From an uncultured archaeon (lineage in GTDB: Archaea; Thermoproteota; Nitrososphaeria; Nitrososphaerales; Gagatemarchaeaceae), in assembly GCA_963817525.1 (NCBI GenBank), contig CAWFOU010000007.1:224001-288000 (forward strand): 64,000 nt of DNA. The letters are read 5' to 3'. The notes beneath the pieces are model-generated. The model was not told the DNA's origin, did no database searches, and saw nothing but the letters and a program-made list of their open reading frames with translations. Position numbers and translations under genes: made by a program. How positions within the stretch are numbered: position 1 is the stretch's first letter; each line of letters begins with the position of its first letter. This document shows positions 1 to 64,000 of the stretch, in pieces.

Positions 1-693
1 GCCGGGGGAGAGACGCTCCACGGCCTGCGCGAACAGGTCGGGGTCACGGTCCTTCCTGGTGATGAGCCTGTCGCCAAGCCAGCCGCTGGAGAAGGCGTAA
101 TGGTCAGGGACGACCAGGTCTGGCCGCAGGACGGCGGTGAGCTCGGCAGCCTCTGTGGCGTTCATGACCACCTGGGTGTCGTTCAAACGACGGACCTGCA
201 GCCCATTGGTGGGCAGCAAGGCCAAGTTGATGTGGCCGAAGCGCCCGGGCAGCTCATTCAGCTCCGGGATGAGCATGGTGTCACCGGCGAAGTAGACCGC
301 CTTCGAGCCGTGCTGGAGCACGAAGCCGATCTCGTACACCCCATGCTTGGCCGGGGTTGCCGTGACCGTGACCCCTCCGACATCCTTGCTCTGCCAAGCC
401 TTGAGCGGGACGAAGTTCTCGAAGCCGTGCTCGGCGGCCTGCTTTGCGACGGTGTCGGTGCCAAGGACCGGTACGCGCTTGTCCCTGTAGCTGGAGAAGG
501 CGTCGAGGTCGCAGTGGTCGTAGTGCTCGTGCGAGATGAGGACGCCGTCGAGGCCAGGCAGCTCGGCGACGGAGAGGGCGATCGGCTCCCCCGGGTAGTA
601 GGTGGGCCGCGTGCTGAACCAGGGGTCGGTCAGGATGGTCCTGCCGCCAATCTCGATGAGGTGGCAGCAGTGGGTTATGCGGGTGACGGCCAT
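1..693 (-). CDS. MBL-fold metallo-hydrolase (UlaG-like), runs off window start
   Basis: Manual translation MAVTRITHCCHLIEIGGRTILTDPWFS...VLISHEHYDHCD contains the HxHxDH motif. Not in the ORF track. Confidence 0.85.
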   Translation of the reverse strand, partial: MAVTRITHCCHLIEIGGRTILTDPWFSTRPTYYPGEPIALSVAELPGLDGVLISHEHYDHCDLDAFSSYRDKRVPVLGTDTVAKQAAEHGFENFVPLKAWQSKDVGGVTVTATPAKHGVYEIGFVLQHGSKAVYFAGDTMLIPELNELPGRFGHINLALLPTNGLQVRRLNDTQVVMNATEAAELTAVLRPDLVVPDHYAFSSGWLGDRLITRKDRDPDLFAQAVERLSPG

Positions 694-717
694 CTCCAGA
701 GGCGTGGTCCGGCCTCC

Positions 718-1494
718 TCAGCGCTTCTGCTGCCCGTATTCCCAGATGGTATTCAGGAGCAGCTCTGGCGTCTCGATCTGCGGCATGTGGCCGGTCCCGG
801 TTAGCAGCTCGAACTTGGCGCCGGGGATAGCAGCCGCGTAGGCGCGGCCGTATTCGGGGTCGACTATGCGGTCGCTGTCGCCGGAGATGACGAGCACCGG
901 GACGGCGACTCGGGCGAGCCTCCCCGCGAGGGTCGGGTCGGCCATCTGGGGGGCGTAGACGCCGAGGGTGGCGCGGTTGGCCGCCATGATGGCGCGCTGT
1001 TCGTCGGTGAAGGTCGCCGGGTCGATCCGGAAGGGCTTCGGGTCGTGGTAGGAGAGGCTCATTATCTGGTCTAGGGTGAGCTTCGACGTGTCGGGGATGG
1101 GGTGGCCTGGCACCTCGATTCCCGCCGCGCCCACCAGGACGACGCCGCTGACCCGAGGGCTCCCGAGGACGGCCAGCTCGGCGGCTATCCAGCCTCCGAC
1201 GGAGTTTCCGATGACCGTCACGTCGCTTACGCCGAGCTCGTCGAGCAGGGCGGCATATACCTGCGCCAGCTCCTTGACGCTATTCAACGCCTGCGGCCGC
1301 TGCGTGCGGCCAAAGCCCGGATGCGTGGGGGTGATGACGCGGACTCCCCGCGCTGCGAGCATTCCCGCGAAGCGTGCCACGGATACCGGACCCGCGCCCC
1401 CGTGAAGCAGCAGGAAGGGCTGGCCTTCGCCGCGCTCCTCCACCAGCAGGTCGACCTTCCCAGCCCCCGCGTAGGGTACCTGGTAGGTTGTCAT
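718..1494 (-). CDS. alpha/beta fold hydrolase
   Basis: LLLHGG, GNSVGG nucleophile elbow, GDSD and GHMPQIE motifs. Confidence 0.88.
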   Translation of the reverse strand: MTTYQVPYAGAGKVDLLVEERGEGQPFLLLHGGAGPVSVARFAGMLAARGVRVITPTHPGFGRTQRPQALNSVKELAQVYAALLDELGVSDVTVIGNSVGGWIAAELAVLGSPRVSGVVLVGAAGIEVPGHPIPDTSKLTLDQIMSLSYHDPKPFRIDPATFTDEQRAIMAANRATLGVYAPQMADPTLAGRLARVAVPVLVISGDSDRIVDPEYGRAYAAAIPGAKFELLTGTGHMPQIETPELLLNTIWEYGQQKR

Positions 1495-1651
1495 CTTCGC
1501 GCCGCCGGGAGCCTTCTTCTGCCCGTTGTCAGTTCCGACTCGGTTGGACATCTGCTTGATCGCCTGCCTTCGGAGGGGATGCGACCGGATATAGTGTGTC
1601 CGGACGCTAGACTCCAAAAAACGACCCGGGCCAGCTGCGGCAGTCTGGCTT

Positions 1652-2548
1652 TCAGTCCGCCCGACTCGCTTTCTTCAGGCGGAGGGCTTCCTCGTCTATC
1701 CAGGAGATGAGCCTCGAGGTCGAAAGGATCGCCCTCGCATGGAACTTTACGCGGACGCCGCTCACGCCCGGCTCGGCCCTCAGCCTCCGCTCGGTCTCGA
1801 ACACCTCGGCGATGGAGTCGGCCCAGCAGGAGAGCACTATGGCGGTGTTCTCCCATTGGTTGACGAACACCGACTTGGGGAGCGTCTCTCTCACGCGATG
1901 GAGGACGGAGTCGTCGTCCGAATGGACGTGGACCTCGAACATGAGGATGCGGCTGGACTGAGCCGACTGGAGGATCGGCTGCACCTGGAATAGGCCCTCG
2001 TCCAGCAGCCGTCTCCTGGCCCTCTTCACGACCTTCTGGGAGAAGCCCGTGACCTCGGAGATCTCGCTTACGGGGGCGCGCAGGTTCACGACCAGCGCCC
2101 GCAGCACCTCCAGCTCGGGCAGGGTAAGCGGCTTTGACAGCTCCTTCCGCGGATGGGGGAAAAGGGGAGTGACCTCCAGCTCGACGGGGCCGAGAATAGC
2201 GGTCAGCGCCTTGCGCGCGCGGGCCGAAGGGCCGCCCTCGTAGAGGAGCACCGCGACGCTGCGGCTCACGTCCATCGTGCCGAAGACCGCCGGGTCGAGC
2301 TGGAGCGCGGCGGAGAGGCTCTCCAAGGTCCCGGGGTGCCTGAAGAACAAGAGGCGAGGGGCCCTCCGAAAGACCTGGGCAGCGGGGAGGGCCTGCAGGG
2401 AGGTCAGGATTTTCGCCTTCTCCATGGCCTCGATCCTCATCTTCACGGCCTTTCCGGAGAGCCCTATCCCGCGGCCCAGGGTCTCGTAGGAAGAGAACGG
2501 ATGCTTCCGGAGCTGGGACAGTATCAGGAAATCTCGCTCGTCGACCAA
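1652..2548 (-). CDS. Lrp/AsnC-like regulator with two wHTH domains
   Basis: N-terminal DERDFLILSQL...SYETLGRGIGLSGKAVKMRI and a second HTH (VSEISEVTGFSQKVVKRA). Confidence 0.75.
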   Translation of the reverse strand: MVDERDFLILSQLRKHPFSSYETLGRGIGLSGKAVKMRIEAMEKAKILTSLQALPAAQVFRRAPRLLFFRHPGTLESLSAALQLDPAVFGTMDVSRSVAVLLYEGGPSARARKALTAILGPVELEVTPLFPHPRKELSKPLTLPELEVLRALVVNLRAPVSEISEVTGFSQKVVKRARRRLLDEGLFQVQPILQSAQSSRILMFEVHVHSDDDSVLHRVRETLPKSVFVNQWENTAIVLSCWADSIAEVFETERRLRAEPGVSGVRVKFHARAILSTSRLISWIDEEALRLKKASRAD

Positions 2549-2630
2549 CGGGCTCGCTCACCTAGTGGAAAACGACGCACTTCAAAGTTCCTAGCGCCCA
2601 GACGTGGGACAGCTCGGGCATTACAGCCCG

Positions 2631-3440
2631 TCAGAGGAACTTCAGCAGGGCCTCGGTGGTCTCTTCGGGGCGCTCGCTCATCAGCCAGTGTCCGGTGTCC
2701 TTGAGGACGAGGATGGTTGGGTCTGTGGCCACGAGCGGCGCCTGCCCGGCCAAGGTCTTCCCGTTCGCCCTATCGCCGCCTATCACCAGCAACGGCATCC
2801 CAAGCTTGGTCTTCGAGAATTCGGCGAACTCCTTCGCGGTCTGCCCGAAGGAGATGTAGTAGTCCCAGGCAGCGTGGATGCGCCAGGGCCGAGCGTATGC
2901 CTTGGTGTAGATGGCCCTATCTCGCGGCGGGATAGACCGCTTTTTGTCGGCGGCGAAGTCGTTCCAGAAGTGCTCGAGGTAGACGCGCTCCCGGCCCTTG
3001 ACCAGCGCCTCCGGGGTCTTTCCGTTGAAGCGGAAGTGCCACGCCGGGCCGTTGTAAACGGCTTCGTACCCGGGGATGCCGGGCAGGGGCGCCTCCATGA
3101 GGGCGAGCTTCTCGGTCTCTTCGGGGAACATCGAAGCGTAGGCGTAGCCCACCATCACCCCAAAGTCGTGGCCGACGACCCTCGCCCTGTCGATGCCCAG
3201 CGACTCAGCGAGCGCGTGGATGTGGAGGGCCGCCTTGGTCATCCCGATGCCGTCCGAGGGGATGCCCGAGTCCCCAATAGAGGGGAGGTCGGGGGCGACC
3301 ACCGAAAACCTGTCAGCTAGCAGCGGGATAATCGGCCTCCACATGTGGGAGGTCTCGCCGAAGCCATGGAGAAGGATCACGGCTGGGCCCGAGCCCGATC
3401 TCAGGTAGTGCAACTTCAGCCCGTCGACCGTCGCCGTCAT
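2631..3440 (-). CDS. alpha/beta hydrolase (epoxide hydrolase/dehalogenase-like)
   Basis: LLHGF, APDLP, GHDFG (Asp nucleophile), GHWLMSE. Confidence 0.88.
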   Translation of the reverse strand: MTATVDGLKLHYLRSGSGPAVILLHGFGETSHMWRPIIPLLADRFSVVAPDLPSIGDSGIPSDGIGMTKAALHIHALAESLGIDRARVVGHDFGVMVGYAYASMFPEETEKLALMEAPLPGIPGYEAVYNGPAWHFRFNGKTPEALVKGRERVYLEHFWNDFAADKKRSIPPRDRAIYTKAYARPWRIHAAWDYYISFGQTAKEFAEFSKTKLGMPLLVIGGDRANGKTLAGQAPLVATDPTILVLKDTGHWLMSERPEETTEALLKFL

Positions 3441-3559
3441 TGTCTTGATGCCTCGGGTACCCGTCCGTTTTTCCCTTTAAGAACGACTCATTCCGGTCTA
3501 TCCCTCACGGATCGCTCGACATGATATTAGCGTTTGCTAGGTTCAGAGAGAGGTGGTGT

Positions 3560-4291
3560 CTACCCGCCGGCCCAGGCCGAGCCTTTTGTCAAGAGAGCGC
3601 GGGTTGCGATTGAGACTAGCGCGATGACCACGAAGGCGAGCAGAAGTGGGAGGACGACGGACACGTGGAGGATTGTCAGGACGCCGACGAGGGCTCCCGC
3701 GAACATCGCCAGGACCGAGAGCACACGACGGCCAGCGTTGGACCCGCTGCCGCCGACGAGTCTGCTATCAGCGAACAGGCCCGTGAGCGTCTGCGTCAGC
3801 ACGGTGGTGGTCAGGTCGTGGACGGCGAGCTTTCGCGCAGCGGCGTTCTGAAGCCCCATGGAGACGCCGAGCGCGGCGATCATGGGGAGGCCGTATCCCA
3901 TCGGGACGGGGCTCCCGGCGAACATCGAGAGGACCACCGCGGCGCCCATGAACGACGCCTGGATCCCCGCGGCGTTCCAGAGAAGGCGCCCCCTGTCCGA
4001 GCTCCGGCGCGACCCGACCAGGCCTCCGAGGAGGGATCCGAGGGCGAAGGCGCCCAGGGCCGTCAGCGAGGAGGCGACGGAGAACCCCTGCGCCCCGGCC
4101 AGGGCGAAGGCGATGAAGAGGACGTTGCCGGTCTGGTTGGCGACGAAGACATGGCCTAGGACCAGGTAGCTGAAGGAGTCGACCAGTCCGGTGACCAGGG
4201 TCATGGCGATGAGGAGGGGTGGCAGCGGGCCGTCCTTCCCATCGCGCGGGGGTAAGAGCGTCTCACGGACTTCCGTGAAGAAGTCGCTCAA
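3560..4291 (-). CDS. YoaK/DUF1275 family membrane protein
   Basis: GLVDSFSYL, FVANQTGN, MGLQNA, TTTVLT motifs. Confidence 0.85.
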   Translation of the reverse strand: MSDFFTEVRETLLPPRDGKDGPLPPLLIAMTLVTGLVDSFSYLVLGHVFVANQTGNVLFIAFALAGAQGFSVASSLTALGAFALGSLLGGLVGSRRSSDRGRLLWNAAGIQASFMGAAVVLSMFAGSPVPMGYGLPMIAALGVSMGLQNAAARKLAVHDLTTTVLTQTLTGLFADSRLVGGSGSNAGRRVLSVLAMFAGALVGVLTILHVSVVLPLLLAFVVIALVSIATRALLTKGSAWAGG

Positions 4292-4337
4292 GGGCTGCCG
4301 TGATTAGAGGACGGACACTATTTGACCGTTCACAGGG

Positions 4338-4787
4338 TCAGCTCGGACGTCTCCGGACCTGAGGCGGTCGCCTCGGCCTCTCCGCGACCGAGGAGCTCGG
4401 GAGGTAGTCAGTCTTCATCGAGCGGAGCTTGGCGGCTATCTCCCGCTCCGCGAGAGAGGACTTTCCCAGCAGGAGGACGCCCTCGGGCAAAGACCCGGTG
4501 AACCTGACATTCCCCTTCGCGATCTCCCTGTGGAGGTTGGCGCCGTCCCTGACCACGGAGACCCATTCGTCATACGATGCGCTGAGCCGAAAGTTTGCTT
4601 CATCGCCCGCTGCCGCTTTCCTCGTCGTGACGACGCCGTCCTTGATGCATATCAAGAAGGACTCGCCCGTGTCGGAGGACTCTGCGATTATCCTCGTCTC
4701 GAGCCACCGGAGGAGTGGGGAGAGGGCGGGGCTGCCGTTGAGGGAGCTGGCCGCGGCCGCGAAAAACTCTGGCGACCAGAACCTCAT
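4338..4787 (-). CDS. SCP2 sterol-binding domain-like protein
   Basis: MRFWSPEF start and FRLSASYDEW...GNVRFTG pattern typical of the SCP2 fold. Confidence 0.55.
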   Translation of the reverse strand: MRFWSPEFFAAAASSLNGSPALSPLLRWLETRIIAESSDTGESFLICIKDGVVTTRKAAAGDEANFRLSASYDEWVSVVRDGANLHREIAKGNVRFTGSLPEGVLLLGKSSLAEREIAAKLRSMKTDYLPSSSVAERPRRPPQVRRRPS

Positions 4788-4857
4788 CTGCGCGGCTTCA
4801 CTGGAGCCCGCCGCCTCGCCTCGCGAACGGCGGCGGAGTTGCAATCGGAGCACTGTT

Positions 4858-5559
4858 CTACGTCACGGTGAGGGTGCCTTCCATGAAGCCGGGTTCAGTC
4901 TGCATCCATGGCTCAGCGATGCACGGGCTGTAGCAGTTCCAGGTGTACGTCCCCGTGCTGTTGAAGCGCAAGTAGGTCACCACGATCGAGCTGGAGGGGA
5001 TTGGGACGTTGATTCCAAGCGAGGAGATGGTGAAGGTGTGGGACACGAACTCGTTCTCTGGCACGGTGTGGACGTTCCCCACGTAGTTCGAAGGGGTGGG
5101 GGACGTGCCGTTGAAGATAACCATCGAGTTGCTTTGGGTGCCGGTGACCGTTGCAAGGGTCTGGGACACGTTGTTCGCTCCGTTGTCGTAGCATACTATG
5201 ACGAGCTTGATCAGCTCGTTCCCTGGGACGGTTATGTCTGCGGACGACTGGAGACCCTTTGGACCAAGGACGTAGTATTGCGGGACAGGCCCCATCACTG
5301 GGTCGAAGGTCTGGTTCATGTTGTTGGCTACCACGATCGTGAGGGTGTAAGCCCCGCCGGAGAGGGCGCCGGAAGAGGAGTTCAGGTTGTTTATCGTCTT
5401 CTCCAGGGACTGGACCTGCGCCTGGTTACTTTGAATCGTGGTCTGTTGTGAAGACACGATACCGGTGAACCCCAAGCCCATCAGGGTCACTACCAGGCCC
5501 AACGCGACCACCACTATCGAAAACTTTGTGTCCGACACGCCCGACCTTTTCCACGCCAT
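4858..5559 (-). CDS. membrane-anchored cupredoxin-fold protein
   Basis: N-terminal TM helix; C-terminal HTFT...GTYTWNCYSPC...M...MEGTLTV. Confidence 0.65.
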   Translation of the reverse strand: MAWKRSGVSDTKFSIVVVALGLVVTLMGLGFTGIVSSQQTTIQSNQAQVQSLEKTINNLNSSSGALSGGAYTLTIVVANNMNQTFDPVMGPVPQYYVLGPKGLQSSADITVPGNELIKLVIVCYDNGANNVSQTLATVTGTQSNSMVIFNGTSPTPSNYVGNVHTVPENEFVSHTFTISSLGINVPIPSSSIVVTYLRFNSTGTYTWNCYSPCIAEPWMQTEPGFMEGTLTVT

Positions 5560-5656
5560 GAGCCAGAGCATAGGTGGAGAGGGAGTATATCGCTGAGCCC
5601 GAAGGGGTTCGGGATTGCGCTCGGAAGGGGAGCGGGTGCGTAGCCGGCTCGGCCCT

Positions 5657-6328
5657 TCAGGAGGACGGCGTCTCTCCCGCGAGGAAGTCACCCAGGATCT
5701 TCTTCTCCGCCCTCCTCAGGATCTCGTTCAGAGTGCCGGGCGCGATGCCAAGCTTCGTCGCGAGCTCGTCCTGCCTTATCCGTCGGGGGTAGTCGTAGAG
5801 GCCAGACTCCATCGCGGACTTTAGCACGCTGAACTGCCTGGGGGTCAACCGGAGGTCGTTGGTGAGGGGGGAGAGCTCCACGACCTTGTAGCCCACGCCG
5901 CCCCTCGACAGTTTGTTGAGCAGCACGGGCACCCCTTCGCTGTTGAGGAAGAGCTTGTACCCGACGGTGCAGTCGTCCTCGGTCGCCGCAGAGGATATGA
6001 AGGATGCAGAGTCGGTGCCGATCAGCGAGGTGCAGACAGTGCACCCGCTGGAGACGACGACGCCCATCATGTGGTCTTTCGAAACGGCTGTCAGCTCCGT
6101 GCTTCTGACGCCGCTCGTCGTGGCCAGGCATTCCCTCAACTTCGCACCAGCGCCCTCGCTCTCCGATGTGGTGATTTCTACGAAATGGGCCACCTCCCGT
6201 CCCTTTCCGCCTTCGACGAGCTTCAATCCCAGGATCTTCACGTATGCCGAATAGACCTGGCACAGCTCCCGCGCCCAGCCGTCGGCGGGCGAGACGAAGC
6301 GGAGCCTCATCATGCGACGTGGGGACAT
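5657..6328 (-). CDS. bacterio-opsin activator-type HTH (HTH_10) regulator
   Basis: LTPRQ...A...GLYDYPRRI...ELATKLGIAPGTLNEILRRAEKKI. Confidence 0.85.
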   Translation of the reverse strand: MSPRRMMRLRFVSPADGWARELCQVYSAYVKILGLKLVEGGKGREVAHFVEITTSESEGAGAKLRECLATTSGVRSTELTAVSKDHMMGVVVSSGCTVCTSLIGTDSASFISSAATEDDCTVGYKLFLNSEGVPVLLNKLSRGGVGYKVVELSPLTNDLRLTPRQFSVLKSAMESGLYDYPRRIRQDELATKLGIAPGTLNEILRRAEKKILGDFLAGETPSS

Positions 6329-6373
6329 CGCTAGAATCTTAAGCCTTCCTTCCCGCTTCCGACCTCACGACCG

Positions 6374-7237
6374 ATGACAACGGATAACTACGAGGGCACC
6401 TCGTCCAGACTCGCGACGCCGATGAAGGTCAAGGACGCGCTCCCTCGTATCTTCCAAAGGGCTTACCCTGTCATCGAACCGCAGACCAAGATGCTGTCGG
6501 CGATGTCCCTCCTCCGTTTCCACGAGATAGACGCGCTCCCCCTCTCCTTCGAACCAGGAGAAAAGCGGCAGAGGGCTGTCTTTGGGTCCTCAAGTCTCGC
6601 GAGGCTCATTCTCGTAGGGCCAGAGCAGCTAGGGTCGTTCCTGGGGCGGCCATGCGCGGACGCGTCCGAGCCACTCGCCACGGTGAGGGCCACCCAAGAC
6701 TTGGCGACCCTTCTCGAGACGTTCGCCAAGACGAGGTACGGGTTTGCGCGCGTCGAGGAGCGCACGGGCGTCGGGGCGCTGGCCAGCCTGACAGACGTCT
6801 TGGAGCTCTATGAAACGGGGGTTGTCACGACCAGCCTTAGTGTGAAGGACGTCGGGACGCCCATCTTCTCCATGCCCAGTGATACCTCGTTGAGGAAGGC
6901 GCTCCAGGAGATGTTCAGGAAGAGGTTCAGGAGGGTGTTCGTGTCGGGGAGCAGGGGATTCGTCTCTGACCGCGAGATGATAGGCCATGTCTTCAGCCCC
7001 GGAGTCCTAGGCCAGATACTGCAACGGAGAAAGGGCCCGAAGGAAGTACTCGAGATAACCGTGTCGGAGGTCAAGAAGGTGATGGCGAAGGAGGTCCCGC
7101 CCGGCACAACCCTGAGGAAGGCGGCTAGAGCGCTAAGGGCTGAAAGCAGAGGGCAGTGCCTGGTCTTCGACCACACGGTCGTGACACCGTGGGACATCGT
7201 CATGAAGCCCTGGATGGCGGGGGAGCTCGAGCTTTGA
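6374..7237 (+). CDS. multi-CBS domain protein
   Basis: Repeated CBS-like segments (VKDVGTPIFSMPSDTSLRKALQEM). Confidence 0.7.
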   Translation: MTTDNYEGTSSRLATPMKVKDALPRIFQRAYPVIEPQTKMLSAMSLLRFHEIDALPLSFEPGEKRQRAVFGSSSLARLILVGPEQLGSFLGRPCADASEPLATVRATQDLATLLETFAKTRYGFARVEERTGVGALASLTDVLELYETGVVTTSLSVKDVGTPIFSMPSDTSLRKALQEMFRKRFRRVFVSGSRGFVSDREMIGHVFSPGVLGQILQRRKGPKEVLEITVSEVKKVMAKEVPPGTTLRKAARALRAESRGQCLVFDHTVVTPWDIVMKPWMAGELEL

Positions 7238-7520
7238 CCCTGATCCAAAGGCTGCTAGTCCCCGCTCGCGCTAGAATTCGTGTAGAACTTCGGATGCTGA
7301 CCCCCAAGAACGCGATCAAGACGGCGTCAAGGGTAAGCAGGACGAGCCATGCGACAGGTCGGCCGTTGGCCCCAGGTCCCCTTCGACCGTCTGCCCGACG
7401 CCTGGGGCTTGATGTTCAAGGATGGGGCCAACGCGAGACGTCCTTTTGTCGGCGCCCATCGAAATCCCTGGCGAGGATAGGCTCGTAAGAGCTAAATTCG
7501 TAAGGCACAAGAGTCTGAAC

Positions 7521-7913
7521 GTGTCCGCCAGTGCGTCCAAGGCCATCGACAAGCAGATTGCCGACCTTCCCGACTGGCGCGGGAAGACATTCGCGAAGCT
7601 CCGCAAGGTCATCCACGAGGCGGACCCCGGCGTCATGGAGGAAGTGAAGTGGCGCAAGCCCAGCAAGCCGACGGGCGTGGCGGTGTGGTCTCACAACGGC
7701 TCCTTCCTGCTCGTGAACGCGTTCAAGGACAAGGTGAACCTCACATTCTACGAGGGCGCGAGGCTTGCAGACCCGAAGAAGCTCTTCAACTCCCGACTTG
7801 AAGGCGACAAGTGGCGGGCGATCGACTTCCACGAAGGGGACGAGATTGACGATCAGGCCCTGAAGGCCCTAATCCGGGCCGCGGTCGCCCTGAACACTTC
7901 CAAGGCTAAGTGA
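7521..7913 (+). CDS. DUF1801 (YdhG-like) protein
   Basis: DWRGKT...EEVKWRKP...VWSHNG...LADPKKLFN. Confidence 0.85.
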   Translation: MSASASKAIDKQIADLPDWRGKTFAKLRKVIHEADPGVMEEVKWRKPSKPTGVAVWSHNGSFLLVNAFKDKVNLTFYEGARLADPKKLFNSRLEGDKWRAIDFHEGDEIDDQALKALIRAAVALNTSKAK

Positions 7914-7960
7914 CCCGCTGGAGTCGGCCTTTGCCGGCTCGTCACGGGGCGCGGGAAAAA

Positions 7961-9895
7961 TCATCTGACGACGACTACCGTCACGCCGGAGTGCGCGACG
8001 ACGCCCGCGGAGACGCTGCCCTGGAGGAACCTCCCGGGCGCGCTCAAGCCGCGCGTGCCTATCACTATGAGGTCGGCTCCCTCCTTTTTGGCGGTCTCCA
8101 CTATCGCGTCGGCGGGCGGTCCGCTCCCCCGGACGACGGTCCCCCCTGCGACGGAGACCCCCTCGCTCTTCGCCTCACCCACGACCGAGTCGACGTAAGC
8201 CTCGGCTTCCTTCTCGGCGTAATCGTAGCGCTCCTTCAGGACCCCCGACCCCGAACCCCCGGCTCGAGGGGTCACCGGAGTCACGGCGGACGGGAATTGG
8301 ACCACCCGGAGGACGTCGAGCTCGGCGTGGTAGTCCCGAGCGAAGCTGATGGCCGTCCTCGCCGCCCGCGCCCCGTTCTCAGAGCCGTCGACCGCGACCA
8401 GTATCTTGTTCATGGCGAGCGACCTTTTCCCCTCGGCGATGGGGAAGGAGAGCGGAGTCGTAGCCTGCAGGGTCGTCTCCTTGGACATCACCACCGTCTT
8501 CGGGCTCCTGATGACGGAGGCGAAGACGATGCCGACGCCGGAGAGCACCGCGGCCCCCAGGAAGGCGTACCTGAACCCGTCGACCGTCGCGGCCGCCGAG
8601 GTCACGGAGGCGCCGACGCTAGCCGCCACCACCCCGACTATGGTCACGGCTATCGCGAGGCCGATGGGGCCCCCCACCTGCGTCGAGGTGTTGATCAGCC
8701 CCGACGCGAGGCCTTCCTCGCCCCTCCTCGCCCCGCTCAGCGCGGCTATGTTGAACGCGGTGAAGGCCAGAGCGGCCCCCAGTGAGACCACGAGCATCTC
8801 GGGGAGGAGGCCCGTGAGGAAGGAGGTCCCCACGGCGAGCCGGGTCAGCAGGAGGAAGCCCGCCGCCTGGATGGTCATCCCGACGAGGAGGACTGGCTTG
8901 GGGCCGAAGCGGGTGACGAGCCTCGCGGAGAGGAAGCCGCCTACCGAGAGGAAGACCAGCGCCGTCGGGAGGAAGGCGAGACCGGCCGACAGGGCAGAGT
9001 ATCCCTGTATCGTCTGGAGGAAGATGGTCAGGAGGAATATCATGGAGCTCACCGCGGCTATCGTGAGGACGGCGAGCGCGTTCGCGCTGAAGACGGCCCC
9101 TCGCCGGAGGAAGGAGAGCGGCATCAGCGGAGCGCCCGACCGGTGCTCGATCACGAGGAAGCCCGCCAGGACCGCGCCCGAGAGGCTCAGGGGCACGAGG
9201 GTATCGGCAGAGAGGAGGCCCTTGTTCGCGGCGTTGGTGAGGGCGTAGACGAGTATCGACAGCCCCAAGGTCACCGAGAGCGCGCCGGGGAGGTCGAGCC
9301 GCCTCTGGTTGGGGTCCCCGCGGCTCTCCACGAGGAGGCGCGTCGCCAGGACGGCGGTCACGATGCCGATCGGGACGTTCACGAAGAAGATGGACCTCCA
9401 GCCGAGCGTGGCGGTGAGGACGCCCCCCAGGATCACCCCCGCGGCGAAGGCTGCGGACGAGACGGCTGCGAAGATGCTGAGCGCCCGGTTTCTTTCGCGC
9501 CCCTCCGGGAAGGTGACCACGAGCAGGGAGAGGCCCGTCGCCGAGGCTATCGCTGCCCCCACGCCTTGCACGGCCCTCGCGCCGATCAGGATGCTCTCAG
9601 AGGGGGCGAGGCCGCCGGCGAGAGATGAGAGCGCGAAGACGACCAGCCCGATGCCGAAAAGCCTGCGCCTCCCGTATAGGTCGGAGGCCCGGCCGCTGAG
9701 GAGGAGGAAGCCGGCGAAGGTGAGTCCGTAGGCGCTCACTATCCACTGGCTGTCGGCCAGGGATATCCCGAGCTGGGTGCGCATCGTGGGAAGGGCTATC
9801 TGGACGATCGAAAAGTCAAGGACGATGACGAACTGCGCGAGGACGAGCAGCGTCAGGATCAGAGAGAGGCGCGGCGGCGAGGCTGGTTTGGACAA
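7961..9895 (-). CDS. DHA2 MFS transporter fused to a C-terminal universal stress protein domain
   Basis: EmrB/QacA motifs (LDFSIVQIALP, GRASDLYGRRR) in frame with KILVAVDGS...ADLIVIGTRG...GSVS. Confidence 0.85.
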   Translation of the reverse strand: MSKPASPPRLSLILTLLVLAQFVIVLDFSIVQIALPTMRTQLGISLADSQWIVSAYGLTFAGFLLLSGRASDLYGRRRLFGIGLVVFALSSLAGGLAPSESILIGARAVQGVGAAIASATGLSLLVVTFPEGRERNRALSIFAAVSSAAFAAGVILGGVLTATLGWRSIFFVNVPIGIVTAVLATRLLVESRGDPNQRRLDLPGALSVTLGLSILVYALTNAANKGLLSADTLVPLSLSGAVLAGFLVIEHRSGAPLMPLSFLRRGAVFSANALAVLTIAAVSSMIFLLTIFLQTIQGYSALSAGLAFLPTALVFLSVGGFLSARLVTRFGPKPVLLVGMTIQAAGFLLLTRLAVGTSFLTGLLPEMLVVSLGAALAFTAFNIAALSGARRGEEGLASGLINTSTQVGGPIGLAIAVTIVGVVAASVGASVTSAAATVDGFRYAFLGAAVLSGVGIVFASVIRSPKTVVMSKETTLQATTPLSFPIAEGKRSLAMNKILVAVDGSENGARAARTAISFARDYHAELDVLRVVQFPSAVTPVTPRAGGSGSGVLKERYDYAEKEAEAYVDSVVGEAKSEGVSVAGGTVVRGSGPPADAIVETAKKEGADLIVIGTRGLSAPGRFLQGSVSAGVVAHSGVTVVVVR

Positions 9896-9935
9896 GAGAA
9901 TTCGGCTGGAAGGTCGGCCCAGAATCGTTTGTTAT

Positions 9936-9949
9936 TAAACGTGGTAGTA
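9936..9949 (-). promoter_or_regulatory. putative promoter element TACTACCACGTTTA, copy 1
   Basis: Identical 14-mer at 52945-52958; both end in a TATA-like TTTA 35-40 bp upstream of minus-strand starts. Confidence 0.5.
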
Positions 9950-10040
9950 TTCCCGGACTAAGTAGGTGTCTTACACTTACTGATATTTTGTTCACGAATC
10001 GCAGTAATAGCGGGGCTTTCGTATAGCACACCGCTCGCGG

Positions 10041-10973
10041 TTGCCGCCTCGCCAAGAAGCACCTGACAACGACGCCCCGGAGATACCCGACAAGTGCCCG
10101 AACTGCGGGAAGAGCGGGACCTTCGTGCGGGACGAGGAGAGCGGCGAGCTTGTGTGCAGCAACTGCGGCTTCGTGCTCAGGGACAAGGAGGAGGAGTCGG
10201 GACCTGCTTTCTCGAAGTCAGAGGGCGGCCCCACGGAGATCGCGTCCGGCCCTCCGGCCTCGATCTCGCAGCCTGACATGGGGCTCGAGACCGTCATAGG
10301 CAGGACGGGACGGGACGCGTCGGGGAGCTCGCTGTCCCCCAGGATGAGGTCGACCGTGGACAGGATCAGGGTCTGGGACAGGAGGACCCGGACCAACCAG
10401 GCCGGCTACCGTGGCATGAGCAAGGCCTTCGACGAGATCAAGACCATAGCGGCAAAGCTGTCCGTGGGAGAGGCGGCCATAGAGCGCGCCGCCTACATCT
10501 ACAGGAAGGCGGCGGAGAAGCGCATCACGAGGGGGAGGTCAATCTCCCAGCTCTCGGCCGCGGCCCTGTATGCCGCGTGCAGGGACCTGGAGATCCCGAG
10601 GAGCCTAAAGGACGTCGCGGCGGCGGGGAACATCGACAAGAAGGACCTGTCGCGGTCGTACAGGACGCTCGTCACGGAGCTCGACATCAAGATGCCCGTG
10701 GAGGACCCCGTGCGCTCGGTGCCCAAGATAGGGTCGGCCATCGGCGTCTCTCCCAGGACGATGAGCAGGGCGCAGGAGATCCTGAGGATGGCAAAGGCGC
10801 AGGGCGTGTCCGCCGGGAAGGACCCGATGGGGCTCGCCGGGGCCGCCCTATACATCGCGAGCCACCTCGAGGGCGAGGGCAAGTCCCAGCCGAGGGTCGC
10901 CGAGGCCGCGGAGGTCACGGAGGTCACCGTGAGGAACAGGTACAGGGCGCTAAAGTCAAGCCTGAAGCTGTGA
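10041..10973 (+). CDS. tfb: transcription initiation factor IIB (TFB) paralog
   Basis: Zn ribbon CPNC...CSNCG, two cyclin repeats, [21 protein letters not shown]. Confidence 0.93.
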
Positions 10974-11070
10974 GCCTAGGCCCAGCACCTCTGACTCCTC
11001 GTTGTGCGCCCGGACTGGACGTGCTTCGTTTTTATATTCCGGACACGGCCTGAGGAAAGGCGTCGCGAAG

Positions 11071-12138
11071 ATGGAGATTGGAGTAGACAGCTTCGCAGCG
11101 GCCGTCTCGGACCCGGCGACCGGCCTGGTAGTGACCCCGGTCGAACGGATGCAGCACCTGCTCGAGGAGATGGAGCTGGCCGACAAAGTCGGGCTCGACG
11201 TCTTCGGCATAGGGGAACACCACAGGGTCGAGTTCCTGGACTCCGCCCCGGCCGTGATTTTGGCCGCGGCTGCCGCGAGGACCAAGAAGATCCGGCTGAC
11301 GAGCGCGGTTACGGTCCTAAGCGCCGCGGACCCGGTCCGCGTCTTCCAAGAGTTCGCCACACTCGACCTCATCTCAAAGGGCCGGGCCGAGATCGTCGCA
11401 GGTCGCGGCTCTTTCGTGGAGGCCTATCCGCTTTTCGGCCTAAACCTCGAGGACTACGACTCGCTCTTCGAGGAGAAGCTCGACCTGCTGCTCAAGATCC
11501 GTGAGAACACCCACGTGCACTGGTCTGGCACCCACCGCCCGGCGCTCACAGGCCAGGCCGTTTACCCTCGCCCGCTGCAGAACCCCCTTCCCATCTGGGT
11601 GGGGGTGGGCGGGACTCCCACCTCCTTCGTCCGCGCCGGCCTCCTAGGGCTCCCCCTCATGGTGGCCATCATAGGCGGCGAACCCGAGAGGTTCAGGCCC
11701 CTCGTCGACCTATACCGCGAGGCGGGGCGCCGCGCGGGCCACTCCCCCGACAAGCTAACCGTCGGGCTCCACTCCATCGGCTTCTTGGCGGACACCACGG
11801 AGCAGGCGGCCGACGAGTTCTTCCCGGGCTTCGCGCGCACCTTCACTGAGATTGGCAAGGAGCGCGGCTGGTCTCCGACGACCCGGGCCCAGTTCGACGC
11901 CCAGCGCGGGCCGACGGGCGCGTACTTGATCGGCGACGCCGAGACGGTGGCCAAGAAGATGCTCTACTTGAGCGAGGCGCTGGGCGGCCTCTCCCGGATA
12001 ACCTTCCAGATGGGGGTCTCGACGCTTCCTCACGAGCAGATGCGGAGGGCCATCGAGATCCTGGGCAAGGAGGTGGCGCCCATCGTCCGCCGTGAGTCCG
12101 CGGACGCCGCGAAGCCGGAGTCCGGGGAAAGACCATAA
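11071..12138 (+). CDS. LLM class flavin-dependent oxidoreductase
   Basis: [29 protein letters not shown]. Confidence 0.9.
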
Positions 12139-12164
12139 ATAATTTCGGAGAGAGCTAAGCCCCC

Positions 12165-12284
12165 ATGCCTCAAAGCGAGGGCGACGCGTCGGTGTCGCGG
12201 GTGAAGGCGGATGTCTGCGCGGCGTGCGGGAGGTCCCTAAAGGCCGACTCGAAGTTTTGTAGCAACTGCGGAGCGAAGGTCTAG
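12165..12284 (+). CDS. 39-aa zinc-ribbon microprotein
   Basis: MPQSEGDASVSRVKADVCAACGRSLKADSKFCSNCGAKV; ATAAATAAT about 25 bp upstream. Confidence 0.65.
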   Translation: MPQSEGDASVSRVKADVCAACGRSLKADSKFCSNCGAKV

Positions 12285-12295
12285 CCTTATCCTTC

Positions 12296-12604
12296 CTAGA
12301 ACGGGGAGGTCGGCTCTAATTTGGTCGCGTAGATCAGGTTGTTGTAGTCCTTTACGACCTCGAACCCCTTCTCGGTGGCGACGTACTCTGTCCTAGAGTT
12401 CTCGACTCGATGCTTCAGGAAGCCCGACGCGGTGAGAATCTCAAGGTTCTTCTGCAGCACCACCCAAGAGGTGTTGCTTCGATACATGATCTGCGTCGGC
12501 TTGGTGCAGCCCGACGTCACGACGCTCAGGACGTCCATCCTGATCTCGAACGGCGACCGCCTTGTGACCTGACGCCTCTTCTCGGAATCCAGAGCTTGAA
12601 TCAT
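12296..12604 (-). CDS. archaeal winged-helix (HTH_45-like) regulator
   Basis: RRSPFEIRMDVL...KPTQIMYRSNTSW...TEKG. Confidence 0.85.
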   Translation of the reverse strand: MIQALDSEKRRQVTRRSPFEIRMDVLSVVTSGCTKPTQIMYRSNTSWVVLQKNLEILTASGFLKHRVENSRTEYVATEKGFEVVKDYNNLIYATKLEPTSPF

Positions 12605-12693
12605 GTTTGCTTGCAGTCGCTTGGAGAGCCGTTCACTCTATAAGAACGGGTTGAACATCTTGTTCGACTGCCCGCGAGAGGAAAGGAGCGGTG

Positions 12694-13143
12694 CTACTCT
12701 TTCTGCGAGTCCCAGGCCTTCCAGCGCGAGGCGGTTGCGGAAGTGTCGACGAACGGGGCGATCACGCGCGTCGCCTCGACCTTGATTAGGACGCGCCTCT
12801 GGCCCGGCCGGCGCATGGGGTACTTGTCCTTCCCGAGGTACTTCTTCGCCATCTTGTCGACGTGCTCCTCCGCCCCGTTGAAGGTCACCTCTTTGACCCG
12901 GCCGCGGATCACCGCCATGTTATAGGCGCTGGTCGGGTCGCACACGTCAAGGGCGACCCTCGGGTCTCTCAGGACGTTCTTGTGCTTCTGGCTGCCCTCG
13001 AACGTGTTGATCAGCACGAGGTCTCCCTCGTGGTCGACCCACGTCTGCGTGACGTGGGGCGAGCCGTCTTTCATCAGCGTGGCTACGTTCGCGAAGACCT
13101 TACCCTCAATCAGGTTCTTGACGGCATCTGGCAGGGGCTCCAT
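12694..13143 (-). CDS. PPOX-class F420-dependent oxidoreductase
   Basis: ATLMKDGSPHVT..W, K.KNVLRDPRVAL, HVDKMAKKYLG. Confidence 0.88.
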   Translation of the reverse strand: MEPLPDAVKNLIEGKVFANVATLMKDGSPHVTQTWVDHEGDLVLINTFEGSQKHKNVLRDPRVALDVCDPTSAYNMAVIRGRVKEVTFNGAEEHVDKMAKKYLGKDKYPMRRPGQRRVLIKVEATRVIAPFVDTSATASRWKAWDSQKE

Positions 13144-13204
13144 TCTACGGGGTGAGACGTCGTCCCGCTATATTAACGACAAAGAGCCCCTACGTCCGGC
13201 TACG

Positions 13205-13726
13205 TCACTCCCGGAGGGGGGCCTTCATCATCTGGAACTGCCTCTCGTTGGTCCACGCGTACTGCCTGATCTGCTCGAACTGGGCCACGAAGTTGTCATA
13301 CCACGCCTGCGACGAGAAGACCATCGCAGTATTGACCTGGAACCAGGCGCTTTCCGAGAAGTTAGTGGAGCCCTCCCAGCACCAGACCGGGTCGTCGTTG
13401 GAGACGACACCCTTAGTGTGGCAGATGTATTGGACTCCCGCGGGCGAGGTGCCTATCGTCACCTCTATCCCCGCGTCTATCAGCCGCTGGATCTGTCCGG
13501 CCTGGAGCGCCCCCTCGGACTGGCTGTGGTCCAGGAAGATGTGGAGGGGGACGCCGTTCTGGTGCGCCGAGATCAGGTCGTCTATCAGGGGCACGAGGGT
13601 GAAGCTGAAGGCGATGATGTAGGTCTCCCCGGGGTCGCTGATGTGGTTGAGGAGCTCCTGCTCCGCGACGGTCCCGTCGGCTGGGAGGAGGTAGCACGTT
13701 ATCGTCGCGGTCATCTGGAATGGCAT
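13205..13726 (-). CDS. single-domain phospholipase D-like protein
   Basis: AFSFT, HTKGVVSND (HxK), GSTNFS motifs. Confidence 0.8.
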   Translation of the reverse strand: MPFQMTATITCYLLPADGTVAEQELLNHISDPGETYIIAFSFTLVPLIDDLISAHQNGVPLHIFLDHSQSEGALQAGQIQRLIDAGIEVTIGTSPAGVQYICHTKGVVSNDDPVWCWEGSTNFSESAWFQVNTAMVFSSQAWYDNFVAQFEQIRQYAWTNERQFQMMKAPLRE

Positions 13727-13770
13727 GGTTTGTTTTCGGAGGCCGCGCTATTTCTCGCTTTTGCGAGGAT

Positions 13771-15367
13771 TCATCGCTTCGCGGGTTTGGCCTGCGGCGA
13801 GAGCACGCCCAGCAGGTCCCTCCCGATGGGGCTTCCCCACCCCGTGCACGCGCTCCAGCCCGGCCCGGCGCTGTAGGCCCCGTTGGTGCCCGAGACGACG
13901 TCGTCGAACGCGGCCTGCGACCCCTTTGCATAGAGGAGGGGGTTGACGTACCCGGCGGGCTTGCCCAAGCCCTGGTTGATCAGGGCGAAGAGGCCCGTCC
14001 AGAGCGGCGCGACGGCGCTCGTCCCTCCCACCGTGATCTCCTGCCCGTCCACGAAGACGCTGTAGCCGGTCTGGGGGTCTGCGTCCCCCGCGACGTCCGG
14101 GACGCCCCGCCCTATCCTGCCTCCTGGGTTGGCCGAAGGCGGCACCCCGGCCCCCACCTGCCAGGAGGGGAGCGCGAAGACGTCGCTCACTCCGCCACCG
14201 GTGGCCCCGCCGCTGGGGAGGTCGTCCCAGACCACCTGGCTCACTATCTCGCCCCCGCTGGCCGTCAGGCGCGTCCCTCCGCAGCCGGTGACGTACTGCG
14301 AGGAGGCGGGGTAGTCGACGTGGGCGAGGCCGTCCTCCACGCCGTCGGAGGACCCCTGGTCGCCCGACGCGGCGAAGACAGTGACGCCGAGCGCGGCGGC
14401 GTCCTGGAAGGCCTGGTCGAGGGCCTGGATCCCCTGGGAGGTCCACTCCGACTCGGCGCTCCCCCAGCTGATGGAGATCACGGAGGGCTTTCCCTGCGGC
14501 CCATGAAGGGCGGCGTTCACCGCATCGACGAAGCCCGCGTCCGTGTTGGGCGCGAAGTAGACGAGGGTCTGGGCCTTGGGCGCTATCGTCCCGGCGACCT
14601 CGATGTCTAGGAGGACCTCGGCGTCGGGGCCGTTGGGGTCCCCAGTGGGGGCGTTGGAGGTCCCGTCCACCGAGACCGAGGTCACCGAGGGGAGAGGGAT
14701 CCCCAGGCCGGAGAAGTAGGTCTGAAGGTCGCTGGGAGCGTACCCGCCCCCGAGCTCGACAATGCCGATGGTCTGCCCCGACCCGTCCTGGGCCGAGGGG
14801 AAGTCGTAGAGCTCGCCGACCTGGAGCGGGCGTGTAGGAGACGCCCGCCGCGGCGGCAGGCCTGATGCGAAAGTGCGTCCGCGCCTGCGGCCTGTTGTCC
14901 ATCCCCAGCACCGCGCTCACCCTCGGCGCCAGGTCCGGCGGGAGGTAGACGGCCCCGAGGCGGCCGCGATAGCTGCCCCCGAGGCGGTGGACGTAGCGCG
15001 AGAGGCTCACCTTAAACGCGCTCGAGAACTGCCCCACGGTCCCGGAGAGCACGACGGCGCGCTTCGCTTGGCTGGCGTCCACGACCTTGAACGAGTTGTC
15101 CCTCGCGAACTCGCGCACCCTCGCGAGGTCCCCGCGGGTCGACCCGAAGGCCTTGGTGAACTCTGACCTCGTCAGGTAGGACCTCTCCTTCGGGAGTTTT
15201 GAGCCGAGCCGCCTCACCAGCGAGAGCTCCCGGCCCGGGGCGCGGGGACGCAGCACGACGGTGACGAGGATGCTCTCCTCGGGGTCGACGCGGCCGGAGA
15301 GGCGGGACCCCCCGAGCGGCCTCCTTTCGCTCCCCGGAAGCGCGACGCGCGCGCGATCTGCGGACAT
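13771..15367 (-). CDS. S53 sedolisin/kumamolisin peptidase with pro-domain, +1 frameshift near 14830
   Basis: Pro-domain, then [30 protein letters not shown] in the second frame. Confidence 0.9.
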
Positions 15368-15423
15368 GGGGAGAGAGAAGGAGCCGGTGCTATGAAAACT
15401 TCGCTGAGCCCAGGAGGGCCGCG

Positions 15424-15909
15424 CTAGCCATCCTTCTCTATCAGCATCGTGACATAGTCCTGGAACTCCTTGTCGAAGGTCCCGCGGGTGCCCTTGTGGA
15501 TTCGGACAAAGAGGGGCTGCTTAGTCATGCGCTCGAGGAAGTTCGACCACTGCTCCCAAGTCTCGTCGTCCATCCACTTCTTCTTGTGGAGCGAGTAGAC
15601 CTCCTCGAAGATGCCGTATCCCAAGAGCAGGTACGCTGAGAGGGTCTGGTCTTCCTCCGTGAGCTTCTCTCCGGGCCCGCCTTCGGGGGGCCTCATGGCC
15701 TCGTTGAAGTCCAGCAGCTTGGAGAGCTCGGGCCTCTCGACGAGCATCCTGATGTAGTCAGTGTAGCGGCCCATCACGTTCGCGACCGCGGCCTCCTTGA
15801 CCGCCTTCTCCTGGCTGCGGAACTGGAAGATGAACACCAAGAGCGTGAGGGATATCACCACGGTCTGGACGACGGAGGTGAGTATGACGAGGTCGGTGCT
15901 GTCGACCAA
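15424..15909 (-). CDS. membrane-anchored hypothetical protein
   Basis: N-terminal TM helix, coding-like codon usage. Confidence 0.7.
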   Translation of the reverse strand: MVDSTDLVILTSVVQTVVISLTLLVFIFQFRSQEKAVKEAAVANVMGRYTDYIRMLVERPELSKLLDFNEAMRPPEGGPGEKLTEEDQTLSAYLLLGYGIFEEVYSLHKKKWMDDETWEQWSNFLERMTKQPLFVRIHKGTRGTFDKEFQDYVTMLIEKDG

Positions 15910-16008
15910 GGGCCGACGTGGGACTGGCGCTGTCGGTAATTAAGAGATGGGCTACGCCCGACCCAGTCCGAGTGGGTTGGGACTGCGCCTTGCGGCGACT
16001 AGATTCGT

Positions 16009-16293
16009 CTAGGAGACGACGAAACCGGCCACGAAGAGGACCATTATCGCGAATATCCAGATCATGACGGTAATACTCTTGGTAGCGTCGCCGGTCTTCA
16101 TGTTCACGTACATGTGCGCGATGAGAGCGAAGGCCAGGAAGTCCGCGCCGAGAAAGAGCGCGAATATCCTCTGGTCCACGACCGACAGGGTGTCGAGCGT
16201 CCAGAGGAAAACGGTCGAGATGGTCTGGATCATCAGCAGTGGGACAGCGACCTTCTCAGTTGAGTTCAAGCTTGCTCCCCACTGCGCTGGCAT
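16009..16293 (-). CDS. small 3-TM membrane protein downstream of cytochrome b
   Basis: Hydrophobic ORF overlapping the end of cytochrome b. Confidence 0.65.
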   Translation of the reverse strand: MPAQWGASLNSTEKVAVPLLMIQTISTVFLWTLDTLSVVDQRIFALFLGADFLAFALIAHMYVNMKTGDATKSITVMIWIFAIMVLFVAGFVVS

Positions 16294-17804
16294 CTACCGT
16301 GTTGCTCTCGGCGACCCGCCTGCCGACCCAGCGGTATCCGAGGAACGCGGCGGTGAGCACCCCGATCATGAGGCAGGTGGAGGCGCTGAGCCTGGCGACC
16401 ATGTCCACGGTGACGCCGTATTCGATGATCTGCACCACAGAGTCGACCGCGATCCCGATGCCGAGCGCTCCGAAGCCCATCAGGGCGGACATCGCCATGC
16501 CCATCCACTTTCCTTCATAGTAGCGATGGTGGGGACCTGTCACGGGCGCCGAGGAGGCGGCCGAGGTGGACGGCGCTCCGATGGCGCTCGTGGGGCGGAG
16601 CGCGGCGAACACGCCGCCCAACGCCAGCGCGACTATCAGGGCGGTGCCCCCGAGGACCTCGATCGCGCTCGCGGTGGGGATGATCTGCCCAGGAGTCATG
16701 AGCCCCCATGCGGCCAGCACGACGAGCTCCGCGATGAATATGGCGCCTAGTATCACGAACTTCGGGCGCTGAATCAGCCTCCGGTTTTCCCCCCTGTCGA
16801 TGAAGGGCAGGATGGTCAATATGACGAGGGCAGCCGAGCCTGCCGTGAGCGCCACGGGGATGCCTGCGGTCTCGAAGAACTTTATCTTGAGAATCTGGTA
16901 TAGCCAGAGGAAGTACCAGTCGGGCTGGGCGGCGATTTGGCCCGCGGCCGTCGCGCTGTACTCGGGTCCGAGCTGAATCGGGAAGAGGGCAGAGATGAGC
17001 AGCATCCCGACGCCGAAGATCACGGCAATCTCGACCAGGTACACCGTCATGTCGGGGAAGATCGGCAGAGTCCTCTTGAGCTTCGCCGTCAGGGTCCCGG
17101 TGACCGGCTCGGCGACGCCGTGGGTCTCGAGCATCCCCATCTTTAGGACCAGGAGCCCTAGGAGGATCGCTGGGAGGACGACCACGTGGAGGTCGTAGAA
17201 GTGCAGGAGCTCACCGGCCGTCTCCCCGGTCCCCGACAATCAGGAAGTTCGCCAGGCTGGCGATGGGCGCTGGAAGGGCCGCCATCAGTCCCACGCCGAC
17301 GTCCGACGCTGACACGGAGACCACGGTGTAGGGAAGGAGGTAGCCCGTGAACCCGAATCCCAGGGTGACGAAGCCCATCAGCATCCCGGTCATCCACATC
17401 AGCTCTCGCGGCTTCTTGTGCACGGAGACGAAGTAGCCCCTCATCATGTGCATGAAGGCGAGCATTATCATCGCGTAGGCCGTGTAGAGGTGTATGGTCT
17501 CCAAGAACTGCCCAAAGTAGACGGTCTTGAAGATATTCTCAGTGCTCGTGTACGCCGCCGTCGGGGTGGGGGTGTAGTAGAGCATCATTATCACGCCCGT
17601 GACGCCCTGGATGATGAACGCGACAACCGCGAGGGCGCCCAGCCAGTAGAAGGGGCTCAGCGAGTACGCGGGGGCGGGTCGTAGCAGCGGATACGTCGCG
17701 CCCGTACGCGAAGAGATGAAACCTGCCAGGCGCTCCAGCCTTGACTTGACGGCCTCCTCTGCTTCCTCCGCCTTTTTGTGCTCCTGCTGCGCCTCTTGTC
17801 CCAT
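16256..17804 (-). CDS. petB: cytochrome b of a Rieske/cytochrome b complex, frameshift near 17235
   Basis: IH...MH pair in helix B, PRELMW..G, FTGYLLP, PDWY Qo motif; extra C-terminal TMs. Confidence 0.88.
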
Positions 17805-17805
17805 G

Positions 17806-18459
17806 CTAGCCCGAGCTCCCTGAAGTCGAGGCCGAGGCCAGCGTCCCTCCGACTAGGTCGTCGGTGACGACGGTAGACCCTGAAGTCCCGTATCCGTATA
17901 TCACCGGCGGGCCCATCCCGGTCGCGTAGATGTTCCCAGACGAGTCGACATCGAGCATCACTTGCGGCACCGGATGGGGCGCGGGGCCTCCTATAACGGT
18001 GGCGCCGGTAAGGAAGTCGTACTGGCTGCCGTGGCAGCAGCAGTAACCCTGCGGGATCTTCGCGACGAAGGAAGAGAGGCAGGCGGGCGAAGCGCCAGGC
18101 GCCAAAAAGTCGTAGATGCACCCCAGGTGCTGGCATATGTTGCTGAACGCCACTATGTCGGTGTTCGGGCCGACGCCTCCTTCAGTGGTCGACACCCCTG
18201 TCTTCACGAGAAGATTGGGCTGGACGGTCAACGGGTAGTTGAAGCTGATCGGCACGTTCTCCTGGAGCTGGGAGACGGTGGCAATCAAGATCTTCGGGAA
18301 TGTCGTGGATGCCGCCGTCGGGGGCGCCTCGGCTTCGACCGTGATTGACTTTGTTATCGCGAGCGTCCCGACGAGTGCGAGGGCCGCGGAGGCGACCGCT
18401 GTGTATTTCAGGAAGTCCCTGCGGCCTTCGTCAGGCCCGGCTTCGGCGTCAGCTGACAT
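17806..18459 (-). CDS. Rieske 2Fe-2S protein with Tat signal
   Basis: GRRDFLK; box I CQHLGC; box II CCCHGSQY. Confidence 0.92.
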   Translation of the reverse strand: MSADAEAGPDEGRRDFLKYTAVASAALALVGTLAITKSITVEAEAPPTAASTTFPKILIATVSQLQENVPISFNYPLTVQPNLLVKTGVSTTEGGVGPNTDIVAFSNICQHLGCIYDFLAPGASPACLSSFVAKIPQGYCCCHGSQYDFLTGATVIGGPAPHPVPQVMLDVDSSGNIYATGMGPPVIYGYGTSGSTVVTDDLVGGTLASASTSGSSG

Positions 18460-18539
18460 GGACCCTCAGCTCCGGATTTTGCTCTGCCATGATAGCGCGA
18501 TTAAAGCTTTGTCGAAAAAGAAGGAATTTCTCTGACATG

Positions 18540-19004
18540 CTACTTGGACCTCCCGCCTGTAAACGCGAAGAGCGCGCCGATGACTATCACGCCTGCGCCC
18601 TCCGCCAGCATGAGCGTGTTCTTGAGGACCAGATAGGACGGGACGGCGACGAGCGTTATTCCTAAGATAACCAATGCTATGCCGAGGAAGAAGAAGTGCG
18701 AGTTGCTCATCATCGGGCCGGACTCTGCGAGCCCCCCCGCCGGGACGACTGGCGCCTGACGCGCCATCGAGGGCATCGGGGCCGCGCCGCTCTTGAGCCA
18801 CCCCACGGGAGCCAGTATCAGCGCGAACACGACGAAAACCACCGACAGCTCCTGGAGCCTCGCCGCCGGGCTCGGGATGCAGTTGCAGCTGTCGAGGTTG
18901 AGCACGTTAGGGTGGATGCTGGAGGTCGCCGTGATGCCCACGACTCCGAAGACCCCCAGAAGAACTGCGAGGACGATGTAGTCCGTGTCCAAGCGCAACT
19001 TCAC
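18540..19004 (-). CDS. membrane hypothetical protein
   Basis: About 4 TM segments and a CNC motif, upstream of the Rieske gene. Confidence 0.6.
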   Translation of the reverse strand: MKLRLDTDYIVLAVLLGVFGVVGITATSSIHPNVLNLDSCNCIPSPAARLQELSVVFVVFALILAPVGWLKSGAAPMPSMARQAPVVPAGGLAESGPMMSNSHFFFLGIALVILGITLVAVPSYLVLKNTLMLAEGAGVIVIGALFAFTGGRSK

Positions 19005-19069
19005 GGCAGCTTTCCCCCCCACTAAAAGGTTTTGAAGCTTTCGACTCCTCGGGAAGAGGCTGAGCGCGC

Positions 19070-19558
19070 TCAGGCCGCCCAAGGGGGCTCTGGGAGGCCT
19101 GCCTTCCACTCGGCAATCTCCTTGAACATCTTGCCCAGTTCCTTGTCGCCGCTCAGGAGCAGGAAGACGTAGGAGGCCAGGACGTCGTCGCTCAGACTCT
19201 CGGTGAGCGTTGGCCGCCCAAAGTCGTACTCTCCAACGATCTCCAGGCCCTTGTCGAAGGCCGGGGCGGAGACGTATCGCTTGAACGCGCGCGGGTCCCG
19301 AGTCGGCCCCGAGGACGCCTCCTCCCGAATCTCCGAGAAGACGTCGGACATCAGCGCCCTCATCTCCGGAGCGAGCTCGTCCTTGGCCCTCTTCGAGGCT
19401 GAGGTCCCCGAGCGCTTGGAGCCCGATGGCGCGTCGGCCATCCTGTCCGCGAGGGCGGTCAGGGTCTCCTCGAACATCCCCATGAATATCATCGAGTGGT
19501 TCACGAGGAGGTTCTGGAGCCTCTCCTCCCTCGCGGGGACGAGGCGTCGCTTCGCCAT
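19070..19558 (-). CDS. hypothetical protein
   Basis: ORF with coding-like composition. Confidence 0.6.
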   Translation of the reverse strand: MAKRRLVPAREERLQNLLVNHSMIFMGMFEETLTALADRMADAPSGSKRSGTSASKRAKDELAPEMRALMSDVFSEIREEASSGPTRDPRAFKRYVSAPAFDKGLEIVGEYDFGRPTLTESLSDDVLASYVFLLLSGDKELGKMFKEIAEWKAGLPEPPWAA

Positions 19559-19600
19559 CGCGATGGCGGGCACCGCGGAGCGTAAAAATCGTGCGGGTGC

Positions 19601-21154
19601 CTAGTGGGCCGCCGGGACGACTTCCTGGGGCTGAGGTTGGCCAGGAGGCGAGGGAGGAGGAGCCTTCGCCATGTCCTTGAAGGTATAGTTCTTGGTGGCG
19701 AGGCTGAGGATGAGGACGACGGCGGTCAGCACGAGGCCCACCCCGAAGACGACGTTGAAGGCTGTCGCGTTCGGAAGGTACTGGCCGCTGGGGACGGCGT
19801 GGCCGGCTATCTCAACAATGTACGGCGACGTGTAACTCGCCATTATCGCGGTCGCGACTACAGGCCCGACCGCGCCCCCGAGATTCCTGAGCATCGTGTT
19901 GAACCCTAGGGCGACGCCGATGGTCTCCCTCGGCACGGAGAGGGAGATCATGTTCACGATCGGGATTATCACGCCGACTATGCCCACGAGCGAGAAGACC
20001 ATGTCCAGGGACAGGTCGAGGGACGTCGCCCTGTTGAGTATGAAGAGCGAGAGCCCGAGGCCCATGGCGAGGCTGGCTACGATGAGCATCGGCTTCGGCC
20101 CGAAGCGCCCCACCGCCCTCCCCGCCAACGGCCCGGCGATGAGCATGGCGAGCGTCGCCGGCGCGAGCGTGAGCCCGGTGGCCACCACCCCCCTTGCGAG
20201 CCCGAACGGGGTGGGGAGCTCCGCGTAGTAGATTATCGCGAAGAAGAGCAGGAACATCACCATGCCGGAGACGAGGCCCACCAGGTTGGCCACGAGGACG
20301 TTCCTGATCTTGAGGAGGTCGAGCCTTATGAGCGGCTCTGCCACCTTGGTCTCAAAGAAGAAGAAGGCGATGGTGAGGGCGATTCCTGGTATCAGAAGCG
20401 CGATCTCCTCGGTGCTAAACCAGCCGAGAGAAGCTCCCTCGGTCGCGTATATGAGTAGCAGCGTCACGCCCGTCATCAGAATCCCCGCTCCCAGGAAGTC
20501 GACCTTGCGCTTGGCGCGGGGGACGTCCCTCCTTATCACCTTGAGCACTATCGCGAAGAGGACGATGCTCAGGATGAACGCCGTGTGGAACGCGTACTGC
20601 CAGCCGAGGTCTTGGACGACCTCGGAACCGAGTATCAGGCCCGCAGCCGCCCCGATCGCGAAGGTCCCGCTGATGATGCCCTGCGCCTGGGCAATCTTCT
20701 CCCTCGGGAAGGTGTCGGTGATTATCGCGAGGCCGAGGGGGACAATCGCGAAGCCCACGCCCTGGACGGCGCGGGCGAAGATCAGGAAGTATATCGATGG
20801 CGAGAAGCCGGCTATGCCCACGCCAAAAGTGTAGAAGGTCAAGGAGACCAGCACCATCCTCTTCTTGCCGTAGTTGTCCCCAAGCCTCCCGAAGAGAGGC
20901 GCGACGGCGCTCCCCACTATCAGGAAGGCGGAGGTGATCCAGGAGGCGATGGTCGCCGTGCTCGTAAAGTCGTGCTGGATGACGGGGACTCCAGGGATGA
21001 CCATCGTCTCGACGTAGTTCACAAGGAGCGCGACCGCGGTGACGGTCAGGAGCACCCTGGTAGGATACTTGGCGTCTTTCACGGCGATCGCCGTCGTCGG
21101 AGACGCCACTCCGCCGCCTACCTGGGGAGCGGAGGAGGGCTGCGCGGTCGTCAT
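19601..21154 (-). CDS. MFS transporter (DHA2-like)
   Basis: GRLGDNYGKKR motif A, ARAVQGVG, about 14 TMs. Confidence 0.9.
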   Translation of the reverse strand: MTTAQPSSAPQVGGGVASPTTAIAVKDAKYPTRVLLTVTAVALLVNYVETMVIPGVPVIQHDFTSTATIASWITSAFLIVGSAVAPLFGRLGDNYGKKRMVLVSLTFYTFGVGIAGFSPSIYFLIFARAVQGVGFAIVPLGLAIITDTFPREKIAQAQGIISGTFAIGAAAGLILGSEVVQDLGWQYAFHTAFILSIVLFAIVLKVIRRDVPRAKRKVDFLGAGILMTGVTLLLIYATEGASLGWFSTEEIALLIPGIALTIAFFFFETKVAEPLIRLDLLKIRNVLVANLVGLVSGMVMFLLFFAIIYYAELPTPFGLARGVVATGLTLAPATLAMLIAGPLAGRAVGRFGPKPMLIVASLAMGLGLSLFILNRATSLDLSLDMVFSLVGIVGVIIPIVNMISLSVPRETIGVALGFNTMLRNLGGAVGPVVATAIMASYTSPYIVEIAGHAVPSGQYLPNATAFNVVFGVGLVLTAVVLILSLATKNYTFKDMAKAPPPSPPGQPQPQEVVPAAH

Positions 21155-21388
21155 GCTCTGGGGCCGGGGCAAGACAGCCCCCATTTTAACCTGAACCCAT
21201 CGCGTCGACGGTCGCACGAATCAGTCCCCGCCATCGAAGAGGCCTACCGAATCATGCAAGGACGCGCGGGGAAATATTAGCCCGTATCAATTGTCCTGCG
21301 TCGTAATAATAACTTTCAGGACATCTGGCCCCTTCAGTTGTTTAGCTCTTTGATGCGGATAATAACATCGTGCCTGATGTCTAATACA

Positions 21389-21400
21389 ATTTATATATAT
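21389..21400 (+). promoter_or_regulatory. strong TATA box of the small basic protein gene
   Basis: ATTTATATATAT about 20-30 bp upstream of ATG 21421; ACATC-N6-GATGT palindrome at 21365-21380. Confidence 0.7.
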
Positions 21401-21420
21401 CTGGGCGCCCACGATTGGCG

Positions 21421-21591
21421 ATGGAATACACTGCCTACGACGTCAAGGCCAAGAAGAAGGTAAAAATCGTGGACCCGAAAGTGGTCAAGATGAAGAACGG
21501 TCGCTACGCTGTAAAGGGAAAGAGCGCAGTGAGCGGTATCAACGTCTACAGGATCCTTTCGAACGCCGAGTCCAAAGCGGCCAAGAAGTAG
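21421..21591 (+). CDS. 56-aa basic protein, DUF5679/CC1-like putative chromatin protein
   Basis: MEYTAYDVKAKKKVKIVDPKVVKMKNGRYAVKGKSAVSGINVYRILSNAESKAAKK; below the ORF-track cutoff. Confidence 0.8.
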   Translation: MEYTAYDVKAKKKVKIVDPKVVKMKNGRYAVKGKSAVSGINVYRILSNAESKAAKK

Positions 21592-21732
21592 CCCAGCTCC
21601 ATCCACTTGCTCACCGCGGGGCGGTCGGCCTCGACAGCCGGCCGTCCGTGGCCTAATCGACCCCTACCGTAGGGTCTCGCGTGATCTTGGGCAGGGCAGC
21701 TTTTAATACGAAAAGAAGCCATTCAAATCGTC

Positions 21733-22377
21733 ATGCGCATCGCGGTGCTCGGGACGGGCGACGTGGGGAACAGGCTGGCCACCAAGCTGGTATCGCAAGG
21801 CAAAGAGGTCATGATGGGCTCGAGGACAGCGAAGAACCCAAAGGCCGCCGCATGGGCCAAGGCGACGGGCGCCAGGGCCTCGACCGGGACTTTCGAGGAC
21901 GCCGCGAAGTTCGGGGAGTTGGTCTTCAACTGCACGGCGGGCGTGGTCTCGCTGGAGGCGCTCAAGCTCGCGGGCAAGGAGAACCTGGCCGCGAAGGTCC
22001 TCGTTGACGTCTCGAACGCGCTCGACTTTTCCAAAGGGATGCCCCCGACGCTTACGGTGTGCAACACAGACTCACTCGGCGAGCAGATACAGCGGGCGTT
22101 CCCCGACGCGAAGGTCGTGAAAGCACTCAACACGATGGGGAACGAGCTGATGGTCAACCCTGGCCTCGTCCCAGGCGAGCACGACACGTTCGTCTGCGGG
22201 AACGATCAGCAGGCCAAGGCGAAGGTGGTCGAGATACTGCGAGCATTCGGGTGGAAGAGCCCGATAGACCTCGGGGACATCACCGCGGCGCGCGGCCTCG
22301 AGATGATGCTCCCGATCTGGGTCAGGTTGATGGTCACGCTTCGCACGAGGAACTTCAACTTCAAGATCTCGAGATGA
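21733..22377 (+). CDS. NADPH-dependent F420 reductase-like oxidoreductase
   Basis: GTGDVG, GSR, VDVSNAL, SLGEQIQ, VVKALNT. Confidence 0.85.
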   Translation: MRIAVLGTGDVGNRLATKLVSQGKEVMMGSRTAKNPKAAAWAKATGARASTGTFEDAAKFGELVFNCTAGVVSLEALKLAGKENLAAKVLVDVSNALDFSKGMPPTLTVCNTDSLGEQIQRAFPDAKVVKALNTMGNELMVNPGLVPGEHDTFVCGNDQQAKAKVVEILRAFGWKSPIDLGDITAARGLEMMLPIWVRLMVTLRTRNFNFKISR

Positions 22378-22787
22378 AAGGCAAGGTGGGGCACCCGTTC
22401 AAGAGGCTGGCCTACGTCTACGTGGGGACCTCGGACTTTGAGAGGGACCTCGACTACTACGAGAACAAGCTCGGCGCCAGGCTGCTCTGGAACCTGAAGG
22501 CATTCGGGGCGAGGGTCGCCGCCTTCGACCTCTCCGGGGAACCCTACCTTCTCCTGGCCGATCACGTCAAGGCCCCGAGCAAGCGTCTAATCTACGAAGT
22601 CGACGACCTTGAAGACGCGGCCAGGGAGCTGAGGCGCCATGGATGGGAGCCCGACGGGGGACGCTTCGAGATACCAGACGGCCCCTGCATCAGGTTCAAG
22701 GACGCGAGCGGGAACGAGTACGCGATCCTTCAGATGACGAGGCCCCACATACTCGAGAAGGAGACGGCCGGAGGCGGGAGCGGATGA
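22374..22787 (+). CDS. VOC/glyoxalase family protein
   Basis: YEVDDLE...EIPDGPCIRFKDASGN; ATGA overlap with the upstream gene. Confidence 0.8.
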   Translation: MKGKVGHPFKRLAYVYVGTSDFERDLDYYENKLGARLLWNLKAFGARVAAFDLSGEPYLLLADHVKAPSKRLIYEVDDLEDAARELRRHGWEPDGGRFEIPDGPCIRFKDASGNEYAILQMTRPHILEKETAGGGSG

Positions 22788-22794
22788 CCCGGTC

Positions 22795-23475
22795 TCAGCC
22801 CAGGCCCTCGTAGGCCGCCCCCACGAAGCCCGCCATGTCGCCCTCCGCGGACGGGAGGGAGGAGGTCGCTGCGATGTGGACCTGGATGTAGACGTTGCCC
22901 TTCGTGCAGACCCCGTTGGCCACGTACTCCCCGCCCGCGGGGTCGGCCTGCGCGTATCCGTAGCATATACCGTATTGCTCGTAGCCCGTAAGCGTGGAGG
23001 TCGCGTTTGTGAAGCCGGAGGCGGCGGCGTTGGAGATCACGCTCGTGATGTATCTCTGGGCGGAGGAGGGGGTGCCGAACACCAAGATCGTCATGTTGGC
23101 CAGGGCCCCTCCCTGGTTGGAGTAGAGGGCGTACCCACCGCTCACCAGGCCGGTCTCGTTGGGGTTGAGCTGCTTGGACGACCCCTGCAGGTATCCCGAG
23201 GGGACGTGCGCCGCCGCGGAGGAGATTACCGAGGAGGCGAGGACGTCGTAGGACGCCGTCGTCTGGAAAGACGTGGTCGTAGCAGCCGAGCCGAAGGTGC
23301 CGAGCCCGTAGACCAGGAGCGCGACGAGGACGATGAAGACGACCCCTGTCGCGGCGAGGTAGGTCTTGGCCCTGGGCGAGAGCTTGCCACCTGCCGCTCC
23401 GCTCTGGTCCGGGGCCGCACGGCCTGTTTGGGAAGCCTGGAAAAGACGACCCGGAAACATAGAGAAGTCCGCCAA
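22795..23475 (-). CDS. membrane-anchored secreted hypothetical protein
   Basis: TM helix followed by an S/T/G-rich extracellular domain with 2 Cys. Confidence 0.65.
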   Translation of the reverse strand: MADFSMFPGRLFQASQTGRAAPDQSGAAGGKLSPRAKTYLAATGVVFIVLVALLVYGLGTFGSAATTTSFQTTASYDVLASSVISSAAAHVPSGYLQGSSKQLNPNETGLVSGGYALYSNQGGALANMTILVFGTPSSAQRYITSVISNAAASGFTNATSTLTGYEQYGICYGYAQADPAGGEYVANGVCTKGNVYIQVHIAATSSLPSAEGDMAGFVGAAYEGLG

Positions 23476-23569
23476 GCTCGGCGAGAGCCCGACCCCCTAT
23501 AACGCTATCGACTGGGGCAACCCAAGACAGAGACGGGGAGCGCCCCAGCTCGCCTGGGATGGTCGCTGA

Positions 23570-24580
23570 CTAGTTGTAGGGGTTCTCGCTGACGACGTTG
23601 AAGTAGAGGAAGAGGTTGGAGTTGGCAGGGGAGGTCTCGGCGATTTCCGTGACTCCTGGGACGAGGACCTGGGTCGGCACTCCGCCGAAGGTGGAGTAGA
23701 TGGGGTTGCTCTGGGTCGCGTTTGCGTTCGCGGTGGCGGAGGTCTTGGTCCCCATCGCGGCTTGGATTGCTGACAGGCTGTTGAGGCAGTTGCCGGTCGG
23801 GTCTGTCAGGTTCGACTGGACCACCTGAGTGCACTGTCCGGTGATCGCGTTCGGCATCACGTTGGGGTCGAACACGAGCACCACGACCATGTACCACGGG
23901 ATTGACTGCGTGCCGTTGTAGCCCACAACGTGGTCGTGCGCCGGGGTGGGGAGGACTCCCTCAGGAAGCCCGAATATCCCGTTCTGTATGCCTAGGTGCT
24001 GCTCCACCAGAGTGAAGTCGGGCGAGTAGAGGTAAGTAGGGTGGTCCGGGCACGCCGCTCCCGTCCCGCCTGCTCCGCACTGGGTCGGGACGGTCTGGTT
24101 GTCGAAGACTGGGTATCCCTGCGCGGATGCGCCCAGCTTCGCCACTCCGAATATGGAGAGCCCCGCGTAGGCGGGGACGAGCACGAAGACCGGGAGCGCG
24201 TTGGCGACTGCCGTGGAGTTCCCAGCTCCAACCGCGCATCCCGTGTCCTTGGCCGCGGCTGCTGCCTCCGTCGAGTTGAACCCAAAGGTGGTTAAGGAGG
24301 GCGTGCATTGGTAGTTCTGCGTGTATCCGAACGAGACCGTCCCGGAGTTCAAGAGCCCGCCGCTGACGAGCGCCTGCATGACTCCTGAGCTTGAGCTCAT
24401 CATCGATGACTCGGACACGGTCGCCGTGGTCGTCGAAATCACAGTCTCTGTCTTTGTGGGCGAGCTCGTGGTGCCGTACAGGCCAAACCCTATCGCCGCG
24501 ATAACTATCAGCAGGACCGTTACTCCTGCGAAGACTGTGTTGGAAACCGCCGGTCTTCCGTCTGAGGTTCTCATCTTCAT
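23570..24580 (-). CDS. secreted Cys/His-containing hypothetical protein
   Basis: N-terminal TM, T/S linker, CGAGG...CPDHP...PTPAHDH. Confidence 0.75.
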   Translation of the reverse strand: MKMRTSDGRPAVSNTVFAGVTVLLIVIAAIGFGLYGTTSSPTKTETVISTTTATVSESSMMSSSSGVMQALVSGGLLNSGTVSFGYTQNYQCTPSLTTFGFNSTEAAAAAKDTGCAVGAGNSTAVANALPVFVLVPAYAGLSIFGVAKLGASAQGYPVFDNQTVPTQCGAGGTGAACPDHPTYLYSPDFTLVEQHLGIQNGIFGLPEGVLPTPAHDHVVGYNGTQSIPWYMVVVLVFDPNVMPNAITGQCTQVVQSNLTDPTGNCLNSLSAIQAAMGTKTSATANANATQSNPIYSTFGGVPTQVLVPGVTEIAETSPANSNLFLYFNVVSENPYN

Positions 24581-24654
24581 AATTCGCCACTTGCTCGATA
24601 TATAGGCGAATGCCCAGATTACACCCAAATCTCTCCCACCTCGGCGAGCGAGGC

Positions 24655-26086
24655 TCAGGCCTCGATGTAGATGACCTGCGAGCACACAAGCTGGGGGGTG
24701 ACCGCGCTCACGGTGAGCGCGATGGTGGTCGCGCCGGCCGTTCCGCTCGGACCGTCCACGGTCATCGTAGACGAGTACGACCCGTTGCCTGATGCGGGAG
24801 AGAAGGACACGTTGACCTCAGGGCCCGCGCCTTCGGAGTATGCCAGCGTGCTGTGGGAGGAGCCCACCACCTGGATGCCCGCCGAAGCACTCCCGCCGCC
24901 GGAAACGTCGAGAGAGCCCCCTGCGGTGGGAGTGCCCACTGTGACCTCCATGCCGAGCGCCCCGCTCTGGTCGACGGTCCCTACCTTTCCCGTGTAGAAC
25001 TCCGTGAACCAGGGATGGCCGGAAGCGTCGAGCCCGATGGTGAGGGCGCCGCTGATGTTCCCGAGGGAGGCGACCCTCGTGGGGATCTCGTACTCCACCA
25101 GGGTCCGGTTTGAGGGAGTGAACCTCGCTATCGCGTTGCCGTAGTGCTCGTTGAACCAGACGTTGCCGTGAGGGTCGACCGCCACGAAGTAGGGGAGCGT
25201 GGTCTGGATTCCGCTGGGGACGCTCGTGGAGATGATTTGGGTCGAGTTGGTCGCCGGGTCGAGCTCGGCGATGTCGCTCCCCCCGTGGAGGGTCACCCAG
25301 ACATCACCCTGGGAGTCGAGGGCGATCCCGGTTGGGGATGAGGCGCCGACCAGGGGATACTGGTGGAAGGTCCCGTTCGAGAGGGAGCCCACCTTGTCGG
25401 CGTAGACCTCGGTGAACCAGACCACGTCCCCGCTCCCGATCGCTATCCCGGCAGGGCCGGTGAGGGCAGTCCCCGGGGTGGCGGAGGACCCCGTGGGTAC
25501 CGTGTACTCCTGGATGACCCCGTGCGCGGTCACCTCGCCTATCCTCCCGCCGTCTATCTCGGTGAACCATACGTTCCCGCTCCCGTCTATTGCGACCTGG
25601 TAGGGGGAGCTCAGCGCGCTGGGCAGGGGGAACCTGCTGAAGGAGTCGGAGGTCGTGTTGAAGCTCCAGACGGAGTTCCCGAGCTGGTCGGTGAACCAGA
25701 CCAGGCCGTCGGCGTTGTCGACCGCTATGCCCCACGAGACCAGGGAGCCGTTCTGGTGAGGAATCCGGAAGACGTGGGTCTGGCCGCTCCCCGGGTCGAG
25801 CTCGCCTATCGCACAGTCGCCAGCCAGCGTGAACCAGATGTCCCCCTTGGAGTCCGAGGCTATCGCGTTGGGCTCCGAGTCAGTCGCTCCGACCGTGTAT
25901 TCGCTGATGTATCTGGAGACCGCCGGGGAACTCGTCGACGTGGAGACAATGGCGGCGAGCCCGGCCGGAGGAGCTTCCGGGATGACGGGTCACCGAGAGC
26001 GTGACGTAGGCTATCGAGGTGGATGCCAGGAGCACCACGAGGGCGAGCACGAGGATGGCCTGCCGCCTCCTCTGGGGACTGGACAT
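24655..26086 (-). CDS. Vgb (virginiamycin B lyase)-like beta-propeller, secreted, frameshift near 25990
   Basis: Repeated P..IA.D..G.VWFTE blades, continuous from about 25985 to the stop. Confidence 0.82.
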
Positions 26087-26166
26087 TCGGGCTCATCTGC
26101 GCCCGAAGTGTATTATCGTTTGTCCCAAATCGCTCCCATATCGGGCGCGAGCGGCGGCGGAGGCCT

Positions 26167-26476
26167 CTACCTCCACGTGGTCGCGGTGATGCTGCCCAGG
26201 CCGACCGTCTCCATCGCGTTGACTGACCACCAGGTAGGGGGCTGCGGCCTCCACGAGAGGCTGCGCCGAGGAGACCAGGCCGTAGAGGTAGTACCAGAAG
26301 ACGATGATGACCACGTTCTGGAGGAGGAAGAAGACCGCGAAGACGACGAGGCTCGTCGTGAAGGTGGAGCGGAACTTCCTCCAGCTCTGGAGGTAGGCGT
26401 AGATGAGGAGCACCACGAATACCACGTTGGCGAGGGCGAAGACCGCCGCCACGTTCATCCAGAAGATGCTGAACAT
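26167..26476 (-). CDS. small membrane protein, frameshift near 26222
   Basis: 3 TM segments; the corrected C-terminus reads VVVNAMETVGLGSITATTWR. Confidence 0.65.
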
Positions 26477-26504
26477 CTACTCAAAAGCCCCTGCCAAGTT
26501 ATTT

Positions 26505-26927
26505 CTACCTTTTCCCGAATCTAGCCCATATGTCGTCCACGAGGGCGATGTTCTTCTCCACGTAGGGGGCGAGGAAATACATCGCCCCGTAGGTCCCCGA
26601 TGGGGAGCTCGAGACGACGATGGAGTTCTCCCGGAGGATCTTGAGGTGGTGCTGGATGGTCTTGTAGTCCAGGCCGAGCTTCTCGCCGATCTTGTTCGGG
26701 TTTAGGGGCTCGTCGCGGAGGAGCCTCATGATCTGCATCCGGTTGAATCCCCCCTTCGTGCCGACGAGGAGATACATCAGGAGCCGCTTGAACGCGGGGT
26801 CGAAGGACTCGGCGTTGCCCTTGCCCGTCGGCGCTCCTCGGGGGGCTGGAGGCTCGGGAGGCGGGCGTGACGACCGGCTTAGGATCGCGAGGGGGCCTTG
26901 GAATAGCCCCATGAAAGATGGCTGCAA
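26505..26927 (-). CDS. ArsR-like wHTH regulator
   Basis: LLVGTKGGFNR...PLNPNKI...LDYKTIQHHLKIL...YGAMYF. Confidence 0.88.
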   Translation of the reverse strand: MQPSFMGLFQGPLAILSRSSRPPPEPPAPRGAPTGKGNAESFDPAFKRLLMYLLVGTKGGFNRMQIMRLLRDEPLNPNKIGEKLGLDYKTIQHHLKILRENSIVVSSSPSGTYGAMYFLAPYVEKNIALVDDIWARFGKR

Positions 26928-27008
26928 GTGAGCTGGGTGACGTAAGGCCCCGCTCCGTTAATAAATGCGCGTCGCTCCCGAAGAAAAACGGCGGGCGTCG
27001 AGGAGACC

Positions 27009-27455
27009 CTAGCCTCCCCCGGCCTCTCCGCCGAGCTCGTGCGGCCAGATATCCTCCATCTGCTTCTGGTTGTAGTACTTGTGCCCCTTGTGCGTCTCCA
27101 TCTCGTTCTCGAAGAAGTTGACCCTGCATGTCATGCAGTAGTAGTCGGTGGGCGGAGGCTCGAGCCTCTCCTCGAGGCTGTGTACCCGCGCGGCGAACGA
27201 GGATACCGGGAATATCTCGACGCTCCCTATCAGGTAGAGGGGCTCGAGGTAGTCGCGGAGCGCCTCGAAGCTGTCCGTCTGGAGGACAATGAATCGTGCG
27301 TGCTCTATCGGCGCGGTGTATAGCGCCACTATCTTGATCCCGAGCCTGCTGGCGACGTCCACCTGCAGGCTCCGGTAGTGCTTGTCCACGGCCTCCTTCC
27401 CCTCGTTCCCGGGGCACTTCTCGACGCTGTGCCTGTGGGATATCAGGAAGAGCAA
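27009..27455 (-). CDS. DUF3303-like protein with a C-terminal CxxC...HxxH metal site
   Basis: FLISHRHSVEKCP...EH...VEIFPV, then YCMTC...HKGH. Confidence 0.6.
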   Translation of the reverse strand: MLFLISHRHSVEKCPGNEGKEAVDKHYRSLQVDVASRLGIKIVALYTAPIEHARFIVLQTDSFEALRDYLEPLYLIGSVEIFPVSSFAARVHSLEERLEPPPTDYYCMTCRVNFFENEMETHKGHKYYNQKQMEDIWPHELGGEAGGG

Positions 27456-27793
27456 CGCCCGGTCGAGGCCCGGGCTTGAATTAATGCGTTTCTAGGTCAG
27501 CGTGACAAGGGCTTACCTGGGCTGGCGGACGAGACCGGCAGCAATGTGGGATAGCGTCGGACGAGCAGCTTGTCCGCGAGCTGCGCGTCCCCTACGCGAA
27601 AAGGCCGATACAGTCCACGAAGCTGGTGACCAAGTACTACTAGGGAGAGAGGGCCAAGCAGATACTCGATACGCCGAGCACCTGGCACCCCGAGCTAGGC
27701 CTTTGTATTGTTACCCTATATTCCCTATTGTGTCCAATAGATTATTTCGGGAAGTGCTATACTGCCGAGCCGCCCTAAGAGGGACGGCCGAAG

Positions 27794-27979
27794 ATGAGCG
27801 AGGCTGCGCACGCGCGAATCGAACACGAGTCCTCCTGCCAGTACTGCGGAGGGAAGCTGCACCTCGGGTACCACTTCACGTGCCACGTCTGCGGCGATTC
27901 CTACTGCTACATCCACATGGCGAAGCACGCGCGGGCTCACGCCCCGCGGCAAGTCTCCGAGCAGGTCTACGCCAGGTAG
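27794..27979 (+). CDS. AN1-like zinc finger protein
   Basis: CQYC...FTCHVCGDSYCYIH...H. Confidence 0.75.
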   Translation: MSEAAHARIEHESSCQYCGGKLHLGYHFTCHVCGDSYCYIHMAKHARAHAPRQVSEQVYAR

Positions 27980-28021
27980 ACCTGGATAATCTGTCCTGAG
28001 AAATATCGAACCGGGCCGCGC

Positions 28022-29282
28022 CTAGGGCGAGGAGTTCAGGACGAGCGGGCCTTGGAGGCTCAACAGCGAGTCGATGCACGGGAAGCTGCCGCCTGCCCAG
28101 CCGTGGAGGAACGAGCCGCCGCTGATGCATATCCTCCCTCCGGAGTCCTCTATGTGGCCGAGCAGCCCACCCGCGTTGAGCTCTTGCGAGGTGTCCCCGC
28201 CGAGGAATATCAGTCCGTCTCCGCTGATGCGCTTGGTGAGCTCGAGGCCGTTCGAGAAGCCCTTCTCGTAGACGCCGAGCGGGCCCTGCGCGTATCCTCA
28301 ATGGCCTCTCCCCAAGGAGGCTAGCGTACCACTCGAGCGTCTCCGGACCGATGTCACGGATCTCCCCCTTGGTCTTCGGGAGGTCCTCCAGCTTGACGTT
28401 CTTCTTCTCTCCCTTTTCAGTGACCACCACGAAGTCGATCGGGTGCTTGACCCCCGCGTCGGTCTTCCCGGACTTGAGGATGGAGTCGAGCTTCTTCGCC
28501 TCGCCGAGCTCCTCCGCGCTGAACTTCTTCGCGAGGAACGCGTTGTTGGCCTCGCCGAGGTCGTAGCCCTTGGACTTGGCAATCAGCTGCCCGGGGAGCC
28601 CGCCGGTGAATATGTCGACCCCCGTCTTGGCTATCTTCATCAGGTCGTTGACCTTCTGGAGCTTGGCCCCGCCCATGACGAGGGCCTTTGGGTCCTTGCT
28701 CGCGATGACCTCTTGGAGGATCCTCAGCTCGTAGGAGGAGCGCAGCCCTATCCAGGTCGGCGCGATGTAGGGGAGGCACATCAGGGAAGAGTCCTCCCTG
28801 TGCCAGGTCGGGATGGAGTCGTTGATGCAGCTCTTTATCGCGCCCTTGAAGAACGGGACGTAGGTGTTGTGCTCGGCGTCCCACTTCTTCTCCTCCTCGA
28901 AGTACCTCATGTTGTCGAGGAGGATTATCTGCCTCCGCTTGAGGGCCTTGATCTTCTTCTTGGTCTCGGCGGTGAAGACCTTGTCGTGGGGGATGAACTC
29001 GACCGACATGTCCTCTGGGAGGAGCTTCTTCAGGGTCTCGCCGTGTGGCTCGAAGGAGGTGAAGTCGTCGCCACCCTTCCTTCCCTGGTGGGACATGACG
29101 ACGAGCCCGGCGTAATCGGAATACATCTCGAGGACGTGCCCGTAGACCCGCATCCTGAGCGCGTCCTCCTCGATGTGGCCGTGCGAAGCTGGGAGGTTGA
29201 TGTCCACGCGCACGAGCACGGGTGTCTTGAGCTGCCGCCCTAGGTTCACGAGCTTGTAGGGTTGAAGCTTACTCGAGTTCAC
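28022..29282 (-). CDS. pgk: divergent phosphoglycerate kinase, +1 frameshift near 28283
   Basis: VLVRVDINLP, SHQGR, LLDNMRY, MGGAK, DIGPET, GPLGVYE. Confidence 0.75.
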
Positions 29283-29328
29283 ATACGAAGTTTCCTGCGG
29301 ACGATATTTATGAATTCCGGAGCTGTGG

Positions 29329-29814
29329 TCAGGCCCCATCCCCGGCGCGGGAACCCCTGTCGAACATCGTCTGGTTCGGGGCGGTGAAAACCTGCCTCGC
29401 CTCGATCCTCCCGACCAAGAAACCCAGAGCAAGGGTGGCGAGCGGTGGCCAGACCGCCCACAGGAGCGTCCCAGCGGCCTCCGGCAGTATGGTGTAGATG
29501 CTCGGTGGGAGAAGGAAGATGTAATTGCCGTACAGGAAGACGACGACCACTATGAATGCCATCCTGGCCAGGAACGTATTGATCACCTTGCTTTGGAACA
29601 GGTAGACGCAGATGGACTCAGGGGTGAGGAACACGGCAAGGACGAAGAGGACGGAAAGTACCTGGTCCCAAGGATAGACCTCGACCCGGGTGATCAGCCC
29701 CACCTGCGCAAACGCCACTGCGACGATGCCAGTGACGAACGGGAAGGCCAGGCCTACCCCGAAGAATATCTTCGCGAGCGACGTGCCCAGGCTTCTCGGC
29801 TGGTCCACCCCCAA
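29329..29814 (-). CDS. 4-TM hypothetical protein
   Basis: Hydrophobic ORF. Confidence 0.6.
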   Translation of the reverse strand: MGVDQPRSLGTSLAKIFFGVGLAFPFVTGIVAVAFAQVGLITRVEVYPWDQVLSVLFVLAVFLTPESICVYLFQSKVINTFLARMAFIVVVVFLYGNYIFLLPPSIYTILPEAAGTLLWAVWPPLATLALGFLVGRIEARQVFTAPNQTMFDRGSRAGDGA

Positions 29815-29890
29815 AGTCAGGGGGCGACACCACGGGACAGCCGTTTAACCGTTCCCATCACCGTGGCCTCGTCGCTTGAGCTGGCAGCCA

Positions 29891-31420
29891 CTAAGTCTTG
29901 GGCTTGCCCGAGTCCTTCTCGGCGGAAGGAGCCATCATGGGCGTGGCCTCTACCACGGTGGGTGGAAGGTCGGTGTACTCCACCTCACCGTGGATGGCCG
30001 GGTCTCCCTTCTCCAGGATGTCCGGCGGGTATTGCAGGGGCACTACCATGCCGATCACCTTCAGGAGGACGAAGGTCACCACGAAGACGTAGACCAGCAC
30101 CCATGCAGCCCCGAAGGCCTGCAGCGCGAGCTGCATGGGGTTGCCGTAGGCCAAGCCCACTAGCGAGGGGTCGATGTACTTGGTGACCACCGGGTCGGCC
30201 AGGATGCCGGTCAGGAGGCCGCCAGTGATCCCCGCCACCCCGTGCGCCGGGAAGACGCCCATGGCGTCGTCTATCGTCTGTCCGCGTATCTTTAGCCTCG
30301 GAGACAGGTACATCAGCGACAGGTACGGAATAGTTCCTGCCGCGATTCCGATTATGAGCGCACCGTATCCGTCCACGTACCCGGCCGCCGGCGTAATTGC
30401 GACCAAGCCCGTGATGCAAGCCGTCGCAGCGCCAACGCTGGTTGGCTTGCCGAGGAACTTGTAATCCATGAGTATCCATGCGGCTACGCTCGAGGCCGCT
30501 GCGAGCTCGGTGTTGAGCACCGCGACTGCCGCATCGACTGTCGCGCCGTACGGGTCGCCTCCGTTGAACCCGTTCCAGCCGAGCCAGATTATGCCCGCGC
30601 CTATCATAACGTAACCGAGGCTGCTCGGACGGATGTTTCGATCTCTTACCAGTCTGGGGCCTACGGCTATGGCAGAGGCGAGCGCGGCAGTCCCGGCCGA
30701 AAGGTGGATGACGTAACCGCCCGAGAAGTCCACGATGCCCATCTGATTGAGCCAGCCACCCGCGAACAGCCAGTATGCGAGGGGGCTGTAGACCAGGAAA
30801 GACCAGAGCGGGACGAAAATCATCCAGGCTTTGAAGTTCATCCTCTCCATGACGGCGCCCACGAACAGGGCGGGGGTGATCGCAGCGAAGACGAACTGGA
30901 AGAAGATGATGGTGGAGGTGGGGACGTTGACGATCGCTTGCCCAGGACCTATGACCGCCTGTCCAGCCTGAAAAATCCCGTTCCAAGCAACTCCGGGGAT
31001 GCCGAAGATTGCGTACTTGCCAATCTGAAGAGAGATTCCGGTGCCGAACCCGAACTGGTAGCCAACCACCATGAACTCCACGAGGACGGCCGCGAAGGCG
31101 TAGAAGACCATCATCATTGTGTTGACCTGGAAGCGCTTCTTGGAGAGGCCTCCGTAGAAGATGACCAGTCCCGGAAGGCTCTGCAGGCCCACGAAGGTGG
31201 CCGCGGTGAGCATCCACGAGTTGCTGCCCGTGTCCAGCCAGGAGGGCACGGCAGCAGGCGGATAGGAGTTCAGGTTAGCGGGCGGTGTGTAAGTCGTGGA
31301 GGTGGTGTTTGCCACTTGGGCGAACGCCGGGTGGGCGCTTACCACGTACATCACGACCGCCAGTGCTATCGCGGCGATTGTGTATCTGCTCGCGAGGAAC
31401 CTCGTCAAACTAGTTGACAT
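29891..31420 (-). CDS. amt: ammonium transporter
   Basis: [40 protein letters not shown]...HG. Confidence 0.96.
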
Positions 31421-31497
31421 GCTTTCAGCAGGAACTGGATTCGTTCACTTCGCCGGGGCTTACCTTTCAGATTATTTAAATTTATACCGCTTGACTG

Positions 31498-31543
31498 GCC
31501 ATATGATTAGCATGCCCACTGAAAATCAGCCATATGTTTAGCA
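31498..31543. promoter_or_regulatory. tandem putative operator GCCATATGWTTAGCA x2 upstream of the amt TATA box
   Basis: 15-mers at 31498-31512 and 31529-31543, 1 mismatch, 31-bp period. Confidence 0.6.
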
Positions 31544-31664
31544 CCAAACCCGACAATTTGCATGACGATGTTAAAATCACGCTCCGGGAGCGGGCGTTCT
31601 TCCTAGCGGACGCCCTGCGCTCCTCTGATAGGCCCGAGCCGCCGGCTCAGAATCGCGGTCAAGG

Positions 31665-32327
31665 ATGGCCGAATGTAAAGACCCGAGCCGTATTTTTAAA
31701 CAACCGTTCGGAGATGGCGGCGTGGACGCCCGGGCCTTGAAGCGGGCAGGCACATGCATGTTCGTCGGGACGGGGCAGTTCGCCTTCTTCTTCGTCTTGG
31801 CCGAGATCTACTACCCGGGCTACGACGTCTCGACCAACTTCATCAGCGACCTAGGCGCGACGTGCAGAAGCGGGGTCTGCAAGTTCGTGCAGCCCTCCTC
31901 TGACATATTCAACGTCTCGATAGTGTTGCTTGGCGTGACCCTCCTCTTCGCGGCCTACTACCTTCTGAAGGGCTCGGGGTCGAGGGCCATCTCCCTCTTC
32001 GACACGCTGGCGGGGATCGGGGCGATGGGGGTCGGGATCTTCAACGAGAGCTTCGGGTCGGCGCACGTGTTCTTCTCGGCCTTCACCTTCGTGGCCGCGG
32101 GCATCCAGGCGCTCCTTGTCTTCAGGGTGGCGAAGGCGCCCTTTTCTCTCTTCGCGGCGCTCACGGGGCTGGTGACGCTCGTGGCGACGGTCCTATACGG
32201 CACGGACACGTACATCGGGCTGGGCCAGGGAGGGATGGAGAGGATGGTCGTGTACCCCGTGCTCATCGGCGGGGTGGCCTTCGGAGGCTATCTGATGGCC
32301 CTCGGCGACGCTCAGATTCTCCGTTAG
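31665..32327 (+). CDS. DUF998 membrane protein
   Basis: YPGYDVSTNFISDLG, GVGIF, GGMERM. Confidence 0.85.
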   Translation: MAECKDPSRIFKQPFGDGGVDARALKRAGTCMFVGTGQFAFFFVLAEIYYPGYDVSTNFISDLGATCRSGVCKFVQPSSDIFNVSIVLLGVTLLFAAYYLLKGSGSRAISLFDTLAGIGAMGVGIFNESFGSAHVFFSAFTFVAAGIQALLVFRVAKAPFSLFAALTGLVTLVATVLYGTDTYIGLGQGGMERMVVYPVLIGGVAFGGYLMALGDAQILR

Positions 32328-32379
32328 AGTCTCCGTCCAAGCAAGCGCTATAAGGCCCACGCGGAGCAACGCGGAAGAC

Positions 32380-33184
32380 ATGGGCGACACGGAGCATTCC
32401 AAGGAGAGGCTACTCCCTAGTCCCCCGCAACAAGTACCTGGCTGTCGTCGCCTTCGCCGTCCTGTGCCTCAGCGCGGTGGGGCTCGCGGACGCGTCCCTG
32501 CTGCCCTTCGAGTCCTGCCTGGGCGGGGCGCGGTCTCCTCGGGCTCGCTCTTCTCCATGGACGTCCTCACGTCCTTCCTGAACATCGGATACGCGGGGCT
32601 GTTCCTCCTGATGGCGATGGAGAGCACGGCGTTCCCCGTCCCCAGCGAGGTGGTCCTGCCCGTTCGCGGGCTACCTGGTCTTCCTCGGCAAGATGAACCT
32701 GGGGCTCGCCATCGTCGACGCCACGGCCGCGGGCCTGGCGGGTTCCCTAGTCGCATACTATCTGGGCTTGAAGCTCGGGAGGCCCGTCGTCTACGGGCTG
32801 CTGGTGAGGGCGGGCGTCCCTGCCTCCCATCTCGACGACGGGGAGCGCTGGGTCGACTCGAAGGGCGCCTGGAGCGTCTTCGTCGGTAGGTTCATCCCCG
32901 GCGTCAGGTCGGTGATATCCATCCCCGCAGGCGTCCTCAGGATGAAGCTCTGGCCGTTCGTGGTCCTGACGACCGTCGGCTCGTTCGTCTGGTCCGCTTT
33001 CCTCATCTATCTTGGCTACTCGGCGGGCTCACTCTGGCGGAGCTCCCTCGACACTCTCTCCGCCTATGCGGACCAGGCCGCCCTAGTCTTGGTCGCGGTC
33101 CTCTCGGTGCTCTACGTGGCCTATTACCTCGCGAGCCCGAGGCGCAAGTGGATAGTGCGTCTGGGATGGCATCTAGCAGCCTGA
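32380..33184 (+). CDS. DedA family protein (frameshifted)
   Basis: ESTAFPVPSEVVLP, GRFIPGVRSVISIPAG. Confidence 0.85.
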
Positions 33185-33655
33185 GCGGAAGGTTCTCGGC
33201 GGCATACCACCACTCGTTCGTCGAAGTTCGCCGTGGTCGGCCTGATCGGGGTGGGCGTGAACGAGGGGCTGCTCATCTTCCTAGACAAGTCCATGGGGGT
33301 CAACCTCCTCGCCGCCGGGGCGATCGCCATCGAGGTCTCGATCCTCTCGAACTTCGTCCTCAACGACCTCTGGACCTTCAGGGACAGGAGGACGGGCCGC
33401 GCCGCGGTCAGGCTGGCGAAGTTCAACGCCCTGATGTTGGCGGGCCTGGTGGTCAACCTCGGGGTCCTCGACCTCGGCACGGCCTACCTCGGGATCGATG
33501 CGGCGGTCTCCAACCTGGTGGGCATCGCGGCCGCCTTCTTCCTAAGGTACGCGCTCAGCGTGAAGTACGCGTGGATGCGCGTCGAGTCGATAGAGGAGGG
33601 TCAGCCCGCGGGCGTCGACAAGCCCCTCGCGGGTCCCGAGGCACCCCAGGCCTAG
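33166..33655 (+). CDS. GtrA family protein, frameshift near 33222
   Basis: KFAVVG..G..VNEG, SNFVLNDLWTF. Confidence 0.85.
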
Positions 33656-35043
33656 GACTTCTTCAGGGCGGCCGCGAGGTCGGACAGCACCTTCTTGGCG
33701 TCCCCGAAGATCATCCACGTGTTGGGGAGGTAGAAGAGCTCGTTGTCCGACCCGGAGAAGCCTGGGCTCATGGAGCGCTTGATGAATATGACCGTCTTCG
33801 CCTTGTCTACGTTCATTATCGGCATGCCGTAGAGGGGCGAGTCTGGCTTTGTGCGGGCCGCCGGGTTGGTCACGTCGTTGGCGCCGACCACTATGACCAC
33901 GTCGGTCTCCGGGAATTCCGGGTTGATCTTCTCCATCTCCCAGAACTGGTCGTAGGGCACGTTGGCCTCCGCGAGGAGGACGTTCATGTGCCCGGGCATC
34001 CTTCCGGCCACCGGGTGGATGCCGTACTTGACGTCGATGCCCTTCTCCTGCAGCAGGTCGGTGACCTCCTTGACCGTGTGCTGGGCCTGGGCCACGGCCA
34101 TGCCGTAGCCTGGGACGATGACCACAGAACGGGCGTTCTCCAGGATGGTGGCGGCGTCGTCGGCGGTGAGCGACTGGACAGGGCGGGCCTGCACTGTCGC
34201 CGCTCCGGGAGCCCCCTTCACCACCTTCGCCCCGACCCCTCCGAAGAGGACGTTGGTGAAGGAGCGGTTCATGGCCTGGCTCATGATCAGCGCGAGGACG
34301 AAGCCCGAGGAGCCGTCGAGCGAGCCGGCGACTATGAGGAGCTTGTTGTTGAGGACGAAGCCTAGGCCTGCGGCCGACATGCCCGTGTAGGAGTTGAGGA
34401 TCGCGATGACCGTCGGCATGTCCGCGCCGCCGATCCCCATCACGAGCAGGAACCCAAACGCCAGCGCGAAGGCCGCCATTACTGGGAGGGCGAAGGTCTG
34501 CGAGGGCTCAGCGACCAGAAAGACCGCGATAGCGGCTGCGACCACGAGTATCGCGATGCTCACGTAGTTCTTCCCCGGATAGACGAACGGCCTGCCCGGG
34601 ATGAGCTCCTGGAGCTTTGCGAACGCGATGCAGCTGCCGGCGAAGGTCAGGAAGCCGAGTATCATCTCCGCCGAGAGGACCGAGAGCGTGAAGGCGTTGG
34701 CCGTGGTGTGGTAGTCGTAGAACTCGGCCGCGCCCACCAGTGCGACCGCCAGGGAGCCGAAGGCCTGGGAGACGGCTGTCCTCTGGGGGAGGGCCGTCGT
34801 CGCGACGCGCAGGGCGATGGGCGTGCCCACCACGAACCCCACGAGGATCCCGCCGATCAGGAGGTCAGTGCGGTGTATCGTGTAGGCGGCGAGGGTGGCG
34901 GCCACCCCGATGGCCATGCCGAGGGCCGCCGACCTTCCTCCCCACCTCGCGGTCTTGACGTCGCTCATGAACCTGAGCGAGAGGATGAAGAGGACTATCG
35001 CCGCGACGTAGAGCGCGAGGACGTAGGTGGGGTCGAGGGTCAA
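33652..35043 (-). CDS. pntB: NAD(P) transhydrogenase beta subunit
   Basis: IGGADMP, VPGYGMAVAQAQ, HPVAGRMPGHMNVLLAEA. Confidence 0.97.
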   Translation of the reverse strand: MTLDPTYVLALYVAAIVLFILSLRFMSDVKTARWGGRSAALGMAIGVAATLAAYTIHRTDLLIGGILVGFVVGTPIALRVATTALPQRTAVSQAFGSLAVALVGAAEFYDYHTTANAFTLSVLSAEMILGFLTFAGSCIAFAKLQELIPGRPFVYPGKNYVSIAILVVAAAIAVFLVAEPSQTFALPVMAAFALAFGFLLVMGIGGADMPTVIAILNSYTGMSAAGLGFVLNNKLLIVAGSLDGSSGFVLALIMSQAMNRSFTNVLFGGVGAKVVKGAPGAATVQARPVQSLTADDAATILENARSVVIVPGYGMAVAQAQHTVKEVTDLLQEKGIDVKYGIHPVAGRMPGHMNVLLAEANVPYDQFWEMEKINPEFPETDVVIVVGANDVTNPAARTKPDSPLYGMPIMNVDKAKTVIFIKRSMSPGFSGSDNELFYLPNTWMIFGDAKKVLSDLAAALKKS

Positions 35044-35414
35044 CTCGAAGGCTTCTCCTTTGGCTTCTCCTTCTGCCTGGGCTTGAAGAGGCGCACGATG
35101 CGCTCAACCAGTATGAAACCGCTGATGATGTTCGTCGAGGCGAGGGCGACTCCGACGGCGGCCAGTATGAGCAGCGTCGGGTTGGTGGTCTCGCTCAAGA
35201 CGATGAGCGCCGCTATCATCGAGACGGAGGAGATGGCGTTGGTGAGCGCCATTAGCGGGGTGTGGAGCAGCCTGGTGACGTGGCGGATGAGCTCGACGCC
35301 GAGGAACGTCGCCATGATGAACACGAGCAGGTTGGTCACGAGGTCCTCCGAGGTGTACGAGATGGGGCTCGTCGCCGACGACGTCGCGTTCGACGCCACT
35401 AGCTCGAGGAACAT
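35040..35414 (-). CDS. pntA: NAD(P) transhydrogenase alpha subunit part 2 (membrane)
   Basis: LHTPLMALTNAISS. Confidence 0.93.
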   Translation of the reverse strand: MFLELVASNATSSATSPISYTSEDLVTNLLVFIMATFLGVELIRHVTRLLHTPLMALTNAISSVSMIAALIVLSETTNPTLLILAAVGVALASTNIISGFILVERIVRLFKPRQKEKPKEKPSS

Positions 35415-35415
35415 G

Positions 35416-36616
35416 CTAGGACTTCGCTCCCGCGGAGGCAGGCGCCGCGGCCGGTGGGGGCGCTGGGTGGCGCCGGAGGCGCCCACGTCGGGTCTATCGC
35501 CTTGTGCGTCGCGACGTGAACGACTTCCCCGGCGTTGATCACCATCGCCCCCTTCACCACGTCGTCCTTGGGGTCGATGGCGAGCTTGCCGTCCTTGAGC
35601 ATTATCAGCAACAGAGACTGGACGTTCTTGGAGTACAGCTTGCTCGACTCGGGCGCCATCGTGGAGGGCAGGTTCAGCGGGCCGTGAATGGTGACTCCGT
35701 ATTTCACGACGGTCTTGCCCGGCTCTGTGACGGCGCAGTTGCCCTTTGCCTCCGCCGCGAGGTCGACGACGACTGAGCCCGGGCGCATCCCCTTCACGGC
35801 ATCCTCGGTGATTAGTATCGGGGCCCTCTGGTTGGGGATCAGGGCGGTCGTTATCACGACGTCCATGAGCTTGGCGCGCCCCGCGAGGAACTCCTGCTGC
35901 TTCCTGGTGAACTCCTCGCCCATCGCCTTGGCGTACCCGCCGGCGTCCTGGGCGTCCTTCGCCTCGACGGGCATCTCGGCGAACTTCGCGCCGAGGCTCA
36001 TGACCTGCTCCTTGACGACGGGCCTTACGTCGTAGGCCTCGACCACGGCCCCGAGCCTCTTCGCGGTCGCTATGGCCTGGAGGCCCGCCACGCCAGCCCC
36101 GAGGATGAAGACCTTGGCCGGGGAGATCGTGCCCGCGGCCGTCATCATGAGCGGGAAGACCTTGGGGACCGTGTCCGCGGCGAGGAGGACGGCTTTGTAT
36201 CCGGCGACGTTCGCCTGCGAGGAGAGGGCGTCCATGGGCTGCGCCCTGCTGATGCGGGGGACCAGCTCCATCGCGAAGGTGGTGGCCTTGCGGGAGGCCA
36301 GCTTCTTTACCGTCTCGAGGTTGGCGAGGGGGGAGAGGAACGAGATGGTCACGGCGCCCTCCTTGACGAGCGAGGCCTCGTCCGGGGTGAAGGGAGTCAC
36401 CTTCAGGAGGATGTCGGCCTGCGAGTAGAGGGCATTTTGGTCGCTGGCTATGGTCGCGCCGGCGGCCGTGTAGTCCGAGTCAGGGAAGCCGGCGTTCTCG
36501 CCCGCCCCCTTCTCGACGACCACGCTGATCCCAGGACCGAACTTGGAGACGCTCTCCGGGACGACGGAGACGCGCCTTTCGAGGGCCGCCGTCTCTTTCG
36601 GGACGCCGACTATCAA
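35416..36616 (-). CDS. pntA: NAD(P) transhydrogenase alpha subunit part 1, +1 frameshift in the Pro-rich tail
   Basis: GVPKE, ERRV, PRISRAQ, GAGVAGLQA, TTALIP. Confidence 0.95.
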
Positions 36617-36688
36617 TCGTTTAACCCCGACAGGCCTGCGCCATGGGGAATTAAGCTTAACCTTTGTCGCGCGCGTTTCGCGCCCGGG

Positions 36689-38050
36689 TCACTTGCCAAG
36701 GTAGTTCTCCAGCGTCTGCCCCAGCCACATCATCCCCTTCTCGAAGAAGTCGAGCCGGATGTTTTCGTTGGGGGAGTGCAGAGCGGAGTCGACGGGGGAG
36801 ATGCCGATGTCCAGCCCGGCGACGCCGTATCTCCTCGTGAAGATGTAGAGGGGGCCTGTCCCAGCGCTCGAGAGCTCTATCGCCGGGTCCTTCTGGAAGA
36901 CCTCCTTCGCCCCCTTTATCGCGGCCTGCGCGAGGTCGCTCTTGTAGCTGGTCCTGGCGGCGGGCTCCATGGTCTCCAACGCGATCTCCACGTCGCCGTA
37001 GCCGTTCGCCTTCAGGTAGGCGACGAGCTTTGCATAGAGCTCCTGCGGGTCCTGGTCGGGGACCAGCCGGAAGTCCATCTTGCAGTGGGCCTCCGCGGGG
37101 AGCACGGTCTTGCTCCCCGTGCCCGTGTACCCGGCCCAGATGCCGGCGATGTTGGCCGTCGGGCGCGCCACCAACGACTTCTTCGCCTGGGCGACCGACA
37201 TCCCTCCTGCGAACTCCTTGCTCCCGTAGGTCGTGAGGAGCTCCGAGGCCTCCGACGGCTGCTCGTCAAGTAGCTTGAGCTCGTCCTCGGCGAGGTCCTT
37301 GACCTTGTCATACCACCCCGGGATGAGGATCCTCTCGTGGGAGTCCTTGATGAGGCTGAGCATCCTGGTGAGCCTCCAGGCGGCGCTCGGGAGGGCAGCC
37401 GCGTACATGCTGTGGGCGTCCTGTGACAGGGCGCGGACGGTGAACTCGAGGTAGATCATCCCCTTGACGCCGAGCCCGACGACCGGGGTGCCGTCCGCCC
37501 CTATCTTCCCGTACTCCCAGATCACGGCGTCGGACTTGAAGAGGTCGGGGCTCTTGTTCACGTACTCCTCGAGGTGCGGGCTCCCCACCTCCTCCTCGCC
37601 CTCGAAGCAGAACTTCACGTTGCACGGCGGCTCCCCGTTCACGTTGACGTAGGCCTCGATGAGCTTGAGCCTCGCGACCAGCTCTCCCTTGTCATCGGAG
37701 ACGCCGCGCCCGTAGAGCCTGCCGTCTCTGACCTCCGGCTTGAACGGTGGCGACTTCCAGAGCTCGAGCGGGACCTCGGGCTGGACGTCGTAGTGGTTGT
37801 AGAACAAGACCGTCTTGGGAGACTTGCTGGACTTTAGCTCCCCGTAGACGAGGGGGGCGGCCCCCGGGAGCTGGAGGACCTTCGTCGTCCCGCCTATCTC
37901 CTCTATCATCGACTTTACTATGGCCGCGCACTCTGCGATCCCCTCCTTCCTCGCGGAGACGCTGGGCTGCGAGGCGAGCCGGACGATGTCCTTCACGAAC
38001 CTTTCCTGGTTCTCGTGGATGTAGTCGCCGACCTTCTTGTCGTGCACCAT
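36689..38050 (-). CDS. M20 family peptidase (ArgE/DapE-like)
   Basis: YNHYDVQP, GRGVSDDKG, EGEEEVGS, HSPNE. Confidence 0.92.
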   Translation of the reverse strand: MVHDKKVGDYIHENQERFVKDIVRLASQPSVSARKEGIAECAAIVKSMIEEIGGTTKVLQLPGAAPLVYGELKSSKSPKTVLFYNHYDVQPEVPLELWKSPPFKPEVRDGRLYGRGVSDDKGELVARLKLIEAYVNVNGEPPCNVKFCFEGEEEVGSPHLEEYVNKSPDLFKSDAVIWEYGKIGADGTPVVGLGVKGMIYLEFTVRALSQDAHSMYAAALPSAAWRLTRMLSLIKDSHERILIPGWYDKVKDLAEDELKLLDEQPSEASELLTTYGSKEFAGGMSVAQAKKSLVARPTANIAGIWAGYTGTGSKTVLPAEAHCKMDFRLVPDQDPQELYAKLVAYLKANGYGDVEIALETMEPAARTSYKSDLAQAAIKGAKEVFQKDPAIELSSAGTGPLYIFTRRYGVAGLDIGISPVDSALHSPNENIRLDFFEKGMMWLGQTLENYLGK

Positions 38051-38109
38051 CTGAGGTTCTGCGGGCGTCGCCCCGCTGCGCCAATTAAGCTTTAGACCGG
38101 GGAGCGGAG

Positions 38110-38815
38110 TCAGGAGATCTTCAGGAGCCCGTCGCCGTCGACCTTCATGGTGGTCTCGGGGCTCTTGGGGTCGAGCACGGACACCCCTCCGCTCACCAGC
38201 CAGCTGTGGAACCCTCCGCCCCCGCTGGGCGCCTTGATCTTGTGGGAAGAGTGGATGGAAAGGGTCCTGGTCTTCTCGGTGAAGTCCCTGCCGTCGACCT
38301 TGATCTTCAGCTTCTCGCGATTTGGTGTCTCGAAACGGACCTCGCGGGTGAACCTTCGGTATAGGCTGGCGATTATCAGGGCAAAGGCGATCATGACGCC
38401 GCTGTCGAGCCCGTTCATGATGGCCCTGGTCGTTTCGTTGACCGAGATCCCGGCGAGCCCGAAGAGGAGCAGCAAGAGGAGCATCAGTATCGCCACGGCG
38501 GCGGCCCGGGCTCGGTAGCCTCCGCCGGGGAGGTACTCGAAGTACATCCCGTATAGCGTCCCGAAGAGTATCGCGACGACGCCCGCTGGGAGGATGACGT
38601 CGAAAGGTATCCCCACCGTCACGGCATTGGAGAAGCAGGTCTGCGCCGCCGTCGCGCTGGAGCATGTGGAGTAAGTCGCCTGCAGCGACCGCGAGGACGG
38701 AGCCCTTCGATGCCTCGAGCAGGGCGAAGTTCAGGGCCCCGACCGCCAGCCCGAAGAAGGAGCCCCCCACTAGGCCGGCCTTCAAACCGGCAATCGCAGA
38801 AGCCGACTCGCTCAA
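38110..38815 (-). CDS. membrane protein with a C-terminal beta domain, frameshift near 38687
   Basis: Two hydrophobic frames join at GTCG. Confidence 0.6.
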
Positions 38816-38833
38816 CCCCTGCCGTGCGTCAAA

Positions 38834-39304
38834 TCAGGAGAGGGCCTGGAGGACTTCCTGCTCGTGGCCGTCGACCTTTACCTTTCTGAAGACCTTCCTT
38901 ATCTTCCCGTCCTTGCCTATCACGAACGTGGACCGCTCGGTCCCCCAGTACTTCTTCCCGTAGTTCTCCTTCTCCACCCACGTCCCGTAGAGGTTGTTCA
39001 CCTTCAGGTCCTCGTCGCTGAGGAGGGTGAAGTTGAGCCCGTACTTGTTGATGAACTTCGAGTGCGAATCGAGCGAGTCCTTGCTCACCCCGAGGACGAC
39101 CGCGTCCACCTTCCCGAACTTCGGGAGGTTGTCCCTGAAGGAGCAGGCCTCCTTGGTGCAGCCGGGGGTGTCGTCCGCCGGGTAGAAGTAGAGGACGACG
39201 TTCTTGCCCCTCAGGTCGCTCAGCTTGACGCTCTCCCCGCTGGAGGATGGCAGGGAGAAGTCGGGCGCGACGTCGCCCGCGGCGAGCTCGTGCTTCGATG
39301 ACAT
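38834..39304 (-). CDS. bcp: peroxiredoxin Bcp
   Basis: YFYPADDTPGCTKEAC, ERSTFVI. Confidence 0.95.
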   Translation of the reverse strand: MSSKHELAAGDVAPDFSLPSSSGESVKLSDLRGKNVVLYFYPADDTPGCTKEACSFRDNLPKFGKVDAVVLGVSKDSLDSHSKFINKYGLNFTLLSDEDLKVNNLYGTWVEKENYGKKYWGTERSTFVIGKDGKIRKVFRKVKVDGHEQEVLQALS

Positions 39305-39358
39305 GATGCTGCGAGCCGGTCGGCTGGCTGCCACTAGTAAAGCTTGGCGGGGAGCGCG

Positions 39359-39727
39359 CTACGGCGAGACTATCTGCGCGTTTATCTGCTTCCGGCTCGC
39401 GAAGCCCTCGCTCTGGGTGTGCCAGAACTCGATGCTCGACTCGCCGTATTTCCAGCAGAGGTAGACCACCTCGCCGAACCTCTTCGCGGGGAAGTCGAGG
39501 AGGCCGGTGTCGATGTCCCTGAGCTTCACGCCGAGGTCCTCGAGCTCCTGGATGTTCGCCATGAGGTCCTTCACCACCGAGTCGAGCTGGTCGGTCTTCT
39601 GCCTCGCCTCTGGGACCTCAAAGCCCACGAGGCTGAAGCGCTCGATCTCGTCCCTCAGGCTGTCCGCGACCTTCTTCCTCTCCATTATCGACTTTAGTCT
39701 CAGCTTGACGTCAGGGAGCATGCGCAT
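39359..39727 (-). CDS. DUF2203 family protein
   Basis: LRDIDTGLLDFP, VYLCWKYGE, GFASR. Confidence 0.88.
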   Translation of the reverse strand: MRMLPDVKLRLKSIMERKKVADSLRDEIERFSLVGFEVPEARQKTDQLDSVVKDLMANIQELEDLGVKLRDIDTGLLDFPAKRFGEVVYLCWKYGESSIEFWHTQSEGFASRKQINAQIVSP

Positions 39728-40063
39728 CGCTTCTTGAGGAGTGAAGAGATGAGCAGGCTCATCTTTCGAAGATGCTGTAGGCGTCTATATCCCTCAGGAC
39801 AGATGTCTAAGAAAGATTAGCATATATCCCTTCGGTGAAAGAAATGTGAAAACACAAGGCCAAAATTTATTGATAAGCGGTCTTGAATGCTCGCATTTAT
39901 CGGCGTCCGCCGGCTTCGCGGACCGCGGGTCCGGAAAGAAAACGGCGCTTTCTCCGAGAAGGCTTATGTCGCACTGCGCCCGGATGCGGATGAGGGCAAA
40001 GCATGGCTCGTCTCGAGGAGGGGCGCGAGGAAGACGGCTGACAAGAAGCCTTCCCTGCGGACG

Positions 40064-40492
40064 ATGCGCGTCGCTGAGGTCATGACCAAGGGGGTCAAGA
40101 CGGTCGAGAGCGGCAGGACGCTCGAGGACAGCCTCACGCTCATGGTGGCCAACGACATCGGGTGCGTCGTCGTGACGGAAGAGGGGTCGCCCGTCGGCAT
40201 ATTCACCGAGCGAGACGTGCTGAGGAGGGCCGCCCAAGGGCAGGAGAGGCTCCAGCTGGCGATGAAGGAGGTTATGAGCAAGCCCCTGGTCACGGTCGCG
40301 CCGACAGCCACCATCTGGGAGGCGATGGAGTCGATGAGCGCCAGCAAGGTCAGGCACCTCCCCGTGGTAGACGGCGGGGCCCTCGTCGGCATCCTGACCC
40401 AGAGGGACATGTTTCGCCTCTTCTTCTCCTACAAGGAGCTGCTGCTCTCGGCGATAAACCTGGAAGAGATGCGGCGCTTCATGATGGAGTGA
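40064..40492 (+). CDS. CBS domain pair protein
   Basis: VAEVMT, GIFTERD, VRHLPVV, GILTQRD. Confidence 0.9.
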   Translation: MRVAEVMTKGVKTVESGRTLEDSLTLMVANDIGCVVVTEEGSPVGIFTERDVLRRAAQGQERLQLAMKEVMSKPLVTVAPTATIWEAMESMSASKVRHLPVVDGGALVGILTQRDMFRLFFSYKELLLSAINLEEMRRFMME

Positions 40493-40555
40493 GCGGCGGC
40501 CTGCGCTCCAGGGAGGAGACGGGGCTCCAACGACTTAAGTAGATTCGCCGCCGGG

Positions 40556-41113
40556 ATGAAAGTGGGACAATCCTTGTACACCAGGGGCGGAGACAAAGGC
40601 GAGACCAGCCTCTACGGGCCGAACAGGGTCCCGAAGGACTCCCCCAGGGTCGACGCCTACGGCACGATAGACGAGCTCAACTGCTGCATCGGCGTGGCGC
40701 TCGCGGGCTGCAGGCACAAGGAGATCTCAAAGCCCCTCAAGCGCGTCCAGGCCGAGCTCTTCACCGCCGGCGCGGACCTCGCGACCGAGTTCTCCCTCAA
40801 GGCGATGGCCCGCGTCCCCAGGATAACGAAGAAGGACACCGAGAGGCTCGAGAGGACGGTAGACGAGCTGCAGGGCAAGCTTCCCAAGCTCACGACGTTC
40901 ATCCTCCCCGGGGGGAGCCAGCTCTCCTCCTCGCTCCACCTCGCGAGGGCAGTTTGCAGGAGGGCGGAGAGGAAGGTCGTGACCCTCGGCCGGTCCGAGA
41001 AGATAAACCCGGAGATGGTCCCGTACCTCAACAGGCTCTCCACCTGCCTCTTCAACATGGCTCGCTACGCGAACGCGCTGGAAGGGGTGAAGGACGAGGT
41101 CTGGAAGAGATGA
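40556..41113 (+). CDS. pduO: cob(I)alamin adenosyltransferase, PduO type
   Basis: YTRGGDKGETSL, AYGTIDELN, FILPGG, RRAER, YLNRLS. Confidence 0.93.
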   Translation: MKVGQSLYTRGGDKGETSLYGPNRVPKDSPRVDAYGTIDELNCCIGVALAGCRHKEISKPLKRVQAELFTAGADLATEFSLKAMARVPRITKKDTERLERTVDELQGKLPKLTTFILPGGSQLSSSLHLARAVCRRAERKVVTLGRSEKINPEMVPYLNRLSTCLFNMARYANALEGVKDEVWKR

Positions 41114-41126
41114 CCGAGCGGTCGCC

Positions 41127-41598
41127 CTAGACCTTGCCGTTGTCCCAAGAGTCCACCTTCTCTGGGACGAACTCGATGAACGCCCTCTTCTCCTTCCTCC
41201 TCTCCTTCACCCAGTCCTCGGGCATCTCGTCGGCCTTCCACTGGCGCTCGGAGTACTTGTCCTCGAAGAGGGCGGTGACCCTGGCTATCAGCCTCTTCTC
41301 GGTGACGAGCCTCGACCTGCCCCACATCACCACGCCCCGAAGCTCGCGATACTTGTCCCCGTCGTCTATCACGACGCAGGCCTTCCCCCTGGCCGCCAGC
41401 CCGACCTTGACCTTGTAGTCCTGGGCGCGCATGTAGACCTTCTTTCCGACGACGACGAACCAGATCGGGGTGACGTGGGGGTACCCGTCCTCCATCGCGA
41501 ATCCCAGGTACACCCTCCTCTGCGACTCTAGGAACCTCCCACACCTCCTCGCGGGACATGGCGACATACTGCCTGTTCGCCCGCCTGTAGAGAGCCAA
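41127..41598 (-). CDS. pyridoxamine 5'-phosphate oxidase-like (F420-type) protein, frameshift near 41538
   Basis: DGYPHVTPIWF, YRELRGV, SWDN. Confidence 0.8.
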
Positions 41599-41743
41599 GT
41601 CTGGCGCGGCCCGCTCCTGTTGCTGAGATAAGGCTTGCTGGGGTCTCGTCCCTGCCTTGCGACCAAAATGGTCTCAACTCTCGCCGATGAGAGGGGTCGA
41701 AAGGATCTCAACCTCTAAATATTCTCCGGGACGTTGGCACCTC

Positions 41744-42172
41744 ATGAAACACATACTCGTCGCGGTCGATGAGCACCCCCACGCCGAGCAGATAGTGGGA
41801 TGCGCCATCGAGATGGCGCAAGAGATGGCCGCCAAGATTCTCCTGATCTACGTCGTGGAAAGAGCCCCCGTCCCCGAAAAGTTTCGCGACGAGCACGGGG
41901 ACGCGCTGCCGGAGCATTTCTACGAGGACGAATTTGCGAGGACGGTCGGCCGGTGGATCACGGTGATAAAGAAGGCGGGAGTATCATGTCAGGGGGTTCC
42001 CGCCCATGGAGACCCCATCAAGGAAATCCTCACGGCCGCGAAATCGAGGAAGGCGGACTACATAATGATGGGGGCTCGCGAACTGCGAGGCCTACGGCGC
42101 CTGAGGGCCATCAGCAGCGTGTCGAGGAACGTGATAGAGAAGGCGACCATCCCCGTGATAGCCGTGCCGTAG
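41744..42172 (+). CDS. universal stress protein, copy 1
   Basis: ILVAVD, GDP..EI, IMMGAR, SSVSRNV, IPVIAVP. Confidence 0.9.
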   Translation: MKHILVAVDEHPHAEQIVGCAIEMAQEMAAKILLIYVVERAPVPEKFRDEHGDALPEHFYEDEFARTVGRWITVIKKAGVSCQGVPAHGDPIKEILTAAKSRKADYIMMGARELRGLRRLRAISSVSRNVIEKATIPVIAVP

Positions 42173-42413
42173 AGCTCCGGCTCCGCCCCTTCCTCCACGG
42201 TCCCAGGGGGAGGGCTCACGCCCCTCTCCATCCAGACCATGAAGTCCTCGTGCTCGACATTACCATTTGCAGGTCTGCGGAGCTTCTCCCCGCGCGCAGA
42301 GCAACTTGACACGCCTGAGATGTCTTGGAGAGGTACAAAATCGCCCATGCGCCGAAGAGTTTCCAGAGCCAATCGTCCTAAGCTCTATATATTCGGACGG
42401 GGCGAACGCCACC

Positions 42414-42839
42414 ATGAAGCAGATACTCGTCGCGGTCGATGAGCACCCCCACGCCGAGCAGATAGTCGACAGCGCGATCGAGCTCGCCAAGAGCATGTCC
42501 GCCAGGATCCTGCTGATGTACGTCGTCGAGGGGTCGGTCCCGGAAAACTACCGGGACGAGCACGGGGACGCCCTCCCCGAGCACTACTACCGGGACGAGT
42601 TCGAGAGGTCTGTCGGTCCGCTGGTGAAGATGATCGAGAAGTCAGGGCTGAGGTGCGAGGAGATACCCGGCTCAGGCGACCCCGTGAAGGAGATCCTCAA
42701 GACGGCGAAGTCGAGGAACGTGAGCTACATCGTCATGGGTACCCGCGAACTCAGAGGTCTGGGCCGGCTCAGGGCGATAGGCAGCGTGTCCAGGAACGTC
42801 ATAGAGAAGTCGAGCGTCCCTGTGGTCGCCGTGCCCTAG
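42414..42839 (+). CDS. universal stress protein, copy 2
   Basis: Close paralog of 41744..42172. Confidence 0.9.
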   Translation: MKQILVAVDEHPHAEQIVDSAIELAKSMSARILLMYVVEGSVPENYRDEHGDALPEHYYRDEFERSVGPLVKMIEKSGLRCEEIPGSGDPVKEILKTAKSRNVSYIVMGTRELRGLGRLRAIGSVSRNVIEKSSVPVVAVP

Positions 42840-42853
42840 GGCGCCTCAGGAAC

Positions 42854-43633
42854 CTACCTCCCCACGAAGTTGGGCTTCCTCTTCTCCAGGAAGGCGCTCA
42901 TCCCCTCCTTCTTGTCCTCCGTCGCGAAGAGCGCGTAGAAGAGGGAGCGCTCGCGCTCCAGGCCGGACGAGAGGCCACCCTCCTGCGAGGCGGAGACCGC
43001 GGCCTTCGCAGATCGCACGGCCAGCGGGGCCTTCGAGGCTATCTCCGTCGCGAGCTTGCTGGCCTCCTCCAGGTACTTGCCCGGCGGCACGACGCGGTTG
43101 ACGAGGCCCAGCGCCCTGGCCTCCTCCGCCGATATCATCCCCCCCGTGAGTATCATCTCCATCGCCTTGTACCGACCCACCGCCCTCGCCAGGCGCTGCG
43201 TCCCTCCTCCGCCGGGGATGATCCCGATGTTGATCTCGGGCTGACCCAGCCTCGTCCCTTCGGAGGCGACGATGATGTCGCAGCACATCGCGAGCTCGAG
43301 ACCCCCGCCGAGCGCGTAGCCGCTGATGGCCGCGATCAGGGGCTTGGAGAACCTCACCGCGCGCTCCCAGACGGGCCGGAGGTGGTCGGAGCTCGCGATC
43401 TCCGCCGCCGAGAGCTTGACCATCTCCTTGACGTCAGCCCCGGCGCAGAACGCCTTGTCGCTCCCCGTCAGGACGACGCACCGCACGGACTCGTCCGCCT
43501 CCAGCGCGTCGAGAGCCGAGACCAGCTCCCTTACGAGCACGGAGTTCAGGGCGTTGAGCGCGTCCGGCCTGTTGAGCTTGACGGTTGCGACAGGTCCTTC
43601 GGCGTGAAGGGAGATCGTCTGGTAGTTCTCCAT
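42854..43633 (-). CDS. enoyl-CoA hydratase
   Basis: NRPDALNAL, FCAGADVKE, GGGLELA, GQPEI..G..PG.GGTQRL. Confidence 0.95.
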   Translation of the reverse strand: MENYQTISLHAEGPVATVKLNRPDALNALNSVLVRELVSALDALEADESVRCVVLTGSDKAFCAGADVKEMVKLSAAEIASSDHLRPVWERAVRFSKPLIAAISGYALGGGLELAMCCDIIVASEGTRLGQPEINIGIIPGGGGTQRLARAVGRYKAMEMILTGGMISAEEARALGLVNRVVPPGKYLEEASKLATEIASKAPLAVRSAKAAVSASQEGGLSSGLERERSLFYALFATEDKKEGMSAFLEKRKPNFVGR

Positions 43634-43688
43634 GCCAGGCGCTGCAGACCGAGAACGTAAAAAAGCCTAGCTCCGGGTTGAAGCGCGC

Positions 43689-44093
43689 ATGCCGGTCGAG
43701 CACACGGTGAAGCTTCGCGTCAGGTTCGCGGAGACGGACGCGATGCAGGTGGTCTACTACGCCGAGTACTTCGTCTGGTTCGAGGTAGCGAGGACGGAGC
43801 TCTTCCGGTCCATAGGGATGCCGTACAGCGTCATATCCAGGAAGAGGGGGTTCCACACCCCGGTCGTCCAGGCCCACGCGGACTACAAGTCCTCGGCAAG
43901 GTACGACGACGAGGTCGCAGTGAGGGTGTGGGCGAGCAAGGTGGGGAAGTCTAGCGTGAGGCTCGACTATGAGGTGACCAAGCTCCCCGAGAAGGAGCTG
44001 CTGTGCACCGGGCACACGGTGCACGTCCTCATCGGCGAGGACGGCAGGCCAAAGGAGATCCCTGCGGACATGCGAAAGAAGATCTCGCGCTAG
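43689..44093 (+). CDS. acyl-CoA thioesterase (YbgC/4HBT family)
   Basis: RVRFAETDAMQVVYY..Y..WFEVAR. Confidence 0.92.
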   Translation: MPVEHTVKLRVRFAETDAMQVVYYAEYFVWFEVARTELFRSIGMPYSVISRKRGFHTPVVQAHADYKSSARYDDEVAVRVWASKVGKSSVRLDYEVTKLPEKELLCTGHTVHVLIGEDGRPKEIPADMRKKISR

Positions 44094-44464
44094 GCGAGCT
44101 TTATCGCGATGACCGCAACCTGATGCCTTCCCCTCACCGAGTTGAAGGAATCGACCAGCGCCCCCATCATGCCGTACTTCTTCTTGATGAGTCTGATCGC
44201 CTGCTCCGCCACATCGCCTTCGACGAAATGGGCCTCTCCGTCGGACCACGCGCCCGTCACCTTGCCCCTCATGTCGGACGGGGCTACACGGACTCGCGGA
44301 TTCCTCCGAATCCGCTTGGCTTTCCAACTCGTCGGGTCGGTGCGCACGTAGATCACGCCGCGGTCCTCCACCAGCCAGACCGGGCTCCGGACAGCATCTC
44401 CATTCTTCCTGTAGCTCTCCAGGCTGATGACCCTCTCCCTGGCGATGTCCTTCGCCGAATCCAT
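44090..44464 (-). CDS. PPOX-class F420-dependent oxidoreductase
   Basis: SLESYRKNG...PVW, K.KRIRRNPRV.VAP, KKYG. Confidence 0.88.
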   Translation of the reverse strand: MDSAKDIARERVISLESYRKNGDAVRSPVWLVEDRGVIYVRTDPTSWKAKRIRRNPRVRVAPSDMRGKVTGAWSDGEAHFVEGDVAEQAIRLIKKKYGMMGALVDSFNSVRGRHQVAVIAIKLA

Positions 44465-44500
44465 CGGGTTCCGATGAGCGATGAGCGTTATAGGCTTTCG

Positions 44501-45399
44501 CTACTTTCCCGACGCGCTCTTGCTCGAGGACGGGGAGGCCCAGTCGTAGAACCCTTTCCCGGACTTTCTTCCTAGAAGCCCAGCCCTGACCATCTGCTTG
44601 ACGAGGGGGCTTGGACGATATTTGGAGTCCTCGAACTCCTGCATGAACACCTCAGAGATCCCAAGGCCGTGTCGAGGCCGACGAAGTCGAGGAGCTTCGA
44701 GGGCCCCATCGGCCAGTTGAGACCCATGGTCACGGCCTTGTCGATGTCCTCCGGGTCCGCCACCCCCTCGCTCACGAGGAGAGAGGCCTCGGTGAGGGCG
44801 GGGAGGAGTATCCTGTTGACTATGAAGCCTGGCGAGTCCTTCTTGCAGAGGACGGTCTCCTTTCCCATCTGCTTCGCGGCGACCCTGATCGACTCTACGG
44901 TGGAGTCGGAGGTCTTGGCGCCTCGGATGACCTCGACGAGCGGCATGAGCTGCGGGGGGTTGAAGAAGTGCATCCCAGCGACGTTCTCGGGGTTCTTGGT
45001 CGCGGAGGCGAGGAGCGTGATGCTGATCGAGGAGGTGTTAGAGGCGAGTATCGCGCCCGCGGGGAGGTGCTCGGAGATCTTCCGATAGAGGTCGAGTTTG
45101 AGCTTCGGGTCCTCCGATGCCGCCTCGATGACCAGCTGCGACTTTTCGACGGCGGCCTTGAGGTCAAGAGCCGGGTGGATCCTGGCGAGGATGTCGTCGG
45201 ATTTCTTCTTGTCCATGCCACCCTTCGCGACGAACTTCGCGAGGCTGTCCCTGATCATGGACATCCCCCTGTCTACGAACTCCTGCTTGACGTCGAGCAG
45301 GGTGACGTCGTACCCGGCGGTCTGGGCGCACACCTGCGCTATGCCGTGCCCCATCAAGCCCGCGCCGATCACGGTCACCCTCTTGATTTCGGGAGCCAT
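44501..45399 (-). CDS. 3-hydroxyacyl/butyryl-CoA dehydrogenase, frameshift near 44661
   Basis: [30 protein letters not shown]; tail GRKSGKGFY in the shifted frame. Confidence 0.93.
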
Positions 45400-45483
45400 G
45401 GTGCCACGCTCCAGGGAGCCGGTAATAATGGTTGGGAAATACCGGTGAACACATAAAAGCCAATTCGAGCTTGCCAGAGTTGC

Positions 45484-45600
45484 GCGGGGGTAGCAGAGTG
45501 GTCCGTCTAACAGACCCACAATAATGCGCGGGCCTTGAGTCTCACCAGAGACAGCCTGTGACCCATCCGGGTCTCGTGGGTTCGAATCCTACCCCCCGCG
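45484..45600 (+). tRNA. tRNA-Ser(UGA) with two introns (45504-45521 in the D-loop; 45540-45552 at 37/38)
   Basis: Acceptor GCGGGGG/CCCCCGC with G73; T arm GTGGG-TTCGAAT-CCTAC; variable stem GACCC/GGGTC; anticodon stem CGGGC/GCCTG; loop CT-TGA-G^A; ATAAAA about 30 bp upstream. Confidence 0.88.
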
Positions 45601-45606
45601 CTCAAG

Positions 45607-46398
45607 TCAATATCTACCGAGAGCTGTAGGCCTTAGTGCCGCCTGTAGCCGTTCTTGTTTCCTCTTTATGGCGAAACCCACTAGTCGATTGAACTCCGAC
45701 AAAGATGTCGTCCTTACGTAAACTTCGTAACAATCGCGCCGTCTCAGGTAAGTCCTCCCTCTGTTTGAGATTTCCGAGCCTGCTTCTTTTTGGAGGTGCG
45801 GGCCCGTTGTTCCAATTCCCAGGGACGACAAGAGTCGGCGCACATATCTCAGCAAAGGGAGATTGGAATTCCAGCATGTGAGCTTTCTCCCCGTGATGCT
45901 TCCTTCGGAGTCGAAGAAACCTCTTAGGAATCTTCCCATGCAGTCGGGACAATGTTTGATGAATAGTTTGAATCTCTTCCAATCTCTATTTAGAAACTCG
46001 TAAAGGAGTACGCTCCTCGCTTCGATGGAAAAATCCCCTCGCCTCTTGTCAAACCATGGCGTGTGCGTCCTAGTCCCGAGTATCTTTGACAAGCAGCGAT
46101 CAAACTCCATGACGAAGTCCAAGTCTATTGCCGATAGCCGTATCCTTCGATTGTAGCCCTTCCTTGTTATTGAGCCGTCCCCTAGCTCGACTCCAATCAC
46201 GTAGGCAAGCTCTGGGCTAGGCTCTGGAGAGAAGTAGTTCGCACTTCCAAGAGGGCTGTGGATCTCTCTGAGCCATTCCGAGATTTGTCCTTTGGATGTT
46301 TTGAAGCCAGTCTCCCGCAGCAGGGTCTCGGCTATCTTGTTGTAGCTCATTCCGTCGGCTCTCAGTTCTTTGGCCCGCTCATTCGCACGGACTCTCAT
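45607..46398 (-). mobile_element. free-standing LAGLIDADG homing endonuclease gene (N-terminal HTH plus two motifs)
   Basis: GMSYNKIAE HTH; LAYVIGVELGDGS and FLRGFFDSEGS; visibly lower GC than the flanks. Confidence 0.88.
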
Positions 46399-46535
46399 TG
46401 CTAGAGGATGGTAGGACCTCGGCTCAGGGCACTTACTCGGAGTTCGCACTCAACACGAGTGCTAGTCCGTATTTAACGGCCACTCTCCCGCGGCGAAGTC
46501 AGATAAACCCCGGAGACCCTGAGAGTTGTCTACCA

Positions 46536-47687
46536 TTGAAGTTCCTGGTCATAGGAGGGGGGATAAGCGGGCTCTTTCTGTCGTACTACCTCCTCGAGGC
46601 GGGGGACGAGGTCGTCGTCGCGGACGCCCCCAAGGGGCCCGTCAGGACCTCCGCCTACAACGCGGGCCAGCTCTCGACCCGCCCCTCGTTCACGGACATC
46701 TACGCCCCCTCCGAGATAGTGCGCATCTCCGCGCGCGAAAGGCGGCTCAACCGCGGGTGGTTCGCGCTCGCGCGCAAGCAGAACCGCGAGAGATATGAGG
46801 AAATTGCGTCCGCCCTCGCGGAGCGGAGCCTCGCGCTATACGGCAAGTTCTTCGCGAAGGAGAGGGCCAAGGTCGACCTGACGGCAGAGGTGCTGGAGCT
46901 GCACTCGAAGCTGCGGAGCGAAAGCAGCCCCGAGCCCGGGGCGCGCTTCCTGGGCCCGAGCGAGCTCGCGGACGTGGGATACAAGGGCTTCGAGGGAGGA
47001 TGGCTCATTGAGGAAAAGTCCCTCCATTCAAGGAAGCTGCTCGACCACCTGACGTCGAGGATAGCCGAGATGGGGGGCAGGGCAGTCGAGGGCGACGTGC
47101 GCCTAAAGAGGAGTGGATCGCGCATCGCGCGGGCCGTCATCGAGGGCGAGGGATTGGTGGCCGACGCCTACGTCGTGGCGGCTGGCTCGTGGAGCCGGGA
47201 GGTCTGCGCGCCCCTCCGATACGACCCGATGGTCATCCCGGCGAGAGGCCTGGTCCTGTTCTACCGGACATGGGGGGAGAGAGCGGTGGACTATCCGGCG
47301 CACTACGAGGACGAGGGGGTGACCGTGACGCAGCACGATAGAGACACCGTCCGCTTCACCAGCTTCTTCGAGCTCGTCGGCTTCAACCCGCGATTCGGCC
47401 GGGCCAGGACTGACTGGCTCTTCGAGACCGTGACCTCGCATTTTTCCAGGCAGACGAAGCTCGAGTCCAACGAGGTCGGGGTGGGCTACCGCCCTTCGAC
47501 CCCCGACCAGCTCCCGGTGATGGGGCGGATCCCCCGCTGTGAGAACGGGTACATCCTTACTGGTTCGACGAGGAAGGGGATGGCCCTCGCTCCGGTCCTG
47601 AGCCAGCTGTTAATGGGCATCATGCTCGAGTCGGGCAAGAAGGACGACCCCCTTCTCCGGGCCATGGACCCCGCGAGGTTCGCGTGA
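46536..47687 (+). CDS. FAD-dependent oxidoreductase (D-amino acid dehydrogenase-like)
   Basis: VIGGGISG, TSAYNAG, VVAAGSWS, GYRPSTPD.LP. Confidence 0.85.
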   Translation: MKFLVIGGGISGLFLSYYLLEAGDEVVVADAPKGPVRTSAYNAGQLSTRPSFTDIYAPSEIVRISARERRLNRGWFALARKQNRERYEEIASALAERSLALYGKFFAKERAKVDLTAEVLELHSKLRSESSPEPGARFLGPSELADVGYKGFEGGWLIEEKSLHSRKLLDHLTSRIAEMGGRAVEGDVRLKRSGSRIARAVIEGEGLVADAYVVAAGSWSREVCAPLRYDPMVIPARGLVLFYRTWGERAVDYPAHYEDEGVTVTQHDRDTVRFTSFFELVGFNPRFGRARTDWLFETVTSHFSRQTKLESNEVGVGYRPSTPDQLPVMGRIPRCENGYILTGSTRKGMALAPVLSQLLMGIMLESGKKDDPLLRAMDPARFA

Positions 47688-47738
47688 GGCCGCCCTACGT
47701 GCCAAAGTTTTAAGCAGCTGCGAAAAGCGGCCCTCGTC

Positions 47739-48122
47739 ATGGCCGGCGCCGACGATTTCATCGCCCTGATAGAGAGCATGGGGAGGCGGGTCTTCGTGAC
47801 CGACGACCTAGTCGACCTCCGACAGCTCGACCAGCCCAACGAGATCTACGTCCTCCAGATGCTGAGCGTCTCCACGGCCGCGGGAGGGAGGGGCGGCGGC
47901 ATGGGCGACAGGAAGGTCGTCAAGGTCTACCACTTCTCGTGCGGCCACGGGGAGTGCAAGAAGGTGGGCGAGGTCGAGGACGAGGGGAAGATCGAGAGCC
48001 TCGACCTGCCATACCACGCGACTGCGTTTCCCATCCTCCTGCCCGATGGGCGGGAGAAGCTGGTCTCCGGGGTCACCGACAAGTCTCTCACGGCCTCGTA
48101 CCTGGCCGCGCTGGGCGTATAG
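47739..48122 (+). CDS. hypothetical protein
   Basis: Coding-like ORF with TTTAA upstream. Confidence 0.7.
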   Translation: MAGADDFIALIESMGRRVFVTDDLVDLRQLDQPNEIYVLQMLSVSTAAGGRGGGMGDRKVVKVYHFSCGHGECKKVGEVEDEGKIESLDLPYHATAFPILLPDGREKLVSGVTDKSLTASYLAALGV

Positions 48123-48164
48123 TTTCACAACCTAAATAACGTCAGAAGGAGGACCCGTTTCTCC

Positions 48165-49061
48165 TTGAAAGTCCTAGTCACAGGCTCCCAAGGCTTCGTC
48201 GGCAGGCACGTCATGAGCTACCTCGCGGGCCACGGCTTCGAGCCGATAGGCACCGACGTCACGGCGGGGGCGGACGTGGTCGGGAGCATGGTAGACGCCT
48301 CGTTCGTCAACGACAAGCTTGCGCGCCTCGACTTCGAGGCGATCGTCCACCTCGCGGGGATCGCCGACCTCAAGAAGACCATGGAGGACCCATATTCTTG
48401 CTTCCAGGTCAATTGCTTGGGGACGCTCAACGCGCTCGAGCTGGCGGTCAAGAAGAAGGTGAAGCGATTCCACTACGCCTCAAGCGCGAATGTCTACGGG
48501 GCGCCCAGGAAGAACCCGGTCACCGAGGACTTCCCGATGGACCCTCGTGTCCCTTACGACTACTCGAAGGTCGTCGGGGAGAACCTGGCCATGAGCTACT
48601 TCAAGACCAAGGGAGTACCCGTCGCAATGACCAGGGCGTGGCTCCTCTTCGGTGAGTACGACCATCCCTCGAGGGCCCTTCCGATCTTCATCAGAAAGTG
48701 CCTGAAAGACGAGCCCATCGGGCTGTTCAACTCTGGGAGGGACGTGACCGCGCCCTCACACTCGGCGAACTTTGCCAAGCTGATCGCCAAGCTCTTGGAG
48801 AAGGACGCAGCCGTCGGGCAGGCCTTCAACTTTGGGGGAGCGGAGACCGTCTCGATAAAGGACCTGGCCGAGAGGGTGAAGCGGCTGACCAACTCAAAGT
48901 CCGAACTCCAGATGCTCCCGCCGAGATCCCAGGCGGAGGCCGAGCCCCAGGTGAGCTATCCCTCGACGGAGAAGATGAGAAGGCTGCTCGGCTACGAGTA
49001 CGAGCTCAGCCTCGACGACGGGATAAAGCGCACGATCGACTGGATAAGGAAGAGTGGCTGA
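48165..49061 (+). CDS. NAD-dependent epimerase/dehydratase
   Basis: VTGSQGFVG, HLAG, SSANVYG, YDYSK. Confidence 0.92.
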   Translation: MKVLVTGSQGFVGRHVMSYLAGHGFEPIGTDVTAGADVVGSMVDASFVNDKLARLDFEAIVHLAGIADLKKTMEDPYSCFQVNCLGTLNALELAVKKKVKRFHYASSANVYGAPRKNPVTEDFPMDPRVPYDYSKVVGENLAMSYFKTKGVPVAMTRAWLLFGEYDHPSRALPIFIRKCLKDEPIGLFNSGRDVTAPSHSANFAKLIAKLLEKDAAVGQAFNFGGAETVSIKDLAERVKRLTNSKSELQMLPPRSQAEAEPQVSYPSTEKMRRLLGYEYELSLDDGIKRTIDWIRKSG

Positions 49062-49068
49062 CCGGCGT

Positions 49069-49380
49069 CTAGCTGGTAAGGGTCAGCTCGATCTTGACGT
49101 CTTCGGGGATCCTGAGCTTCGTAATCTGCTTCATGGTCCTGTCGTCAGGCTCGATGTCGAGGATCCTGCGGTGGATCCTCAGCTGCCAGTGGTCGAACGT
49201 GTGAGTCCCCTCACCGGTCGGGGCCTTCCTCGTGGTGATCTTCAGCTTTTTCGTGGGGAGCGGCTGGGGGCCCTTGCTCTTCACCCCGGTCTTCTCCGTG
49301 ATCTCCTTGATCTCGCGTGCAAGGTTCTCAAGCTCGTCGAGGTTTGAGCTCGTCAACTTGATCCTCGCGTACTGCGTCAT
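49069..49380 (-). CDS. rpsJ: 30S ribosomal protein S10 (uS10), archaeal type
   Basis: ARIKLTS...GPQPLPTKKL..TTRKAPTGEGT.TFDHWQLRIHRR. Confidence 0.97.
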   Translation of the reverse strand: MTQYARIKLTSSNLDELENLAREIKEITEKTGVKSKGPQPLPTKKLKITTRKAPTGEGTHTFDHWQLRIHRRILDIEPDDRTMKQITKLRIPEDVKIELTLTS

Positions 49381-49486
49381 TGCCCTTCTTTTGACGCCGA
49401 TTGGGATTGGATATTTAGATGTTTGGACGCATCGTTGCGCAACCGAGAAATAGCGACCACCCCATTGAGAGGGCCCGCGAACAGGT

Positions 49487-49969
49487 TTGAGCATAGATTC
49501 GAAAGCGGCCGAGGAGGTCGTCGCGAAGCTGAAGCTGGACGTCAAGGCGCTCACCCTCCTATATGAGTCCGACGCCGACCTCCGCCCGGTGATAGAGCGG
49601 TCACTCCTAGAGTCCCAGGACGGATACATCGCTAGGTTTGTCAGCCTCCTCCAGTCCAGGAGGCCGCCCCGAGACGGCGGGAACCTCCCGATGGCCGTGG
49701 GAGAAATAATCCTCGCGTCCTTCCTCACCATCCTCGGCCTGGCCGCGTTCGTCCCCGCGATGGCGGGGCTCAGCACGCCCCAGCAGTGGCTGAGCTACTT
49801 CTCGAGCGTCGCGGGGCCTACCTTCGCAGCGCAGCCGTTCTACTCAGGGGTACCCGCCCTCGACTTCCTCTTCTCGGCGTTGCTGCTCCTGGGCGCGTTC
49901 TACAGCCTGCGGCGGGCCGGGAAGAACCTCAAGAACGCCGGCGTGGCTCTTGAGCCGGGTCGAAGTTAG
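49487..49969 (+). CDS. membrane hypothetical protein
   Basis: 2 TMs; coupled to the downstream permease. Confidence 0.6.
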   Translation: MSIDSKAAEEVVAKLKLDVKALTLLYESDADLRPVIERSLLESQDGYIARFVSLLQSRRPPRDGGNLPMAVGEIILASFLTILGLAAFVPAMAGLSTPQQWLSYFSSVAGPTFAAQPFYSGVPALDFLFSALLLLGAFYSLRRAGKNLKNAGVALEPGRS

Positions 49970-51816
49970 TGTCGCTGGAGAGCAGGCGCCTGGTCGCCCT
50001 GGCGGTCAAGATAGTGGCCCTCGTGGTGGGCCTCGGCGTCACCGCGTACGCCACCGGGTACCTTTACGACGACGTGGTCTTCATCTCCCAGCAGACCTCC
50101 GCCAGCGTGGGCGAGGTGGTGGTCGCCGTGGCCGCCCTGAGCCTCGCGCTCACGGGCATCGCGCTCATCGCCACCCTCCCAGAGTCGCTCAGGGTCAAGG
50201 TCAGGAGGCCGATCAAGGTCCAGCGCCTCAACCCGGTGTACGGATTCGGCACGATCCTCGCGGTGGGGGTCGGCGCGACCCTGGGGTCGCCGCTCTTCAT
50301 ACTCATACCGCAGAACATCGTCCAGTACGAGTTCGTCTCGGTGGGCTCGCTGTTCCTGGCGATGGCCCTCTCGATACTGATGGCGAAGGTCTACGCGGAC
50401 ATGTACTCGGACTCGAGGAAGAGGGGGCTCGATGCGGTGGGAGGACCATCTTTCACCAGGCTCGCCGCGGGCGTGAGGAGCGCCAGATACTTCATCAGCA
50501 GGGTCTCGATGTGGGTGGCGAACACCGCGCTCGCCGCCTATTCCAAGATAGTCTTCCTCATCTTCGACTTTACCTACTTTCCCAGCATACTCGGGGAGCT
50601 CGGCGTGCCGGGCGATGCCCAGACCTTGATAGTATGGGCGACCGCGATATCTCTGATAGCGTGGACCGTCCTGGACTCCTTCTACGAGGAGAGGCTCCTC
50701 TCCGTGACCGGAGGGCTCCAGATAATCCTCACCTCGGCGATGGTCGCGATACTTCTCTACGACAGCTTCAGGCTGGGCGAGAAGGGCTCGTGGAACCTGA
50801 CGGGAATCTTCCACTACACGGGCGGAGTCTCCTGGCCCATCGAGCTGGTGATCAACACAGGGTACCTCTACCTCCTGTTCTTCGGGTTCCAAGAGATCCA
50901 ATCCCTGGAGCGCGACGCGAGGGAGAGGACGTCAGTCCCGGTGATCTCGTGGATCAAGAGGGGATACACCCTGAGCAAGGCCCACTACCTCGGCGTTGCG
51001 ATGGTCCTCACGGTGATCATAACCGGCACGATCAACATCCTCTACGGAGTCGCGGTCTTCGCAATACACCCCTCCGCGAGCGCGGTCGACAGCGCCCAGA
51101 TACCGGCCCTCTACCTCGCGGACGCCTACCTCGGGCACTTCCAGGAGCTGCTGATGGGGATATGCTTCCTCATCGCCTCCGTCACCACTTTCGTCCCCGC
51201 CTTCCTCGCAGCCACCCGCCACCTAAGGGCGCTGGGGGAGGACGGGTACATGCCGACCTCCCTCGCGAACCTCTCGTGGCTCTTCACGCTGGTCTCCATA
51301 TTCCTCCTCGCGGTGAGCAACGAGAACTTCCTCGTCGACATAACCGACTTCATGGTCCTAGTGAGCCTGGGCATAATCACCCTCTCGAGCGTTTGGCTCA
51401 GGAGGTCGAGGGGAGCCGCTTTCGGGACCCCGGACCTGCTGCCGCTGGTGGTGGGGACCAGCTGCTTCGTCGCCGGGGGCGCCGTGTACCTGCTCAGCTC
51501 CTCGGTCGTGGTCTTCGGGACACTCGCGATCCTGTTCGCCTACCTCGCCTTCGACATCCTGGAGCTGGGGAACCTGGGAGTGCAGCTCTTCCTTTCGATC
51601 CTGAGCCTGGCCTGTCTACCCCTGCTCGCGCTCTTCCCTCACTCGGTGCACGCGAAGGGAATCCTGCTCTCCCTGCTGCCGATCACGCCCACGGGAGCGG
51701 ACGACCTCCTCGTCGGGATGCTCGCTATCGCCCCGGTTATCCTCCTGCTCAACTCGTACGTCGACGCGACCCTCCTCAAGAGCGCCCCGAAGAGAGGCGC
51801 CAGGCAGCGGAGATAG
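49969..51816 (+). CDS. APC family permease with extra TM segments
   Basis: GVGATLGSPLF, FFGFQEI, R.L.ALGEDGYMP. Confidence 0.8.
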   Translation: MSLESRRLVALAVKIVALVVGLGVTAYATGYLYDDVVFISQQTSASVGEVVVAVAALSLALTGIALIATLPESLRVKVRRPIKVQRLNPVYGFGTILAVGVGATLGSPLFILIPQNIVQYEFVSVGSLFLAMALSILMAKVYADMYSDSRKRGLDAVGGPSFTRLAAGVRSARYFISRVSMWVANTALAAYSKIVFLIFDFTYFPSILGELGVPGDAQTLIVWATAISLIAWTVLDSFYEERLLSVTGGLQIILTSAMVAILLYDSFRLGEKGSWNLTGIFHYTGGVSWPIELVINTGYLYLLFFGFQEIQSLERDARERTSVPVISWIKRGYTLSKAHYLGVAMVLTVIITGTINILYGVAVFAIHPSASAVDSAQIPALYLADAYLGHFQELLMGICFLIASVTTFVPAFLAATRHLRALGEDGYMPTSLANLSWLFTLVSIFLLAVSNENFLVDITDFMVLVSLGIITLSSVWLRRSRGAAFGTPDLLPLVVGTSCFVAGGAVYLLSSSVVVFGTLAILFAYLAFDILELGNLGVQLFLSILSLACLPLLALFPHSVHAKGILLSLLPITPTGADDLLVGMLAIAPVILLLNSYVDATLLKSAPKRGARQRR

Positions 51817-51860
51817 CTGGCCCTACCTGTCGCCCCGCTTGACCAGGCCCAGGGTCTCCA

Positions 51861-52910
51861 TCATCTTCGTCCCCCCGGGCCCAGGAGCCTCAGCCTCTCA
51901 ATGGCCATCTTCGGGTCGACGGCGCTCATCGCCTTCATCGACTCCTTCGACCTGGCGAGGACGACGACCACCCCCTGCATGAACCCGAGGCAGTCGAGCG
52001 TTTCGAGGACGTCCTCCCCGGCGGCCTCGAGCCTGCTGAGCTGGAGCTTGTCCTTCCTTAGGTCGAGGATGGCGTCGAGCAGCCTCCCTGTGGCCCCCTT
52101 CAGCACCAGGAGGTCGAGGTGCTTGCTCAGGGCCACCTCCCCGGTGACGTCCACCTTCCCCTTGTCGTCGGAGTACTCGATGGTCATGAACGAGTCGCTG
52201 CCCGACCTCGAGAAGACGATGCCGACGGTGCTGCTAGTCTCTGTGTTCACGAAGGTGGCGTCGAGGTGGTTCTTGGAGGCCCTGGCGTTGGCCAGCGCGT
52301 AGTCGTCGAGCTTCTCAAAGTCCGGCACGGGCTCCTTCCTGAGCCAGGTCTTCCCGAGCCTGACTGGGAGCTTGAGCCCCTTCCTGACGCTGGAGAACCT
52401 GAACTCGCTCCTGAAGTAGGGGGAGCGCGGAGTGTTGAGCAGGAACTCGTACTCTATCTCGCCTGGGCACGTGTATTCGTCGTTCGCGGAGTAGGAGCTG
52501 TCCGAGAGCTCTAGCGATATCTCCTCGTCGGTGACGGGGAGCGGCGTCGCGGCCAGATAGACCTCTAGGCTCCTCCTGGCCTTCATCTCCTCCGACCTCG
52601 ATTCTGCCTCCATGTCTTTCAGGGTCTCCTCGAGCTTCGCCTTGATGTGGTCCTTCGCCTGCTGGATGGCGAGGGCTGCGAACTCGTTTATCTTCCTGGA
52701 GATGTTACCAGAGTCCTCGTCGTCGAGGCGGACGCCATCGAAGGCCTGAGCGATCCGAGAGGCCAGGCCGACCAGCTCCTCCACCTGCTCGCCTGCCCTC
52801 GTCTTCGCCTCGTCCTGCTCCTTGATGCTGCGCCCCCAATTCTCCGAATACCTCACCGCGTCTGCGAGTTCCGTGAAAAGGAGGTCGGCGCCATTGGACG
52901 CTTCAGACAT
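51861..52910 (-). CDS. hypothetical protein (helical N-terminus, acidic)
   Basis: Long ORF with coding bias; C-terminal end uncertain. Confidence 0.7.
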   Translation of the reverse strand: MSEASNGADLLFTELADAVRYSENWGRSIKEQDEAKTRAGEQVEELVGLASRIAQAFDGVRLDDEDSGNISRKINEFAALAIQQAKDHIKAKLEETLKDMEAESRSEEMKARRSLEVYLAATPLPVTDEEISLELSDSSYSANDEYTCPGEIEYEFLLNTPRSPYFRSEFRFSSVRKGLKLPVRLGKTWLRKEPVPDFEKLDDYALANARASKNHLDATFVNTETSSTVGIVFSRSGSDSFMTIEYSDDKGKVDVTGEVALSKHLDLLVLKGATGRLLDAILDLRKDKLQLSRLEAAGEDVLETLDCLGFMQGVVVVLARSKESMKAMSAVDPKMAIERLRLLGPGGRR

Positions 52911-52944
52911 CCTCGAGACCGAGTTGTCTCAGTCGCCGATTAGA

Positions 52945-52958
52945 TAAACGTGGTAGTA
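52945..52958 (-). promoter_or_regulatory. putative promoter element TACTACCACGTTTA, copy 2
   Basis: Identical to 9936-9949. Confidence 0.5.
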
Positions 52959-52973
52959 GCCCGCCGGGAGTGC

Positions 52974-55028
52974 TCATCGGCGCCTTCTTCGGGCCGCCAG
53001 GACACCCGTCGCGACGGCGAGCAAGGCGGCGACGGCCGTCACGGAGAGGAAGGCCGCTGTCGAGACGCCCGACGACGTGACGAAGCTCGTGACGACCGAG
53101 GTGGTGGCCGAGGCGCTCGTGGTCGGGAGCGTCGGCGCCAGGGCGACCATCACGCCGTTGGTTATCGGGAGCCCGGGGTCGTCGTTGCCGTTGCACACCG
53201 GGAAGACGAGCAGCTCCTCGCCGGTCGCGTCCTGCCCGATCGCGGGCTGGGTGCAGAGCGCGGACCCCAGGTTCTTCTGGAGGACTAGCCGTCCGGTCTC
53301 CTCGTTGATCGCCCTCAGGTACCCGTCCGCGGCAGGGACGAGGACCAGCCCGCCGGTGATGTCGACGCCCCCGCGGAAGCCGATGTCGGGGATGGGATAC
53401 TCCCAGAGGGGCTTGCCCGTGTCCACGCTGATCGCCCATACGGTGGTGTTCCAGGGCAGGCTGGGCCCTTCGTAGGAGAGGTCTTGGCCGAAGCTGCCGT
53501 ACGGGACGCCGGGGCCTACCGTGGGCGTGATGCTCACCCACTGCGGGCAGTTGTAGGTCACCACGACGGCGATGTTGTTCACCGGGTCGTAGGCAGGGTC
53601 AGACTCGATCCCCCCGCTGTGGCAGGGGTTCTGGACGTACGGCTCGACCGAGGGGTAGTCGGCCCACGGCTTCACCATGTCGCTCCTGTTGGTCGGGTCG
53701 AGGATCTCGCTCGCCGCCGTCCTCTCTATCGAGGGGGCGTCGAAGTACCAGAGCATCTTCCCCGTGGCCGCGTCGAGGGCGTAGAAGTAGCCGTTCTTGC
53801 ACCCTTTCATGACCACCTTCTGGGCCTGGCCGTCGACCGTGGCGTTGGCGAGCATGACGCTCCAAGAGCAGTCGTAGTCGCTCAGGTCGTGTGGGGAGGT
53901 CTGGAAGCCCCAGACGATCCTGCCCGTCGTCTCGTCTATTGCGAGGACGGAGGAGCTCCAGAGGTCGAGGCCCGGCCTGGTCGTCGCGTTCCAGTCCGGC
54001 GACGGCTGCCCCGTCCCCACGTAGACGAGCCCAGTCTGGGGGTCGTAAGCGTCCGAGCCGCCCCACCCACCGTCCGTCCCCGCGAAGCTCTGCTGGCCGT
54101 TGAACCCAAAGTCCCCCCAGTCCCCGTAGAGCATGCCGTAGAGAGTGGAGTTGGGGAGCGCCTTGAGGTTGATCTGGGCCGTCCCGTTGAAGACCCACGC
54201 GTAGCTCGCGTTCTCCACGGAGTGGATGGACCAGAACTGGTTCGAGCCGTCCTGCGGCGGCATGATGAACGTCCTCCACATCAGGGTCGGGGGGGAGGCG
54301 GTGACGTTCCAGGCCTCGAAGAACCCCCTGCCGGCGTCGGTCCCCTCGGAGTCCGAGTTGGTCACGGTCATTATCCCGCGGTCCTGGTCGATGATCAGCT
54401 GCTTGCCCCCAGGGTCGTAGTAGCCGTAGTTGCCGGGGACGTCGACGGGCAGGTAGTCCACCTTGAGCACCTGGGCTCCGGACGCCGCGTTGAGGGCGAA
54501 GACCGTGTAGTTGTCGGCGGCGACCCAGATTAGGGGCTGGTCCCTGACCAGCGTGGTGTACCAGAGCGCGTGGTAGTGCCCCTGGAGGTTGAGCGACTCG
54601 GGGAGGACGCCAATCCCTGGATAGTCATAGTTGAGGGAGAGGTTCTTGCTCCAGGAGAGCTGGCCCGTGTCGGCGCTCTGGGCGACGAGCTCGTCGGAGC
54701 TCGTGATGTAGTAGACCGTCCCCTGGGCGATTATCGGGGTGATGATGACGCTCGTCCCCAGTGTGCTGGGGATGCGCGGGTCGGGGAGGGGGAAAAGCCA
54801 CTTCAGGTCGAGCGTGTCGACGCTCGTCACGTTGATCGCGGTCTGCGGGCTGTAGTCCCAGTTGAACGGGAAGTTGCCATCGGGGCCTATCCAGTCCGCA
54901 GCGCTCTGGGCGCTAGGCACCTGGGCGGGCGCGGCCTGGAGGGCGCCCATGGAAGACGATGTGGAGAGCAGGAAGACCATCGAGGCGAGGGCGAGCAGGA
55001 GCAACGGCCGGGACGCGCTGGCTGACAA
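52974..55028 (-). CDS. PQQ-binding beta-propeller (quinoprotein dehydrogenase-like), secreted with C-terminal anchor
   Basis: YSPQTAIN, GTGQPSP, W.FQTSPHD..DYD, KNGYFYALD..TG; TM plus RRRRR tail. Confidence 0.85.
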   Translation of the reverse strand: MSASASRPLLLLALASMVFLLSTSSSMGALQAAPAQVPSAQSAADWIGPDGNFPFNWDYSPQTAINVTSVDTLDLKWLFPLPDPRIPSTLGTSVIITPIIAQGTVYYITSSDELVAQSADTGQLSWSKNLSLNYDYPGIGVLPESLNLQGHYHALWYTTLVRDQPLIWVAADNYTVFALNAASGAQVLKVDYLPVDVPGNYGYYDPGGKQLIIDQDRGIMTVTNSDSEGTDAGRGFFEAWNVTASPPTLMWRTFIMPPQDGSNQFWSIHSVENASYAWVFNGTAQINLKALPNSTLYGMLYGDWGDFGFNGQQSFAGTDGGWGGSDAYDPQTGLVYVGTGQPSPDWNATTRPGLDLWSSSVLAIDETTGRIVWGFQTSPHDLSDYDCSWSVMLANATVDGQAQKVVMKGCKNGYFYALDAATGKMLWYFDAPSIERTAASEILDPTNRSDMVKPWADYPSVEPYVQNPCHSGGIESDPAYDPVNNIAVVVTYNCPQWVSITPTVGPGVPYGSFGQDLSYEGPSLPWNTTVWAISVDTGKPLWEYPIPDIGFRGGVDITGGLVLVPAADGYLRAINEETGRLVLQKNLGSALCTQPAIGQDATGEELLVFPVCNGNDDPGLPITNGVMVALAPTLPTTSASATTSVVTSFVTSSGVSTAAFLSVTAVAALLAVATGVLAARRRRR

Positions 55029-55129
55029 AAAATTGCTACGCCTTGGGCGCAGCGACGACCCAACCGATTTAGCCGTTGCGTCTCTGGCGCGGAAACGGAT
55101 AAAAACGCGACTATGGGCCGGCGTCGAAG

Positions 55130-55912
55130 ATGATAGACCTTTCAAGGAAGAAGCTCTTCCTCTTCGACCTTGACGGCGTGCTGACCGCGGGCAAGGAGTC
55201 CCCCGTCAAGCTCGGCGGGACCAAGGTCATCAACAAGATAAGGGCAGGAAAGGGGAAGAGGCTCTTCGTCCTCACCAACGACTCGACGGACACGGTGGAG
55301 ACCGTGCTCGAGCGCCTCCAGAGGTTCGACATCCCGGTCAAGTACGAGGAGATACTCACCAGCGCCAAGCTCACCGCGCAGTACGTCTCGAAGAGGCACC
55401 CCAAGGGGACCTACTTCCTCGTGGGCGAGCGCGGCCTCGAGGAGGAGCTGAACAAGGAGGGGCTGAAGAGGACACGGGGGAGCAAGGCCGACGTCGTGGT
55501 GGTGGGCCTGGACAGGTGGCTCACCTACAACAAGCTGGACAAGGCCGGAGAGGTGGCCAGGAACGGGGCGTCCATAGTCGCCTGCCACTACGCGAAGCTC
55601 TACATGTTCAAGGACCGGGTCGCGATGGCGGTCGGCCCCATCGTCAGGGCCATCGAATTCGCCTCGGACAAGAAGGCCGTGGCGATAGGCAAGCCCTCCC
55701 GCCTCATGTTCGAGCTCGCCCTCGAGAAGGCCGGCTGCAGGCCAGAGGACGCGGTGATGGTGGGCGACCAGGAGGAGACTGACATACTGGGCGCGAAGAA
55801 GATGGGCATCACGAGCATCATGGTCAAGACCGGCGTCTTCTCCAGGGGAGAGACGAAGACCCAGGCGGACGCGGTGGTCGAGACCGTGGACGACGTCGCG
55901 GACGGCATCTGA
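55130..55912 (+). CDS. HAD-IIA hydrolase (NagD-like)
   Basis: FDLDGV, LTN, GKPS, MVGD..TDI.GA. Confidence 0.92.
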   Translation: MIDLSRKKLFLFDLDGVLTAGKESPVKLGGTKVINKIRAGKGKRLFVLTNDSTDTVETVLERLQRFDIPVKYEEILTSAKLTAQYVSKRHPKGTYFLVGERGLEEELNKEGLKRTRGSKADVVVVGLDRWLTYNKLDKAGEVARNGASIVACHYAKLYMFKDRVAMAVGPIVRAIEFASDKKAVAIGKPSRLMFELALEKAGCRPEDAVMVGDQEETDILGAKKMGITSIMVKTGVFSRGETKTQADAVVETVDDVADGI

Positions 55913-55974
55913 GCGGAGAGCCCTTTGGGCGCAGGACTAAAGTGGGCGCGGCCCCCGGACGCGCGCGAGGGTAA

Positions 55975-57366
55975 ATGCGGATTCTGACTCCCGGGGCGCT
56001 GATCTTCCTGTCGACGCTGGGCGTGCTCGCGCTCTCGCTGAACGGGGTCTGGGCGGCCGACCATCCGGACAGCCTCCTGGAGCTCGCCTATGCGTTCTGG
56101 GCATACCACTCGGTCGTGTTGGGGACGCCAGGCCAGCTCGACCCCGTGTCGGTGGACGTCTTCGTGCGCAACGGGGTCTACTACAGCGCGCTCGCCCCCG
56201 GCGTCGCCGCCCTCTCGCTGCCCTTCACCGGATTGGGGTTCATCCTGGACGGGAGGTTCACCCTCTTCGGGAACGCCTTGCTGATGTCGGAGTTCTTCGT
56301 CGCGTTCTGCAACTCGGTGGCGGCCTACTTCGTCTTCAAGCTGGGCTCCATGTACTTCACCCAGAGGACCTCCGCGTTCCTCGCCTTCGCCTACGCCTTC
56401 TCGACCATAACCTGGCCGTTCGCGACGATGTTCTTCGAGAGCGACGTCTCCGCGATGCTCGACCTAATCGCGGTCTTTCTCGCCATCAGGATGGCCCGCG
56501 GCAAGGCAGCTCGCCTCGCGGACGCGATACCCTGCGGCGCCGCGCTGGGCGCCGCGTTCACGGTGGACTACATCAACTTCCTCTTCGTCCCCGTCATCTC
56601 GGCCTTCCTGCTCTACTCCTTCAGGGGGAGGCTCGCAGGGTTCGCGAAGGGGTTTGCGGGGTTGCTCGCGACGTCGGCCGTCGGCGCGGTCCTCCTGGGC
56701 CTCTACGACCAGGTGGCCTTCGGCAACCCGCTGGTGACCAGCGAGCAGGTCTACGACCACACAACGTCGGTCTTTCAGAGCTTCTCGTACCCGCTGCTCT
56801 CCGGGCTCTACCTCGACCTCTTCTCTCCGCTGAGGGGCGTCTTCCTCTACTGCCCCGTGCTCGTCGTCGGGGTGGTGGGGTGCTTCTACTTCTGGCAGCG
56901 TCGCGAGACGAGGAGCGAGTGCGTCCTCCTCGTCGCGTGCTTCCTGGCGATCGTGATTCCGTACTCGATGTGGTACAACGCTGAGGGGGGCGAGGGGTTC
57001 GGGCCGCGCTTCCTCATCCCGGCGATTCCCTTCCTGCTCCTCCCCGCGGGCTTCGCGATTGAGGCAAGGGGGCGCGTGGTGCGGGTGTTCGCCTACCTGC
57101 TCTACGGGGTGGGCGTGATCTTCAACGGCATCGCCGGGGTAACAACCGCCATCCCGCAGGTCGCGCCGATATCCCAGTTCCCCTTCCTGACACACGTGCT
57201 CCCCCTCTTCCTGAAGGGAGGAGGGGACACCTGGTGGTGGAAGGATGCCGGCTCTTTCTGGTGGGCGCCGTCAGTCCTCATCATCGCGGCGGCGCTCGCC
57301 CTCCCCTTCGTGTTCCCGAGGGGCAAGGACGGCGGCGGAGGGCTCCCGCGAGCGAAATCGTCTTAA
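55975..57366 (+). CDS. polytopic membrane protein, GT-C glycosyltransferase-like
   Basis: Many TMs, FGNPL, SPLRG.F.Y.P, FGPRFL.P. Confidence 0.6.
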   Translation: MRILTPGALIFLSTLGVLALSLNGVWAADHPDSLLELAYAFWAYHSVVLGTPGQLDPVSVDVFVRNGVYYSALAPGVAALSLPFTGLGFILDGRFTLFGNALLMSEFFVAFCNSVAAYFVFKLGSMYFTQRTSAFLAFAYAFSTITWPFATMFFESDVSAMLDLIAVFLAIRMARGKAARLADAIPCGAALGAAFTVDYINFLFVPVISAFLLYSFRGRLAGFAKGFAGLLATSAVGAVLLGLYDQVAFGNPLVTSEQVYDHTTSVFQSFSYPLLSGLYLDLFSPLRGVFLYCPVLVVGVVGCFYFWQRRETRSECVLLVACFLAIVIPYSMWYNAEGGEGFGPRFLIPAIPFLLLPAGFAIEARGRVVRVFAYLLYGVGVIFNGIAGVTTAIPQVAPISQFPFLTHVLPLFLKGGGDTWWWKDAGSFWWAPSVLIIAAALALPFVFPRGKDGGGGLPRAKSS

Positions 57367-57419
57367 GGCCCTCCCGGTTTCTGCCCTCGACATCAATGCA
57401 GCACTCCACAGGCAAGATA

Positions 57420-57806
57420 ATGAGATGCGCCGTATGCGGGAAGGAGGAGTCCACCCCTGGGACGTTCCCCATGGTCATCGGCGTGGGCAGGATCTGCATT
57501 TCGTGCGGGATGCAGACCGTGAAGTGCGACGTGTGCGGGACGGAGGTGAAGCGCCTGACCTCTTCGCGCTTCCAGGGCAGGAACCTGTGCCTGAAGGACC
57601 ACATGAAGGAGGTCGAGAAGTACAAGCAGCACATAGTCAAGACCTTCGACGAGGACAACGATAGCGTCGAGGAGATAATGCGCAAGTCCGTTGCCGACGG
57701 CCCGGAGGGCTACTCGCTGGTCACCCTGCGGAGGGCGAGGAACAGCATGCACGTGTGGGAAGCTGAGTACGAGAAGACGGAGATACTGCAGTCCCGCTGC
57801 AGCTGA
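57420..57806 (+). CDS. multi-CxxC zinc finger hypothetical protein
   Basis: CAVC, CISC, CDVC, CLKDH. Confidence 0.7.
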   Translation: MRCAVCGKEESTPGTFPMVIGVGRICISCGMQTVKCDVCGTEVKRLTSSRFQGRNLCLKDHMKEVEKYKQHIVKTFDEDNDSVEEIMRKSVADGPEGYSLVTLRRARNSMHVWEAEYEKTEILQSRCS

Positions 57807-57812
57807 GCGAAA

Positions 57813-58140
57813 ATGTCAGACAACAGCGAGGTCAGGCTCATCCAGAGGCTCGTCCAGGAGATTGAGAGGCTCAAACTCGGGCTCGACCCGGACGTCCTCG
57901 CGGCGTGGTATCGCAAGGTTGAGGTCGAGGCGAAGGCAAGGGCGCCGGCCCGACCTCAGGGACAGCATCCAGGTGATCAGGGACCCCGTCCTCACGATGA
58001 AGTTCGAGTTCAAGACGTCCAGGCGCGCGGTCGATAAGGTCATCGAGGCGATAGAGGCCAACCTCTCTGCGATGCCCATGGCGACGAGGCTCTACTTCGA
58101 GAAGCTCGAAGAGCTCATACAGGCGCAAGCCAAGGCTTGA
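57813..58140 (+). CDS. hypothetical protein, frameshift near 57950
   Basis: Two frames join into one continuous reading of about 108 aa. Confidence 0.6.
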
Positions 58141-58181
58141 GTCCTCTGGACGATTCCATGGCGCAGGACCAGCACAGAGGG

Positions 58182-58376
58182 CTATTGTGACCTGGTCCTA
58201 CAAGGAAGTACAAGGTCTGGAAGCCATCCGATGTCTTTCCGATAGAGCCCTGAGAGAGTAGTGACTCTAGGAGCTGGGTCAACTCGGCGACGGCTTATGC
58301 CTGTAGAATTCAGCAGGTCATTGTAGGTAATGGGCCTTTCGGCCATTTCTCGAATTATGGTCTTCACGTGCTGCAC
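58182..58376 (-). pseudogene. degenerate wHTH fragment
   Basis: IIREMAERPITYNDLLNSTGISRR; lower GC. Confidence 0.35.
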
Positions 58377-58500
58377 CTATTTCGGGCAACCTTTGTGACT
58401 TTTCATCGGTGCAACGGATATTTGATATCTGTTCTGGTTTGCAACTAAATGCCACTGGAATGCAACTGCATATATATTGCGCACCGCCATCGCGCGGACC

Positions 58501-59053
58501 GTGCTTCCTGCCGATTCTCGTCGCAAACGGGACACGGAGTCCTTGAGTTTCAGGCTGGACAAGGACGACCTGGATGATCTGCGAGAGTTGGCAAGGTCGC
58601 GAAAGATAAGCTTGAACTCGCTCGTCGCCCAGATCCTCGACAGATACCTCAGAGCTCTGGGTCTATGACGGCTCGTTTGGTTTCTTTCCAATCAGCAAAA
58701 AGACGATCAGACTAGCCTTCGCAAAATTATCCCCCGAGGAGATAATGAAATCGCGAAAGAGTCGAGCGCTACAATCCACAAGCAGATAATCATGTTCCTC
58801 TACGGCGAAGTCACCGCGGCGACGGTCATCGACTACTTGGAGGTCTTCGGCTCTAGATTCGAGTCTTACAGGCACTTCCGCAAGGGGCCCCAAACACATC
58901 GTGACGATTTTTCATGAGGTCTCTCTCGAGTTCTCCCAGGTCTACTATGCCATCCTGGCGGCGATTCTTACGCTGGGAGAGTTCAAGATAATTGAGAGCG
59001 AGAGAGACCTGAATGAGGATGGTTTTTCGATCAGTTTTGATGTCCGGCGCTGA
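58501..59053 (+). pseudogene. RHH-domain regulator with a C-terminal putative ligand domain, about 3 frameshifts
   Basis: TESLSFRLDKD..DDLRELARSRKISLNSLVAQILDRY, then pieces in alternating frames. Confidence 0.6.
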
Positions 59054-59125
59054 CCACATGGCCGTCCCTGATTTTCTGGTGAAGCTGAGATTTTCGTCCG
59101 CGGTTTGACTGGGATGCGCTGACAC

Positions 59126-60332
59126 CTAGTGCTTTGCGACGATCGCGAGCTCCTTCCCTATCTTGGCGAAGGCGCCGATCGCGAAGTCCAGGTCGTCCGG
59201 CGGTGAGCGCCGCGTTCATGATGGTCCTTAACCTGGCCTTCCCTTTCGCGACCATGGGGAAGACGATGGGCAGCGCGAAGACGCCCTCCTCGAAGAGGCG
59301 CGCGCTGAGCTTCTTCGCGACCTCCGCCTCCCCTACCATGATGGGCGTTATCGGCGACTCGCTCTTCCCGATGTCGAACCCTAGGTCGCTCATGGACTTT
59401 TTGAAGTGCCTCGTGTGTCTCCAGAGGGTCTCGACCCTCTCGGGCTCGTTCTCGAGGACGTCTATCGCTGCGATGCACGCGGCCGCGACGGCCGGCGGGT
59501 GCGAGCCGCTGAGCAGCCACGTGCGGGACTTGTTGTAGGCGAAGTTCGTCAGGTCGCGAGACCCGGAGACGTGCCCCCCGACTACCCCGAACGCCTTGGA
59601 GAAGGTCCCCATCTCGATCTGGACCTGCTTCCTCGTGAGGTTGAAGTGGGAGACGATCCCTCGACCGCCCTCGCCAAGGACTCCCTCCCCGTGGGCGTCG
59701 TCGACGTACACTATGGCGCCGTGGTCGCCGGCGAGCTTCGCAATCCGGTCGAGGGGGGCGATGTCCCCGTCCATGGAGAAGACGCCGTCTGTGATTATCA
59801 GCATCCTCCGGTATTGCGGGACGTGCCTTTCGGCGTCCTCGAGGACCCTCGCGAGGTCGGCCATATCGCCATGCTTGTAGACGGCCCTCTCCGCGCGCGA
59901 CAGCCTGACGCCGTCGATTATGCTGCCGTGGTTGAGCTCGTCGCTGATGACGATGTCCTGCTCCCCGACGAGCTGGGGTATCAGCCCGCTGTTGACCGCG
60001 TAGCCCGTCTGGTAGACAAGCGATGCCTCCGCGCGCTTGAAGTGCGCGAGCCTCTCCTCGAGCAGGATGTGGAGGTCCATGTTCCCCGCGATAGCCCTGA
60101 CCGAGCCGGAGCCCGCCCCGTGCGTGGTCACGCCGTCGATGGCGGCCTTCTTCAGGGCGGGGTGGTCTGTGAGTCCCAGGTAGTTGTTGGAGCACAGCAT
60201 GAGGACTCGCTTGCCGTCGATTTGGCACCAGGGGGTGCTCGGCCCCTGGAGCGTCCTGATCTTCCAGTCGAGGTCGCTCTGCACCAGCGCGCGGTACTCT
60301 TCCCCTAGGAATGACGTCGGGTCCCTGCTCAT
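59126..60332 (-). CDS. kbl: glycine C-acetyltransferase (KBL), +1 frameshift near 59202
   Basis: CSNNYLGL, SDELNHGSIIDG, DGVFSMDGD, VDDAHG, GTFSKAFG. Confidence 0.92.
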
Positions 60333-60441
60333 CTCGAGATTCTCCCCCGACCCGCCTTAATTTCCTTTTTCACGGGGTGCTCGACGCCGAACGGGGGCCG
60401 ACCAGAAAGGTTCATTTCACACTGCTACGCCAACTGTCGCC

Positions 60442-60972
60442 ATGAACCTGAGACTCGTCGTTGGTGTCGGCTCTATCTCCCTGATCGCTATCTCGCTCTT
60501 GGTCGCTTCTTTTCCTCTAGCTAGCGCCCAGACGACCACCATCATCACCATCCCGAAAGGGTCTGGCTTCCCAGCCGGCGCTCCCGGGTACGCGCCCGAC
60601 AACGCCACGGTCGTGATAGGGGTGAACAACACGGTGGAGTGGGTGAACAACGACACGGTCGCGCACACGGTCACGCCCGTGAAGCAGCCCTCGGGCGGGA
60701 ACTGGCCGGCTGCGGGGTCGGGCAACCTTGCCGTGAACGCGACGTACACCTTTACGTTCACCGTGCCGGGCACCTACACCTACAACTGCCTGTACCACAC
60801 TTGGATGTCGGGGACGCTGACGGTGCTCCCCGCAACGCACACGACGGCCGAGTTCCCCACGGCAGCCCTTGCCATCGTCCTCTTCGCCGTGATTGCCGCC
60901 GTGATAGTGGCGGTTCCCCGGCTGAAGCCGAAGCCGGTAGCCAGCGCGGCGCCGCCCGCGATGGGCGCCTAG
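60442..60972 (+). CDS. plastocyanin-like type-1 blue copper protein with PEF-CTERM-like anchor
   Basis: W.NND..AHTVT; YNCLYHTWMSG; AEFP plus TM plus basic tail. Confidence 0.88.
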   Translation: MNLRLVVGVGSISLIAISLLVASFPLASAQTTTIITIPKGSGFPAGAPGYAPDNATVVIGVNNTVEWVNNDTVAHTVTPVKQPSGGNWPAAGSGNLAVNATYTFTFTVPGTYTYNCLYHTWMSGTLTVLPATHTTAEFPTAALAIVLFAVIAAVIVAVPRLKPKPVASAAPPAMGA

Positions 60973-61002
60973 CCTAAGAAACGAATTTCGCGACCCCTCG
61001 GC

Positions 61003-61971
61003 TTACGCCGAGAGCGTGCCCTGCTTCGCGCGGGCGCTGAGCTCCTTGATCATGTCCTTCGTCATGGCGCCGAGGTTGTACTTGGGTTTCCACCCCCAGT
61101 CCCTGCGCGCGACTCCGTCGTCGACGGACTCGGGCCACGAGTCGGCAATCTTCTGGCGGAAGTCGGGGACGAACTCGCAGGTGAACCCCGGAATGTGCTT
61201 CTTGATCTCCCTGGCTAGCTCCCCGGCGGAGAAGCTCAGCCCGGCGAGGTTGTGGCCCATGTGATAGGTGACGCTCCTCGGGCTGGCGTCCATCAGCATG
61301 AGGGTGGCCCGGATAGCGTCCGGCATGTACATCATGGGTAGGACCGTGTCCTCCCTCACGAAGCAAGTGTAGCGCTTCTTCAGGATGGCCTGATAGAACA
61401 TGTCGACGGCGTAGTCGGTCGTCCCGCCGTGCGGAGGGACCTTGTTGCTGATGATCCCCGGGTACCTTATCGAACGGACGTCAACGCCGTAGCGCTGGTG
61501 GTAGTAGTTGCAGAGGAGCTCGCCCGCCGCCTTCGTTATCCCGTACATCGTGGTGGGGGCGAGGGGCACGTCCTGGGGGGTCTTGACCCGCGGGATGCCA
61601 GGCCCGAAGACCGCGATGGAGCTAGGCCAGTAGACGCGCTTGACCCCCAGCTCCCTCGAGAGCTCGAGGATGTTCTGAAGGCCCTTCATGTTGACGTCCC
61701 AGGCGAGCTGTGGGTTCTTCTCGCCTGCCGCGGAGAGGATGGCAGCCAGGTGGTAGATCGTCGTCACACCCCAGGTCCCGATGGCCTCCTGCAGCTTCCG
61801 GATCTCGGTGACGTCGACCTGCTCGTTGGGGCCTGACGGGAGGACCTTCTCCACGGCCTTCAGCAGGATGTCGGTTGCGATGACGTTCTCCTCGCCGTGC
61901 TTCTCGCGGAGGGCGACGACGAGCTCGGAGCCGATCTGGCCGGCGGCTCCCGTCACCAAGATCTTGCCCAT
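61003..61971 (-). CDS. tdh: L-threonine 3-dehydrogenase, SDR/epimerase type
   Basis: GAAGQIG, HLAAILSA.GE, PSSIAVFG, MYGITK, GGTTDYAV. Confidence 0.9.
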   Translation of the reverse strand: MGKILVTGAAGQIGSELVVALREKHGEENVIATDILLKAVEKVLPSGPNEQVDVTEIRKLQEAIGTWGVTTIYHLAAILSAAGEKNPQLAWDVNMKGLQNILELSRELGVKRVYWPSSIAVFGPGIPRVKTPQDVPLAPTTMYGITKAAGELLCNYYHQRYGVDVRSIRYPGIISNKVPPHGGTTDYAVDMFYQAILKKRYTCFVREDTVLPMMYMPDAIRATLMLMDASPRSVTYHMGHNLAGLSFSAGELAREIKKHIPGFTCEFVPDFRQKIADSWPESVDDGVARRDWGWKPKYNLGAMTKDMIKELSARAKQGTLSA

Positions 61972-62059
61972 GAATTCTTGCGCTTTTCCGGCGTTCGCTA
62001 CATAAGGGTTTTCTGCGGTCGTCGGTCTTCCGAAACCTCGTCCGCCTCGCATCTTGTGA

Positions 62060-63760
62060 TGACACGCCTAGCCGTATTTCCACAACCGCGCCCTCGGAAT
62101 GACGGCCATGCACCCTGTCCTTGATCATGACGCTTCCACCGTATCTTTCGACTACGAGGGCTCGGACGATTGAGAGTCCCAGCCCGCTTCCTACGGCGCT
62201 GTCGAGATACCTTCTGAATACCTTCTCCTTTAGCTCCTCGGGGACGCCGACTCCGCGGTCTGTCACGCTGATCTTCCAGTACTGCTGCTTCGGCGTGCTT
62301 GGGGCGCCTTCGCTCGCTCTGCCTTCCCCTTCAAATTTCTCCACTTTCACGTCGATGGAAACATCGGCACCCTGCGTATATCTTACGGAGTTTGAGAAGA
62401 TGTTAACGAAAACCTCGTCCAGCAGCTCGTCGCAGACTGTCTGAGCCTCCAAGTCGTCGGAGGAATACGAGAATTCTATGTGTCTCCCAGGGTTGGCATC
62501 CCTAACCAGAGCGAAGGACCTATCCAAGGAGTCCTTCAGGTTGATCGGACCAAGTTGCACGTTTTCTTCGAAGGTGATCTTGCCTAACTTCTTCGCCCGC
62601 TCGATCAGGGACGTGGAGCCATCGATGGCGCTCGTCATCATGTTGAGCAGTCTCTCCCTCTTTTCGCCGTCGTGTTCGACCGCCAGCAGTTCGCTGTTGA
62701 ACCTCATGATCTGGTTGAAGTTCCTGATGTCGTGCGTGAGGACATCCTGCAGCAGCTGCGCCTGCTTCCGGCTGCGTTTCTCCTTCTCCCGGAGCTCCGT
62801 CTCTCCCCAAAGCGCCTCGAAGACCGAGACGAGCCCGGCGATGGTGGGCTTGCTCGTGCTGTAGATGTTGGTCGAAACCGCCTGCTCCGTCGTCTCTGCC
62901 TCGGAATTCAAGTACTGCGTGATGAACATCCTGCGCCTGTCGTAAATCAAGATGCTCACGTTGATTGACTTGTCCATGTTACGCCAAGTGGCGCTCGGAA
63001 GGAGCTCGGTGACCGAGCCGACGACCGTCGGCGAAAGGATCCTGACAGGGAACCCTTTCCTTTCCTGCCTCTCGGCGAGCCTCCGGAACGACTCCTTGTT
63101 CCTCAAGATCGTCTTCTCCGACGCCAGGATCATCAACACCTCTTCGCTGCACTCCTCCGTCATTCTTTCTCCGAGCTCGTAGACCCTATACATGTCATCG
63201 ATGACCACGGTCGATTCAGGTTCGACTCCTAGCTCCAGTTGCCCGATTCTCGCGTCGGCGGGCGTCGCGCTCCTCCACATTACCTGGAAGATCTGGTCAG
63301 CCTGAGATATCACGTCCTGTCTGGTGCTCCAGACCACCTCTCTGGGGATGGGAGCCTTCGAGGACGCTTGCTCCTCAATGGCCGACAGAGGCGCAGCGAG
63401 GTATTCTTCCTTCGAGAGCGCGAAACTCACCTTGTTTCCCTCGATGTGCCTGACCTCGACGCCCGCCTCCATCACGGCCTTATAGTAGCCCACGTTTTCT
63501 TTTTGCAAATCTGCGGCCAGCTGGAATTTCAGGTCTGGGTTCCGCGCGAACATCTGCCGCGTGTAGGCTATCGCTGGTTCCATTTCCTTGGGGATCCTCC
63601 TGTCGGCGAGAGCAACCAGATAGGATGAAGCTACCGCCCTCTCGATGAAAGCATTGACCAGCGACTCCACATTCTTCTCGCCCTTGACTACCCTCGTCTC
63701 TCCTTCGAGTCGGGCGTCTGCGCTTCCCTTGCCGCTGAGCAGTTGGTCCAAGCTTTCCAC
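62060..63760 (-). CDS. cytoplasmic sensor histidine kinase (3' end uncertain)
   Basis: H box THDIRN, N box VFVNIFSNSVRY, G1 DRGVGV, G2 GSGLGLSIV. Confidence 0.9.
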
Positions 63761-63854
63761 GATTGGGTTGGAAAGAAGCGCGGGTTCTGGCCATAAAAGC
63801 CGTTTTGGAACATTGTTCTCATTTAGAAATCTATACTTGCAGCGCGCGAGCCTC

Positions 63855-64000
63855 TCACGTCGGTTCAATCTCGGGCTTGGGGAGATGCTCTGGTGGGGCG
63901 TGGTAGACGGGCTGCACGTCGTTCGGCAGATCGGCCTCGAAGAAATCAATCGTCGTCAGTCTGTCGACCAGCTTCAGCAGCCTCACGAACCTCCTGGGAA
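63855..64000 (-). CDS. C-terminal fragment of a gene extending beyond the window
   Basis: ...PRRFVRLLKLVDRLTTIDFFEADLPNDVQPVYHAPPEHLPKPEIEPT*. Confidence 0.5.
   Translation of the reverse strand, partial: PRRFVRLLKLVDRLTTIDFFEADLPNDVQPVYHAPPEHLPKPEIEPT

Follow-up and report, generated by a model that had tools for sequence, protein, structure and literature searches.

What is an intact endonuclease gene doing at the very end of a tRNA gene? The familiar homes of LAGLIDADG endonucleases in archaea are rRNA introns and inteins; in the 64-kb stretch of archaeal chromosome analyzed here (the window), one such gene stands by itself, convergent with an intron-containing tRNA-Ser gene. A sequence-only reading of the locus had proposed a tRNA-targeting, free-standing homing element whose host allele is shielded by the small tRNA introns or, failing that, a domesticated regulator. 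We have taken the locus apart feature by feature, followed the gene through its relatives, and asked which of these readings the comparison favors.

The tRNA partner is tRNA-Ser(UGA), encoded on the plus strand at 45484..45600 with its discriminator G at 45600, and it is the single copy in its genome (G000) by pattern search. Both default ARAGORN on the 64-kb window and Rfam at gathering threshold on the same whole window returned 0 tRNAs; an RF00005 match to 45484-45600 (+) was found at 37.3 bits (E 1.5e-6) with two insertions, and ARAGORN calls the spliced exons (without 45504-45521 and 45540-45552) as tRNA-Ser(tga) of 86 nt. The first insertion, 21 nt in the Rfam alignment where 1 is expected, holds an 18-nt D-loop intron at 45504..45521 (plus strand, boundaries good to 1-2 nt) that folds into a small hairpin. 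The second is a 13-nt anticodon-loop intron at the canonical 37/38 position (45540..45552, plus strand), folding into a stem plus bulges. The D-loop intron is missing from the orthologous tRNA-Ser(UGA) genes of G006, G012, and G004, and the 37/38 intron from those of G001, G013, G022, G009, and G012; since each insertion is absent from some orthologs, both are real introns.

A spacer of 6 bp (45601..45606), read from the sequence, separates the discriminator from the stop codon (45607-45609) of the endonuclease gene, which occupies 45607..46449 on the minus strand as an intact ORF. The tail-to-tail docking that had been noticed by eye is thus borne out by the sequence, Rfam, and ARAGORN. The frame was correctly seen as open, at a length of about 263 aa (from ATG 46398); residues upstream of Met18 are conserved in relatives, which makes the 280-aa product from GTG 46449 likelier. 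Pfam LAGLIDADG_3 (PF14528) matches this protein in two stretches at 2.9e-15 (56.7 bits vs. a cut-off of 22.5), and the best match in a profile search of the PDB is I-DmoI (1.5e-9). An AlphaFold2 model (pLDDT 89.4) has the pseudo-dimeric alpha-beta LAGLIDADG fold, and its top Foldseek matches are again I-DmoI, with probability 1.00 and TM scores of 0.69-0.72 normalized to the target. In the translation, motif 1 spans residues 81-93 (46171..46209, minus strand) with the catalytic Asp91 in GDG, and motif 2 spans residues 174-184 (45898..45930, minus strand) with the catalytic Glu182 in SEG. G90, D91, D180, and E182 are invariant across 24 family members that are 37-65% identical. The proposed N-terminal HTH fared less evenly: the AlphaFold2 model contains a three-helix, HTH-like domain at residues 16-60 (46270..46404, minus strand; helices 16-31, 36-47, and 53-60), followed by an unstructured linker (residues 61-78), and the Pfam search of the window's endonuclease gave no significant HTH match, with Pfam HTH families recorded in 3 of 120 relatives among the matches listed. 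An NCBIfam search of the protein returned only a far sub-threshold intein-RtcB match, and the best non-self database match is only 66% identical.

The gene differs from its surroundings in composition and appears to carry its own promoter. Its GC content is 0.485-0.525 vs. 0.60-0.69 in the flanks, as the sequence-only reading had remarked, and 93 of 104 loci across the family likewise have a gene poorer in GC than its flanks (median difference -0.069). A TATA-like box lies on the minus strand at 46470..46476, 27 nt before GTG 46449, close enough that the mRNA is expected to be leaderless or nearly so. Inspection by eye places TAAATA-type boxes upstream of seven of the eight Ser-linked relatives shown (the script's own motif flagged two), other TATA-like boxes stand upstream of genes in other subfamilies, and a similar box is found within the inserted segment at the tRNA-Ser(GCU)/hisI locus. 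We considered whether the box is instead the promoter of the oxidoreductase gene on the right and set this aside; the occurrence of the same box type inside inserts elsewhere and before many relatives favors its assignment to the endonuclease gene, as first proposed, although it may serve both genes bidirectionally. A strain about 5% divergent, from another study, has the endonuclease gene in the corresponding position; of the 19 differences listed between the two copies, 11 are synonymous and 8 non-synonymous, a ratio similar to that of the neighboring oxidoreductase (10:7). Judged by these comparisons, the window's copy is intact, has a promoter of its own, and seems subject to purifying selection.

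No signature of an integrative island was seen in the neighborhood. To the left lies a 3-hydroxyacyl-CoA dehydrogenase gene (hbd; 44572..45399, minus strand; Pfam 3HCDH_N, 1.5e-63), a syntenic anchor that adjoins tRNA-Ser(UGA) in 12 of 13 pattern-found loci as well as in G014 and G021. To the right lies an FAD-dependent oxidoreductase gene (46539..47687, plus strand; Pfam DAO, 1.5e-37) that is variably present: it comes straight after the tRNA in G006, with a 67-bp spacer, sits behind a decayed endonuclease gene in G014, and is absent in G022 and G012. The tRNA 3' end has one match in the 64-kb window, namely itself, and we found no att-like direct repeat flanking the endonuclease gene. No integrase or transposase ORF was noticed by eye in the ORF list between 43000 and 49000, and Pfam searches of hbd, the DAO gene, and the ORF at 47739-48119 gave no recombinase family. 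The gene is free-standing, and the earlier remark that intein, intron host, transposase, integrase, and duplicated tRNA end are all missing holds at this resolution, the ORF list having been read by eye.

Whether the docking is a coincidence can be judged from the relatives, and the count of homologs that abut tRNA 3' ends, which had been suggested as a check, came out positive. Standard tools miss such multi-intron tRNA genes (an Rfam run on 14 family loci together recovered one tRNA), so tRNA calls at family loci were made with ARAGORN -i and a heuristic scan of our own, based on T-arm and acceptor pairing, with the other side of each gene as the control; a rigid regular-expression census of tRNAs missed most known cases and was discarded. 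In its own 2.8-Mb genome, all three copies of the family are tail-to-tail with a tRNA gene, no more than about 110 nt past its 3' end, and our own rough arithmetic puts the chance of tRNA docking at about 1e-3 per copy. The genus and two family genomes contributed 49 loci, with a convergent tRNA in 38 of the 44 assessable (34 by scan, four by eye). Other archaeal species contributed 80 loci, with a convergent tRNA in 57 of 75 assessable by scan and in six more by eye, vs. 0 (convergent) and 3 (co-oriented) of 73 on the upstream side of the gene in the same scan. The gap from stop codon to discriminator has a median of 37 nt and is at most 100 nt in 73 of 75 cases family-wide. Small subfamilies dock elsewhere, at the 3' end of a thiolase-like gene or beside a tRNA 5' end. 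Docking is the rule of this family, not a coincidence. With 370 clusters at 50% identity scoring E <= 1e-30, the family is a large one, and its distribution is patchy: it was found in 19 of 22 genomes of the genus and in one of 16 other families of the order. No vector is evident: plasmid and phage records held no relatives, and viral contigs only three distant ones (26%).

The same loci exist in occupied, decayed, and empty forms. At Ser-UGA, between hbd and the FAD oxidoreductase gene, where a comparison of relatives had been called for, all three are present: 15 genomes comprise four intact genes, four decayed ones, and seven alleles without the endonuclease gene (for example, G000 occupied, G014 decayed, G006 empty). 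At the Ser-GCU/hisI locus, where the gene is intact in 2 of 21 cases, the discriminator and the hisI stop are 4-7 bp apart at four empty sites, and four occupied ones hold inserts of 827-1007 bp. The Cys locus is intact in 8 of 19 genomes, decayed in eight, and without the gene in three. In-frame stops, truncations, and remnants of 50-85 aa are seen at all three main loci, as expected of a homing endonuclease gene that invades, degenerates, and is lost; some "decayed" calls consist of a single frameshift only, and since frameshifts also occur in rpoB of several such assemblies, some of the apparent decay may stem from assembly errors. No interruption was seen in the Tyr-linked subfamily in any of its seven loci. 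Four soil runs, available as contigs at low depth, contained the occupied form alone and no joint skipping the endonuclease gene; the single contig joint listed (44976 to 45350, run X6) falls inside hbd and is of low likeness. Global alignment of occupied and empty Ser-UGA loci proved misleading and was replaced by local alignment, in which similarity picks up again no earlier than about 7 nt ahead of the oxidoreductase start; this puts the right boundary of the insert within 46450-46529, with no base-exact placement. A G3-C70 acceptor-stem variant (G000, G014, G022) was considered as a mark of immunity and dropped, as it showed by eye no consistent link to Ser-GCU occupancy.

The phylogeny follows the targets. 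Clades of the endonuclease tree correspond to tRNA identity, with all Ser isoacceptor lineages in one clade (support 0.98) and Arg in another (1.0). Each lineage in the genus keeps to a single tRNA locus (Ser-UGA, Ser-GCU, Cys-GCA, or Tyr-GUA), and the lineages evolve fast and often decay and vanish. Endonuclease identity falls together with that of RpoB (63-83% where RpoB is ~98% identical, 38-59% where it is ~91-92%) with no outlier pair, a co-divergence that does not point to any transfer among the species sampled; inheritance within the genus thus appears to have been mostly vertical. Other scales look different. Single Caldarchaeales assemblies hold paralogs 75-83% identical at Ser, Pro, Tyr, Thr, and Asn tRNAs, and in one such assembly, with five paralogs behind five different tRNAs, the shared element end starts at +1 past the discriminator in four of five copies, the fifth differing in the first two bases. 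An initiator-tRNA-linked clade spans one Archaeoglobaceae and one Thermococcus assembly. Together, these sequence relationships point to mobility at scales other than the genus.

We therefore favor, at a probability of roughly 0.6, the view that the ORF and its many archaeal relatives form one large family of free-standing genes for I-DmoI-like LAGLIDADG enzymes with an extra N-terminal HTH-like domain, that these genes lie convergent at tRNA 3' ends, and that they act as selfish homing elements specific for those ends. The depressed GC, the TATA-like boxes, and the patchy distribution are marks typical of selfish genes. The comparisons showed the anatomy of the locus, the fold, the conserved catalytic residues, the docking, the three allele states, junctions exact to the base in one genome, and a phylogeny that tracks the targets; cleavage, the target position, and homing itself are predictions. 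In such a cycle, the protein would recognize the DNA of its own tRNA gene's 3' part (the T-arm and acceptor strand) together with the junction past the discriminator. Element-less alleles would be cut, and the element would then be copied in through double-strand-break repair; its insertion would split the target site and so render the carrier immune. New targets would arise by small steps between similar tRNA genes. The proposal of a tRNA-targeting, free-standing homing element is thus supported in part, by the free-standing state, the retained catalytic motifs, and the tRNA docking, and loses one part, the protection by introns.

That lost part belongs to a fuller alternative, collaborative homing, in which the enzyme cuts intron-less tRNA alleles at the intron site, while the BHB introns, by interrupting that site, shield the carrier and undergo co-conversion together with the gene. 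A free-standing endonuclease gene adjoining an intron-containing gene is what cyanophage psbA presents as an instance of collaborative homing, and some observations here agree with it: the D-loop intron is present in seven of eight occupied or decayed Ser-UGA alleles, three alleles lacking it (G006, G012, and G004) never carry the endonuclease gene, and T-loop introns lie near the endonuclease gene in about 15 linked tRNAs, by eye. Collaborative homing, however, needs the intron, and here intact family genes adjoin intron-less tRNA-Cys in four genomes; all six intron-less tRNA-Cys alleles carry the endonuclease gene or a remnant, and in the wider set, 22 of 57 linked tRNAs are without an intron, as judged by length. 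The D-loop intron is also present in four of seven empty Ser-UGA alleles, and it is missing in G014, where the gene is decayed. In the window's own genome, introns occur in three of three linked tRNAs and in about 9 of the 25 unlinked tRNAs detected, a background against which the linked ones show no enrichment and are uninformative. The idea that small introns shield the host allele does not hold up against these cases, and we regard collaborative homing as very unlikely. A host function is a stronger competitor, if still an improbable one: the protein would have been domesticated for a task tied to the neighboring tRNA gene (regulation, 3'-end formation, or protection of the locus) and kept by host selection. 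Co-divergence with RpoB within the genus, the synonymous excess shared with the oxidoreductase, and the uninterrupted Tyr-linked subfamily are all compatible with such a role, and purifying selection with long vertical persistence fits a host function equally well. There is also a precedent in WhiA (DUF199), a bacterial regulator combining LAGLIDADG-type domains with an HTH, whose structure 3hyi is among the fold matches. WhiA, however, has lost its catalytic acids and bears its HTH at the C-terminus, whereas here both acids are invariant, the HTH-like domain is N-terminal, and members often decay or vanish. The domesticated-regulator reading is weakened by this frequent decay and loss at the Ser-UGA, Ser-GCU, and Cys loci, and against it also stand the recent multi-copy spread to different tRNAs inside single genomes, the depressed GC, the failure to find the family in 15 of 16 other families of the order, and the subfamily at a thiolase-like gene in place of a tRNA.

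The least probable account, and in our view a very unlikely one, is that of an inactive relic or a passenger of an integrase-type island using the tRNA as its attachment site. Such an origin is suggested by the general fact that tRNA 3' ends are classic integration sites, by the variable presence of the adjoining FAD-oxidoreductase gene, and by the many decayed relatives. It is at odds with the single tRNA 3' end in the window, the missing att-like repeat, and the ORF list in which no recombinase was noticed; the readable insert boundaries enclose ~0.83-1.0 kb, about the gene plus short flanks, and in the window's copy, the 280-aa frame is uninterrupted, every conserved residue is in place, and synonymous changes are in excess.

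Set beside known systems, the tRNA-end homing element that we favor shares parts with several. With the archaeal rRNA-intron enzymes I-DmoI and I-Tsp061I, it has in common a monomeric two-motif LAGLIDADG fold, both catalytic acids, and an archaeal host; I-DmoI, however, sits in an rRNA BHB intron, whereas the window's gene stands free of one, at a tRNA 3' end, and its product, only about 20% identical to I-DmoI, has an extra N-terminal HTH-like domain plus linker of ~78 residues. The free-standing endonucleases of T-even phages offer a likeness in arrangement. SegB, a GIY-YIG homing endonuclease in the tRNA gene cluster of T4 that homes during co-infection, is likewise encoded by an intergenic, promoter-bearing gene beside tRNA genes, and double-strand-break repair with co-conversion of flanks is the presumed route in both. 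The differences are that SegB is a GIY-YIG enzyme of a phage, whereas here LAGLIDADG genes reside in cellular archaeal chromosomes, one per specific tRNA and at an exact position past the discriminator. Integrase-type islands and viruses, and eukaryotic retrotransposons such as Ty3 and Dictyostelium TRE, also target tRNA genes and so use them as a conserved, safe landing place; they differ from the present family, which shows no recombinase, att duplication, or reverse transcriptase and whose elements are in essence one nuclease gene each. A full-text literature search, with most subscription journals outside its reach, found no description of the tRNA-docked arrangement.

A broader and more tentative proposal, which we consider possible but doubtful, is that the genes make up a class of their own among archaeal mobile elements, one directed at tRNA gene ends in general, in which the predicted HTH-like domain would anchor on T-arm DNA common to all tRNA genes, and the flexible linker would place the LAGLIDADG core to cut at the discriminator. 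If such generic anchoring were true, the gene could hop between tRNA genes, as in the Caldarchaeales genomes, and the enzymes would represent a natural library of tRNA-gene-specific meganucleases. It would also mean recurrent selection on tRNA genes, which could help explain why tRNA genes in these lineages bear an unusual load of small introns at diverse positions, the T-loop among them.

More generally, the natural pairs of occupied and empty alleles make the target sites guessable and directly testable, and such enzymes may be candidates for new long-site nucleases. A whole free-standing family that docks at the ends of tRNA genes in cellular chromosomes would be a new niche for homing elements and the protein-only equivalent of integrase islands and of retrotransposons that target tRNA genes. 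Such a family would also tie mobile nucleases, in a concrete and testable way, to the old debate on how disrupted tRNA genes arose and spread in archaea.

The endonuclease gene occupies an intact minus-strand open reading frame (45607-46449) that encodes 280 aa from a GTG at 46449, and its stop codon (45607-45609) lies six bases past G45600, the plus-strand discriminator base that ends the tRNA-Ser(UGA) gene, confirming the docking seen in the sequence-only reading. That reading was right about the intact frame and the six-base spacing, but its length of about 263 aa, also used by one database entry, gives way to the 280-aa form because conservation among relatives extends to the residues ahead of Met18. 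The frame matches Pfam LAGLIDADG_3 (2.9e-15), a profile built from 24 relatives finds I-DmoI at 1.5e-9 among solved structures, and I-DmoI is also the best fold match of the AlphaFold2 model (pLDDT 89.4); in fold and motifs the protein falls within the LAGLIDADG family, closest to the enzymes of archaeal introns, of which I-DmoI is one. As anticipated from the sequence, the model has N-terminal helices (three, residues 16-60), followed by an unstructured linker and a core with two LAGLIDADG helices ending in acidic residues, Asp91 and Glu182, both invariant across the 24 relatives. The low GC (0.485-0.525 vs 0.60-0.69 in the surroundings) and the gene's own TATA-like element (same strand as the gene, 27 nt 5' of its GTG) likewise stood, and neither a duplicated tRNA 3' end, whose absence had been claimed, nor an att-like repeat flanking the gene was found in the 64-kb window. 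Pfam identifies the neighbors as a 3-hydroxyacyl-CoA dehydrogenase gene (hbd) and a DAO-type FAD oxidoreductase gene (46539-47687).

The docking of this family behind tRNA genes is not due to chance. The window's own genome (G000; 2.8 Mb, 15 contigs) carries three family copies, all tail-to-tail with a tRNA gene that ends no more than about 110 nt away; the three tRNAs are Ser-UGA, Ser-GCU, and Cys-GCA, the last miscalled as Arg by ARAGORN. At 49 loci from 22 additional genomes in the genus plus two in the family, the scan placed a convergent tRNA at 34 and inspection by eye added four; four others lie behind a thiolase-like gene, two beside a co-oriented tRNA, and five are cut or unclear. A wider survey that took one genome from each prokaryote species turned up 171 relatives; the 80 loci retained belong to Nitrososphaerota including Ca. 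Gagatemarchaeum, Caldarchaeales, soil assemblies labelled Bathyarchaeota, one Archaeoglobaceae, and one Thermococcus assembly. Of the 75 loci with sufficient sequence downstream, a convergent tRNA directly follows the gene in 57, against none convergent and three co-oriented in 73 upstream controls, and six of the 18 misses have a convergent tRNA by eye, T-loop introns or a contig end having foiled the scan. With duplicates removed, stop and discriminator lie a median of 37 nt apart, and no more than 100 nt in 73 of 75 cases. The family exploits at least 15 tRNA identities (anticodons by script and by eye) and is sizeable, with 370 clusters at 50% identity (E <= 1e-30). The tRNA association proposed from the window is thus strongly supported by the homolog count.

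C-terminal extensions of some family database proteins read like an antisense tRNA T-arm, an independent hint of docking. One subfamily at ~30% identity (loci L025 in G002, L026 in G024, L060 in G007, and L063 in G006, all related assemblies) abuts, in tail-to-tail orientation, the extreme 3' end of a conserved gene of thiolase type rather than a tRNA, and another (L054, L058, L090, L130) lies just 5' of a co-oriented tRNA. A clade from euryarchaeal or unassigned assemblies is found behind an initiator-type tRNA-Met (L138, Archaeoglobaceae; L145, Thermococcus; L143; its member L146 is not assessable), and may reflect cross-phylum transfer or binning contamination. Weak LAGLIDADG matches (27-28% identity) within long open frames, 1129 and 1149 aa in length (L006, G000:C1:934808-935218; L028, G034) look like intein-borne endonucleases in a large host protein, distinct from the free-standing family.

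Occupied, decayed, and empty alleles coexist at syntenic loci. The hbd/tRNA-Ser(UGA) locus is recognizable in 15 genomes of the genus, where the endonuclease gene is intact in four (G000, G007, G001, G010), decayed in four (five stops in G014, a stop and a frame change in G021, remnants of 50-60 aa in G013 and G015), and undetectable in seven. The interval between hbd and the FAD oxidoreductase gene, singled out in the sequence-only reading for an allele comparison, is occupied in G000, decayed in G014, which keeps the window's order of hbd, tRNA, endonuclease gene, oxidoreductase, and next ORF, and empty in G006 (L035), where the oxidoreductase gene follows the tRNA after 67 bp with no endonuclease gene between. 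The oxidoreductase gene is itself variably present: G022 (L041) and G012 (L045) lack both genes, and in them the tRNA leads directly to the homolog of an ORF without a Pfam family, window ORF 47739-48122. Variability in the tRNA 3' flank therefore extends past the endonuclease gene.

Boundaries are sharpest at tRNA-Ser(GCU), where the convergent hisI (PRA-CH) stop lies 4-7 bp from the discriminator in four genomes, 827-1007 bp away in four that carry the endonuclease gene, and 116 and 379 bp away in two. Across 21 genomes, this locus is intact in two, decayed in nine, absent in nine, and not assessable in one; at tRNA-Cys (19 genomes), the counts are eight intact, eight decayed, and three absent. 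These states are interleaved on the RpoB tree, as with occupied G000 and its empty nearest neighbor G006 at Ser-UGA, a pairing with a support of only 0.61. In five assemblies of the genus (G009, G020, G022, G004, G012; loci L204-L211 and tabulated data), rpoB is interrupted by frameshifts or by a stop, which points to indel errors there, and copies broken by a single frameshift, including the two other G000 copies, may be assembly errors; decay calls based on stops, truncations, and remnants are independent of this caveat.

The endonuclease tree splits by tRNA identity, with the lineages linked to the four Ser isoacceptors in one clade (support 0.98) and those linked to three Arg isoacceptors in another (1.0), as expected if new targets are reached by small steps between similar sequences. 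In Caldarchaeales, within-genome paralogs 75-83% identical sit at different tRNAs (Ser/Pro/Tyr in one assembly, Thr/Ser/Pro in another), and the five elements of one such assembly have in common a sequence that starts ~100 nt 5' of the ORF and closes with an AT-rich end; in four copies this end begins at the first base past the discriminator, and the fifth copy differs only in the first two bases. Combined with the empty sites of 4-7 bp, these +1 ends locate the insertion exactly where the tRNA gene stops. Tree, paralog spread, and shared ends point to a putative recognition of tRNA-gene DNA with insertion at the gene's end. The target site would span the 3' part of the tRNA and the junction; the enzyme would cut element-less alleles, repair would copy the endonuclease gene into the cut allele, and insertion would destroy the site, following standard homing logic. 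We speculate that the N-terminal domain and linker of the model touch DNA at an additional place, perhaps the T-arm. The AT-rich end just past the tRNA includes a T run on the tRNA strand (L096, L101, L128, L127, L086; one Caldarchaeales assembly), which could serve as a terminator for a tRNA severed from its native flank by the element; the window copy has no such T run.

The tRNA-Ser(UGA) gene (45484-45600, plus strand) matches the Rfam tRNA model end to end with two insertions (37.3 bits, E 1.5e-6). Excluding 18 nt in the D-loop (45504-45521) and 13 nt at the canonical 37/38 site (45540-45552) leaves joined exons that ARAGORN calls as an 86-nt tRNA-Ser(tga), and both insertions are real introns, since one or the other is missing from orthologous genes of related genomes. 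The idea that such introns shield the host allele found no support: four intact endonuclease genes sit beside intron-less tRNA-Cys, all six intron-less tRNA-Cys alleles have the gene or a remnant, 22 of 57 linked tRNAs in the wider set are intron-less by length, and the Ser-UGA D-loop intron, present in seven of eight occupied or decayed alleles, occurs yet also in four of seven empty ones. Introns are common among unlinked G000 tRNAs too. A weaker version is possible, in which recurrent nuclease pressure favors intron gain, for example of the T-loop introns found in about 15 linked tRNAs.

Neither default ARAGORN nor a whole-window Rfam run returned a tRNA over the 64 kb, and genome-wide only 27 G000 tRNAs reached the Rfam cut-off, with tRNA-Ser(GCU) (C7:848077-848195) missed; routine tools under-annotate the multi-intron tRNAs of this lineage, which are easily overlooked. 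ARAGORN -i proposes G000 tRNAs with 838-1694-nt 'introns' at C1:82453-83371, C1:825835-827385, and C7:177304-179094, which may be artefacts of the permissive setting; no endonuclease relative was found at these sites. In seven genomes (L039, G007; L047, G001; L043, G010; L035, G006; L045, G012; L040, G015; L046, G004), the 7-nt acceptor strand of tRNA-Ser(UGA) is duplicated, with copies 10 nt apart and ~16 extra bases before the D-arm, which suggests either an atypical leader or an intron immediately 3' of the acceptor strand. The seven alleles also have in common an upstream promoter-like region unlike that of the window allele.

At the window locus, several observations count against active homing, and the gene may instead serve the host. 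Its divergence follows that of RpoB within the genus with no outlier, its closest non-self protein is 66% identical, searches of plasmid and phage records found no relatives, and contigs from four soil runs hold only the occupied form; inheritance here is therefore mostly vertical, as a host function would have it. One soil run, from another study, contains a ~5% divergent strain with the gene at the same place, and 11 of the 19 listed differences from the window gene are synonymous, which shows constraint and is silent on whether host or element benefits. Frequent decay and loss, depressed GC at 93 of 104 loci, the invariance of the catalytic residues, recent spread to several copies elsewhere, and absence from 15 of the order's 16 other families all tip the balance toward a selfish element, which we favor at a probability of roughly 60% and for which we infer cleavage and homing.

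In lifestyle, such an element is akin to the free-standing endonucleases that T-even phages carry, and its closest analog is presumably SegB in the T4 tRNA cluster. Islands and retrotransposons that target tRNA genes share the landing place, but the window element shows neither a recombinase among the nearby ORFs, as judged by eye, nor att repeats. A full-text literature search yielded no account of archaeal LAGLIDADG genes docked on tRNA genes, and passages of PMC6125680 and PMC3082918 contain no mention of them. The single window locus thus opens onto what is apparently an undescribed, family-wide rule of docking on tRNA genes, with clean substrates for testing it directly available in nature.
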